Notes under the pieces: model-generated
Told to the model about the DNA's origin: nothing
Seen by the model: the letters and a program-made list of their open reading frames with translations, nothing else
Database searches by the model: none
Made by a program: the position numbers and the translations under genes
Origin: a virus
DNA length: 10,294 nucleotides
Virus genome (UHGV): UHGV-1651392
Reading direction: 5' to 3' (one strand)
In this document: positions 1-10,294 of the stretch, one piece after another
How positions within the stretch are numbered: the stretch's first letter is position 1
How the letters are laid out: each line of letters opens with the position of its first letter

Positions 1-48
1 GATCCGAACGTTACAGAAAGAAAAAGCGCCCCGTTGCTAGATAACAGG

Positions 49-78
49 CAAAACAAAGGCGACCGGGATAGGTCGCCA
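49..78 (-). terminator. Putative rho-independent terminator for leftward transcription
   Basis: Perfect 7-bp inverted repeat GGCGACC (59-65) / GGTCGCC (72-78) with a 6-nt loop. On the minus strand it is followed by a T-rich run (complement of 49-58, CTTTGTTTTG). Lies downstream of the leftward genes at 381-560 and 144-323. Confidence 0.35.
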
Positions 79-143
79 GTGGGAACAAAGGAAATCAAAC
101 GCATCGCCAACAATGCCAGATTTGCGGCTGGTGGGCAATGTGA

Positions 144-323
144 TCAGTCAGATTTGGTTCGTTCCAGGGTTTGCAACGAGAGCTTTTTCCTGTGCTCTTT
201 AAGGAATTTCTCAAGAGCAAACGAACAAGGTGCGAATCTTTCTGATTCATGTTCATGCGCTATATTTTTGCGTCGTCTCTTACGAGTTGGTGATGGTGTT
301 TTTGTTGATTCTGTGTCGCTCAT
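144..323 (-). CDS. Hypothetical small basic protein (59 aa), possibly co-transcribed with the upstream RHH gene
   Basis: Hand-translated minus-strand ORF just under the 60-aa track cutoff: MSDTESTKTPSPTRKRRRKNIAHEHESERFAPCSFALEKFLKEHRKKLSLQTLERTKSD. ATG is complement of 321-323, stop is complement of 144-146. Only a weak RBS; sits between the RHH gene and the terminator. Could be spurious. Confidence 0.25.
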   Translation of the reverse strand: MSDTESTKTPSPTRKRRRKNIAHEHESERFAPCSFALEKFLKEHRKKLSLQTLERTKSD

Positions 324-380
324 GGTGCTGCCCTGTAAAGCAATGCGCCTGCGTTCCTCAAACTATGGCGCTGATAGTGG

Positions 381-560
381 CTATTCCTGCTCTTTGGCCT
401 TGCGCCGCTGGCGGCGTTTGATCTCGCCTTCAAGTGCTGAAACGATAAATTGTCCCGTGCTTTCGCCAGCTTCCTTTAAGTTTTCTACAGCGTCGGCTAT
501 TGCGTGGGGAACTCGTGCTTCAAGTTTCTTCGATTTTGCATTAACGGCCTTCGTTGCCAT
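381..560 (-). CDS. Ribbon-helix-helix (CopG/Arc/MetJ-type) DNA-binding regulator, 59 aa; putative repressor of the element
   Basis: Internal ATG (complement of 558-560) of track ORF 381..677 is preceded by a strong RBS (AAGAGGA, complement of about 567-573). Product MATKAVNAKSKKLEARVPHAIADAVENLKEAGESTGQFIVSALEGEIKRRQRRKAKEQE shows the RHH pattern: short beta-strand (LEARVP), helix A, GES turn, helix B, basic tail. The longer track start would add a hydrophobic extension encoded over the operator repeats, so it is rejected. Confidence 0.7.
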   Translation of the reverse strand: MATKAVNAKSKKLEARVPHAIADAVENLKEAGESTGQFIVSALEGEIKRRQRRKAKEQE

Positions 561-580
561 ATCTGGATTCCTCTTTATTA

Positions 581-661
581 GGTGGCTGACAGTATACACA
601 CAAGAAATCGAAAAAACACTATTGACGTGGCTGACACCTGTTACTAATATGGTGGCTGACA
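581..661. promoter_or_regulatory. Candidate operator: three direct repeats of GTGGCTGACA between divergent genes
   Basis: Exact 10-mer GTGGCTGACA at 582-591, 627-636 and 652-661 (first and third extend to GGTGGCTGACA). The second lies in the promoter spacer and the third over the predicted transcription start. Confidence 0.5.
622..650 (+). promoter_or_regulatory. Sigma70-type promoter for the rightward operon (-35 TTGACG, 17-bp spacer, -10 TAATAT)
   Basis: TTGACG at 622-627 and TAATAT at 645-650 with a 17-bp spacer; about 110 bp upstream of the first rightward CDS (761). Confidence 0.5.
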
Positions 662-760
662 CTTTTAGTTGTTGCAAGCAACAAAACGACGAAACCCCGC
701 ACTGTTGGAGCAGTAACGGGGCCTCTAACCACCAACGATAGCGAAAGTATCGAGGTAGCT

Positions 761-964
761 ATGTTAAATCATACCACACACCCGCAAGGGCGGGATTCGC
801 ACAACCTGAATAAATACATCTGGCGTTTTATCGCCCTGAGCACGGCACAACCGCGCGTGATTACCATCGAGGCCACCAGCGAACAGAAAGCCCGTCAGCA
901 ATCCCCGGCTGGCTGCGTGATGGTATTTACTGCTCGCATCCGTCAGGGGGAATACTATGCGTGA
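761..964 (+). CDS. Small hypothetical protein (67 aa), first gene of the rightward early operon
   Basis: Track ORF with GAGG at 752-755 just upstream of the ATG at 761. Its stop overlaps the next start (ATGCGTGA). My unverified recollection is that similar small proteins in P4-like/PICI islands are annotated Icd-like. Confidence 0.55.
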   Translation: MLNHTTHPQGRDSHNLNKYIWRFIALSTAQPRVITIEATSEQKARQQSPAGCVMVFTARIRQGEYYA

Positions 965-1214
965 TGAACGATTTATTCTTCTGGAGCAAAAATTCAGTGA
1001 AGCGCCAAAAAATGAAATTGATGCTCTTTTGCATATCGCGAATATGCTAAAAGTAGCAACGTTCCTTATAGTTTCGAATCTGGAGCATGAAACGGCGTTA
1101 GATATACTGAACAGTGCTGTCGATTATTCTGAATATATTGCCGAGGATAAATACAGGCAATTACCAGATTTGTTAGCCCATAAATATAAAGAAGAACCTC
1201 ACACCGGGAAATAA
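957..1214 (+). CDS. Hypothetical protein (85 aa), noticeably AT-rich gene
   Basis: Track ORF; start overlaps the upstream stop by 8 nt; RBS GGGGGA upstream. Looks clearly AT-richer than its neighbours by eye (not counted). Confidence 0.55.
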   Translation: MRDERFILLEQKFSEAPKNEIDALLHIANMLKVATFLIVSNLEHETALDILNSAVDYSEYIAEDKYRQLPDLLAHKYKEEPHTGK

Positions 1215-1216
1215 AC

Positions 1217-1519
1217 ATGAAGAAGATTAAATTTACTGGCTTAAATGCCAGCGGACAGACTCATCCGAAAATCAGGATCGGGGATATTTTCCGGGATAAA
1301 TATGGTGACAGCGTGGTTATTAATTCCGTGTATGAACGGCACATTACATACCGCCGCGCAGGGTATGACTATGACTGTGTGATGCCCGTTCATCAGTTCC
1401 GGCGTGATTTTTCACTGGTATGTGCAGCACCACGCAGTAAGCCCACCAGTAAAGAGAAAGCACGGGCAAATATTCAGGTAATAAAGAACATGATTAACGC
1501 ATTCAGGGGCAAGAAATGA
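1217..1519 (+). CDS. Hypothetical protein (100 aa)
   Basis: Track ORF starting 2 nt after the previous stop; its stop overlaps the next ATG (ATGA at 1516-1519), suggesting coupling. Confidence 0.55.
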   Translation: MKKIKFTGLNASGQTHPKIRIGDIFRDKYGDSVVINSVYERHITYRRAGYDYDCVMPVHQFRRDFSLVCAAPRSKPTSKEKARANIQVIKNMINAFRGKK

Positions 1520-3642
1520 AACGCGCACCGAATTTAAAGCACCAGCCGAAAGACAAAATGACGGAGGTGATTATCTTTGCGGGTAGTGATGCCTGGGCAC
1601 ATGCGAAAGAGTGGAGCGAATGGGCCGGAAAGCATATTGCGGCAGATGATACACATCCAGTTATTCTTGGACCGGAACAACTGGCGAGTCTGGCAGACAC
1701 GCAAATCATCGACAAAGGGCGCTATTACGTGCGCGTTTATCGTGCTGGTGAAATATCAGAGCAGCACCTTACACAGATAGCGACACTGCTTGCAGTGGCG
1801 GGTGTGAAGGAGGCGCGTTGCTACCGCAGCTTTGTTGATCAGCAGCCGGAGGACTGGACACCGCGCATGACTGGACTGAAGGATGATGCGGAACGCGGTA
1901 ACAGTCTGGTGATCAACCTTCCGGCGAAGACAAATTTCACCGGAAATTATGATGACGAATTAAAGCCTCGTGTTGAAAGTCGCGTCGATGGTGTTTTCTG
2001 GGTAACGCCCAAAGTGGACAAGCAGTCAGGCGAAATTATCCGGCCTGAGACGTGGTTATGTTCTCCGCTTGAACTACTGGGAACAGGAACAATCGGCAAA
2101 GAGCATTACCGCGTGATGCGCTGGAAAAAACCAGCAAACCATGAGGTCATTACAATGGCGGTCCCGTGCGGAGGCATTGGTGACCGTGACGGCTGGCGGT
2201 TGCTGAAAGACCACGGCCTTAACGTGACGACCAACGGCAAATACAGGGCTATCCTGGCTGACTGGATGCAGTTAAGCGGAAACCATGAGGAATGGCAGTT
2301 AAGCACAACAACGGGGTGGCATTTTGGTGCGTACATCATGCCGGATGGTTCGATCATCGGTGAATCAGAGAAACCCATCCTGTTTACCGGAAAAACTGCC
2401 GCTGTTAATGGCTATTCCGTGGCGGGAACAGCGGAGGGCTGGCGCGATACCGTGGCACGGCTGGCTGGTGGTAATCCGTCCATGATGCTGGGTGTGGCGG
2501 TATCGCTATCTGCACCATTAATCGGGCTGGTGGGTGCTGACGGCTTCGGGGTTCATCTTTTTGAGCAATCATCAGCAGGTAAAACCACCACACAGAACAT
2601 TGCCTCAAGTTTATGGGGAGAGCCGGACGCGCAACGGCTGACCTGGTACGGAACGGCGTTAGGTATCGCCAACGAGGCCGAAGCACATAATGACGGGCTG
2701 TTACCCCTGGATGAAATAGGCCAGGCCGGAAACGCACGGGAGGTGTCCACGTCAGCCTATACGCTGTTTAACGGTTCCGGGAAATTACAGGGGGCGAAGG
2801 ACGGCGGCAACAGGGAGATAAAACACTGGCGTACGGTGGCAATCAGCACCGGAGAAATGGACGTTGAAACATTCCTCAAAACGGAAGGGATAAAAATTAA
2901 AGCGGGGCAGCTTGTCCGTCTGCTTAACGTACCGATGGAAAAGGCCTCGCAGTTTCACGAATACAGCACCGGAAAGGCGCACGCAGACGCGTTAAAAAAT
3001 GCCTGGACAGAAAATCACGGGGCGGCAGGTCGTGAGTGGGTTAAATGGCTGGCAGGTCACCAGCAGGAGGCAAAGGACGCGGTAAAGGCATGTCGCGAGC
3101 GGTGGCGCAACCTGATACCGGAGAGCTACGGCGAGCAGGTTCACCGTGTGGGGGAAAGATTCGCCGTACTGGAGGCCGCGCTTGTGCTTTCCGGTCATGT
3201 TACAGGCTGGGATGTTCAGGCGTGCCGTGATGCAGTTCAGCATAACTTTAATGCCTGGGTGAAGGAATTCGGCACGGGCAACAGGGAATTTAAACAGATG
3301 GTTGAACAGGCTGAGGCGTTTTTGTCGTCGTTCGGGTTCAGTCGATACCTTCCCTATCCAAACAGCGACGAGCGTGATTTACCGATTAAAGACCTTGCCG
3401 GATACAGAAAGGGGAGCATCAGAAACGAAGATGAGGAGTTCCGTTTTTACACGTTCCCGCATGTGTTTGAGGGTGAGATAGCACAGGGATTTAATCCGTC
3501 TCACTTTGCCCGCGCGTTGAGTGCTGCCGGAATGCTGGAAGCGGGAGGCGACCGCCGTTACAAGAAAAAGGCGCTCGGCAGGATTGGCGGGAAGCAGCAT
3601 ATTTTTTACGTGCTGATGTTCCAGCCTGAAGCAGAATATTAA
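1516..3642 (+). CDS. Replication protein: P-loop NTPase of the DUF927-like primase/helicase type (708 aa)
   Basis: Long ORF with coupled start. Walker A-like motif SSAGKTTT (about 2566-2592) and Walker B-like hhhhDE motif LLPLDEIGQ (about 2698-2724). Directly followed by an iteron cluster, as expected for a Rep/initiator gene. Confidence 0.8.
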   Translation: MKRAPNLKHQPKDKMTEVIIFAGSDAWAHAKEWSEWAGKHIAADDTHPVILGPEQLASLADTQIIDKGRYYVRVYRAGEISEQHLTQIATLLAVAGVKEARCYRSFVDQQPEDWTPRMTGLKDDAERGNSLVINLPAKTNFTGNYDDELKPRVESRVDGVFWVTPKVDKQSGEIIRPETWLCSPLELLGTGTIGKEHYRVMRWKKPANHEVITMAVPCGGIGDRDGWRLLKDHGLNVTTNGKYRAILADWMQLSGNHEEWQLSTTTGWHFGAYIMPDGSIIGESEKPILFTGKTAAVNGYSVAGTAEGWRDTVARLAGGNPSMMLGVAVSLSAPLIGLVGADGFGVHLFEQSSAGKTTTQNIASSLWGEPDAQRLTWYGTALGIANEAEAHNDGLLPLDEIGQAGNAREVSTSAYTLFNGSGKLQGAKDGGNREIKHWRTVAISTGEMDVETFLKTEGIKIKAGQLVRLLNVPMEKASQFHEYSTGKAHADALKNAWTENHGAAGREWVKWLAGHQQEAKDAVKACRERWRNLIPESYGEQVHRVGERFAVLEAALVLSGHVTGWDVQACRDAVQHNFNAWVKEFGTGNREFKQMVEQAEAFLSSFGFSRYLPYPNSDERDLPIKDLAGYRKGSIRNEDEEFRFYTFPHVFEGEIAQGFNPSHFARALSAAGMLEAGGDRRYKKKALGRIGGKQHIFYVLMFQPEAEY

Positions 3643-3665
3643 CTTCCCTGTGTGAGGTAAAAAGT

Positions 3666-3790
3666 TGCGGGTTATGCGGGTTATCCTGTGTATAAGTTAA
3701 TTAAATGCATGATTAAAAAGGAAATCAATAACCCGCACGTAACCCGCAAAACGGCAGTTATAACCCGCAAATGTGCGATTGTAACCCGCA
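3666..3790. repeat. Iteron cluster, putative replication origin (or Rep/regulator binding array)
   Basis: 9-mer TAACCCGCA direct copies at 3729-3737, 3740-3748, 3761-3769 and 3782-3790 (spacings 11, 21, 21 bp). Two tandem inverted copies TGCGGGTTA at 3666-3674 and 3675-3683. They flank an AT-rich core at 3684-3728. Confidence 0.55.
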
Positions 3791-3852
3791 AAATTTCACT
3801 GTAAGAGTGTAAACAAGCGTAACTATCACGTTAAAACCGGAGAACAAACAGC

Positions 3853-4278
3853 ATGACGGCGCAAATATCAGCTTACGGGCGGCTGGTGGCTGACCCGCAG
3901 TTAAAGACCACCAGCAAGGGCACACAAATGGCGATGGCGAGTATGGCGGTCCCCCTTCCATGCAATCAGGCAGATGACGGAACGGCGACGATGTGGTTAT
4001 CCGTCCTGGCGTTTGGCAGACAGGCTGACGCACTGGCAAAACACCACAAAGGCGAACTGGTGAGCGTGGCCGGTAACATGCAGGTGAGCCGGTGGACGGG
4101 CCAGAACGGCGAAACGAGGCAGGGATGGCAGGTTATCGCAGACAGCGTAATCAGTGCGCGAACGGCGCGACCGGGCGGCAAAAAAGGCCAGCAGGGGCAG
4201 GCTACTGATGCACTGAACAGGGCAAAGCAACAGACAGGCCAGCACGATGATCCGTACGGGGACGGGATACCGTTTTAA
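3853..4278 (+). CDS. ssb: Single-stranded DNA-binding protein (141 aa)
   Basis: RBS GGAGAA at 3839-3844. OB-fold-like core with conserved aromatic positions, a Gly/Gln-rich linker and an acidic C-terminal tail ending DDPYGDGIPF (compare E. coli SSB DDDIPF). Confidence 0.85.
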   Translation: MTAQISAYGRLVADPQLKTTSKGTQMAMASMAVPLPCNQADDGTATMWLSVLAFGRQADALAKHHKGELVSVAGNMQVSRWTGQNGETRQGWQVIADSVISARTARPGGKKGQQGQATDALNRAKQQTGQHDDPYGDGIPF

Positions 4279-4314
4279 TTCACAACAGCGAACAGAGTAA
4301 TTACAGGGGAAGGC

Positions 4315-4812
4315 ATGACAAAGCTGACCATAAACAGAAAACCGAAGGGCATTTACGGCACGCCGCAGAAAACAGCACAGGCGGCGCAGCAGCAGAATAA
4401 AACCACATCGGCGCATAAAGTGATGCCAGATAACCAGAACACACAGCAGAAGCTCACAGGAGCAACACCGCGGCGGCGTATGACCAAACAGCAGCGTAAA
4501 AACCGCAGACGCGTTAACCGTCTTATTGAGCTATGGCCTGAATTATTCAGCCCGGAATCACCTAAGCCGCTTAAGGTGGGGATATTTGACGACCTGATAC
4601 AGGATATTGCCGCGAGAGGTATTTCACTCGGACAGGGAACACTACGCGCAACGCTGGCGCGTTATGTGCAGACTCCGCGCTATTACCGCGCCCTGGTAGC
4701 TGGTGGCGCGCGTTACGACCTGAAAGGCCAGCCGTGCGGCGAGGTAACACCACTACAACAGACGCACGCAGGAAAACTACTGGAGGAGATGAATGGAAAT
4801 AGAAAGAAATGA
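4315..4812 (+). CDS. ProQ/FinO-family RNA-binding protein (165 aa)
   Basis: RBS AGGGGA at about 4303-4308. Segment [27 protein letters not shown]...[35 protein letters not shown] closely parallels the ProQ N-terminal FinO domain (PLKIGIF.DL ... LR.AL..Y..S.RY ... R.DL.G.PCGE). Confidence 0.85.
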
Positions 4813-5209
4813 TCACGCACATGGTCGCCGTGCAGGTGATCACATTGTGGATGAAATTGCGAAAAAACAAAGAGTTGACATTGTTGTCAGTGTCACAGTC
4901 GAGAGCGCGAAGCGCCAAAATAAGCGTATAAATGATCATTCAGATGTACATGGTGTGATCACTCGTTTACGCCAGACTTTTGTAACTCGTGAAGAGATGA
5001 TTGAAGCTATTGACCAGCATACAGCATGTATCAGCGTCAGGGATATACCGGAGATCATTGCTAACTACTTCATGATCACCAGACGCCTTTACCGGAGAAA
5101 AGACAAGAGCACGGTTAACCGTCTCCTGATGTCTGATATTCGCGAATACCTGCAAGAAAGAGGCTATGTGAATCCACCAGAACAGCACTACGGAAAAGTC
5201 GGAGGCTAA
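4793..5209 (+). CDS. Hypothetical protein (138 aa), overlapping the 3' end of the ProQ/FinO gene
   Basis: Track ORF; ATG at 4793 preceded by GGAGGA at 4782-4787 (5-nt spacer); overlaps the upstream gene by 20 nt. No recognisable motifs. Confidence 0.6.
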
Positions 5210-5293
5210 CTAAAACCCTGTACCGAAGAGCGGCGGCGCGATGGGGTGAAGTAATGCAGTTGGGGTACTGACAAGGAACGGTATTGCATATCA

Positions 5294-5443
5294 ATGCGAC
5301 GACTGGAATGTTCCAGGAAGGCACAGAGGCCACCGAAGCAACCGGATAATTTAGAAGACCTGAAACGGTCGCTTAAACGCACTGAAAAAGAAATGGGGAT
5401 AGATGGGATCGGGAAATCAGTATGGCGTAACTACCAGAAGTAA
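5294..5443 (+). CDS. Possible small basic protein (49 aa); alternatively part of a small RNA
   Basis: Hand-translated: MRRLECSRKAQRPPKQPDNLEDLKRSLKRTEKEMGIDGIGKSVWRNYQK. Stop TAA at 5441-5443 lies 6 nt before a strong terminator. No convincing RBS (AAGGAA is 15 nt upstream). Confidence 0.25.
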   Translation: MRRLECSRKAQRPPKQPDNLEDLKRSLKRTEKEMGIDGIGKSVWRNYQK

Positions 5444-5449
5444 GCACAG

Positions 5450-5473
5450 AGCCGGAGCAATCCGGCTTTTTTT
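5450..5473 (+). terminator. Rho-independent terminator
   Basis: Perfect 7-bp stem AGCCGGA (5450-5456) / TCCGGCT (5461-5467) with GCAA loop, followed by a run of seven T ending at 5473. Confidence 0.65.
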
Positions 5474-5575
5474 GGGGCTGAAATCAATCAATCTGTTTTT
5501 GTGATAGAAATATGTTTATCTACCACTTTTTCAGATCAATAATGTGCATAGTTTAGTCAGTAAGAGGAAATTGCT

Positions 5576-5782
5576 GTGAATTGTATTAACGACCTGAACA
5601 CAGGCGATGTCAGAGGTGGTTCCGTTCATCTGGATGCACAGACCGTGATGCGCCTTAAGCAGTACAGAATCGACCATGTGAACAATCACCCTGATCAGCC
5701 ATTACCAGGCGTGGCGCAGATTGTCAGACATGCCGTAAACGCCTGGCTTAATCAGAATGGTTTTGCATCGGGGGGTGAGTAA
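5576..5782 (+). CDS. Small protein (68 aa), GTG start; possible ribbon-helix-helix-like regulator
   Basis: GTG at 5576 preceded by a strong RBS AAGAGGAAA (5562-5570). Pattern SVHLDAQTVMRLKQY ... GVAQIVRHAVNAWLNQNG is compatible with a strand-helix-helix fold (weak). Stop overlaps a short downstream reading frame. Confidence 0.5.
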   Translation: MNCINDLNTGDVRGGSVHLDAQTVMRLKQYRIDHVNNHPDQPLPGVAQIVRHAVNAWLNQNGFASGGE

Positions 5783-5878
5783 TGAATCGCTGGTACAGCA
5801 TCAAAGCGGAGGGACGCCAATGTTATTTAAATCAGGTTTTATGAATTCTGGTACACGATTCAAAACAGGGGGTTACTG

Positions 5879-8410
5879 ATGCCAGTCGTACCAACAGTAT
5901 CCGGACGCCAGGTTGAGAGCCGTGGAGTTCAGTCAGCAGGCTTGCAGACGTTTTCTCAGCCAGATATTGGTGATGCTTTTGTTCGGGCAGGGACAGAGGC
6001 AATTGATGTTCTTGGTCAGGCAAAACAGCGCGCCAATATTGCCTTGGTTCAGGAGGCATCCCTTAAACTCAGTCAGACAGGCAGTGATCTGCTGAATAAT
6101 CCTGAAACAGGATTGCTTAACTTGAAAGGGAAAAATGCTATTGGAAAAGGCCATGAGTATACACAGCAGTTTGATGCTCAGATCGAACAACTGGCTATGT
6201 CGCTGCCGGATGAACAGGCTCGTAATGCTTTCATGCAGCAGGCGCAGCAGCAGCGTATTCAGTTCGCTACGCAGGCCGGGAGGTACGAGATAGGGCAAAT
6301 AAATGCCTACGAAGAAGGCCAGTTTCAGGCGACACTGCTGAATAATGGTAAAAATGCCTCAGCATTATATGGCGACAACGCAGCATACATATTGGCTAAT
6401 ACGCAAACTTTCCAGCAAATTGAGGATTACGGTATTGCGCATGGCTGGAGCGACGAGCAAATCCAGGCCAAGAAAATCGAGTTTAAAGAAGCAACAGCAA
6501 AAGCAACTGCTCAAAATGCTATTGGAGCAAACTATCTTCAGGTAAGACAGCAAAATGGCGAGTTAAGCGATACTGCTGCTGGATCTCGCCGTGCTGTAGC
6601 AGATAGTGGCTCTTCCGATCGTACCCGCGGTATACGCAACAATAACCCCGGCAATCTTGAATACAGCAAAACTAATCCGTGGGTTGGGCAGACTGGTGAT
6701 GATGGTCGCTTTGCCAAATTCGAAACCCCTGAACACGGTATTCGCGCGCTTGGTCGCAATTTGCTGTCGTATCAGCGTCAGGGTTATGACACCATCAGCG
6801 AAATAATTAATCGCTGGGCACCGGCCAGTGATGATAATAAAACTGATGCTTATATACGGGCAGTATGTGCTCAGCTCGGTGTAACTCCTGACCAGCCGCT
6901 TGACGCATCAAATCCTGACACACTGAAATCTCTGTGCAAAGCAATTATTCATCATGAGCAAGGCAGTCAGCCGTACAGTGATCAGCAATTGGCCGCTGGC
7001 GTTAGTGCCGCACTGGGGCTTTCTCAGCTACCGACAAAAAATAAACGTTATACCGGTGTAGCCTGGTTCGATGCTTTAAGTGAATCAGATCAGGCCAGCG
7101 TGTTGCGACAGACGGATGCATTAGCCAGACAGCAGCAGGCTGAATATAGAACGATGCTCGAAAGCCGGGTTCGCGATGCAACGGCTGCGTATATGCGTGG
7201 CGTTGAATTTCCTAACCCGCCTGGTGAGGGTGAGTTCATTGCTGCTTATGGTGTCAGAGAAGGAAACCTGCGATATACCGAGTTCAGAAATTTGCAGATC
7301 GCCGGACAGTATATAGGCTCTTTCCGCAACATGCCGACAAGCAGCATTACCGCATATGTTGAGCAATTACGCCCGGATACTGGTGAGACAGGGGAGGGGT
7401 ATGCGTCTCGTGCGGAGTTATTCGACCGGGTATCGGCGGCAGCCACGAAGGTAATAACCCAGAGGCAGAATAATCCGTTTAGTGCAGCGGTGGAAATCGG
7501 AGCCTATAAGCCGATCACCAGCAACAACCCTGACGACATCACTGCCGAGGTGGCTAACCGTTTCTCGTCGCAGGAAAGCTTACGCGCGTTGGGAATTAAT
7601 GCCCCACTCCTCAACAGTGAAGAGGCGGCTGCGCTGGCACAGCAGGTGCGCGGCACTCAGAACGTTGACCAGACAATTAAACTGTTGCAGAGCATGGGGG
7701 AGAAGCTGCCTGCGCCAGCAATACGGCAGGTGGCATCTGTAATTGCTCCGAACAGTGCGGCAACAGCCTATTCTGCGCTGCTGCTGGGCACGCCGGATAA
7801 CCAGTACGACAACACCAGGCCGACGATCCCATATAGTCAGTTCATCGGGTATAAGCCGACGATGAACAAGTACGACGTTGCAAAGGTTATTCTTTCCGGC
7901 GACCAACTACTGAATCCGACGAAGGCCATGAAGAATGCGGGCATAACTCCGGTACAGTTGCCGAGCGAAGATAAGATGAAAGACGCTTTCGACGAACAGG
8001 TAGGTAATGCATTTGCCCGTAACCCGCAGTTACGCCAGATCAGTTATAGCCTTTTCAAAGCCGCTTACGCAGGAATAGCTTATCAATCTGGTGATGCCTC
8101 TACGGTAAGAACCAGTATGCCTGATACAGACATTGTAGCTGATGCCGTGAAGTATGCTACTGGCGGTATATACAATGGTTTTAATGGCGGCGACGTTGTA
8201 ATGCCTTTTGGCATGGATAAATCTACTTTCAAAGATCGCTATACCACATCTGCGAAACAAGCACTGAAAGATGCCGGACTTAACGTAAATGCAGTGTCAA
8301 ATTTCACGCCAGTTAATATCGGCAATAACCGGTATCGGCTTGTAAATGGTAGCGGACGCTGGGCAACAGATCCCAGAACCAATAAAGCTATTGTCGTGAG
8401 GGTTGAATAA
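5879..8410 (+). CDS. Large protein of unknown function (843 aa); possibly a virion/cell-envelope-associated or effector-type protein
   Basis: Long ORF with RBS AGGGGG (5866-5871). Gln/Ala-rich, probably helical N-terminal third. Central segment with conserved-looking motif RTRGIRNNNPGNLEYSKTNPWVGQTGDDGRFAKFETPEHGIRALGRNLL. Stop overlaps the next ATG (TAATG at 8408-8412). Function not assignable from sequence alone. Confidence 0.8.
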   Translation: MPVVPTVSGRQVESRGVQSAGLQTFSQPDIGDAFVRAGTEAIDVLGQAKQRANIALVQEASLKLSQTGSDLLNNPETGLLNLKGKNAIGKGHEYTQQFDAQIEQLAMSLPDEQARNAFMQQAQQQRIQFATQAGRYEIGQINAYEEGQFQATLLNNGKNASALYGDNAAYILANTQTFQQIEDYGIAHGWSDEQIQAKKIEFKEATAKATAQNAIGANYLQVRQQNGELSDTAAGSRRAVADSGSSDRTRGIRNNNPGNLEYSKTNPWVGQTGDDGRFAKFETPEHGIRALGRNLLSYQRQGYDTISEIINRWAPASDDNKTDAYIRAVCAQLGVTPDQPLDASNPDTLKSLCKAIIHHEQGSQPYSDQQLAAGVSAALGLSQLPTKNKRYTGVAWFDALSESDQASVLRQTDALARQQQAEYRTMLESRVRDATAAYMRGVEFPNPPGEGEFIAAYGVREGNLRYTEFRNLQIAGQYIGSFRNMPTSSITAYVEQLRPDTGETGEGYASRAELFDRVSAAATKVITQRQNNPFSAAVEIGAYKPITSNNPDDITAEVANRFSSQESLRALGINAPLLNSEEAAALAQQVRGTQNVDQTIKLLQSMGEKLPAPAIRQVASVIAPNSAATAYSALLLGTPDNQYDNTRPTIPYSQFIGYKPTMNKYDVAKVILSGDQLLNPTKAMKNAGITPVQLPSEDKMKDAFDEQVGNAFARNPQLRQISYSLFKAAYAGIAYQSGDASTVRTSMPDTDIVADAVKYATGGIYNGFNGGDVVMPFGMDKSTFKDRYTTSAKQALKDAGLNVNAVSNFTPVNIGNNRYRLVNGSGRWATDPRTNKAIVVRVE

Positions 8411-10245
8411 TGTCTGATGTTTTTTCTTTGGCTCCAGAAGGTCAGGCATGGATTGACGACAAAACAGTTGCCAACCCAGCAAGGCCAGAAGACTACGATC
8501 CGACTCCCTTCCAGGGTTCAGGTACTGCACTTTTGAGCGGCGTGGCGGAGGGGGCTCTCGGTCTCGCGCAGTCTGCCGTCGGATTCAGCAAGCGCCTGAT
8601 TAGCGATCCGGCATTTACCGCAGACGTGGCACCGACAGTTAATATTTTTCGGGAGATGTTCCCTGATGCTGACAAAACACTGAATGATACATACGACACG
8701 ATCGGAAAACAGTTACAGGATGCCCGCAGCTATGTGAAGCCTGATGCAGGCAGCCAGGGAATGGCGGCTGAGGTATTAAATGAGGTTGGTAAATTTGTTC
8801 CTGCAATCGGAACAACTATGTTTGGTGGTCCGCTCATCGGCGCTGCTACAGCCTTCAGTTCTACGTATGAGCAGTCCTATCAGGATTTTAAAGGGAAGGG
8901 AGTAGACGAGGCTACAGCGCGTAACCTGGCAACGCAGCAGAGCCTTTTCAATGCTGTGGGTATGGCCTTACCCGCTGCCGTCGGCACCACACTGGCAACG
9001 CGCATTGCCTCAGGTGTGGCAATCAACACCGGATTCGGTGGACTGAACCGTTACTCAGTAGGCGCAACACTGGAGGAAAAAGGCTACACGGAGATGGCAA
9101 AACAGTACCGGGTATTTGACGGTCAGGCGATGTTAGTCGATGCCGTTTTAGGCGGGGTCTTTGGTGGCGTTCATCACCTGACTACCCATAATAACCATGA
9201 TGGTACAGAGTCGAACATTTCTGCAGAAGAAATAAAATCAACTTTTGGTGAACATTATCAGCAATCTCCTGATGGTAACATTGAGTCAATGGTTCGTGAT
9301 TTATCTGATTCAGGAGTAATAGAACTTATTAATGAACCAGCAATAAAAAATAGTGATGGAGAAATACTTCTGAATAAAGGTCATGTGACAGTAGCTTCCG
9401 GAAAAGAACCAATAATAAGAATAAATATTAATGGATTAAAAGACCATGAAGAACTGTTAGAAACCCTTCATCACGAGGCGCTTCATCTTGAGCAGCGCCA
9501 TTACCCTGACTGGAAGGCCAGAAAGCTAGCTAATGCTGTACTTAAATCTGCAAACAAGCATTCTGACTATCCTGAATTTGCATATGGGATGTCACAATAT
9601 TATGAATATAAGAAAAGGGGTGAGTACCCTGAAACATATCCTGAGTGGTTGTACGCTGAAGAAGTTGCCGCACATGCAGTAAATCCATCTCTAAAGACAA
9701 GCGTTTCATCATGGGAAAAAATTATTTCAGGTTTTAAAGCCTATATATTCAGATACAGTGGTATTCAGGTTGGAACCGTTACACCTGAGCAGTTACGGTT
9801 ACTCGTAAGTATGCGTCTTCGCAATATGAAACTGGAAGCCGCAGTAGAAAAAGTTTTTGGTATCCGGGCGAGGGAAAGAATAAAACCAAGCGATATTGAT
9901 GCAGCCCACATTTTGAATGAGGGGCTTCATTACGATATTGAATCGTCACCAGTGCTTCATACCAGCAATGAGAGCATCAACAGCCATGTTGACGCCATGG
10001 ATGAAGCATACAGGCAACTTAATGATGGTCAGCCTGTAAATGTTGGGGGGATGGCGCGAGGGCTTGATGGTCCATTGCGATCAGATATATCTGATACTTA
10101 CCAAGAGCAATACCATGAAATACAAAAGGTTTTTGAAGAAAATGGTGTCAGATACGAAACATCATCAGAGCCAATTAGTGAATCGCCTGTCCCTCGTGAA
10201 CCGCCCCGGGAATCCTGGAGACTAAACTTCCTGAGAAAGAGGTAA
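8410..10245 (+). CDS. Modular protein (611 aa as read): GC-rich Gly/Ala-rich hydrophobic N-terminal trunk plus AT-rich C-terminal domain with HExxH motif; 3' end fused to and truncated by an IS element
   Basis: Coupled start with RBS GAGGG (8398-8402). N-terminal 257 aa contain repeated small-residue hydrophobic segments (for example GTTMFGGPLIGAATAF, ALPAAVGTTLATRIASGVAINTGFGG, VLGGVFGGV). Sampled 60-nt blocks fall from 57-68% GC to 28-35% GC at about 9180. HEALH motif at 9472-9486. The last 16 codons (from 10197) are IS-derived, so the native C-terminus is missing or altered. Confidence 0.75.
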   Translation: MSDVFSLAPEGQAWIDDKTVANPARPEDYDPTPFQGSGTALLSGVAEGALGLAQSAVGFSKRLISDPAFTADVAPTVNIFREMFPDADKTLNDTYDTIGKQLQDARSYVKPDAGSQGMAAEVLNEVGKFVPAIGTTMFGGPLIGAATAFSSTYEQSYQDFKGKGVDEATARNLATQQSLFNAVGMALPAAVGTTLATRIASGVAINTGFGGLNRYSVGATLEEKGYTEMAKQYRVFDGQAMLVDAVLGGVFGGVHHLTTHNNHDGTESNISAEEIKSTFGEHYQQSPDGNIESMVRDLSDSGVIELINEPAIKNSDGEILLNKGHVTVASGKEPIIRININGLKDHEELLETLHHEALHLEQRHYPDWKARKLANAVLKSANKHSDYPEFAYGMSQYYEYKKRGEYPETYPEWLYAEEVAAHAVNPSLKTSVSSWEKIISGFKAYIFRYSGIQVGTVTPEQLRLLVSMRLRNMKLEAAVEKVFGIRARERIKPSDIDAAHILNEGLHYDIESSPVLHTSNESINSHVDAMDEAYRQLNDGQPVNVGGMARGLDGPLRSDISDTYQEQYHEIQKVFEENGVRYETSSEPISESPVPREPPRESWRLNFLRKR

Positions 10246-10294
10246 ACAGGATGACTAAAAATACTCGTTTTTCCCCCGAAGTCCGTCAACGGGC
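10197..10294 (+). mobile_element. Left end of an IS3-family insertion sequence (IS629/IS1203-like), continuing beyond the window
   Basis: Sequence TGAACCGCCCCGGGAATCCTGGAGACTAAACTTCCTGAGAAAGAGGTAAACAGG followed by ATG ... MTKNTRFSPEVRQR matches my recollection of the IS629-type left inverted repeat and OrfA start. The exact boundary (10196/10197) is from memory and needs confirmation. Confidence 0.6.
10251..10294 (+). CDS. IS3-family transposase OrfA, N-terminal fragment (partial at window edge)
   Basis: ATG at 10251 with RBS GAGG (about 10240-10243); translation MTKNTRFSPEVRQR(A) is characteristic of IS3-family OrfA helix-turn-helix proteins. Confidence 0.7.
   Translation, partial: MTKNTRFSPEVRQR

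What the first reader, a model, noticed from the sequence alone, without database searches (positions are those of the whole stretch)
561..760. Divergent control region: triple GTGGCTGACA repeat overlapping a near-consensus promoter, next to an RHH repressor gene
Three exact 10-bp direct repeats (582-591, 627-636, 652-661) sit between the RHH gene and the rightward replication operon. Two of them occupy the spacer and start site of the promoter TTGACG-17-TAATAT. This is the geometry expected for a master-repressor operator (Stl/cI analogue) controlling induction. RHH proteins often bind direct repeats as higher-order oligomers.
Basis: partly seen in the sequence, partly recalled or inferred. 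Interest (0 to 1): 0.5.

Follow-up and report, generated by a model that had tools for sequence, protein, structure and literature searches.

The report
Satellite repressor gene and its operators
Three copies of an 11-bp two-fold-symmetric sequence around a strong promoter are very probably the binding sites of the small ribbon-helix-helix protein encoded next door, which would give this family of E. coli phage satellites a repressor switch, backed by an antisense RNA, that a 2018 paper on the family left as an open question.

Summary
GTGGCTGACA occurs exactly at 582-591, 627-636 and 652-661, and TTGACG-17-TAATAT lies at 622-650. The window is a Gram-negative phage-inducible chromosomal island (PICI). 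The prototype EcCICFT073 carries the same module.

The repeats are better described as three 11-bp 5-1-5 dyad operators, GTG-N5-CA(C/G). In about 40 related loci from 12 genera, all operator copies change together with the adjacent YlcI/YnfO-family protein. The same beta-strand residues go with the same operator across genera, and about 14 pairings were seen. Residue 14 tracks half-site base 5: E/D with C, K with G, A with T, Q with A. AlpA, the Icd-like protein and the primase do not track the sites.

The protein model resembles solved ribbon-helix-helix (RHH) proteins. O2 and O3 cover the rightward replication-operon promoter. O1 abuts the protein's own -10.

The architecture resembles phage P22 immI.

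Binding, repression and any role in induction are untested. "Master repressor controlling induction" is therefore unproven, and the variable site spacing argues against oligomers on tandem repeats. This is a new member of a known kind, with moderate-to-high interest for satellite biology.

The parts
30..116 (-). Three terminator-like hairpins that would end the leftward RHH-orf59 transcript. They lie in the gap where it converges with the upstream rightward antA/BRO genes.
   Evidence: Pattern scan; gene map of the identical island.
144..323 (-). Small basic ORF (59 aa) downstream of the RHH gene, function unknown. It is syntenic in most E. coli relatives and absent in several other genera.
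   Evidence: ORF list; PHROG 21027, unknown function; neighbours annotated; absent in L023 and L020.
381..560 (-). YlcI/YnfO-family gene, 59 aa, predicted RHH repressor. Predicted beta-strand is K12-L-E14-A-R16-V, followed by helix A, the G32-E33-S34 turn and helix B.
569..574 (-). Shine-Dalgarno AGAGGA of the RHH gene.
   Evidence: Read from the sequence.
582..592 (+). Operator O1, GTGGCTGACAG. It is a hybrid site: a type-specific left half and a promoter-constrained right half. It covers the start site of the leftward promoter.
591..596 (-). Predicted -10 (TATACT) of the leftward RHH promoter; no recognisable -35. A -10-like hexamer abuts O1 in 12 of 13 specificity types, although its sequence differs (TATACT, TATGAT, TATCAT, TACAAT, TATAGT). 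In E. coli type D (L008/9/13/15) CATACT is present but no operator copy lies next to it.
   Evidence: Read. Inference, not mapped.
605..617 (+). A-rich tract upstream of the -35, possibly an UP element of the rightward promoter. An A-rich run is present here in all relatives.
   Evidence: Read. Inference.
622..650 (+). Rightward promoter TTGACG-17-TAATAT of the icd-like/DUF4222/primase/SSB operon. The -35 sits 61-63 nt from the RHH start codon in all 26 loci of the first two samples.
627..637 (+). Operator O2, GTGGCTGACAC, overlapping the -35 and the spacer.
652..662 (+). Operator O3, GTGGCTGACAC, over the predicted rightward start site (~657-659).
683..760 (-). Predicted 78-nt cis-antisense sRNA. 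It has a 5' stem-loop, a single-stranded GUUGGUGGUUAGAG stretch and a 3' terminator hairpin (721-695) followed by UUUCGUCGUUUU. It is fully complementary to the icd-like 5' UTR, including the Shine-Dalgarno GAGG at 752-755.
   Evidence: A covariance model built without the window scores 85.7 bits here. 95.3% of cells pair on the minus strand, with many G-U pairs, and 14 pairs show double changes. MFE is -33.4 kcal/mol, z = -4.8. The plus-strand leader gives z = -1.1.
768..776 (-). Extended -10 promoter TGgTATGAT for the antisense RNA, inside the first codons of the icd-like gene. It predicts a start at A760.
   Evidence: Read. L022 has the equivalent TGgTAATAT exactly 7 nt upstream of the 5' end given by the Rfam SymR alignment.
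761..964 (+). Icd-like gene, first gene of the repressed rightward operon.
   Evidence: NCBIfam NF033153; annotation of the identical island.
1516..3642 (+). DUF927 primase/helicase, the replication gene of the operon.
   Evidence: Pfam PF06048; PHROG 1139, DNA primase.

Best explanation
The window is a Gram-negative phage-inducible chromosomal island of the EcCICFT073 type. Region 561-776 is its divergent control region. The 59-aa YlcI/YnfO-family protein (381-560, minus strand) is a ribbon-helix-helix repressor. As a dimer it inserts a two-stranded beta-ribbon (residues 12, 14 and 16 of each chain) into the major groove of an 11-bp 5-1-5 dyad, GTGGC-T-GACAC. O2 and O3 occlude the -35/spacer and the start site of the strong rightward promoter. 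This shuts off the icd-like/primase/SSB replication operon. O1 is a weaker hybrid site over the start of the protein's own weak leftward promoter and gives negative autoregulation. A constitutive 78-nt antisense RNA (683-760, minus strand) pairs with the icd-like 5' UTR and ribosome-binding site and silences leaky transcripts of a probably toxic gene. Shown here by computation: the sites and their geometry; concerted co-variation of the sites with the protein's beta-strand; exclusion of three other candidate binders; RHH-like fold; structure, strand and conservation of the antisense RNA. Inferred: actual binding, repression, autoregulation, the promoter start sites, expression of the RNA, and how a helper phage overcomes the lock.
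Confidence: 0.78

Rival explanations
1. The RHH gene and the downstream small ORF (144-323) form a toxin-antitoxin-like pair. On this reading the repeats are only its autoregulatory operator, and control of the replication operon is incidental.
Against: Two of the three sites lie on the divergent rightward promoter, with fixed geometry in all loci. The small ORF matches no toxin family. It is missing downstream of the RHH gene in Xenorhabdus, Klebsiella and Enterobacter loci that keep the operators.
Confidence: 0.07
2. The repeats are binding sites for AlpA, the known activator of Gram-negative PICIs, at the promoter it switches on.
For: AlpA activates EcCICFT073 gene expression (PMC6092414).
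Against: AlpA alleles do not track the sites. AlpA is 27% identical between the window and Xenorhabdus L023, which share the same operator. It is 97% identical between L013 and L018, which have different operators. Sites over the spacer and the start site are repressor positions.
Confidence: 0.03
3. The repeats are iterons or an origin recognised by the island's primase/helicase, or they are operators of the Icd-like protein, whose PHROG families are labelled 'transcriptional repressor'.
For: Repeats next to a replication operon. PHROG 6196 and 1743 carry the label 'transcriptional repressor'.
Against: The same operator occurs with unrelated primase families: DUF927 here, Zn-ribbon/Toprim/D5_N in L023. 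The window's Icd-like protein is 92-95% identical to those of loci with other operators, and only 46-53% identical to two same-operator loci, with no meaningful alignment to a third. Klebsiella L020 and Salmonella L024 keep the operators without an icd-like gene. PICI origins are described as lying 3' of the replication gene (PMC6092414).
Confidence: 0.03
4. The RHH protein is a centromere-binding or copy-number protein (ParG/omega/CopG-like) that acts only after excision, not a maintenance repressor of the integrated island.
For: RHH proteins of plasmids do exactly this. CopG represses the copG-repB promoter (established knowledge). Two members gave a weak Pfam match to a ParB C-terminal RHH domain (E = 0.049).
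Against: No ParA-type ATPase is present in the island. The sites are three spaced dyads on promoters, not a tandem array. A strong unrepressed promoter driving an Icd-like division inhibitor and a primase would be hard to tolerate in the integrated state. This rival overlaps the main explanation: the same binding with different timing.
Confidence: 0.08

Closest known systems
Phage P22 immI region (Mnt and Arc RHH repressors, Oarc/Omnt at divergent Pant/Pmnt, sar antisense RNA, ant)
   Same: The architecture matches almost gene for gene in the annotated P22 record. A leftward RHH gene is followed by a 59-aa ORF. Divergent overlapping promoters carry RHH operators. A short antisense RNA starts inside the downstream gene and covers its ribosome-binding site. 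The terminator hairpin of the window's RNA family resembles the sar terminator (15.7 bits). Relative L022 matches Rfam sar at 27.8 bits.
   Different: No detectable sequence homology of the protein to Mnt (E = 0.5), and only a weak register match to Arc. The 59-aa ORFs are unrelated. There are three spaced single-dimer dyads instead of adjacent tetramer operators. The controlled operon is icd-like plus replication genes, not an antirepressor alone. The host element is a satellite. The protein is absent from 50,697 phage records at E <= 1e-3.
Stl/Rpr master repressors of Gram-positive PICIs (SaPIs)
   Same: A divergently transcribed repressor gene lies between the integrase side and the replication operon of a phage satellite. 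The predicted function is to keep the replication operon silent.
   Different: No sequence relationship was tested; the RHH fold here is predicted, not solved. Stl is relieved by binding of helper-phage proteins. Here no inducer is known, and the family's documented switch is the activator AlpA (PMC6092414). Whether loss of the RHH gene causes uncontrolled replication is untested.
Phage P1 immI (c4 antisense RNA, icd, ant) and P4 CI RNA immunity
   Same: An icd-like first gene is guarded by an antisense RNA acting at its ribosome-binding site. Two relatives (L003, L013) carry bona fide C4, isrK and c4-a1b1 elements inserted in the same leader (82 and 75 bits).
   Different: The window has no C4 match. 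Its RNA is cis-encoded on the opposite strand, not processed from the same transcript. A protein repressor sits on the promoter.
CopG of plasmid pMV158 and other RHH transcriptional repressors (MetJ, omega, ParG, NikR)
   Same: A small RHH dimer reads a pseudo-symmetric site through beta-strand residues i, i+2 and i+4. It represses a promoter that drives a replication initiator (CopG).
   Different: CopG is co-transcribed with repB and polymerises along the DNA. MetJ and omega use abutting tandem boxes. Here there are three separate 11-bp dyads with variable spacing.
Lambda cI with the tripartite OR operator and lambdoid immunity types
   Same: Three related operators lie between divergent promoters. 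The weakest sits on the repressor's own promoter. Many heteroimmune specificity types exist within one element family.
   Different: The fold is different, there is no evidence for cooperativity or RecA-mediated cleavage, and the sites are 11 bp rather than 17 bp.

Membership tests
Ribbon-helix-helix (MetJ/Arc/CopG) superfamily | Beta-strand, helix, turn, helix fold | tested here: met
Ribbon-helix-helix (MetJ/Arc/CopG) superfamily | G-x-S/T/N turn at the start of helix B, and alternating hydrophobic/polar residues in the strand | tested here: met
   G32 (nearly invariant) and E33 (invariant) in 21 homologues; S34 invariant among the 8 E. coli sequences, S or T among the wider homologues listed. 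L13, A15 and V17 alternate with K12, E14 and R16.
Ribbon-helix-helix (MetJ/Arc/CopG) superfamily | Match to a curated RHH sequence model | tested here: not met
   No Pfam family at E <= 0.01. Only stray weak hits to RHH-type families in 2 of 21 members (PSK_trans_fac 0.03, CB_ParB_C 0.049). No PDB sequence match. hhalign to Arc gives E = 0.0045 with probability 7.7%.
Ribbon-helix-helix (MetJ/Arc/CopG) superfamily | Obligate dimer that binds DNA through the paired beta-strands | not testable with these tools
   Indirect support only: the sites are 5-1-5 dyads and residue 14 tracks half-site base 5.
YlcI/YnfO family (NCBIfam NF041551) | Score above the curated cutoff | tested here: met
   59 bits against a cutoff of 30. 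RefSeq gives the identical protein, WP_000201454.1, this name. No paper found assigns the family a function.
Gram-negative PICI, EcCICFT073 type | Gene order int, alpA, replication module with primase, accessory genes; about 12-18 kb; own attachment site | tested here: met
   The identical island lies between yicC and dinD and carries int, an HTH regulator, antA/BRO, the RHH gene, icd-like, DUF4222, primase, SSB, ProQ and PerC. EcCICFT073 itself carries the same RHH/icd-like/DUF4222/primase/SSB/PerC order and a type B operator set.
Gram-negative PICI, EcCICFT073 type | Induction, packaging and transfer by a helper phage | not testable with these tools
   Demonstrated only for EcCICFT073 and EcCIMP1 in the literature (PMC6092414, PMC11773190).
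PICI master repressor (Stl/Rpr-like, functional class) | Divergent repressor gene next to the replication operon | tested here: met
PICI master repressor (Stl/Rpr-like, functional class) | Loss causes uncontrolled excision and replication; a helper-phage protein relieves repression | not testable with these tools
   No data. In EcCICFT073, over-expressed AlpA is sufficient to trigger excision and replication, and deleting it significantly reduces induction and abolishes detectable transfer.
Rfam sar (RF00262) / SymR (RF01809) antisense RNAs | Score at or above the family gathering threshold | tested here: not met
   The window has no match even at E <= 10 on 341 nt. Relatives reach 32.9-42.8 bits for SymR (GA 61) and 27.8 bits for sar (GA 43). 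It works like these RNAs but is not a member by these models.
Rfam C4 antisense RNA (RF01695) | Score at or above the gathering threshold | tested here: not met
   No hit in the window. Present in relatives L003 and L013 (79.9 and 82 bits).

The most novel reading that the evidence does not exclude
Gram-negative PICIs, described as unidirectionally transcribed and with no clear repressor, do have an Stl-like maintenance repressor. It would be a YlcI/YnfO-family RHH protein that has diversified into at least 14 heteroimmune specificities through a simple two-residue recognition code. Different islands could then share one cell without cross-repression (up to 6 matching places per E. coli genome). 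Helper phages or the island's own AlpA/Ant/BRO genes would have to defeat this lock, for example by AlpA-driven read-through across the convergent RHH operon or by an antirepressor.
Probability: 0.35. Interest if true: 0.75.

Novelty: new member of a known kind. Interest (0 to 1): 0.6.

Why it matters
[quoted passage not shown] Later work treats AlpA as the master regulator.

This analysis shows that the prototype EcCICFT073 and many relatives carry a leftward RHH gene. A 671-bp query spanning the RHH gene, the control region and the icd-like gene (window 330-1000) matches 1544 of 5426 complete E. coli genomes at least in part, and 681 over at least 80% of its length. In RefSeq the gene carries a late-numbered locus tag. 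Its operators cover the replication-operon promoter, and an antisense RNA lies over the first gene.

If this is confirmed, three things follow. The model of how these satellites stay silent and are induced would need revising. An uncharacterised protein family (YlcI/YnfO) would gain a function. And the field would gain a natural set of orthogonal small repressor/operator pairs with a readable specificity code, which is useful for RHH-DNA recognition studies and for synthetic circuits.

Tried and rejected
Rfam on the whole window and on 560-900 found no family, so the leader is neither C4/CI nor SymR/sar by the curated models.

The single-protein version worked.

The idea that the conserved leader motif TCTAACCACCAACG is the target of a trans RNA encoded elsewhere in the island was dropped. 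There is no complementary copy in the 28.3 kb fetched around the island.

A nut-like boxA/boxB reading of the leader was considered and dropped. The order of the elements is reversed, and the structure forms on the other strand.

Homology of the 59-aa ORF to P22 orf59a: none. Homology of the RHH protein to Mnt: none detectable.

AlpA, the Icd-like protein and the primase were each tested as the site-specific binder and rejected.

Literature searches for YlcI/YnfO function or for an RHH repressor in PICIs found nothing relevant.

Full report
**1. What the window is**

The first 4300 bases are 100% identical to a chromosomal island of E. coli MS 196-1, inserted between yicC and dinD. Its gene order is:
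- integrase, a hypothetical gene, an HTH regulator, antA/antB antirepressor and a BRO-N pseudogene, all rightward;
- on the opposite strand, a YlcI/YnfO-family gene (window 381-560) followed by a 59-aa ORF (144-323);
- then rightward again: Icd-like (761-964), a hypothetical gene, DUF4222, a DUF927 primase/helicase (1516-3642), SSB, ProQ/FinO, an Ant-like protein, a frameshifted PerC, and large epsilon15-like virion proteins.

This is the layout of Gram-negative phage-inducible chromosomal islands (PICIs). I fetched the prototype EcCICFT073 from the CFT073 genome. It has the same block: int, HTH, a small ORF and a YlcI/YnfO gene on the opposite strand, then Icd-like, DUF4222, primase, SSB and PerC. 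In RefSeq the two leftward genes carry late-numbered locus tags (C_RS30800, C_RS30120).

**2. The observation**

GTGGCTGACA is present exactly at 582-591, 627-636 and 652-661. There are no other exact copies in the window or in the 28.3 kb fetched around the island (L001, island plus chromosomal flanks). TTGACG-17-TAATAT lies at 622-650 and is the only + strand promoter-like site in 1-1600. Each copy extends to 11 bp: O1 GTGGCTGACAG at 582-592, and O2 and O3 GTGGCTGACAC at 627-637 and 652-662.

**3. Comparative test, first round**

A 671-bp query spanning the RHH gene, the control region and the icd-like gene (window 330-1000) matches 1544 of 5426 complete E. coli genomes at least in part, and 681 of them over at least 80% of its length. 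I fetched 14 spread-out loci and lined up the sequence upstream of the small gene.

The protein falls into six sequence types. Each type has its own 11-mer at the same positions:

| Type | Residues 11-16 | Operator |
|---|---|---|
| A | KKLEAR | GTGGCTGACAC |
| B | QALKAR | GTGGGCCACAC |
| C | QQLNAR | GTGCGATTCAC |
| D | QTVAAR | GTGTTCAACAC |
| E | QSLTAR | TGTAAG-type |
| F | QKLQAR | GTGGATTCCAC / CTGGAATCCAG |

The geometry is fixed. The first site starts about 22 nt from the start codon. The -35 lies at 61-63 nt, the second site directly follows it, and the third lies 22-35 bp further on. In E. coli type D the first copy lies just upstream of the -35 instead of next to the leftward -10. 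EcCICFT073 carries the type B protein and GTGGGCCACAC over TTGACG-18-TATAGT.

**4. Comparative test, held-out rounds**

From a protein search I chose homologues in other genera. Some had beta-strands identical to an E. coli type and some had new ones. I fetched their contigs (printed).
- Proteus and Xenorhabdus proteins with KKLEAR have GTGGCTGACA three times at the same positions, although the flanking DNA has diverged. 33 of 33 site positions are invariant against 42 of 77 others (Fisher p = 2e-7).
- Klebsiella QTLAAR has GTGTTCAACAC.
- New strands have new sites: KRFDVR and KRIDAR with GTGTCCGACAC; KKMQAR with GTGGAGCACAC; TQLASR with GTGCTAAGCAC.

A third sample of 16 loci from one-genome-per-species data again matched.
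- Pseudocitrobacter QALKAR has GTGGGCCACAC.
- Pectobacterium QQLNAR has GTGCGATTCAC.
- Pectobacterium QTLAAR has GTGTTCAACAC.
- Six of the Xenorhabdus KKLEAR loci have GTGGCTGACA (some copies with one mismatch, one contig cut after the first site); three more have deletions between operator copies and one has an unrelated upstream region.
- A new strand, LQVSVR, has GTGGTGTTCAC.

Protein and sites are neighbours and so are co-inherited. But all copies in a locus change to the same new sequence, and they stay fixed while the surrounding DNA drifts. That pattern needs selection for recognition by one factor.

**5. Which factor**

- AlpA is excluded. It is 27% identical between two loci with the same operator, and 97% identical between two loci with different operators.
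- The Icd-like protein is excluded. PHROGs labels its families 'transcriptional repressor'. The window's copy is 92-95% identical to copies in loci with other operators. It is only 46-53% identical to those of two loci with the same operator, and has no meaningful alignment to a third. Klebsiella and Salmonella loci keep the operators with no icd-like gene at all.
- The primase family differs under the same operator.
- Only the adjacent small protein tracks the sites.

**6. The protein and a recognition code**

G32 is nearly invariant and E33 invariant in the 21 homologues; S34 is invariant in the 8 E. coli sequences, with S or T in the wider set. The strand alternates hydrophobic L13/A15/V17 with K12/E14/R16. 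A weak hhalign match to Arc puts K12/E14/R16 on Arc Q9/N11/R13, which are Arc's base-contacting residues (established knowledge).

The sites are 5-1-5 dyads. They are perfect palindromes in types D, F, G and I, and match at 4 of 5 positions in the window's O2 and O3. Residue 14 tracks half-site position 5:
- E or D goes with C;
- K goes with G;
- A goes with T;
- Q goes with A.

R16 is invariant and the outer GTG is nearly so. These pairings are the textbook amino-acid/base preferences. This fits one symmetric dimer per 11-bp site. The O2-O3 spacing varies between types (22, 23, 25, 26, 35 bp) without a conserved helical phase.

**7. Promoters**

O2 overlaps the -35 and spacer, and O3 the start site, of the rightward promoter. 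An A-rich tract lies just upstream of its -35.

On the other strand a -10-like hexamer abuts O1 in 12 of 13 types (TATACT at 596-591 here; TATGAT, TATCAT, TACAAT and TATAGT elsewhere). In E. coli type D, CATACT is present but no operator copy lies next to it. No -35 is recognisable. In several types (A, A', B, F', H) O1's right half is GACAG, irrespective of type, where it overlaps this promoter. O1 is therefore a hybrid site and probably a weaker one.

The inference is as follows. The RHH protein represses the strong rightward replication-operon promoter. At higher concentration it also represses its own weak promoter.

**8.

The leader between the promoter and the icd-like gene is conserved and shows compensatory changes. 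The structure belongs to the minus strand.
- 95.3% of cells pair there across 23 pairs. Many are G-U pairs, which would be A-C mismatches on the plus strand. On the plus strand 87.5% pair.
- The minus-strand RNA 760-683 folds at -33.4 kcal/mol, z = -4.8. The plus-strand leader gives z = -1.1.
- The fold is a 5' stem-loop, a single-stranded GUUGGUGGUUAGAG stretch, and a GC-rich hairpin followed by UUUCGUCGUUUU.
- An extended -10, TGgTATGAT (776-768, minus strand), sits 7 nt upstream of A760.
- In the Enterobacter relative L022, the equivalent TGgTAATAT lies 7 nt upstream of the 5' end given by an Rfam SymR alignment (42.8 bits, below the 61-bit threshold). Rfam sar also matches there at 27.8 bits.
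- A covariance model built from 15 relatives, excluding the window, scores 85.7 bits at 683-760 minus and 79 bits in EcCICFT073. It hits the P22 sar terminator only weakly (15.7 bits).

This is a predicted 78-nt cis-antisense RNA covering the Shine-Dalgarno sequence of the icd-like gene. Two relatives (L003, L013) additionally carry true C4, isrK and c4-a1b1 elements in the leader. This links the region to P1-type immI control.

**9. Comparison with known systems**

The annotated P22 record shows the same architecture: orf59a and mnt leftward, Oarc and Omnt on divergent promoters, arc rightward, sar antisense to the ant ribosome-binding site, then ant. The resemblance is architectural. There is at most partial RNA homology and no detectable protein homology.

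Functionally the module is the Gram-negative counterpart of the divergent stl/rpr region of Gram-positive PICIs. However, Fillol-Salom et al. 2018 (PMC6092414) describe Gram-negative PICIs as 'transcribed unidirectionally and rightward'. [quoted passage not shown] Other papers list YlcI/YnfO only as a prophage-associated protein (PMC13612085). I found no paper that assigns it a function. The protein is absent from 50,697 phage records at E <= 1e-3.

**10. What is not known**

Binding, repression, the start sites and expression of the RNA are all inferred. How the lock is opened is unknown.

Over-expressed AlpA alone drives EcCICFT073 excision and replication. So either AlpA-dependent transcription reads through the convergent RHH operon into the replication operon, or the upstream AntA/BRO proteins act as antirepressors. 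P. aeruginosa AlpA is reported to be an antiterminator (PMC7969949, title and abstract seen). Both ideas are speculation.

'Master repressor controlling induction' therefore remains a hypothesis. 'Operator set of the neighbouring RHH repressor' is well supported.

**11. Verdict**

- This is a new, uncharacterised member of the RHH repressor/operator kind. It has a clear specificity code and a companion antisense RNA, and it sits in a family of satellites reported to lack a clear repressor.
- Interest: 0.6.

Noticed in passing
window 683-776, minus strand: Predicted 78-nt cis-antisense sRNA with its own extended -10 promoter. It is complementary to the icd-like 5' UTR and Shine-Dalgarno sequence. 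It is conserved with covariation in 12 genera and sar/SymR-like in design, but below the Rfam thresholds.
   Followed up: yes
L003 789-1029 and L013 1124-1325 (E. coli relatives): In two relatives the leader between the RHH-controlled promoter and the icd-like gene carries inserted C4 antisense RNA (80-82 bits), isrK (69-75 bits) and c4-a1b1 target elements. RefSeq annotates this stretch as an 'ash family' pseudogene. It is a P1/P4-type immunity cassette stacked on the RHH module.
   Followed up: partly
window 5879-10245; L001 17879-25540: The island carries three or four large proteins homologous to epsilon15/phiV10-type internal virion proteins. They are 75-92% identical at the DNA level to Uetakevirus-like phages, and PHROG labels include head protein, endolysin and injection transglycosylase. 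This is unusual cargo for a PICI and hints at an epsilon15-like podovirus helper, or at replacement of ejection proteins.
   Followed up: partly
window 10182-10294: The window ends in an IS3-family (IS629-like) sequence. The 611-aa ORF at 8410-10245 is 686 aa in strain MS 196-1, so the IS probably truncates it in the source strain.
   Followed up: partly
window 4315-4812: A ProQ/FinO-family RNA-binding protein is encoded in the same island. It is a candidate chaperone for the antisense RNA/leader pair. Not tested.
   Followed up: no
window 4793-5209 and L001 17218-17443: A 138-aa protein matches the N-terminal part of PHROG 63 (anti-repressor Ant). A frameshifted PerC-family regulator lies downstream. 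PerC-like genes of related PICIs affect LEE virulence gene expression (PMC11773190).
   Followed up: no
window 144-323 (minus) and 30-116: A 59-aa highly basic ORF is co-transcribed with the RHH gene and followed by three terminator-like hairpins. It has the same size and position as P22 orf59a but is not homologous to it. It is absent from several non-E. coli loci.
   Followed up: partly
L033, L037, L044 (Xenorhabdus): Some loci have lost the DNA between operator copies: a single hybrid site, or O2 fused to the O3 flank. This looks like recombination between the repeats and removes the rightward promoter, so these are probably decaying islands.
   Followed up: no
L010 350-655 and L011 352-657: Type E proteins are 101 aa, with a 42-residue insertion before the conserved basic C-terminal tail. 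Their operators are the least symmetric and include an inverted copy. This may be a different oligomeric state, like the tetramerisation domain of Mnt.
   Followed up: no
L028 9243-9653 (EcCICFT073, NC_004431 1380242-1380652): The prototype Gram-negative PICI carries the leftward RHH gene and small ORF under late-numbered RefSeq locus tags (C_RS30120, C_RS30800). The paper that defined the family describes these islands as transcribed only rightward.
   Followed up: yes
window 3886-3895: A one-mismatch copy of the operator core (GTGGCTGACC) lies inside the SSB gene. It lacks the CAC arm and is probably chance.
   Followed up: no

What the first reader, a model, noticed from the sequence alone, without database searches (positions are those of the whole stretch)
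3666..3790. Helically phased iteron array flanking an AT-rich core directly downstream of the Rep gene: likely origin of replication
Four direct TAACCCGCA copies at 11- and 21-bp spacings (same DNA face) and two tandem inverted copies bracket a 45-bp AT-rich stretch (3684-3728). The arrangement lies between the P-loop Rep gene and ssb, the classic rep-ori organisation of phage-inducible islands and many plasmids. The array could alternatively be an operator controlling ssb.
Basis: seen in the sequence. Interest (0 to 1): 0.6.

Follow-up and report, generated by a model that had tools for sequence, protein, structure and literature searches.

The report
Satellite-island replication origin with Rep iterons
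The repeats are real and are most likely the binding sites that let a phage-satellite island of E. coli start copying its own DNA, a layout already described for this kind of island, so the finding is correct but ordinary.

Summary
Six exact TAACCCGCA copies lie within 125 bp: two inverted copies 9 bp apart, a 45-bp core that is 76% AT, then four direct copies spaced 11, 21 and 21 bp. The array starts 24 nt after the stop codon of a 708-aa DUF927 helicase that is homologous to the SaPI Rep and to SCCmec Cch.

The window is a PICI-like island at the E. coli yicC-dinD attachment site. The same layout follows the rep gene in 74 of 85 loci compared across Enterobacterales, but with 15 different repeat sequences.

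The repeat sequence tracks the last ~100 residues of Rep. It does not track ssb or the upstream DUF4222 gene. One natural variant keeps 83% DNA identity on both sides and replaces only window 3322-3830, which holds the Rep C-terminus and the array.

[quoted passage not shown] It was tested functionally for EcCICFT073, which has a different Rep family.

Verdict: this is a Rep-cognate origin of replication and a new member of a known kind. The ssb-operator alternative is not supported for this window. No experiment was possible, and the structure models were too poor to use.

The parts
1217..1519 (+). DUF4222 gene. It overlaps the rep start (ATGA) and is conserved upstream of unrelated replicases in these islands.
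   Evidence: Pfam DUF4222, E 3.8e-18. Its identity to relatives does not follow iteron class: 34-68% in same-iteron loci and 51-65% in loci with a different iteron.
1516..3642 (+). rep: a 708-aa DUF927 AAA+ helicase-initiator with Walker A SSAGKTT at residues 352-358.
   Evidence: Pfam DUF927, E 1.1e-46. PDB 8tch 'Pathogenicity island protein', E 1.1e-14 over residues 214-603, and 5dgk Cch. PHROG 1139 'DNA primase', matching profile positions 139-892 of 895. Longer homologues carry an added Zn-ribbon and Toprim at the N-terminus.
3322..3639 (+). Coding region for the Rep C-terminal ~106 residues (603-708), the inferred iteron-specificity domain.
   Evidence: Residues 661-700 give the largest within-class versus between-class identity gap, 0.80 vs 0.40, and the gap holds when pairs are matched for core identity. 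DNA similarity to L087 is lost exactly over 3322-3830. There is a weak match to the Pfam HTH_56 'Cch helix turn helix' domain at residues 633-703: E 0.022 for the window and down to 2.9e-5 in 6 of 26 relatives.
3666..3683 (-). Left iteron set: two abutting TAACCCGCA copies (3666-3674 and 3675-3683) pointing away from the AT-rich core.
   Evidence: A pair or triplet at 9-bp spacing, 21-31 nt after the rep stop in most loci, recurs across the family.
3684..3728 (.). AT-rich core (75.6% A+T), the inferred site of initial melting.
   Evidence: The equivalent gap is 45-68 bp and 63-89% A+T across nearly all loci that have an inverted left set.
3687..3695 (-). Match to the DnaA-box consensus TTATNCACA (TGTGTATAA on the + strand) at the left edge of the core. 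Its role is uncertain.
   Evidence: Present in all five TAACCCGCA-class loci although the flanks diverge (TGTGTATAA or TGTGGATAA). Absent at this position in the other iteron classes.
3729..3790 (+). Right iteron set: four TAACCCGCA copies (3729, 3740, 3761, 3782) spaced 11, 21 and 21 bp.
   Evidence: The 11/21/21 or 11/21 spacing recurs in most family members whatever the repeat sequence. Within the same-iteron group, 48 of 54 iteron columns are invariant against 54 of 104 other columns, Fisher p = 3e-6.
3831..3852 (+). Conserved ssb leader and ribosome-binding region (CGTTAAAACCGGAGA...). It belongs to the ssb module, not to the origin.
   Evidence: DNA similarity to L087 resumes at 3831. 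The same motif precedes ssb in L086 and L088, where it lies inside an upstream small ORF.
3853..4278 (+). ssb: a 141-aa single-strand DNA-binding protein with an E. coli-like C-terminal tip (...DGIPF). It is the likely partner that coats the melted origin.
   Evidence: Pfam SSB, E 2.4e-16. Translation.

Best explanation
The array is the replication origin, or at least its core module, of a phage-inducible chromosomal island (PICI-type satellite) integrated between yicC and dinD.

Inferred mechanism, by homology with SaPI Rep proteins: after the island is induced, the 708-aa Rep is made. A C-terminal winged-helix-like domain (about residues 603-708) recognises the RTAACCCGCA iterons on both sides of the AT-rich core. 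Rep oligomers assemble on the two oppositely oriented sets, melt the 45-bp core and load themselves as the replicative helicase. The island's own SSB, encoded next door, coats the single strands and connects to the host replisome through its IPF tip.

Shown here: the repeats, their layout, their conservation, their co-variation with the Rep C-terminus, and the homology of Rep to SaPI Rep and Cch. Inferred: binding, melting, self-loading and replication.
For: (1) The repeats are real and non-random.

(2) Rep is a DUF927 protein homologous to the SaPI Rep structure 8tch (E 1e-14) and to Cch 5dgk.

[quoted passage not shown] It was tested functionally for EcCICFT073 pri-rep-ori (PMC6092414). In SaPIs the Rep C-terminal winged helix binds 6-12 iterons just downstream of rep, with at least 2 iterons per side in opposite directions (PMC9371898). 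The window meets each of these points.

(4) Of 85 loci (the window, L002-L005 and 80 Rep-homologue loci across Enterobacterales), 78 have an array of 4 or more copies just after rep. In 74 the order is the same: an inverted set, a 45-90 bp gap, then phased direct copies. There are 15 different iteron sequences.

(5) Iteron class tracks Rep residues about 661-700 (within-class identity 0.80, between-class 0.40). At equal core identity, same-class pairs keep 0.64-0.94 C-terminal identity and different-class pairs 0.38-0.68.

(6) A natural swap exists. L087 shares 83% DNA identity over window 1229-3321 and 82% over 3831-4774, but has no detectable similarity over 3322-3830. Its Rep is 79% identical overall and 26% in the last 50 residues. 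Its iteron is TGGGACAAG in the same layout, and its SSB is 90% identical.

(7) Islands with a homologous ssb but a D5-like primase or a RepA-type helicase carry other repeats after their replicase: GGTAGAYA and AAGTGAGG. One of these is the validated EcCICFT073 origin, in the same synteny.

(8) The O157:H7 island L003 lies inside the element listed as 'same as EDL933'. It has a Rep 82% identical and the same iteron. EcCIEDL933 is reported to replicate after helper induction.

(9) Iteron positions are under stronger constraint than the spacers.
Against: There is no direct evidence of binding or replication for this element.

The window carries only the left module (6 copies). About half of the relatives, including the O157:H7 islands with the same iteron, have a second, roughly mirror-image module, giving 9-13 copies in all. 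A six-copy array could therefore be a weakened origin, although 32 loci from several iteron classes share this short form.

The window Rep lacks the Zn-ribbon segment that the 900-940-aa homologues have, so priming must come from somewhere else.

The assignment of the C-terminal fold is weak. HTH_56 scores E 0.022, below Pfam's cut-off. The AlphaFold models had mean pLDDT of 46 and 49. A profile of the C-terminus found nothing in the PDB.
Confidence: 0.85

Rival explanations
1. The array is an operator. The repeats are bound by Rep or another regulator mainly to control transcription of ssb and the downstream genes, with no role in initiation.
For: The array lies upstream of ssb. In relatives with a second module, three tandem copies 8-9 bp apart abut a promoter-like TATATATA...GAGGTG leader of the next ORF, so some regulatory use of these iterons is plausible in those elements.
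Against: The window lacks that tandem triplet. No sigma-70-like promoter is predicted on the + strand and no terminator is predicted between rep and ssb, so ssb is probably co-transcribed with rep. In L003 and L005 the same array is separated from ssb by more than 200 bp and a small ORF. The ssb gene occurs in 1366 genomes but this intergenic region in only 252. The repeats change with the Rep C-terminus while ssb stays 85-90% identical.
Confidence: 0.05
2. The array is a remnant half-origin. Rep still binds, but without the second module the array can no longer fire, so this island cannot replicate on its own.
For: O157:H7-type islands with the same iteron carry 10-12 copies in two modules, against 6 here. 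The island also shows signs of decay elsewhere: a frameshifted PerC gene, a BRO-N pseudogene and an IS3-family insertion.
Against: The one-module form occurs in 32 loci spanning several iteron classes and genera. All six copies are exact, and they are conserved in L002 and L004 although the spacers have diverged. The rep ORF is intact, and its 90%-identity protein cluster has 290 member sequences. [quoted passage not shown]
Confidence: 0.08
3. The feature is a nucleic-acid structure. The inverted and direct copies form a long hairpin in the rep-ssb transcript or in single-stranded DNA, and this acts as a processing, attenuation or packaging signal.
For: The single strand folds at -33.6 kcal/mol, z = -5.1 against shuffles, with 3666-3683 paired to 3729-3748.
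Against: A hairpin needs only complementary partners. Here all six copies, including 3761 and 3782, which pair with no other iteron copy in that fold, share one sequence, and this holds in all 15 classes. That pattern is what a repeated protein-recognition site looks like. There is no Rfam match and no T-run terminator. The fold energy follows automatically from having inverted repeats.
Confidence: 0.02

Closest known systems
EcCICFT073 pri-rep-ori (E. coli PICI; Fillol-Salom et al. 2018, PMC6092414)
   Same: The gene order is the same: int, HTH, Icd-like, DUF4222, replicase, iteron/AT-rich origin, (small ORF), ssb, PerC. The origin lies directly 3' of the replicase. It begins with two tandem inverted iterons 9 bp apart soon after the stop codon, followed by an AT-rich stretch and further iterons. 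The rep-ori fragment was shown to drive plasmid maintenance.
   Different: The EcCICFT073 replicase is a D5_N/DUF5906 primase-helicase, as judged from its near-identical Nissle counterpart, not a DUF927 protein. Its iteron is GGTAGAYA with 11 copies, and it sits at a different att site.
SaPI origins and Rep (SaPI1, SaPIbov1, SaPI5; PMC9371898)
   Same: Rep is homologous (8tch, E 1e-14). The origin lies immediately downstream of rep. Short iterons flank a central AT-rich region, with at least two per side in opposite orientation. Specificity lies in the C-terminal domain (compared).
   Different: SaPI iterons are penta- or hexanucleotides, whereas these are 9-10 nt with fixed 9 and 11/21/21 spacing. 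The host is Gram-negative and the island is transcribed in one direction. The C-terminal domain shows only a marginal sequence match to the Cch HTH domain.
EcCIEDL933-type capsid-forming PICI of E. coli O157:H7 (bioRxiv 10.1101/2022.09.08.507074)
   Same: Rep is 82% identical, the iteron is the same TAACCCGCA, and the left module is the same. L003 lies within the island listed as 'same as EDL933'. That element replicates after helper induction.
   Different: It has a second iteron module (11 copies), a small ORF before ssb, and its own capsid and terminase genes. The window island instead carries homologues of epsilon15-like virion proteins. I found no description of the origin in that paper.
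SCCmec Cch helicase (PDB 5dgk; DUF927)
   Same: The same Pfam family and an MCM-like AAA+ core. The C-terminal HTH_56 domain is weakly matched.
   Different: To my own knowledge, no iteron origin has been defined next to cch. Sequence similarity is low (E 7.5e-4).
Satellite phage P4 alpha protein with ori/crr (own knowledge; mentioned in PMC6092414)
   Same: A single polypeptide combines initiator, helicase and primase-type modules and recognises short (8-bp) repeated sites through its C-terminal part. The element is a satellite with Icd-like and AlpA-like genes.
   Different: P4 alpha belongs to the D5-like SF3 family. P4 uses two separated cis sites (ori and crr) rather than one array directly after the gene. 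Not tested here.
Iteron plasmids (pSC101, F, P1, R6K, RK2; own knowledge)
   Same: Repeated initiator-binding sites lie next to an AT-rich unwinding region. A DnaA-box consensus is present in this iteron class.
   Different: Plasmid iterons are 17-22 bp direct repeats bound by a small Rep_3/WH1-WH2 initiator that has no helicase, and the helicase (DnaB) is supplied by the host. Here the initiator is itself the helicase, and the 9-bp repeats occur in opposed sets.

Membership tests
PICI-type replication origin (SaPI / Gram-negative EcCI ori) | Located immediately 3' of the replication initiator (rep or pri-rep) gene | tested here: met
   The first iteron starts 24 nt after the rep stop codon.
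PICI-type replication origin (SaPI / Gram-negative EcCI ori) | Two sets of iterons flank an AT-rich region, with at least two on each side in opposite orientation | tested here: met
   Two copies on the - strand, a 45-bp core of 75.6% A+T, then four copies on the + strand.
PICI-type replication origin (SaPI / Gram-negative EcCI ori) | The adjacent initiator is a SaPI-Rep-like self-loading AAA+ helicase | tested here: met
   DUF927, E 1e-46. PDB 8tch, E 1e-14. 5dgk, E 7.5e-4. Walker A and B motifs are present.
PICI-type replication origin (SaPI / Gram-negative EcCI ori) | Iteron sequence is matched to the Rep allele, with specificity in the Rep C-terminal domain | tested here: met
   Fifteen iteron classes co-vary with Rep residues about 661-700. 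A natural cassette swap covers window 3322-3830. This is comparative evidence, not a binding assay.
PICI-type replication origin (SaPI / Gram-negative EcCI ori) | The Rep C-terminal domain is a winged-helix DNA-binding fold | tested here: inconclusive
   HTH_56 scores E 0.022 for the window, below the cut-off, and reaches 2.9e-5 in relatives. The models have pLDDT 46-49. The fold search is not significant. The profile search against the PDB found nothing.
PICI-type replication origin (SaPI / Gram-negative EcCI ori) | The rep-ori fragment supports Rep-dependent autonomous replication, and Rep binds and melts the origin | not testable with these tools
   This needs cloning, EMSA and footprinting. 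It has been done for EcCICFT073 and for SaPIs only.
PICI-type replication origin (SaPI / Gram-negative EcCI ori) | The host element is a PICI: an integrase at a dedicated att site, an AlpA-type regulator, unidirectional genes, about 10-18 kb, and no full set of phage genes | tested here: met
   L001 shows int, a 72-aa HTH protein, antirepressor, Icd-like, rep, ssb and PerC, all rightward, between yicC and dinD. yicC-dinD is listed as a PICI att site. Helper-phage induction was not tested.
Iteron-plasmid origin (Rep_3-type initiator) | 17-22 bp direct iterons bound by a small non-helicase Rep, with the host helicase recruited by DnaA/DnaC | tested here: not met
   The repeats are 9-10 nt and occur in opposed sets. 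The initiator is a 708-aa helicase. A DnaA-box consensus exists only in this iteron class.
Transcriptional operator of ssb | Sites overlap a promoter of the regulated gene and stay associated with that gene | tested here: not met
   No promoter is predicted on the + strand. The array separates from ssb in L003 and L005 and is replaced in front of a conserved ssb in L086-L088.

The most novel reading that the evidence does not exclude
The full origin of this Rep family may be a mirror-symmetric, two-module device: a tandem set, an AT core and a phased set, followed by the same in reverse. The window's single module plus a conserved DnaA box would then be a distinct working variant, for example one-sided loading or host-DnaA-assisted firing, rather than a plain copy of the SaPI plan. 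Separately, the Rep C-terminus and the array form one exchangeable cassette with at least 15 specificities on a fixed scaffold. That could give a readable protein-DNA recognition code for self-loading MCM-like helicases, and a means by which co-resident satellites avoid incompatibility.
Probability: 0.15. Interest if true: 0.5.

Novelty: new member of a known kind. Interest (0 to 1): 0.3.

Why it matters
It fixes the origin and the probable specificity determinant of a widespread DUF927-Rep lineage of enterobacterial phage satellites. This intergenic array occurs in 252 of 5426 complete E. coli genomes, and homologues are found across Enterobacterales.

In practice it gives a small rep-ori cassette and a panel of about 15 presumably orthogonal Rep/iteron pairs. 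These could be tested as compatible replicons or used to probe how MCM-like self-loading helicases read DNA.

Conceptually it adds little. The organisation was already described for Gram-positive and Gram-negative PICIs.

Tried and rejected
Structure. The AlphaFold2 model of full-length Rep (11-sequence alignment) had mean pLDDT 45.6, and only residues ~10-130 were confident. The model of the C-terminal 140 residues (19 sequences) had pLDDT 48.7. I use none of these as evidence.

A profile of the C-terminal domain searched against PDB sequences found nothing relevant.

A full-text search for the iteron string returned only primers and unrelated sequences. I could not see Fig. 2a of PMC6092414, so I cannot say whether this exact iteron was already drawn there. 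Its supplements do not contain it.

Rfam gave no match in 3400-4000.

The promoter scan found one weak hit on the - strand (3805 to 3778), which is no more than the shuffles give and is not conserved in L003 or L005, so I dismissed it.

DUF4222 or SSB as the iteron-binding protein: rejected, because neither co-varies with iteron class.

DnaA box as a family feature: rejected, because it is confined to the TAACCCGCA class.

Membership of the iteron-plasmid family: rejected on repeat length, repeat orientation and initiator type.

Full report
**1. What is in the sequence.**
The region 3666-3790 holds six exact copies of TAACCCGCA. Two lie on the minus strand and abut each other (3666-3674 and 3675-3683). 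Four lie on the plus strand at 3729, 3740, 3761 and 3782, spaced 11, 21 and 21 bp. Allowing one mismatch, the whole window has 9 matches against 2.4 expected, and none of 200 shuffles reaches that number. Between the two sets lies a 45-bp stretch (3684-3728) that is 75.6% A+T. The array begins 24 nt after the stop codon of a 708-aa ORF (1516-3642) and ends 62 nt before ssb (3853-4278).

**2. Context.**
Window positions 1-10198 are 99.98% identical to part of the E. coli MS 196-1 chromosome. There it lies in an island of about 18 kb between yicC and dinD. The island carries a tyrosine integrase, a small HTH regulator, an antirepressor, an Icd-like protein, DUF4222, a DUF927 protein, SSB, ProQ/FinO, PerC (frameshifted) and several large ORFs (three of 0.7-0.9 kaa plus a small one), all transcribed rightward. 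yicC-dinD is listed as a PICI attachment site in the supplement of Fillol-Salom et al. 2018.

The 708-aa protein matches several references:
- Pfam DUF927, E 1.1e-46.
- The solved SaPI Rep-type 'Pathogenicity island protein' 8tch, E 1.1e-14 over residues 214-603, and the SCCmec helicase Cch 5dgk.
- PHROG 1139 'DNA primase'.

It has Walker A (SSAGKTT) and Walker B (LLPLDE) motifs. Homologues of 900-940 aa carry an extra N-terminal primase Zn-ribbon and a Toprim domain. The window protein is the short form.

**3. Comparison with the literature.**
[quoted passage not shown] For SaPIs, a winged helix in the Rep C-terminal domain binds 6-12 iterons placed just after rep. An AT-rich centre is flanked by at least two iterons per side pointing in opposite directions, and Rep loads itself as the helicase (PMC9371898). 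The window array fits every sequence-level criterion.

I fetched EcCICFT073 itself. It has the same gene order: DUF4222, replicase, iterons, small ORF, ssb, PerC. Its replicase is a 'DNA primase family protein' with the same length and gene order as, and a near-identical accession to, the Nissle protein that scores as D5_N/DUF5906. Its iteron is GGTAGAYA, present in 11 copies. The window therefore represents a different Rep allele at the same position as the validated origin.

**4. Family-wide test.**
A search of one genome per species returned 80 loci encoding Rep homologues, 51-82% identical, across Enterobacterales. I added the window and four diverged E. coli copies. Results:
- 78 of the 85 loci have a repeated 7-10-mer array directly after rep.
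- 74 show the same order: two or three inverted copies 9 bp apart, beginning 21-31 nt after the stop codon in most loci; a gap of 45-68 bp (63-89% A+T) in nearly all; then direct copies spaced 11, 21 (and 21).
- The repeat sequence differs between lineages, with 15 classes. Examples are TAACCCGCA, TAACCCAC, TAACCCGT, TGAACCAAC, TGAACCGA, TGAACCACG, GAGACAAC, GGGACAA, TGGGATAAG, TGGTACAAC, TGACACACT and TGACCCGAC.

A constant scaffold with concerted change of every copy is what sites read by a co-evolving protein look like. Within the TAACCCGCA group, 48 of 54 iteron columns are invariant against 54 of 104 other columns (p = 3e-6).

**5. Which protein do the repeats follow?**
Sliding comparison of Rep alignments shows that residues about 661-700 separate same-iteron pairs from different-iteron pairs far better than any other segment (0.80 vs 0.40 identity). 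The separation persists in every bin of matched core identity. Class-specific motifs are visible. For example, KKKAL..GGKQHxFYV goes with TAACCC-type iterons, QRKS-PRI-DGRQINVYV goes with TGAACCAAC, and a PRLKH insertion goes with the GGGACAA, GAGACAAC (part of the class), TGGGATAAG and TGGTACAAC classes.

The clearest case is L087 (E. coli LH13-b):
- DNA identity to the window is 83% over 1229-3321 and 82% over 3831-4774, with no detectable similarity over 3322-3830.
- Its Rep is 79% identical overall but 26% in the last 50 residues.
- Its iteron is TGGGACAAG in the same layout.
- Its SSB is 90% identical.

DUF4222 and SSB identities do not follow iteron class. Islands with a homologous ssb but a D5-like or RepA-type replicase have still other repeats after that replicase. 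In O157:H7 islands the same array sits next to rep and is separated from ssb by more sequence and a small ORF. The ssb gene is found in 1366 complete E. coli genomes, but this intergenic region in only 252. The array therefore belongs to rep, and specifically to its C-terminal ~100 residues, not to ssb.

**6. Mechanism.**
- Shown: the homology of Rep to self-loading SaPI helicases, the iteron layout, and the co-variation with the C-terminus.
- Inferred: Rep binds both iteron sets through a C-terminal winged-helix-like domain, melts the AT-rich core and loads itself. The island SSB, which ends in ...DGIPF like the host SSB, stabilises the bubble and links to host replication proteins. Because the short Rep lacks the Zn-ribbon primase segment, priming probably depends on the host or on the helper phage.

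The fold of the C-terminal domain could not be established. The match to Pfam's Cch HTH domain is marginal (window E 0.022; best relative 2.9e-5; 6 of 26 relatives). Both structure models were of low confidence.

**7. Differences from relatives.**
About half of the loci (42) have 9-13 copies, made up of the module seen here plus a second, roughly mirror-image module. That module has one direct and two or three inverted copies at about 21-22 bp, another AT-rich gap, and then two or three tandem direct copies 8-9 bp apart just before the next ORF. The O157:H7 islands with the same iteron are of this type. The Xuzhou21 copy lies inside the element listed as 'same as EDL933', and EcCIEDL933 is reported to replicate after induction.

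The window and 31 other loci from several iteron classes have only the first module. This could mean a simpler but working origin or a weakened one. The breadth of the short form and the exactness of all six copies favour the former.

A DnaA-box consensus (TGTGTATAA, 3687-3695) is conserved within the TAACCCGCA class only. Its significance is open.

**8. Rivals.**
- An ssb operator is disfavoured by section 5 and by the absence of a predicted promoter or terminator.
- A hairpin signal does not explain why the copies that pair with no other iteron copy keep the same sequence in all classes. No Rfam family matches.
- A dead remnant remains possible at low probability.

**9. Verdict.**
This is a PICI-type, Rep-cognate iteron origin, a new member of a known kind. 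I found no paper describing this iteron or the origin of DUF927-Rep E. coli islands, but I could not inspect the origin figure of PMC6092414. Interest is modest. The useful additions are the conserved scaffold, the 15 specificities, and the mapped cassette formed by the Rep C-terminus and the iteron array.

Noticed in passing
window 4810-4961 (5' part of ORF 4793-5209): Four TGATCA (Dam-site) hexamers are arranged 2 + 2 (4810 and 4837; 4933 and 4956) at the ends of a ~150-bp stretch. The stretch is 82-85% identical to the 'Pac1'/terminase (pacA) region of P1-like phages and phage-plasmids. The ORF matches a terminase PHROG over its residues 5-68. This looks like a P1-type pac site carried by the island, which would suggest packaging by P1-like helpers.
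   Followed up: partly
window 5879-8410 and 8410-10245 (L001 16480-23827 has three such ORFs): The large ORFs are homologous (74-92% DNA identity) to internal virion or ejection proteins of epsilon15/phiV10-type podoviruses, one of them annotated there as a putative lytic transglycosylase. No capsid or terminase genes are present. This resembles EcCIMP1, whose helper is the epsilon15-like phage Kapi1.
   Followed up: partly
window 10199-10294: The window departs from the MS 196-1 sequence at 10198/10199 and continues into an IS3-family element end (about 95% identical to IS3-family transposase regions on plasmids). The insertion interrupts the second large ORF.
   Followed up: partly
window 3687-3695: A DnaA-box consensus (TTATACACA on the - strand) lies at the left edge of the AT-rich core. 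It is kept in all five TAACCCGCA-class loci, as TGTGTATAA or TGTGGATAA, although the flanks diverge. It is absent at this position in the other iteron classes.
   Followed up: partly
window 8020-8028; also 3891-3899 and 7213-7221: One further exact TAACCCGCA lies inside the 843-aa ORF; about 0.08 exact copies are expected per window by chance. Two one-mismatch copies also exist, one of them inside ssb. These are probably chance matches.
   Followed up: no
L003 3680-3735 and L005 3680-3735 (O157:H7-type relatives): In the second origin module, a direct and an inverted iteron 22 bp apart form a hairpin followed by TTTT (GTAACCCGCAGAAAAAACCCCGTTTGCGGGTTATTTT). The iteron pair may therefore double as an intrinsic terminator after rep. 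The three tandem copies further on abut a TATATATA...GAGGTG leader of the next ORF, which looks like an operator.
   Followed up: no
window 1516-1960 (Rep residues 1-150): The N-terminal ~150 residues of Rep are the most variable part among same-iteron relatives (20-82% identity per 50-column block). They model with fair confidence as an alpha/beta, possibly Toprim-like, domain. The 900-940-aa homologues have a Zn-ribbon and Toprim here, so the short form may have lost primase activity.
   Followed up: partly
window 34-741 (+) and 381-677 (-): The 235-aa + strand ORF has no family match. It overlaps the annotated minus-strand YlcI/YnfO gene (L001 10982-11161) in a stretch of strongly negative AT skew. 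It is probably not a gene.
   Followed up: no

Follow-up and report, generated by a model that had tools for sequence, protein, structure and literature searches.

Proteins with a FinO domain recognise terminator hairpins (PMC9977716, PMC9674577), and this premise of the initial annotation of the present locus is well established. The described members used here for comparison are FinO of F-like plasmids, FopA of pCol1B9, ProQ and RocC; the RNA partners in the FinO and FopA systems are the pairs FinP/traJ and Inc/repZ. PchE of E. coli O157:H7 is encoded by a PerC-like gene next to SSB in O-island 51 (PMC3378721), an element also designated CP-933C or Sp7. The pac site of phage P1 comprises 161 bp within pacA and has the order HEX4-IHF-cleavage-HEX3 (PMC10028697). 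According to PMC13612085, the accessory genes of phage satellites of the PICI type in Enterobacter cloacae already include a ProQ/FinO-like and a PerC-family gene, which belong to two different PICIs.

The DNA analysed here (the window) is a stretch of 10,294 nucleotides from the virus genome UHGV-1651392. A database comparison revealed 99.9% identity to an island at a tRNA-Gly gene in E. coli STEC388, whose genes code for an integrase, Rha/AntA/BRO, Icd-like, DUF4222, a DUF927 primase/helicase, SSB, a ProQ/FinO protein, a hypothetical protein and a frameshifted PerC. The features of the interval under study are as follows.

3853–4278, plus strand: SSB gene (Pfam SSB, E = 2.4e-16; annotated as SSB in RefSeq)
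4315–4812, plus strand: FinO/ProQ-domain gene, 165 aa (Pfam PF04352, PDB matches)
4793–5209, plus strand: 138-aa ORF, an in-frame P1 pacA/ant1 chimera and probably not a conserved protein
4802–4961, plus strand (orientation as in P1 pacA): homologue of the P1 pac site (alignment, P1 feature annotation)
4967–5173, plus strand: ant1 fragment, the first 66 codons of P1 ant1 (tblastn, DNA identity)
5218–5443, plus strand: PerC/PchE-family pseudogene (Pfam PF06069, RefSeq, alignments, frame analysis)
5450–5473, plus strand: intrinsic terminator, probably of perC and the operon (7-bp stem AGCCGGA/TCCGGCT, GCAA loop, T-run)

We consider one explanation of these features very probable, and this estimate applies to its parts jointly. 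The element is a PICI-type phage-satellite remnant, inserted in E. coli at a tRNA-Gly gene beside the ETT2 type III secretion locus; the short transcript with a strong terminator that the initial annotation postulated is a decayed perC frame with the perC terminator and not a dedicated sRNA gene; and the 138-aa ORF is a frame that happens to stay open across a patch of P1-derived DNA. For the most part, the outcome is ordinary and had been annotated before. The proposed sRNA is of no importance, as public records already list the sequence as a pseudogene; the remaining interest lies in an uncharacterised ProQ-PerC cassette and in the pac-like patch.

With the PICI and cf-PICI satellites of Enterobacteria, the element shares the gene order of integrase, regulators/antirepressors, Icd-like, DUF4222, primase/helicase, iteron-type ori, SSB and accessory genes. 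The SSB gene closes the satellite replication module and directly precedes the FinO-domain gene, an order that also occurs in seven of the related loci (L012–L014 and L021–L024). Unlike in these satellites, neither a capsid/packaging module nor an attR was found: the tRNA-Gly 3' end is without a repeat of at least 12 nt in the 25.5 kb searched. Moreover, the island is abutted by an IS1, and the right side of the element carries, besides this IS1, genes for epsilon15-like ejection proteins. The assignment to an epsilon15-like phage is based on an 843-aa downstream protein with a T7-gp16-type transglycosylase segment, which shows 79% identity to a protein from Salmonella phage VB_ST_E15; we take this phage to be epsilon15-like from its name. 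The three large downstream genes had also been considered as P1 Dar-like head proteins, which would favour a P1 satellite; the match of the 843-aa protein to VB_ST_E15 led us to reject this assignment. The missing attR and the abutting IS1 suggest an immobile remnant, and together with the epsilon15-like genes and the missing capsid/packaging module they give the element the appearance of a mosaic remnant.

The initial annotation was right in calling the product of 4315–4812 a ProQ/FinO-family RNA chaperone. Residues 64–163 correspond to positions 5–103 of the 109 positions of PF04352 (E = 5.1e-24; 84.8 bits compared to a cut-off of 27), and the solved structures that were matched are those of the ProQ N-terminal domain (5nb9, E = 2.1e-14), FinO (1dvo, 3.5e-11), 6s10, NMB1681 (3mw6) and RocC (7rgt). 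In an alignment of homologues, the differences are distributed 547/497/1158 over the three codon positions; this excess at the third position indicates purifying selection. Judged from its sequence, the product truly belongs to the RNA-binding proteins with a FinO domain. When aligned by HMMER to E. coli ProQ (5nb9), it has Arg, Tyr and Arg at the positions of R58, Y70 and R80 (in the contexts LRatL, pRYy and aRyDL; numbering counted by hand on the ProQ sequence), which we take, in line with the mutagenesis of ProQ, to be terminator-contacting positions. The NCBIfam equivalog models for ProQ (NF003434, 57.5 versus 127 bits) and FinO (NF010317, 56 versus 136 bits) were both missed. Scores this far below the cut-offs imply that the protein is neither ProQ proper nor FinO proper, and that it represents a separate branch of the family.

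Like FinO, FopA, ProQ and RocC, the 165-aa protein has a single FinO domain with the same fold-family sequence. It shares with FinO a basic, probably disordered N-terminal extension (residues 1–60, rich in Lys, Arg and Gln), and with FinO and FopA the location on a mobile element. In contrast to all four, its gene lies in a phage-satellite replication operon, and the copies of its relatives are translationally coupled to a PerC-type gene. A comparison of homologues further showed that the basic C-terminal tail of the closest relatives is missing from this copy. A cognate RNA was not identifiable near the gene, and an antisense RNA/mRNA pair comparable to FinP/traJ or Inc/repZ is absent. Terminator-like sites on the minus strand within the ProQ gene (4364, 4506 and 4523) were considered as antisense-RNA candidates; they are weak, and their number is not clearly above expectation (6 versus 2.8 +/- 1.6 in shuffles). 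A pattern scan of genome contigs with the ProQ protein gave 190 matches, of which 0 were confirmed.

Downstream of this gene, the initial annotation had assumed a cognate sRNA gene at 5210–5473, whose only ORF was described as a weak 49-codon frame without a good RBS. There is indeed an ORF at 5294–5443 that lacks a Shine-Dalgarno sequence. However, it is not anonymous, but constitutes the C-terminal half of a perC pseudogene: the 49-aa sequence matches the Pfam family PerC (PF06069) with E = 4.1e-14 and 53 bits (cut-off 22.6) at profile positions 41–88 of 90, and a repaired translation from two frames reaches 91.1 bits and covers positions 15–88 of 90. Over its entire length, the stretch shows homology to intact perC/pchE genes of 82–95 aa. 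Compared to four of them, the start codon and the first ~14 codons are absent, and a 2-nt deletion after ~5265 shifts the frame. In RefSeq, all close relatives examined carry the label "PerC family transcriptional regulator, frameshifted" for this stretch. Differences between intact homologues are distributed 65/54/135 and 170/201/407 over the codon positions, and this third-position excess identifies the PerC family as protein-coding. The 3' end of the 138-aa ORF resembles perC codons 1–14, with ATG 5166 aligned to the perC ATG, but too weakly to decide whether this ATG was the ancestral perC start.

The DNA identity of the remnant is 83% to L010, 83% to the 90-aa perC in strain SCU-111, and ~78% to L003, an O157 cf-PICI-like locus in which perC follows SSB and which is the closest named relative. 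With PchE, the window copy shares the position after the SSB/replication module and the terminator hairpin; unlike PchE, it is dead as a consequence of the lesions listed above. The perC genes that are coupled to a ProQ gene did not align with the remnant in MAFFT, and the remnant is nearer to the pchE-type perC of elements without ProQ. Two satellite lineages may therefore have recombined, rather than a simple insertion having occurred in one cassette.

The hairpin at 5450–5473 was confirmed as reported, with AGCCGGA-GCAA-TCCGGCT followed by six further T. Its 45-nt context folds with -16.3 kcal/mol (z = -2.4). The consensus terminator scan did not list it. An extension of the stem by G-U and A-U pairs (G5449-T5468, A5448-T5469) would take up two T such that the 5-T rule fails, and we read the missing entry as an artefact of the tool. 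The same hairpin, with at most one substitution in the loop, was found behind all four intact pchE-type perC genes examined (L003, L004, L005 and L010). It is invariant among four island copies, whereas the subsequent 127 nt vary at 15% of the sites. Gene spacing and homology suggest an operon structure in which 5450–5473 would terminate a polycistronic mRNA that includes SSB and ProQ.

These results bear directly on the assumption that 5210–5473 is a stand-alone gene for a FinO-dependent sRNA, which has its own promoter and regulates genes of the element or the host together with the FinO-domain protein. A FinO-domain gene does lie 400 nt upstream, the strong U-tailed intrinsic terminator belongs to the structural class bound by FinO domains (PMC9977716), and the 49-codon ORF has no RBS. 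Compared to FinO-dependent sRNAs of the FinP, Inc or RocR type, the region thus possesses the U-tailed terminator; a non-coding structured body is lacking. In contrast, the whole length of the region, which is a PerC-family pseudogene, is homologous to protein-coding genes under purifying selection, and in intact relatives it is the perC ORF that occupies the stretch from the ProQ gene to the terminator. A sigma-70-like promoter was not found on the plus strand at 3600–6000, nor in a scan of 5150–5650; as both scans cover sigma-70 consensus sites only, an internal promoter is still possible. Outside the terminator, the region folds no better than shuffled sequence (z = -0.55), a search of Rfam with the whole window gave no match at E <= 1, and complementarity to a target elsewhere in the window was not detected, with no inverted repeat of at least 14 nt that involves 5210–5449. 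Apart from the terminator, these results do not point to an sRNA, and we regard such a gene as highly improbable.

A related possibility is that the 3' end of the operon mRNA, consisting of part of the perC remnant and the terminator, is processed to a stable fragment that is bound by the FinO-domain protein of the island or by host ProQ. ProQ ligands often originate from mRNA 3' ends and are bound via their terminators (PMC9977716). The invariance of the terminator compared to its downstream sequence is consistent with such a role, as is the coupling of ProQ and perC in at least 223 genomes. A link between FinO-domain proteins and perC is moreover hinted at by a single sentence in PMC12426089, which connects host ProQ with PerC in EPEC. 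However, this proposal is purely inferential and any intrinsic terminator has such features. Elements that have no FinO-domain gene (L003–L005, L010) also carry this terminator behind perC, and, conversely, some ProQ-linked perC genes (L013, L023) are without an adjacent strong terminator. A processed fragment of this kind is therefore quite unlikely. Binding of the terminator by the FinO-like protein at the 3' end of the operon mRNA is possible, albeit nothing points specifically to it.

Between the FinO-domain gene and perC lies a patch of ~400 bp (4796–5215) that was derived from P1-like DNA. It consists of pacA codons ~65–126, which hold the pac site, joined to ant1 codons 1–66. At the left junction, homology to the ProQ gene of L006 stops near 4795. 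The 138-aa ORF spans this patch, and its 20-nt overlap with the ProQ gene had been given exactly (4793 versus 4812). The accompanying statement that it has no recognisable motifs was wrong: residues 7–68 correspond to PacA of P1 and residues 59–127 to the N-terminus of Ant1. Both proteins were matched by tblastn, and PHROG 1711 (terminase) and PHROG 63 (Ant) were assigned to residues 5–68 and 57–127, respectively. The ant1 fragment is 55–72% identical to P1 Ant1 on the amino acid level (tblastn), and its DNA is 82–84% identical to KilAC antirepressor genes of P1-like plasmids. It represents the Ant1-specific N-terminal extension that precedes the ant2 start (in P1 X15639, ant1 starts at 540 and ant2 at 789).

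Could the 138-aa ORF nevertheless encode a chimeric protein with a function, such as interference with a P1-like helper by mimicry of the PacA segment or the Ant1 N-terminus? A Shine-Dalgarno sequence (GGAGGAG) is located 4–6 nt before the ATG, which overlaps the stop region of the ProQ gene; translation of five island copies gave an open frame in each (5/5), and the PacA and Ant1 fragments are both in their native reading frames. Translation is thus possible, given the good Shine-Dalgarno sequence and the open frame. The pattern of substitutions, however, argues against a function of the product. Differences from P1 PacA show no bias with respect to codon position (10/17/18), such that any constraint on the patch is not on the protein. 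Among the island copies, thirteen variable sites were found, with a distribution of 3/7/4 over the codon positions and 11 amino acid changes. In addition, no homologue of the whole ORF was found outside the island: no phage or plasmid record covered at least 80% of it, and Pfam and NCBIfam gave no match. A functional protein is for these reasons very unlikely, and we prefer to see the ORF as a frame left open by chance.

The pac-like site within the patch is identical to that of P1 at 127 of 159 positions (80%) and has the same order of elements in the same orientation. The homologue of the IHF site (4865–4877) matches in 12 of 13 positions and that of the cleavage region (4881–4898) in 14 of 18, with an identical core GTTGTCAGTG. 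TGATCA hexamers are intact at 4810, 4837, 4933 and 4956, i.e. two on each side, and those at 4803, 4822 and 4945 are degenerate. The site thus retains only four of the seven TGATCA/G hexamers of P1, which has four on one side and three on the other. Also unlike P1 pac, it is chromosomal, lacks pacA and pacB, and is fused to the ant1 fragment.

The site may still be functional; the PacA/PacB pacase of a P1-like phage-plasmid would then recognise it, and a P1-type helper would package the island or the chromosome on its right side by a headful mechanism. Arguments in favour are the degree of similarity, including the four hexamers (Dam) and the preserved core, and the neutrality of the differences from P1 with respect to codon position. 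Furthermore, P1-like plasmids with the homologous pacA segment contribute 548 matches across the E. coli genome set, Icd-like and antirepressor-type genes are also present on the island, and chromosomal insertions of P1 pac greatly raise packaging, according to the title of a work cited in PMC10028697. On the other hand, P1, SJ46 and two P1-like plasmids, i.e. all genuine P1-family sites compared, have 7/7 hexamers, whereas the island copies have lost three. The identity of the pac core (84%) is not above that of the neighbouring ant1 fragment, and there is thus no sign of special conservation. The immobility suggested by the missing attR and the abutting IS1 argues in the same direction, as does the downstream cargo, which stems from an epsilon15-like podovirus and not from P1. 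We therefore assign a low, though appreciable, chance to a functional site. If it were still cleaved, a chromosomal P1 pac-like site could be a hot spot of P1-mediated transduction.

The following history, which forms part of the explanation considered very probable, would account for the arrangement. The interval would be the distal end of a satellite replication and regulation operon, in which intact relatives have the FinO-domain gene translationally coupled to a PerC/PchE-type gene by a 4-nt start/stop overlap. The ~400 bp of P1-like DNA, comprising the pac segment of pacA and ant1 codons 1–66, would then have come between the two genes. At its left junction the FinO-domain protein probably lost its basic C-terminal tail, and at its right junction perC lost its start; the 2-nt deletion would have left the pseudogene. 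The FinO-domain protein might bind the terminator hairpins of satellite or helper transcripts, and the 3' end of its own operon would be the nearest candidate.

In pathogenic E. coli, Pch proteins modulate LEE, curli and flagella. A more far-reaching proposal is that the FinO-domain and PerC genes form a conserved, translationally coupled cassette of enterobacterial satellites in which the chaperone controls the output of PerC, or transcripts of helper or host, via terminator binding, and that this cassette was split here by a P1 pac patch that may still direct packaging of the island or the adjacent chromosome. We consider this combination unlikely. If true, an RNA chaperone of a satellite would be tied to a family of virulence-gene activators, which would constitute a new regulatory layer. 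A functional study of a ProQ-PerC cassette was not found in the literature; apart from the sentence on EPEC, searches on PerC and ProQ in satellites and on satellites of P1 yielded mentions on the level of annotation only (PMC13612085).

The cassette as such is conserved. Intact relatives (L006, L013, L015 and L021–L025) have a 4-nt overlap between the FinO-domain gene and perC, and this arrangement follows three types of replicase. The contiguous pair was detected in at least 223 of 5,426 complete E. coli genomes (at least 4%), where it is located downstream of the primase/helicase-SSB module of PICI-type satellites. In most of the examined relatives, the pair ends with an intrinsic terminator. 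The lineage with the P1 patch is represented in 45 of the 5,426 genomes.

The FinO-domain call for the 165-aa ORF 4315-4812 was right (Pfam, 84.8 bits versus a cut-off of 27); the protein matches the solved domains of ProQ (N-terminal domain), FinO, NMB1681, and RocC. The chaperone-sRNA module that the initial annotation had built on it, with an sRNA gene at 5210-5473, is not supported. The ProQ homologues are under purifying selection, their differences being distributed over the codon positions as 547/497/1158. Homology to the ProQ gene of L006, a relative with a ProQ-PerC pair, stops at approximately 4795, and the window protein therefore lacks the Lys/Arg-rich C-terminal tail of its relatives.

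For a survey of gene neighborhoods, FinO-domain homologues with 64–80% identity were traced to their own contigs. An intact PerC gene is located directly 3' of ProQ in L006, L013-L015, and L021-L025, with a 4-nt overlap between the ProQ stop and the PerC start in L006, L013, L015, and L021-L025. The pair was found in E. coli and Citrobacter behind three replicase types (DUF927, RepA/AAA_25, and D5_N primase), and SSB usually lies immediately 5' of it. With a query that spans the junction, at least 223 of the 5,426 complete E. coli genomes proved to carry the two genes contiguously. A second, more distant FinO-domain branch (55–62% identity; L007, L008, L016, L026-L028) resides in another kind of island, where AlpA, YagK/YfjJ, and a convergent UCP030791 gene are present and perC is absent; the gene copy in L007 is frameshifted. 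In the cf-PICI-like element L012, the overlapping ORF behind the ProQ gene (82 aa, 4034-4282) is not PerC-like. It matches nothing in Pfam or NCBIfam, possesses a strong terminator of its own, and lies directly 5' of capsid, protease, and portal genes. In one comparative-genomics paper, the accessory genes listed for two different Enterobacter cloacae PICIs include a ProQ/FinO-like and a PerC-family gene (PMC13612085); a functional study of the cassette was not found in the literature. According to EPEC work cited in a study of EHEC ProQ (PMC12426089), PerC modulates how host ProQ acts on ler; this is a lead and no evidence for the present locus. The remaining interest is modest and concerns this widespread, uncharacterized cassette of phage satellites and a patch containing a P1 pac sequence.

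In the lineage of the window, the ProQ/perC pair has apparently been split by this P1-derived patch of about 400 bp (4796-5215). The 138-aa ORF 4793-5209, which indeed overlaps the 165-aa ORF by 20 nt, had been described as motif-less; it is built of recognizable phage P1 sequences. Positions ~4802-4985 are homologous to pacA codons ~65-126, the part with the P1 pac site, and positions 4967-5173 to the first 66 codons of ant1. Both fragments are about 80–84% identical to P1-family phage-plasmids, and the two joined were not found in any phage or plasmid record. The identities, junctions, and lesions at the locus were observed directly. The ORF is the frame remaining open across the patch. Despite this open frame and a good ribosome-binding site, it does not behave like a conserved protein, because its differences from P1 PacA are unbiased with respect to codon position (10/17/18), and because the 13 variable sites among four copies of the chromosomal island carrying the locus (3/7/4 by codon position) cause 11 amino-acid changes.

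The pac site of P1 comprises 161 bp inside pacA, with seven TGATCA/G hexamers (HEX4 and HEX3) containing Dam sites, an IHF site, and a central cleavage site (PMC10028697). The window is identical to the P1 pac region in 127 of 159 positions; the IHF site matches in 12 of 13 residues, and the cleavage core GTTGTCAGTG is the same as in P1. However, only four hexamers are intact (4810, 4837, 4933, and 4956), two being mutated (TGGTCG and TGTACA) and one lost at the junction, whereas all seven are kept in P1, SJ46, and two P1-like plasmids. Since only four hexamers are left and the conservation of the pac core does not exceed that of the adjacent ant1 fragment, it is doubtful that the site still is a functional packaging signal, and a recombination scar is more likely. 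The site has the orientation of P1 pacA. In P1, packaging proceeds the way pacA is transcribed; use of the site here would send packaging to the right, into the cargo of the island and the neighboring chromosome.

On the other side of the patch, homology to the intact perC genes of four related elements (82–90 aa) extends from about 5218 to the stop codon at 5443 and on through the terminator. The start codon and the first ~14 codons are absent, and a 2-nt deletion after ~5265 moves the frame from that encoding LYRRAAARWGEVMQLG to that encoding TDKERYCISMRRLECSRK...WRNYQK. The two frames joined give 75 residues that match Pfam PerC with 91 bits (profile positions 15-88 of 90). The 49-codon ORF 5294-5443, previously considered weak, by itself matches PerC clearly (E = 4e-14, profile positions 41-88 of 90); that it has no Shine-Dalgarno sequence was confirmed. 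The annotation was read for four close island copies, and each of them has the same pseudogene. Pairwise differences in the intact PerC family are 65/54/135 and 170/201/407 by codon position, and its members evolve as proteins do. Capsid, protease, and portal genes lie directly 3' of perC in related loci; in the O157:H7 locus L003, the intact perC follows SSB and precedes these genes. PchE is the name of the PerC-like gene adjoining SSB in O-island 51/CP-933C/Sp7 (PMC3378721) and is described as regulating curli, flagella, and adhesion (PMC7369912). Judged from these comparisons, the proposed sRNA region is a perC pseudogene, already annotated publicly, with its terminator.

The hairpin AGCCGGA-GCAA-TCCGGCT and its T-run are present at 5450-5473, as described, and fold well. 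The consensus terminator scan left the hairpin unreported in two runs, likely because a G-U plus A-U extension of the stem shortens the T tail by two residues, so that it violates the 5-T rule; that a clear terminator is missed matters when the scan serves as a negative control. The terminator belongs to perC: this hairpin, differing in one loop position at most, is found 3' of perC in the four pchE-type relatives examined, and similar GCCGG-type hairpins stand behind three of the ProQ-linked perC genes. Among four island copies the terminator is invariant, whereas 15% of the sites in the following 127 nt vary. A 38-nt segment with the perC stop region and the terminator (5436-5473) also occurs with 95% identity at unannotated positions of O111/O103 STEC chromosomes (H58-H60), where no perC is detectable within the BLAST match.

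A stand-alone sRNA gene in 5210-5473 could make use of this terminator, but is highly improbable, given the pseudogene and the outcome of four checks. No sigma-70-like promoter was found on the + strand in all of 3600-6000, the 266-nt stretch does not exceed shuffled sequence in folding stability (z = -0.55), Rfam gives no match at E <= 1, and the region has no complementarity of at least 14 nt to the rest of the window. Because of the 36-nt gap between SSB and ProQ, the overlapping or abutting later ORFs, and the lack of promoter matches, SSB, the ProQ gene, the patch, and the perC remnant would be co-transcribed, the transcript ending at 5473. From what is known of its family, the 165-aa protein would bind GC-rich terminator hairpins with U-tails. 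The nearest candidate would be the 3' end of its own operon, and nearly any intrinsic terminator would qualify; a processed 3' fragment of the mRNA that is bound by the chaperone is quite unlikely.

The segment 4200-5700 is 99.9% identical to E. coli chromosomal loci (STEC388, MS 196-1, F11, and others) and is present over at least 80% of its length in 45 of 5,426 complete genomes. The island of STEC388 (L001) has a tyrosine integrase gene at its start, adjoining a tRNA-Gly gene, and continues as follows:
early genes after the integrase: HTH regulator, Rha, AntA/AntB plus BRO-N antirepressor-type, Icd-like, DUF4222
next: DUF927 primase/helicase, SSB, "ProQ/FINO family protein", hypothetical, "PerC family transcriptional regulator (frameshifted)"
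distal to perC: 68-aa ORF, then three large hypothetical genes
end: IS1 (IS1A) abutting truncated ETT2 type III secretion genes (EscU-family ETT2 gene)

In its gene order, the island agrees with PICI/cf-PICI phage satellites. A search downstream in L001 1-25501 for a direct repeat (at least 12 nt) of the 3' end of tRNA-Gly gave none; the island may have lost its right end (attR) and be an immobile remnant. Between the DUF927 primase/helicase and SSB genes, at 3657-3800, the motif (T/A)AACCCGCA recurs at least six times, in both orientations, around an AT-rich stretch; the arrangement looks like an iteron-type replication origin of the satellite. A YlcI/YnfO-family gene (381-677, minus strand) and the Icd-like cell-division-inhibitor gene (761-964, plus strand) form a divergent pair; the latter is the island's second P1 immI-type element besides the ant1 fragment. 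The three large hypothetical genes (5879-10245, on to L001 21027) code for podovirus ejection/internal-virion proteins, an odd cargo for a satellite-like island. One product, of 843 aa, shares 79% identity along its entire length with a protein of Salmonella phage VB_ST_E15, epsilon15-like to judge by its name; the product matches PHROG 992 (E = 5e-290) and contains a T7-gp16-type lytic transglycosylase segment at residues ~249-364.

What the first reader, a model, noticed from the sequence alone, without database searches (positions are those of the whole stretch)
5879..10245. Two-gene coupled operon of large uncharacterised proteins (843 aa + 611 aa) as cargo; candidate novel system
Both genes have strong RBSs and the second start overlaps the first stop (TAATG), implying co-expression. 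Neither resembles the capsid, terminase, capsid-size or late-activator genes expected in a satellite, so they look like accessory cargo. The first protein has a Gln-rich helical N-terminus and a central block with the motif GIRNNNPGNL...W.GQTGDDGRFAKFETPEHGIRA that I cannot assign to a family with confidence; I have a vague, unverified memory of similar motifs in phage virion-associated proteins. Together with the HExxH partner this could be a toxin/effector pair, an anti-phage defence module, or a pair of phage ejection proteins.
Basis: inference. Interest (0 to 1): 0.7.

Follow-up and report, generated by a model that had tools for sequence, protein, structure and literature searches.

The report
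Phage DNA-ejection genes inside a satellite island
The two large genes are not a new toxin or defence system: they are close copies of the genome-injection proteins of epsilon15-type short-tailed phages, carried, unusually, by a small chromosomal phage-parasite island that has no capsid or tail genes, and the second gene is cut short here by an insertion sequence.

Summary
The operon is real. ORF1 (5879-8410, 843 aa) has a good ribosome-binding site, and its stop overlaps the ORF2 start (TAATG). The 611-aa ORF2 is an artefact: IS629 is inserted at 10198/10199, so it holds 596 native residues of a 686-aa protein plus 15 IS-derived ones.

Both proteins belong to known families. ORF1 is 79% identical over its full length to Salmonella phage epsilon15 gp15 (phrog_992). 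The "GIRNNNPGNL" block is a PHA02564 (Enc34-endolysin-type) peptidoglycan hydrolase domain. ORF2 is the epsilon15 gp16 homologue, with a swapped-in, AT-rich HExxH module. Intact copies continue with a gp17 homologue (89%), a small ORF and the phage late-operon terminator.

The context is the interesting part. The cassette lies in an 18.9-kb integrase/AlpA/DUF927-primase island with no capsid, terminase or tail genes. The junction between the island backbone and the cassette occurs in 45 of 20,395 records of complete E. coli genomes, at three chromosomal sites. Four cassette alleles were seen; each had an intact copy among those inspected. dN/dS between type A copies is 0.05-0.3. Uetakevirus prophage genes co-occur in 26 of 37 island genomes against 9.5% of the others.

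The closest published relative, EcCIMP1, is mobilised by podophage Kapi1 and carries a P22-type ejection cassette that has not been characterised. Verdict: a new variant of a known satellite kind. What the cassette does for the satellite is untested.

The parts
5460..5812 (+). Conserved 'late-slot' leader. It holds a terminator-like hairpin after the PerC-family gene, an AT-rich spacer and a 68-aa gene (5576-5782, phrog_4934, function unknown).
   Evidence: It is 88% identical to the segment directly upstream of the ClpP-protease/major-capsid fusion gene in a smaller related island, L017. Homology to that island ends 66 nt before the ORF1 ATG.
5866..5872 (+). Shine-Dalgarno-like CAGGGGG, 6 nt upstream of the ORF1 ATG.
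   Evidence: Read directly from the sequence.
5879..8410 (+). ORF1, 843 aa. Homologue of epsilon15 gp15 / phiV10 p18, a virion internal/ejection protein that carries a muralytic domain.
   Evidence: 79% identity over 843 aa to epsilon15 gp15. phrog_992 at E = 5e-290. dN/dS between island copies is 0.16-0.30.
6620..6982 (+). PHA02564-family peptidoglycan hydrolase domain (aa 248-368), containing the GIRNNNPGNL motif (6629-6658).
   Evidence: PDB 9vvp_L Gp29 at E = 9e-41 and 7q47 Enc34 endolysin at E = 3e-18. ORF1 W313, Y325 and E360 lie in the conserved RWAP, (T/D)AY and HE.GS motifs shared with Enc34, and I equate them with its Trp79, Tyr95 and catalytic Glu131 by local motif only. Chain numbering was counted for the Glu alone, with a 1-residue offset (PMC8943055).
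7405..7406 (.). Recombination breakpoint inside ORF1 (about aa 509). Upstream is shared with phiV10-type E. coli prophages at 85-92% nt identity. Downstream belongs to the epsilon15-type allele.
   Evidence: Phage and prophage matches stop at 7405. The F11 island has the same N-terminus joined to a phiV10-type remainder. The AH19D088 island has a prophage-type N-terminus joined to a type A remainder.
8410..10198 (+). Native part of ORF2: aa 1-596 of a 686-aa epsilon15 gp16 homologue (phrog_1145).
   Evidence: 83% identity for aa 1-281 and 74% for aa 480-686 to epsilon15 gp16. phrog_1145 at E = 6e-107. dN/dS is 0.05-0.09 where substitutions allow an estimate.
9190..9861 (+). Swapped-in central module of ORF2 (aa 261-484) with HEALH at 9472-9486. 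Its GC content is 0.38 against 0.53 upstream.
   Evidence: Absent from epsilon15 gp16 and from most homologues. Present, with the motif kept as HEAFH, in the Pectobacterium copy. A 71%-identical copy, P0004, lies in a phage-type contig. No Pfam, NCBIfam or PADLOC family matches. An exhaustive phmmer search found only a fragment.
10199..10294 (+). Left end of IS629 (IS3 family), disrupting ORF2. Positions 10199-10245 supply the 15 foreign codons and the stop.
   Evidence: 99-100% identical to IS629 ends in Stx phages (H22-H25). The divergence point from the intact island is shown.

Best explanation
The two ORFs are the first two genes of a four-gene cassette: homologues of gp15, gp16 and gp17, plus a small ORF. 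The cassette encodes the internal-virion/DNA-ejection proteins of Uetakevirus (epsilon15/phiV10-type) podophages. Here it is carried by an 18.9-kb EcCIMP1-like phage-inducible chromosomal island (PICI).

Shown: homology and synteny with the phage genes; the island context; conservation of the cassette in the island lineage; and recombination with, and co-occurrence with, Uetakevirus prophages.

Inferred mechanism. When a resident or infecting Uetakevirus enters lytic growth, the island excises. It replicates from its own DUF927 primase and an iteron-type origin, and is packaged into helper capsids. The island's late operon, led by the conserved 68-aa-gene leader, supplies its own ejection proteins. 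These are built into the procapsid core through the gp15 N-terminal part, which matches the helper allele. On the next cell, the gp15 PHA02564 domain cuts peptidoglycan. gp15, gp16 and gp17 form the trans-envelope conduit, and the gp16 HExxH module enters with them.

The island would thereby bring its own injection machinery. The likely benefit is independence from whichever cassette allele the helper carries, which would widen the range of usable helpers. The benefit is the least certain step.

In this particular window the cassette is probably inactive. IS629 truncates gp16 and is expected to be polar on gp17.
For: Identity of the genes:
- ORF1 is 79% identical to epsilon15 gp15, ORF2 is about 80% identical to gp16 outside the insert, and the next gene is 89% identical to gp17.
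- PHROG families are matched at E = 5e-290, 6e-107 and 2.5e-295.
- In 12 of 13 genome loci the homologues follow portal, capsid, gp11, gp12, gp13 and gp14 (T7 gp14 family). The same holds in L022, L026 and L028.
- The muralytic domain retains the conserved catalytic motifs (PMC8943055).

Island context:
- The island carries int, an AlpA-like HTH gene, AntA/B, Icd-like, DUF4222, a DUF927 primase, SSB, ProQ and PerC, and no capsid, terminase or tail genes.
- Homology to the phage starts at the gp15 ATG and ends at the late-operon terminator.
- Candidate att repeats lie 18,920 bp apart.
- An origin-like set of iterons lies distal to the cassette.

Maintenance of the cassette:
- 45 E. coli genome records carry the leader/gp15 junction.
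- The island is found at three integration sites, with at least two distinct integrases.
- The genes are intact in six of the seven complete islands inspected; the exception is UTAK-6.
- dN/dS between type A copies is 0.05-0.30, similar to the primase.
- Four alternative alleles occupy the same slot: epsilon15-type, phiV10-type with this window's gp15 N-terminus (F11), epsilon15-type with a prophage-type gp15 N-terminus (AH19D088), and an SLT type.
- A Pectobacterium locus has the same primase, SSB, gp15, gp16, gp17 layout at 42-49% identity for gp15 and gp16.

Link to a helper:
- 26 of 37 island genomes have a second place matching a phiV10 portal + island gp16 test query, against 511 of 5,389 other genomes (odds ratio 22.6, p = 1e-18, not corrected for phylogeny).
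- For the seven genomes whose second place was located, it is a Uetakevirus prophage gp12-gp14 block. One of these, in strain UID2309220007, was read in full and is a near-complete phiV10-like prophage.
- Exchange of gp15 segments between islands and prophages shows that they share cells.

Precedent:
- EcCIMP1 (primase 62% and AntA/B 75% identical to this island) excises and is transduced only with podophage Kapi1 (PMC11773190).
- In the same slot it carries P22-type gp14, gp7, gp20 and gp16 homologues.
Against: - No experiment shows that this island excises or is packaged, or that its proteins enter virions.
- No packaging determinant was identified. The only candidate is a 138-aa protein with a weak match to a small-terminase N-terminus.
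- The helper already encodes ejection proteins, so the benefit of a second set is conjecture.
- The island lacks gp13 and gp14, so it cannot supply a complete core on its own.
- 11 of 37 island genomes have no detectable Uetakevirus prophage.
- The co-occurrence test ignores strain relatedness.
- The placement of epsilon15 gp15 and gp17 in the virion (inner core or tail hub) is not settled in the literature I could read (PMC12391199; from memory, Guichard 2013 assigns them to the tail tube).
- EcCIMP1 transduction is very inefficient, and the role of its cassette is untested.
- Two of the island copies seen are damaged: this window by IS629, and UTAK-6 by a frameshift in gp15.
Confidence: 0.6

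Rival explanations
1. Interference or immunity module. The island-encoded ejection proteins would act against phages rather than for island transfer. Heterotypic subunits could poison the core of helper virions, lowering helper infectivity. Alternatively, expressed in the lysogen, they could block the conduit of superinfecting phages.
For: The island allele differs strongly from the resident prophage allele in the cases compared: gp16 31% and gp17 27% identity in strain UID2309220007, and a different cassette type in F11. [quoted passage not shown] Satellites commonly interfere with their helpers (general knowledge).
Against: The allele mismatch is what base rates predict, because epsilon15-type prophages are rare in E. 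coli. It is therefore not evidence by itself. No PADLOC hit. There is no promoter evidence for expression in the lysogenic state. The muralytic motifs and the full-length architecture are conserved, which fits working ejection proteins better than decoys. In EcCIMP1, helper titres after induction were unchanged (PMC11773190).
Confidence: 0.22
2. Functionless passenger. A fragment of a Uetakevirus late operon was captured by recombination and simply persists in the island.
For: The homology starts at a gene start and ends at a terminator, which is compatible with one capture event. This window (IS629) and UTAK-6 (frameshifted gp15) show that decay occurs. There are no gp13 or gp14 genes.
Against: 7.7 kb of an 18.9-kb island keeps long intact ORFs in six of seven complete islands inspected. 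dN/dS is 0.05-0.30. Four different alleles all occupy the same slot, each with an intact copy. The epsilon15-type allele is rare in E. coli prophages yet is the majority type in islands. The same layout is found in Pectobacterium at 42-49% identity. EcCIMP1 holds a P22-type equivalent.
Confidence: 0.1
3. A toxin/effector or defence pair that works independently of virions. The HExxH protein would be the toxic or effector partner.
For: The HExxH motif is conserved as HEALH/HEAFH between 42%-identical orthologues. The Pectobacterium copy gives weak, sub-threshold hits to putative metallopeptidase families DUF6782 and DUF5700 (E about 0.02). phrog_10089 (DarB-like antirestriction) is hit weakly at E = 8e-4.
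Against: Both proteins are full-length homologues of virion proteins. The HExxH module also occurs in a gp16 within a phage-type contig (L026), and a nucleotide match suggests phage VB_ST_E15 has it too. No Pfam, NCBIfam or PADLOC family is matched. The module is an insert inside an ejection protein, so any effector role would be carried out after injection from a virion.
Confidence: 0.03

Closest known systems
Salmonella phage epsilon15 gp15-gp16-gp17 and Escherichia phage phiV10 p18-p19-p20 (genus Uetakevirus): virion structural / internal-virion proteins
   Same: Same gene order and overlapping starts and stops. Identity to epsilon15 is 79%, about 80% and 89%. The same late-operon terminator as phiV10 follows the cassette. 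The same PHROG families are matched.
   Different: The genes are not preceded by portal, capsid, gp11, gp12, gp13 or gp14. They lie in an island with its own integrase, primase and origin. ORF1 is a mosaic: an E. coli-prophage-like N-terminal 509 aa joined to an epsilon15-like remainder. ORF2 carries an HExxH insert that epsilon15 gp16 lacks.
EcCIMP1, an E. coli PICI mobilised by the Lederbergvirus vB_EcoP_Kapi1 (Pick, Stadel & Raivio, ISME J 2025, PMC11773190)
   Same: Same backbone: int, AlpA, AntA/B (75% identical), DUF4222, Icd-like, DUF927 primase (62% identical) and PerC. Similar size (19,963 bp against about 18.9 kb). A podophage ejection-protein cassette lies immediately downstream of the replication module.
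   Different: The EcCIMP1 cassette is P22-type (homologues of gp14, gp7, gp20 and gp16 with a lytic transglycosylase domain) and has no detectable similarity to the epsilon15-type trio. Its integration site (tRNA-Thr) and integrase differ. Helper dependence was shown by experiment for EcCIMP1 and is only inferred here. The authors treat the cassette genes as hypothetical 'DNA transfer' proteins that might serve packaging.
T7 gp14/gp15/gp16 and P22 gp7/gp20/gp16 ejectosomes (review PMC8954989)
   Same: Functional analogy. The gene block lies after the tail-tube genes and a T7-gp14-family gene, and one subunit carries a peptidoglycan hydrolase domain (T7 gp16, K1E gp35). The family is mosaic, with domains swapping between subunits.
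   Different: No significant sequence similarity to T7 or P22 proteins was found. The muralytic domain is PHA02564-type, not SLT-type. The epsilon15 entry in the review's Table 1 (229, 499 and 708 aa) does not match the RefSeq gene sizes, so I did not use it.
Capsid-remodelling or capsid-forming satellites (P4, SaPIs, cf-PICIs)
   Same: A satellite that carries homologues or modifiers of helper virion components in its late operon. A related small island (L017) has a protease/major-capsid fusion gene behind the same leader.
   Different: None of these families is known, to my knowledge, to carry ejection proteins. This island has no sid, psu, delta, cpm, capsid or terminase genes.

Membership tests
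Uetakevirus gp15/gp16(/gp17) internal-virion / ejection proteins | Full-length sequence homology to epsilon15 gp15 and gp16 | tested here: met
   79% identity over 843 aa for ORF1. 83% and 74% for the two flanks of gp16. PHROG E-values 5e-290 and 6e-107.
Uetakevirus gp15/gp16(/gp17) internal-virion / ejection proteins | Synteny gp15-gp16-gp17, ending at the late-operon terminator | tested here: met
   Intact islands have genes of 843, 686, 918 and 104 aa followed by a hairpin that matches the phiV10 terminator. In this window, IS629 cuts the block inside gp16.
Uetakevirus gp15/gp16(/gp17) internal-virion / ejection proteins | Location inside a phage morphogenesis module, after gp11-gp14 | tested here: not met
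   No portal, capsid, gp11, gp12, gp13 or gp14 homologue in the island. The upstream genes are PICI backbone.
Uetakevirus gp15/gp16(/gp17) internal-virion / ejection proteins | Presence in virions and release on infection | not testable with these tools
   Needs proteomics of particles produced by island-bearing lysogens.
PHA02564 (Enc34-type) peptidoglycan hydrolase domain | Domain homology, with the catalytic Glu and the conserved Trp and Tyr retained | tested here: met
   7q47 at E = 3e-18 and 9vvp_L at E = 9e-41. ORF1 E360, W313 and Y325 lie in the motifs shared with Enc34 (PMC8943055). The correspondence to Glu131, Trp79 and Tyr95 rests on those motifs. Enzyme activity was not tested.
Gram-negative PICI (EcCIMP1-like, 'Type C' in the SatelliteFinder scheme) | Integrase, AlpA-type regulator and primase/replicase in the conserved order; size about 10-20 kb; flanking att repeats | tested here: met
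   RefSeq annotation of L001, L019-L021, L027 and L111, plus Pfam hits for DUF927 and the other backbone genes. A 24-nt repeat (22 of 24 identical) occurs 18,920 bp apart. I did not run SatelliteFinder, so the 'Type C' label is the EcCIMP1 authors' classification of their own element.
Gram-negative PICI (EcCIMP1-like, 'Type C' in the SatelliteFinder scheme) | No phage capsid, tail, terminase or lysis genes | tested here: met
   None found by Pfam, PHROGs or tblastx against phiV10 and epsilon15. The ejection cassette is the only virion-related content.
Gram-negative PICI (EcCIMP1-like, 'Type C' in the SatelliteFinder scheme) | Helper-phage-dependent excision, replication and packaging | not testable with these tools
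   Only indirect support: co-occurrence with Uetakevirus prophage genes (26 of 37 against 9.5%) and allele exchange with prophages. It was shown by experiment for the relative EcCIMP1 (PMC11773190).
Zincin-type metallopeptidase (HExxH module of ORF2) | HExxH motif conserved among orthologues | tested here: met
   HEALH in E. coli and in P0004, HEAFH in Pectobacterium.
Zincin-type metallopeptidase (HExxH module of ORF2) | A significant profile or fold match to a zincin family | tested here: inconclusive
   No Pfam hit for the E. coli module. The Pectobacterium copy gives only sub-threshold hits to DUF6782 and DUF5700 (E about 0.02). The AlphaFold2 model has mean pLDDT 48 and is unusable. An exhaustive phmmer search found only a 74-aa fragment.
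Known anti-phage defence or toxin systems | Match to a PADLOC, Pfam or NCBIfam model of a defence or toxin protein | tested here: not met
   No hits for ORF1, gp16, gp17 or their neighbours.
P4-like satellite | Presence of psu, delta, sid or epsilon genes and a P4 alpha-type layout | tested here: not met
   No such family appears among the Pfam, PHROG or RefSeq annotations of the island genes. An Icd-like gene and a primase are present, but PICIs have these too.

The most novel reading that the evidence does not exclude
A lineage of DUF927-primase PICIs that parasitise short-tailed phages routinely carries a complete, swappable ejectosome cassette: P22-type in EcCIMP1, and four Uetakevirus-type alleles here. 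The cassette would re-arm hijacked helper capsids with the satellite's own genome-injection machinery. This would make transfer independent of the helper's cassette allele. It might also let satellite particles enter lysogens that exclude the helper's own injection apparatus. That would be a satellite strategy distinct from capsid resizing, capsid formation or tail theft.
Probability: 0.3. Interest if true: 0.75.

Novelty: new variant of a known kind. Interest (0 to 1): 0.55.

Why it matters
Known satellites resize capsids, build their own capsids, redirect terminases or steal tails. I found no paper describing a satellite that supplies its own DNA-ejection proteins. In the only published relative, EcCIMP1, the equivalent genes were left as unexplained 'DNA transfer' proteins.

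If island-encoded ejection proteins do enter helper particles, three things follow:
- It would add a new layer to satellite-helper conflict.
- It could explain why ejection cassettes are the most mosaic part of these podophage genomes.
- It would offer a natural system for swapping ejectosomes between otherwise identical virions. That bears on post-adsorption host range and on phage engineering.

At a practical level, these 840-920-aa 'hypothetical proteins' in E. coli genomes can now be annotated. Islands of this type would also be recognised as satellites rather than as defective prophages.

Tried and rejected
- Pfam, NCBIfam and PADLOC scans of ORF1, gp16 and gp17 gave no family.
- A word-indexed homologue search with the HExxH module alone found nothing.
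- An exhaustive phmmer search of that module against 1.84 billion representatives returned only a 74-aa fragment. The module cannot be assigned by sequence.
- An AlphaFold2 model of the module, built on a three-sequence alignment, had mean pLDDT 48. I did not run a fold search on it, because the matches would be meaningless.
- A scan for a sigma-70-type promoter directly upstream of ORF1 found none.
- A short-word BLAST of the upstream leader against phiV10, epsilon15 and a resident prophage found no shared late-promoter sequence.
- The idea that the island is a deleted Uetakevirus prophage was rejected. Its integrase is only about 30% identical to the phage integrase. Apart from that and a BRO-N fragment, nothing outside gp15-gp17 matches. 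The phage tailspike and lysis genes that would lie between gp17 and attR are also absent.
- The idea that the HExxH module is island-specific was rejected, because a 71%-identical copy (P0004) lies in a phage-type contig.
- The pattern 'island allele differs from resident prophage allele' (eight of eight cases) is not informative, because epsilon15-type prophages are rare in E. coli anyway.
- The epsilon15 row in Table 1 of review PMC8954989 does not match the RefSeq gene sizes, so I did not use it.
- The primary epsilon15 papers (Jiang 2006, Chang 2010, Guichard 2013) are not held in the library.
- Rfam and tRNA scans of the window were empty.

Full report
**1. Observation**

The window holds a same-strand run of genes. 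It ends in two large ORFs at 5879-8410 (843 aa) and 8410-10245 (611 aa). ORF1 has CAGGGGG 6 nt upstream of its ATG. Its TAA stop shares one base with the ORF2 ATG (TAATG), and GAGGG lies 7 nt upstream of that ATG.

The 3' end of ORF2 is not native. Window 1-10198 is 100% identical to E. coli MS 196-1, and the two sequences part at 10199. The last 96 bases are the left end of IS629, including the start of its orfA (H22-H25). ORF2 therefore consists of 596 native residues plus 15 IS-encoded ones. The uninterrupted gene encodes 686 aa. It is followed by a 918-aa gene, a 104-aa gene and a strong hairpin terminator.

**2. What the proteins are**

- **ORF1** is 79% identical over its whole length to gp15 of Salmonella phage epsilon15. 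It matches phrog_992 ('head protein') at E = 5e-290.
  - It matches the N-terminal domain of PDB 9vvp chain L (Gp29, E = 9e-41).
  - It also matches the catalytic domain of the Hafnia phage Enc34 endolysin (7Q47, E = 3e-18).
  - That domain defines family PHA02564, a lysozyme-like muralytic fold with measured activity on Gram-negative peptidoglycan (PMC8943055).
  - ORF1 E360, W313 and Y325 lie in the conserved motifs that hold Enc34's Glu131, Trp79 and Tyr95. I matched them by local motif.
- **ORF2** is the gp16 homologue. It is 83% identical over aa 1-281 and 74% over aa 480-686, with an unrelated centre.
- **The centre of ORF2** (aa 261-484) contains HEALH and has a GC content of 0.38, against 0.53 upstream. 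It looks like a swapped-in module.
  - Other gp16 homologues have a coiled-coil-like insert or none: proteins of 521 and of 620-636 aa.
  - The module recurs in the Pectobacterium copy with the motif kept as HEAFH.
  - It also recurs in P0004, 71% identical, whose contig is phage-type with a T7-gp14-family gene upstream.
  - A nucleotide match suggests that phage VB_ST_E15 has it too.
  - It could not be assigned to a family. Pfam, NCBIfam and PADLOC gave nothing. The Pectobacterium copy gave only sub-threshold hits to putative metallopeptidase families. The structure model was too poor to use.
- **The third gene** of intact islands is 89% identical to epsilon15 gp17 (phrog_684).

**3. Normal context of these genes**

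Of 13 genome loci found with ORF1, 12 place the trio directly after portal, protease, capsid, gp11, gp12, gp13 and gp14 of a Uetakevirus-type prophage. NCBI names the gp14 homologue 'virion core protein, T7 gp14 family'. The order mirrors T7 genes 11 to 16. Reviews state that epsilon15, like T7 and P22, ejects internal virion proteins that form a trans-envelope conduit (PMC8954989).

Whether epsilon15 gp15 and gp17 lie in the inner core or in the tail hub is not settled in what I could read (PMC12391199). The primary papers were not available. Either way, they are virion proteins of the DNA-delivery apparatus.

**4. Context here**

In MS 196-1 the genes lie in an island between yicC and dinD. 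The gene order is:

- integrase, a hypothetical gene, an AlpA-like HTH gene, AntA/B and BRO-N;
- YlcI, an Icd-like gene, DUF4222, a DUF927 primase, SSB, ProQ/FinO, a 138-aa gene, PerC and a 68-aa gene;
- then gp15, gp16, gp17 and the 104-aa gene.

Other features of the island:

- 24-nt repeats 18,920 bp apart are candidate att sites.
- About 1.2 kb of non-coding DNA after the cassette holds three direct and three inverted TGCGGGTTAT iterons around an AT-rich stretch. This looks like a replication origin.
- Similarity to phiV10 and epsilon15 begins at the gp15 ATG and ends at the late-operon terminator. Elsewhere, only a 30%-identical integrase and a BRO-N fragment match.
- There are no capsid, terminase, tail or lysis genes.

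**5. Is the cassette debris or a maintained part of the island?**

The evidence points to maintenance.

- **Frequency.** The whole window is present in 37 of 5,426 complete E. coli genomes. The junction between the 68-aa leader gene and gp15 is present in 45 records.
- **Mobility.** Islands lie at three sites with at least two distinct integrases: yicC|dinD, tRNA-Gly (actS|yqeG) and dadX|cvrA.
- **Intactness.** The cassette genes are intact in six of the seven complete islands I inspected. The exception is UTAK-6, which has a broken gp15. The copy in this window is also broken, by IS629.
- **Selection.** dN/dS between island copies is 0.16-0.30 for gp15, 0.05-0.09 for gp16 where substitutions allow an estimate, and 0.16-0.29 for gp17. 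The primase gives 0.05-0.26.
- **Alternative alleles in the same slot.**
  - Epsilon15-type: 843/686/918 aa, found in 37 genomes.
  - PhiV10-type: 837/600/824 aa, intact in F11, joined to the island-type gp15 N-terminus.
  - A mosaic with a prophage-type gp15 N-terminus, in AH19D088.
  - An SLT-domain type: 873/565/849/186 aa, intact in strain 755.
- **Other genera.** A Pectobacterium zantedeschiae locus shows a DUF927 primase and SSB followed by gp15, gp16 and gp17 at 42-49% identity for gp15 and gp16. It has no portal or capsid gene within the 10 kb upstream or the 4.7 kb downstream of the trio.
- **The wider family.** Among 80 IMG/VR loci with primases 60-100% identical, only the three copies of this island have an ejection cassette. 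Five have a protease/capsid gene and the rest have other content. The slot is therefore variable across the wider family but fixed within this lineage.

**6. Link to Uetakeviruses**

I built a chimeric query from an island-specific part of gp16 and the phiV10 portal gene. With it, 26 of 37 island genomes show a second place. Among the other genomes, 511 of 5,389 match (odds ratio 22.6, Fisher p = 1e-18, not corrected for relatedness).

The second places that I could locate are Uetakevirus prophage gp12-gp14 blocks, in seven island-bearing genomes. The one in UID2309220007, read in full, is a near-complete phiV10-like prophage. Its gp15, gp16 and gp17 are only 64%, 31% and 27% identical to the island's.

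Patchwise identity of gp15 N-termini between islands and prophages shows repeated recombination between the two, which requires co-residence in one cell.

In all eight co-resident cases the island allele differs from the prophage allele. This is what base rates predict, so I draw no conclusion from it.

**7. Closest known element**

EcCIMP1 (PMC11773190) is a 19,963-bp E. coli PICI. Its excision and transduction depend on the P22-like podophage Kapi1. Its locus in strain MP1 has the same backbone: the primase is 62% identical and AntA/B 75% identical to this island's.

Directly after the primase come four genes that match phrog_651 (P22 gp14-like), phrog_598 ('DNA ejection', gp7-like), phrog_917/2534 (gp20-like) and phrog_770 ('DNA transfer protein', gp16-like) with an N-terminal transglycosylase. 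They are 83%, 57%, 26% and 24% identical to the Kapi1 counterparts.

The authors saw 'DNA transfer'-like hypothetical proteins there. They suggested a role in packaging and did not test it. They also report that EcCIMP1 adds to superinfection immunity without any known defence system.

'PICI plus podophage ejection cassette' is therefore a recurring design. It now appears with a P22-type cassette and with several Uetakevirus-type cassettes. I found no paper that states or explains this.

**8. Mechanism and confidence**

| Claim | Probability |
|---|---|
| The genes encode ejection/internal-virion proteins of the epsilon15 family | about 0.95 |
| The island is a helper-dependent satellite of Uetakevirus-type phages | about 0.7 |
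| Its proteins are built into helper capsids and serve delivery of island DNA | about 0.45 |

The confidence of 0.6 given for the best explanation is for the overall reading: an ejection cassette that forms a working part of a podophage satellite. It does not cover the last step alone.

The main rival is an interference or immunity role (0.22). Functionless capture (0.1) and a virion-independent toxin or defence pair (0.03) are unlikely.

In this window, IS629 truncates gp16 and is probably polar on gp17. This copy is therefore likely defective.

**9. Verdict**

The finding is real but was misread in its headline. It is not a novel two-gene system. It is the 5' part of a known phage gene cassette, interrupted by an IS element. 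The unexpected feature is where the cassette resides. Novelty is 'new variant of a known kind'. Interest is moderate (0.55). The proteins themselves are ordinary. The recurrent, allele-swapping ejection cassette in satellites of short-tailed phages is an unexplained pattern that can readily be tested.

Noticed in passing
window 10199-10294: The left inverted repeat and the start of orfA of IS629 (IS3 family) are inserted after codon 596 of the gp16-like gene. None of the 37 complete-genome copies of the island has this insertion (their matches end at 10198), so the source strain is not among them.
   Followed up: partly
window 4793-5209: A 138-aa protein. Its N-terminus (aa 5-68) hits phrog_1711 'terminase', and nt 4810-4962 match features annotated 'Pac1' or 'terminase'. 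Its C-terminus resembles the anti-repressor Ant. dN/dS between island copies is 1.1-1.8, based on few substitutions. It is a candidate for packaging redirection or helper interaction.
   Followed up: partly
window 3665-3678, and L001 29244-29400 (outside the window): Iteron TTGCGGGTTATGCG occurs once just after the primase gene. Three direct and three inverted copies surround an AT-rich stretch at the right end of the island. This two-site arrangement resembles the ori and crr of P4 (from memory).
   Followed up: partly
window about 5218-5443: The PerC-family gene is flagged as frameshifted in every island copy whose annotation I read (MS 196-1, UTAK-6, AH19D088, GF4, GPEC1366, F11, strain 755). 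The shorter form may be the real product, or the frameshift may be programmed.
   Followed up: no
window 5460-5812: The leader with the 68-aa gene (phrog_4934, function unknown) is shared at 88% identity with a roughly 10-kb island that instead carries a ClpP-protease/major-capsid fusion gene and a DUF1441 gene. It looks like a common regulatory entry to alternative virion-gene modules.
   Followed up: partly
L028 17502-23233, L111 12400-19832, L022 23475-30267: E. coli Uetakevirus-type prophages keep portal, capsid, gp11, gp12 and gp13 nearly constant. Their ejection modules fall into at least three mutually very divergent types, one of them with only two large proteins (905 and 1,004 aa).
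   Followed up: partly
L011 4772-9061 (Pectobacterium zantedeschiae): The Pectobacterium island-like locus carries a QueC-like gene and a nucleoside 2-deoxyribosyltransferase-domain gene (possibly DNA modification), plus a KilA-N gene, between the primase and the ejection trio.
   Followed up: no
PMC8954989, Table 1: The review lists the epsilon15 ejection proteins as gp11 (229 aa), gp12 (499 aa) and gp13 (708 aa). These sizes do not match NC_004775 (201, 825 and 154 aa) and look like those of a P22-like phage.
   Followed up: no

Follow-up and report, generated by a model that had tools for sequence, protein, structure and literature searches.

The window analyzed here, the whole stretch of 10,294 nucleotides from virus genome UHGV-1651392, closes on a 611-aa open reading frame that runs into the terminus of an insertion sequence (IS), which raises the question of what this gene encoded before it was interrupted and what became of the gene that should follow it. 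The sequence-only reading had proposed that an IS3-family element truncates the gene and that, if the product were a toxin or an effector, the IS now occupies the place where a cognate immunity or partner gene would be expected.

An IS629 End Supplies the Last Codons of the Reading Frame

The 611-aa open reading frame (8410..10245, + strand; Table 1) crosses the 10196/10197 boundary, and both its translation and the IS alignment confirm, in coordinates and in count, the earlier claim that its last 16 codons are encoded by the IS. The product ends in ...SESPVPR followed by EPPRESWRLNFLRKR and a TAA stop at 10243-10245. In codon 596 (CGT, 10195-10197), the third base is already the first base of the IS; 15 IS-encoded codons and the stop come next. 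All three frames that enter this IS end stop before the transposase gene orfA, at 10197-10199 (TGA), 10223-10225 (TAA), and 10243-10245 (TAA).

The element is IS629, which is multicopy in Escherichia coli; across 5,426 complete genomes, the median is 3 places per genome and the maximum 50. Positions 10197-10294 match IS3-family transposase loci in 3,587 of these 5,426 genomes, many of them 100% identical (E 3e-43). When this segment is aligned with the annotated IS629 of the Stx2a phage LC567824.1, a curated copy of 1310 bp with a 4-bp target duplication (CCAG), 97 of 98 positions are identical and the sole mismatch is at 10277. The first base of the annotated element aligns with window position 10197, where the terminal sequence (TGAACCGCCCCGGG... 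/ TGAACCGCC...) is as at the annotated IS629 start, which puts the terminus exactly at 10197 and not elsewhere. The left and right terminal inverted repeats of the annotated copy match each other at 22 of 25 positions, and its ends read TG...CA. A full 1310-bp IS copy follows the same junction in a short metagenomic contig, L015, and is 99.54% identical to the annotated IS629, a value to be read with the caveat that the IS interior in a short-read contig may be a consensus of several copies. Both the window segment (97/98) and the full copy in L015 (99.54%) lie above the 95% nucleotide identity to the reference that is required of an IS629 isoform; IS1203 and IS3411 are near-identical isoforms of IS629 in ISfinder usage. 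The orfA coding sequence, which begins 54 nt inside the annotated IS629, starts at window position 10251 (ATGACTAAAAATACT...) and is represented in the window by its first 14 codons. RefSeq assigns a programmed frameshift to copies that are identical over these 98 nt.

As for the precise position of the junction, the window can be aligned with the uninterrupted allele of E. coli MS 196-1 from 1 to 10198, where homology stops, and the 10,198 aligned nt contain 2 mismatches. The two extra homologous bases arise because the target reads ...CTCG TG CTG... and the IS itself starts with TG. As judged from these alignments, the junction is ambiguous by 2 nt and consistent with 10196/10197. The left flank of the IS is CTCG, and the intact allele reads CCCTCGTGCTG at this place; the target duplications made by IS629 measure 3-4 bp.

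The possibility that the junction is an assembly artifact, in which island DNA was chimerically joined to an IS from elsewhere in the metagenome, draws on the origin of the window in a short-read metagenome assembly and on the appearance of L015, which looks chimeric on the other side of the IS. However, the island sequence is joined precisely to base 1 of the IS terminal repeat, and the 2 nt of identity shared by the unique DNA and the IS are far too short for a k-mer-driven misjoin. Moreover, the identical left junction is found in three metagenome assemblies (ERZ773176, ERZ914890, and ERZ839489), which come from at least two different assemblers by contig names (NODE_..., k127_...), and it is therefore no one-off assembly error. 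An artifactual junction is, in our view, scarcely credible.

Table 1. Features of the window, with the gene that follows in intact loci
Feature	Position	Strand	Basis
gp15-like internal virion protein (predicted), lytic-transglycosylase region, 843 aa	5879..8410	+	phrog_992 (E 5e-290), phrog_1044, phrog_7182 (head protein, endolysin, "tail injection transglycosylase")
gp16-like internal-virion/ejection protein gene (predicted), native codons 1-596	8410..10197	+	WP_001286072.1; phrog_1145; epsilon15 gp16
Presumptive target site CTCG	10193..10196	.	Sequence; intact allele; second copy beyond window
IS629 left end (IS3 family); inverted repeat about 10197-10221; remainder of 1310 bp past window	10197..10294	+	Sequence matches
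IS-encoded tail of fused reading frame (EPPRESWRLNFLRKR) and TAA	10198..10245	+	Translation
IS629 transposase orfA start (MTKNTRFSPEVRQR...), codirectional with interrupted gene	10251..10294	+	Annotated IS629
gp17-like protein, 918 aa, downstream in intact loci			phrog_684 (virion structural protein), E 2.5e-295

The Intact Allele Extends 90 Conserved Residues Past the Junction

The unique part of the window and the chromosome of MS 196-1 (NZ_CP146681.1) share 99.98% identity, and the first 596 residues of the interrupted protein are identical at 595 of 596 positions to WP_001286072.1 from this strain. There, the gene lies in an island between yicC and dinD, with 24-nt imperfect direct repeats 18,920 bp apart. 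Its 2,061 nt code for 686 aa, and it continues past the junction with AESAFSSAGEHRGD...ESKVYSVAAACFLRNP. Uninterrupted homologues thus supply both the native C terminus (90 aa) and the native downstream gene, which encodes the 918-aa gp17-like protein. Since the intact homologues (686 aa) run 90 conserved residues beyond the junction and none ends there, the insertion lies inside the gene and not just past its natural stop. The truncation by an IS3-family element that had been read from the letters alone is therefore correct, the element being IS629 (97/98) and the intact allele 686 aa long.

The interrupted form is rare. While the uninterrupted allele is present in 37 of the 5,426 complete E. 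coli genomes, the IS junction is present in none of the 5,426, and the left junction was not found in GTDB species representatives or viral contigs. The truncated 611-aa protein is encoded on 2 contigs, versus 381 contigs that carry the exact intact protein.

The 90 residues that have been lost are near-invariant in 11 homologues from Escherichia, Enterobacter, Salmonella, Klebsiella, and Lelliottia, and this segment alone matches the last 77 positions of phrog_1145 (E 7.5e-26). The conserved C-terminal segment of the family, profile positions 518-594 of phrog_1145, is missing in the window, having been removed by the IS. The lost segment also holds the best-predicted stretch of a poor AlphaFold model, with a pLDDT of 83-88 at about residues 630-670. 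On sequence grounds, the interrupted gene is a disrupted member of the phrog_1145 family. When island copies at two chromosomal sites are compared, pN/pS is 0.09 for gp16, 0.32 for gp15, and 0.14 for gp17, ratios that come from small counts and that mark the gp16-like gene as being under constraint in the islands.

The Interrupted Gene Is a Predicted Epsilon15 gp16-Type Ejection Protein Gene

Against phrog_1145, the truncated protein reaches E 6e-107 and its intact counterpart E 2e-136; tblastn gives about 82% identity to epsilon15 gp16 across the conserved N- and C-terminal parts. In the epsilon15 record, the gene order is gp15 (a putative lytic transglycosylase), gp16, gp17, gp18. The gp15-like protein of the window is 68-79% identical to epsilon15 gp15 by tblastx, and the stop of its gene overlaps the start of the interrupted gene, while in intact loci the ATG of the gp17-like gene overlaps the TAA of gp16 (TAATG). 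The gene is therefore flanked by gp15 and gp17 relatives with overlapping stops and starts, an arrangement of which the window itself shows the upstream half only. By homology and position, the interrupted gene is an orthologue of gp16 of Salmonella phage epsilon15. Pfam returned no match for the interrupted protein or its neighbors. A tblastx comparison of the island with epsilon15 shows that only the gp15-gp17 module is shared, at 68-86% identity, together with weak integrase similarity. Relatives in other species (Ca. Erwinia dacicola, Pseudocitrobacter, Scandinavium) and in another E. coli assembly belong to complete Uetakevirus-like prophages, which carry capsid, gp12, a T7_gp14-like gene, gp15-17 in this same order, and tailspike.

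As for function, epsilon15 is among the podophages with homologous ejection-protein operons (review, PMC8954989), and its gp15-gp17 are regarded in the literature as part of the core/injection apparatus. The conserved N-terminal third of the gp16-like protein contains glycine-rich hydrophobic stretches. Classified by orthology, the gp16-like product is a predicted internal-virion or ejection protein, and the island copy may be packaged in the virion and ejected with the DNA. PDB sequence and profile searches found no sequence similarity to the solved ejection proteins of T7 or P22.

Members of the family share a plan in which a conserved N-terminal part (~260 aa) and a conserved C-terminal part (~190 aa) enclose a variable center. 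This center is nearly absent in 521-aa forms, amounts to ~110 aa in 629-636-aa forms, and reaches ~230 aa in the present allele, where it displays an HExxH motif (HEALH, residues 355-359). Its PHROG matches are weak, the best being DarB-like anti-restriction (E 2.5e-4), and it has no Pfam match, even at E up to 10. Sequence and profile searches of the PDB were negative for it as well. A phmmer search of 1.84 billion representative proteins returned no homologues of the insert, save a 74-aa fragment of the same protein. The same center recurs in a 70%-identical protein whose surroundings are phage-like and include a gp14-like gene upstream. The AlphaFold model, with a mean pLDDT of 53 for the insert and 45 over the full length, is too poor for fold comparison.

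It is this center that lends some substance to the idea of a 611-aa toxin or secreted effector whose expected immunity or partner gene has been replaced by the IS, since an orphan insert of ~230 aa with HEALH and a weak DarB-like match makes an injected "cargo" activity conceivable. However, no toxin or immunity family is matched in Pfam, epsilon15 gp16 is the orthologue of the conserved N- and C-terminal parts, and the gene order is that of podovirus ejection proteins. Furthermore, the native downstream gene encodes a 918-aa virion protein and is no small immunity gene, and family members that have no insert (521 aa) have the same neighbors. A toxin that has lost its immunity partner is thus very improbable, and we retain the assignment to the gp16-type ejection proteins.

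A Simple Insertion Is Favored Over a Rearrangement

The window is 100% identical to ENA contigs in ERZ914890 (run ERR589801; 268-10561 of 10,590) and in ERZ773176, both of which stop within the IS. The other IS end and a target duplication, which the sequence-only reading had proposed to look for beyond the window, can be sought in L015 (ERZ839489; 2,615 bp, 9x coverage), which shows the same left junction and the full 1310-bp IS and then enters cas7e-casB-casA. This contig shows no target duplication, the flanks of its IS being CTCG on the left and GTGC, from cas7e, on the right. The IS/cas7e junction is found in four complete genomes, among them MS 196-1, and since it pre-exists in MS 196-1 with gp16 intact, L015 is most likely a repeat-induced chimera. 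As a probable chimera, this contig is uninformative on the true right flank.

Were L015 to be taken literally, it would point to an IS629-associated deletion or rearrangement in which the rest of gp16, the gp17-like gene, and the 104-aa gene were deleted or moved, leaving the downstream partner truly displaced, as had been suggested. The passage of this contig from the island through the full IS into cas7e-casB-casA, with no target duplication, speaks for such an event. In addition, a simple insertion predicts a right junction made of the IS629 right end, CTCG (or TCG), and TGCTGAAAGTGC... / TGCTGAAAGTGCTTTC..., and this expected junction, the IS end and then the rest of the gene, was not found in metagenome or viral contigs, collections that are incomplete. 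Moreover, IS629 is associated with deletion in this lineage, since the cas7e copy in MS 196-1 has no duplication and cas7e is reduced there to 318 + 171 nt. Against this, the gp16-like and cas7e loci of MS 196-1 are 1.07 Mb apart in the same orientation, and a real island-cas7e join would require a lethal deletion or a megabase tandem duplication, so that it is simpler to suppose that a contig of 2.6 kb and 9x coverage was misrouted through a repeat present in more than 20 copies. The right junction was sought in collections that are incomplete and lack both contigs matching the window. When the exact gp17-like protein was looked up, only long isolate contigs came back, none of them from the samples of interest. 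With regard to the fate of the downstream partner, simple insertion is favored over displacement, and we regard a rearrangement as quite unlikely.

Consequences of the Insertion

The best explanation, which we consider highly probable, is that a 1310-bp IS629 copy inserted by transposition at codon 596/597 of an epsilon15-gp16-type gene of 686 codons, within an integrative island of ~18.9 kb. The host would be an E. coli strain close to MS 196-1. The fused reading frame shows that the insertion swaps the conserved last 90 residues for 15 unrelated, IS-encoded residues and an IS-borne stop, and the truncated protein may be non-functional or at least impaired. This product is probably defective; the gene is under constraint in the islands (pN/pS 0.09). 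A 1.3-kb insert would also part gp16 from the overlapping gp17-like gene and would probably, by polarity, lower expression of the remaining ejection operon; since it would break an operon coupled by overlaps, the gp17-like gene and the 104-aa gene are likely to be under-expressed. The suggestion that the IS could act outward on the expression of its neighbors gained nothing from our search, which revealed no promoter-like or terminator-like sites in 9900-10294. That the window ends inside the IS would reflect the tendency of short-read metagenome assemblies to break at a multicopy repeat.

Genes of E. coli prophages and islands are routinely hit by IS629, and the present case is an ordinary gene disruption of this kind; its island context is more unusual. 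The event itself is of little weight, being a rare allele from few gut metagenome assemblies. For annotation, the 611-aa reading frame is to be treated as a disrupted 686-aa gp16-type gene and not as a toxin lacking its immunity gene, and the end of the contig inside the IS as an assembly break.

An Island That Looks Like a Satellite

In MS 196-1, the island starts with genes for an integrase, a 216-aa hypothetical protein, and an AlpA-like HTH regulator, followed by AntA, BRO-N (a pseudogene in this strain), YlcI/YnfO, and Icd-like genes. Next come genes for an 85-aa hypothetical protein, a DUF4222 protein, a DUF927 primase (phrog_1139), SSB, and ProQ/FinO, and then an Ant-like gene, a PerC gene with a frameshift, and a 68-aa gene. 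The gp15-17-like genes and the 104-aa gene come last. In STEC388, the same cargo is found at tRNA-Gly with a different integrase, and the cargo also occurs at other sites. The index of an assembly collection lists the exact gp17-like protein in 875 blocks.

We considered whether the island is a deletion derivative of an epsilon15-type prophage, and rejected this because only the integrase (weakly) and gp15-gp17 are shared with epsilon15, and because several chromosomal sites carry the same cargo, the two that were checked differing in their integrase. The gene content is that of a phage-inducible chromosomal island (PICI)-like element, since an integrase, an AlpA-type regulator, and a primase/replicase are present and most virion genes are absent. 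We know of no satellite family with a podovirus ejection-protein module, and our literature search found no description of satellites with ejection-protein genes or of the yicC-dinD island. Known from its genes alone, the island looks like a satellite-type element that has a podovirus ejection module as its only virion cargo.

A bolder version, which we put forward tentatively and hold to be fairly unlikely, is that the ~18.9-kb island represents an undescribed type of satellite, which has only the gp15-gp16-gp17 module of a Uetakevirus (epsilon15-like) helper and would load its own ejection proteins into hijacked capsids, with an orphan HExxH domain of gp16 acting as injected cargo or effector. 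If the satellite reading were true, the IS629 allele would be a natural knockout of that function. The island may deserve separate attention, as it is common and mobile, and as its ejection module appears to be under purifying selection with no capsid or tail genes alongside.

Comparison with Known Systems

The mobile element is a known one, and the window copy of IS629 itself shows no differences; only the position of the insertion is new. As for the gene, its closest parallel is epsilon15 gp16 (634 aa), with which it shares ~82% identity over the N-terminal ~260 and C-terminal ~190 residues, as well as gene order and overlaps. In contrast to epsilon15 gp16, the island protein has as its center an unrelated insert of ~230 aa that contains an HExxH motif, and in the window the gp16-like gene is truncated by the IS. 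Unlike epsilon15, the island has no gp14, capsid, portal, terminase, or tailspike genes. With gp14/gp15/gp16 of T7 and gp7/gp20/gp16 of P22, the module has its predicted functional class and operon logic in common, and gp14 of the epsilon15 type matches Pfam T7_gp14. Finally, the island resembles PICI and P4-like satellites in having an integrase, an AlpA-type regulator, an Icd-like gene, and a primase, in the absence of capsid, terminase, and tail genes, in its 24-nt repeats, and in its presence at several chromosomal sites. Unlike the satellite families known to us, it carries three or four genes for virion-internal proteins.

Termination within IS629 and the junction with cas7e

As can be seen in the table below, the left end of IS629 presents a stop codon to any frame that reads into it. 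There is one such codon per frame (TGA at 10197, TAA at 10223 and TAA at 10243), so host ORFs that enter the element end shortly before its transposase gene orfA. The last of these, the TAA at 10243, lies directly past the GAGG ribosome-binding site of orfA and 5 nt 5' of its ATG.

Coordinates of the features discussed (compared loci are given by handle)
Feature	Location	Strand	Remarks
Integrative island, ~18.9 kb	contains window 1-10196 (whole window); L027 1261-20204		24-nt direct repeats at both ends
Orphan central insert with HExxH motif	window 9193-9879 (residues 262-490 of the 611-aa ORF)		gp16-like protein
PerC-family regulator gene	window 5218-5443		frameshifted (pseudogene) in the annotation of the near-identical MS 196-1 and STEC388 islands
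235-aa ORF, TTG start	window 34-741	+	
YlcI/YnfO family gene	window 381-560	-	RefSeq annotation, in place of the 235-aa + strand ORF
IS629 left end, stops in all three incoming frames upstream of orfA	window 10197-10253		
Island/IS junction, full IS629, cas7e-casB-casA	L015 1-2615 (ERZ839489 NODE-6818); L016 1341-2650		

In the metagenome contig L015 a full IS629 links the island/IS junction to cas7e-casB-casA, and this IS629 has no target duplication. The contig is probably chimeric, since its IS/cas7e junction already exists in four complete genomes, one of them E. coli MS 196-1, where only two fragments of cas7e remain at that junction. The comparison also shows that the type I-E CRISPR-Cas system of this lineage is disrupted by an IS.

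The ejection module has been damaged independently at other loci. The 640-aa protein P0002, with eight member sequences, is a frameshifted gp16-like allele. The gp15-like gene is interrupted by an ISL3 element in L020 and truncated (547 aa) in L021. Separately, in STEC388 (L014) the gp17-like gene is followed by IS1.

The gp16-like protein and other window genes

The HExxH motif of the central gp16-like insert reads HEALH (residues 355-359). Pfam gives no match for the insert, and a set of 1.84 billion representative proteins contains no homologue of it; it matches only a DarB-like anti-restriction PHROG, and that weakly. The center of other members of the gp16-like family is either shorter and unrelated, or nearly absent.

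As for the other genes, the window and MS 196-1 have identical PerC-family sequences. RefSeq annotates nothing that corresponds to the 235-aa ORF, and metagenome gene callers place a 272-aa gene on the + strand of the same region.

The island and its selection

The window lies inside the island, which encodes an integrase, an AlpA-like regulator, an Icd-like protein, a DUF927 primase, SSB and ProQ/FinO. Its only virion genes are those for epsilon15-type gp15-gp16-gp17, together with a 104-aa gene; gp14, capsid, portal, terminase and tailspike genes are absent from this gene content. The island occupies several chromosomal sites; two of these were compared, and their integrases differ. Purifying selection acts on its gp15, gp16 and gp17 genes (pN/pS 0.09-0.32). 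The island may represent a type of satellite not yet described.
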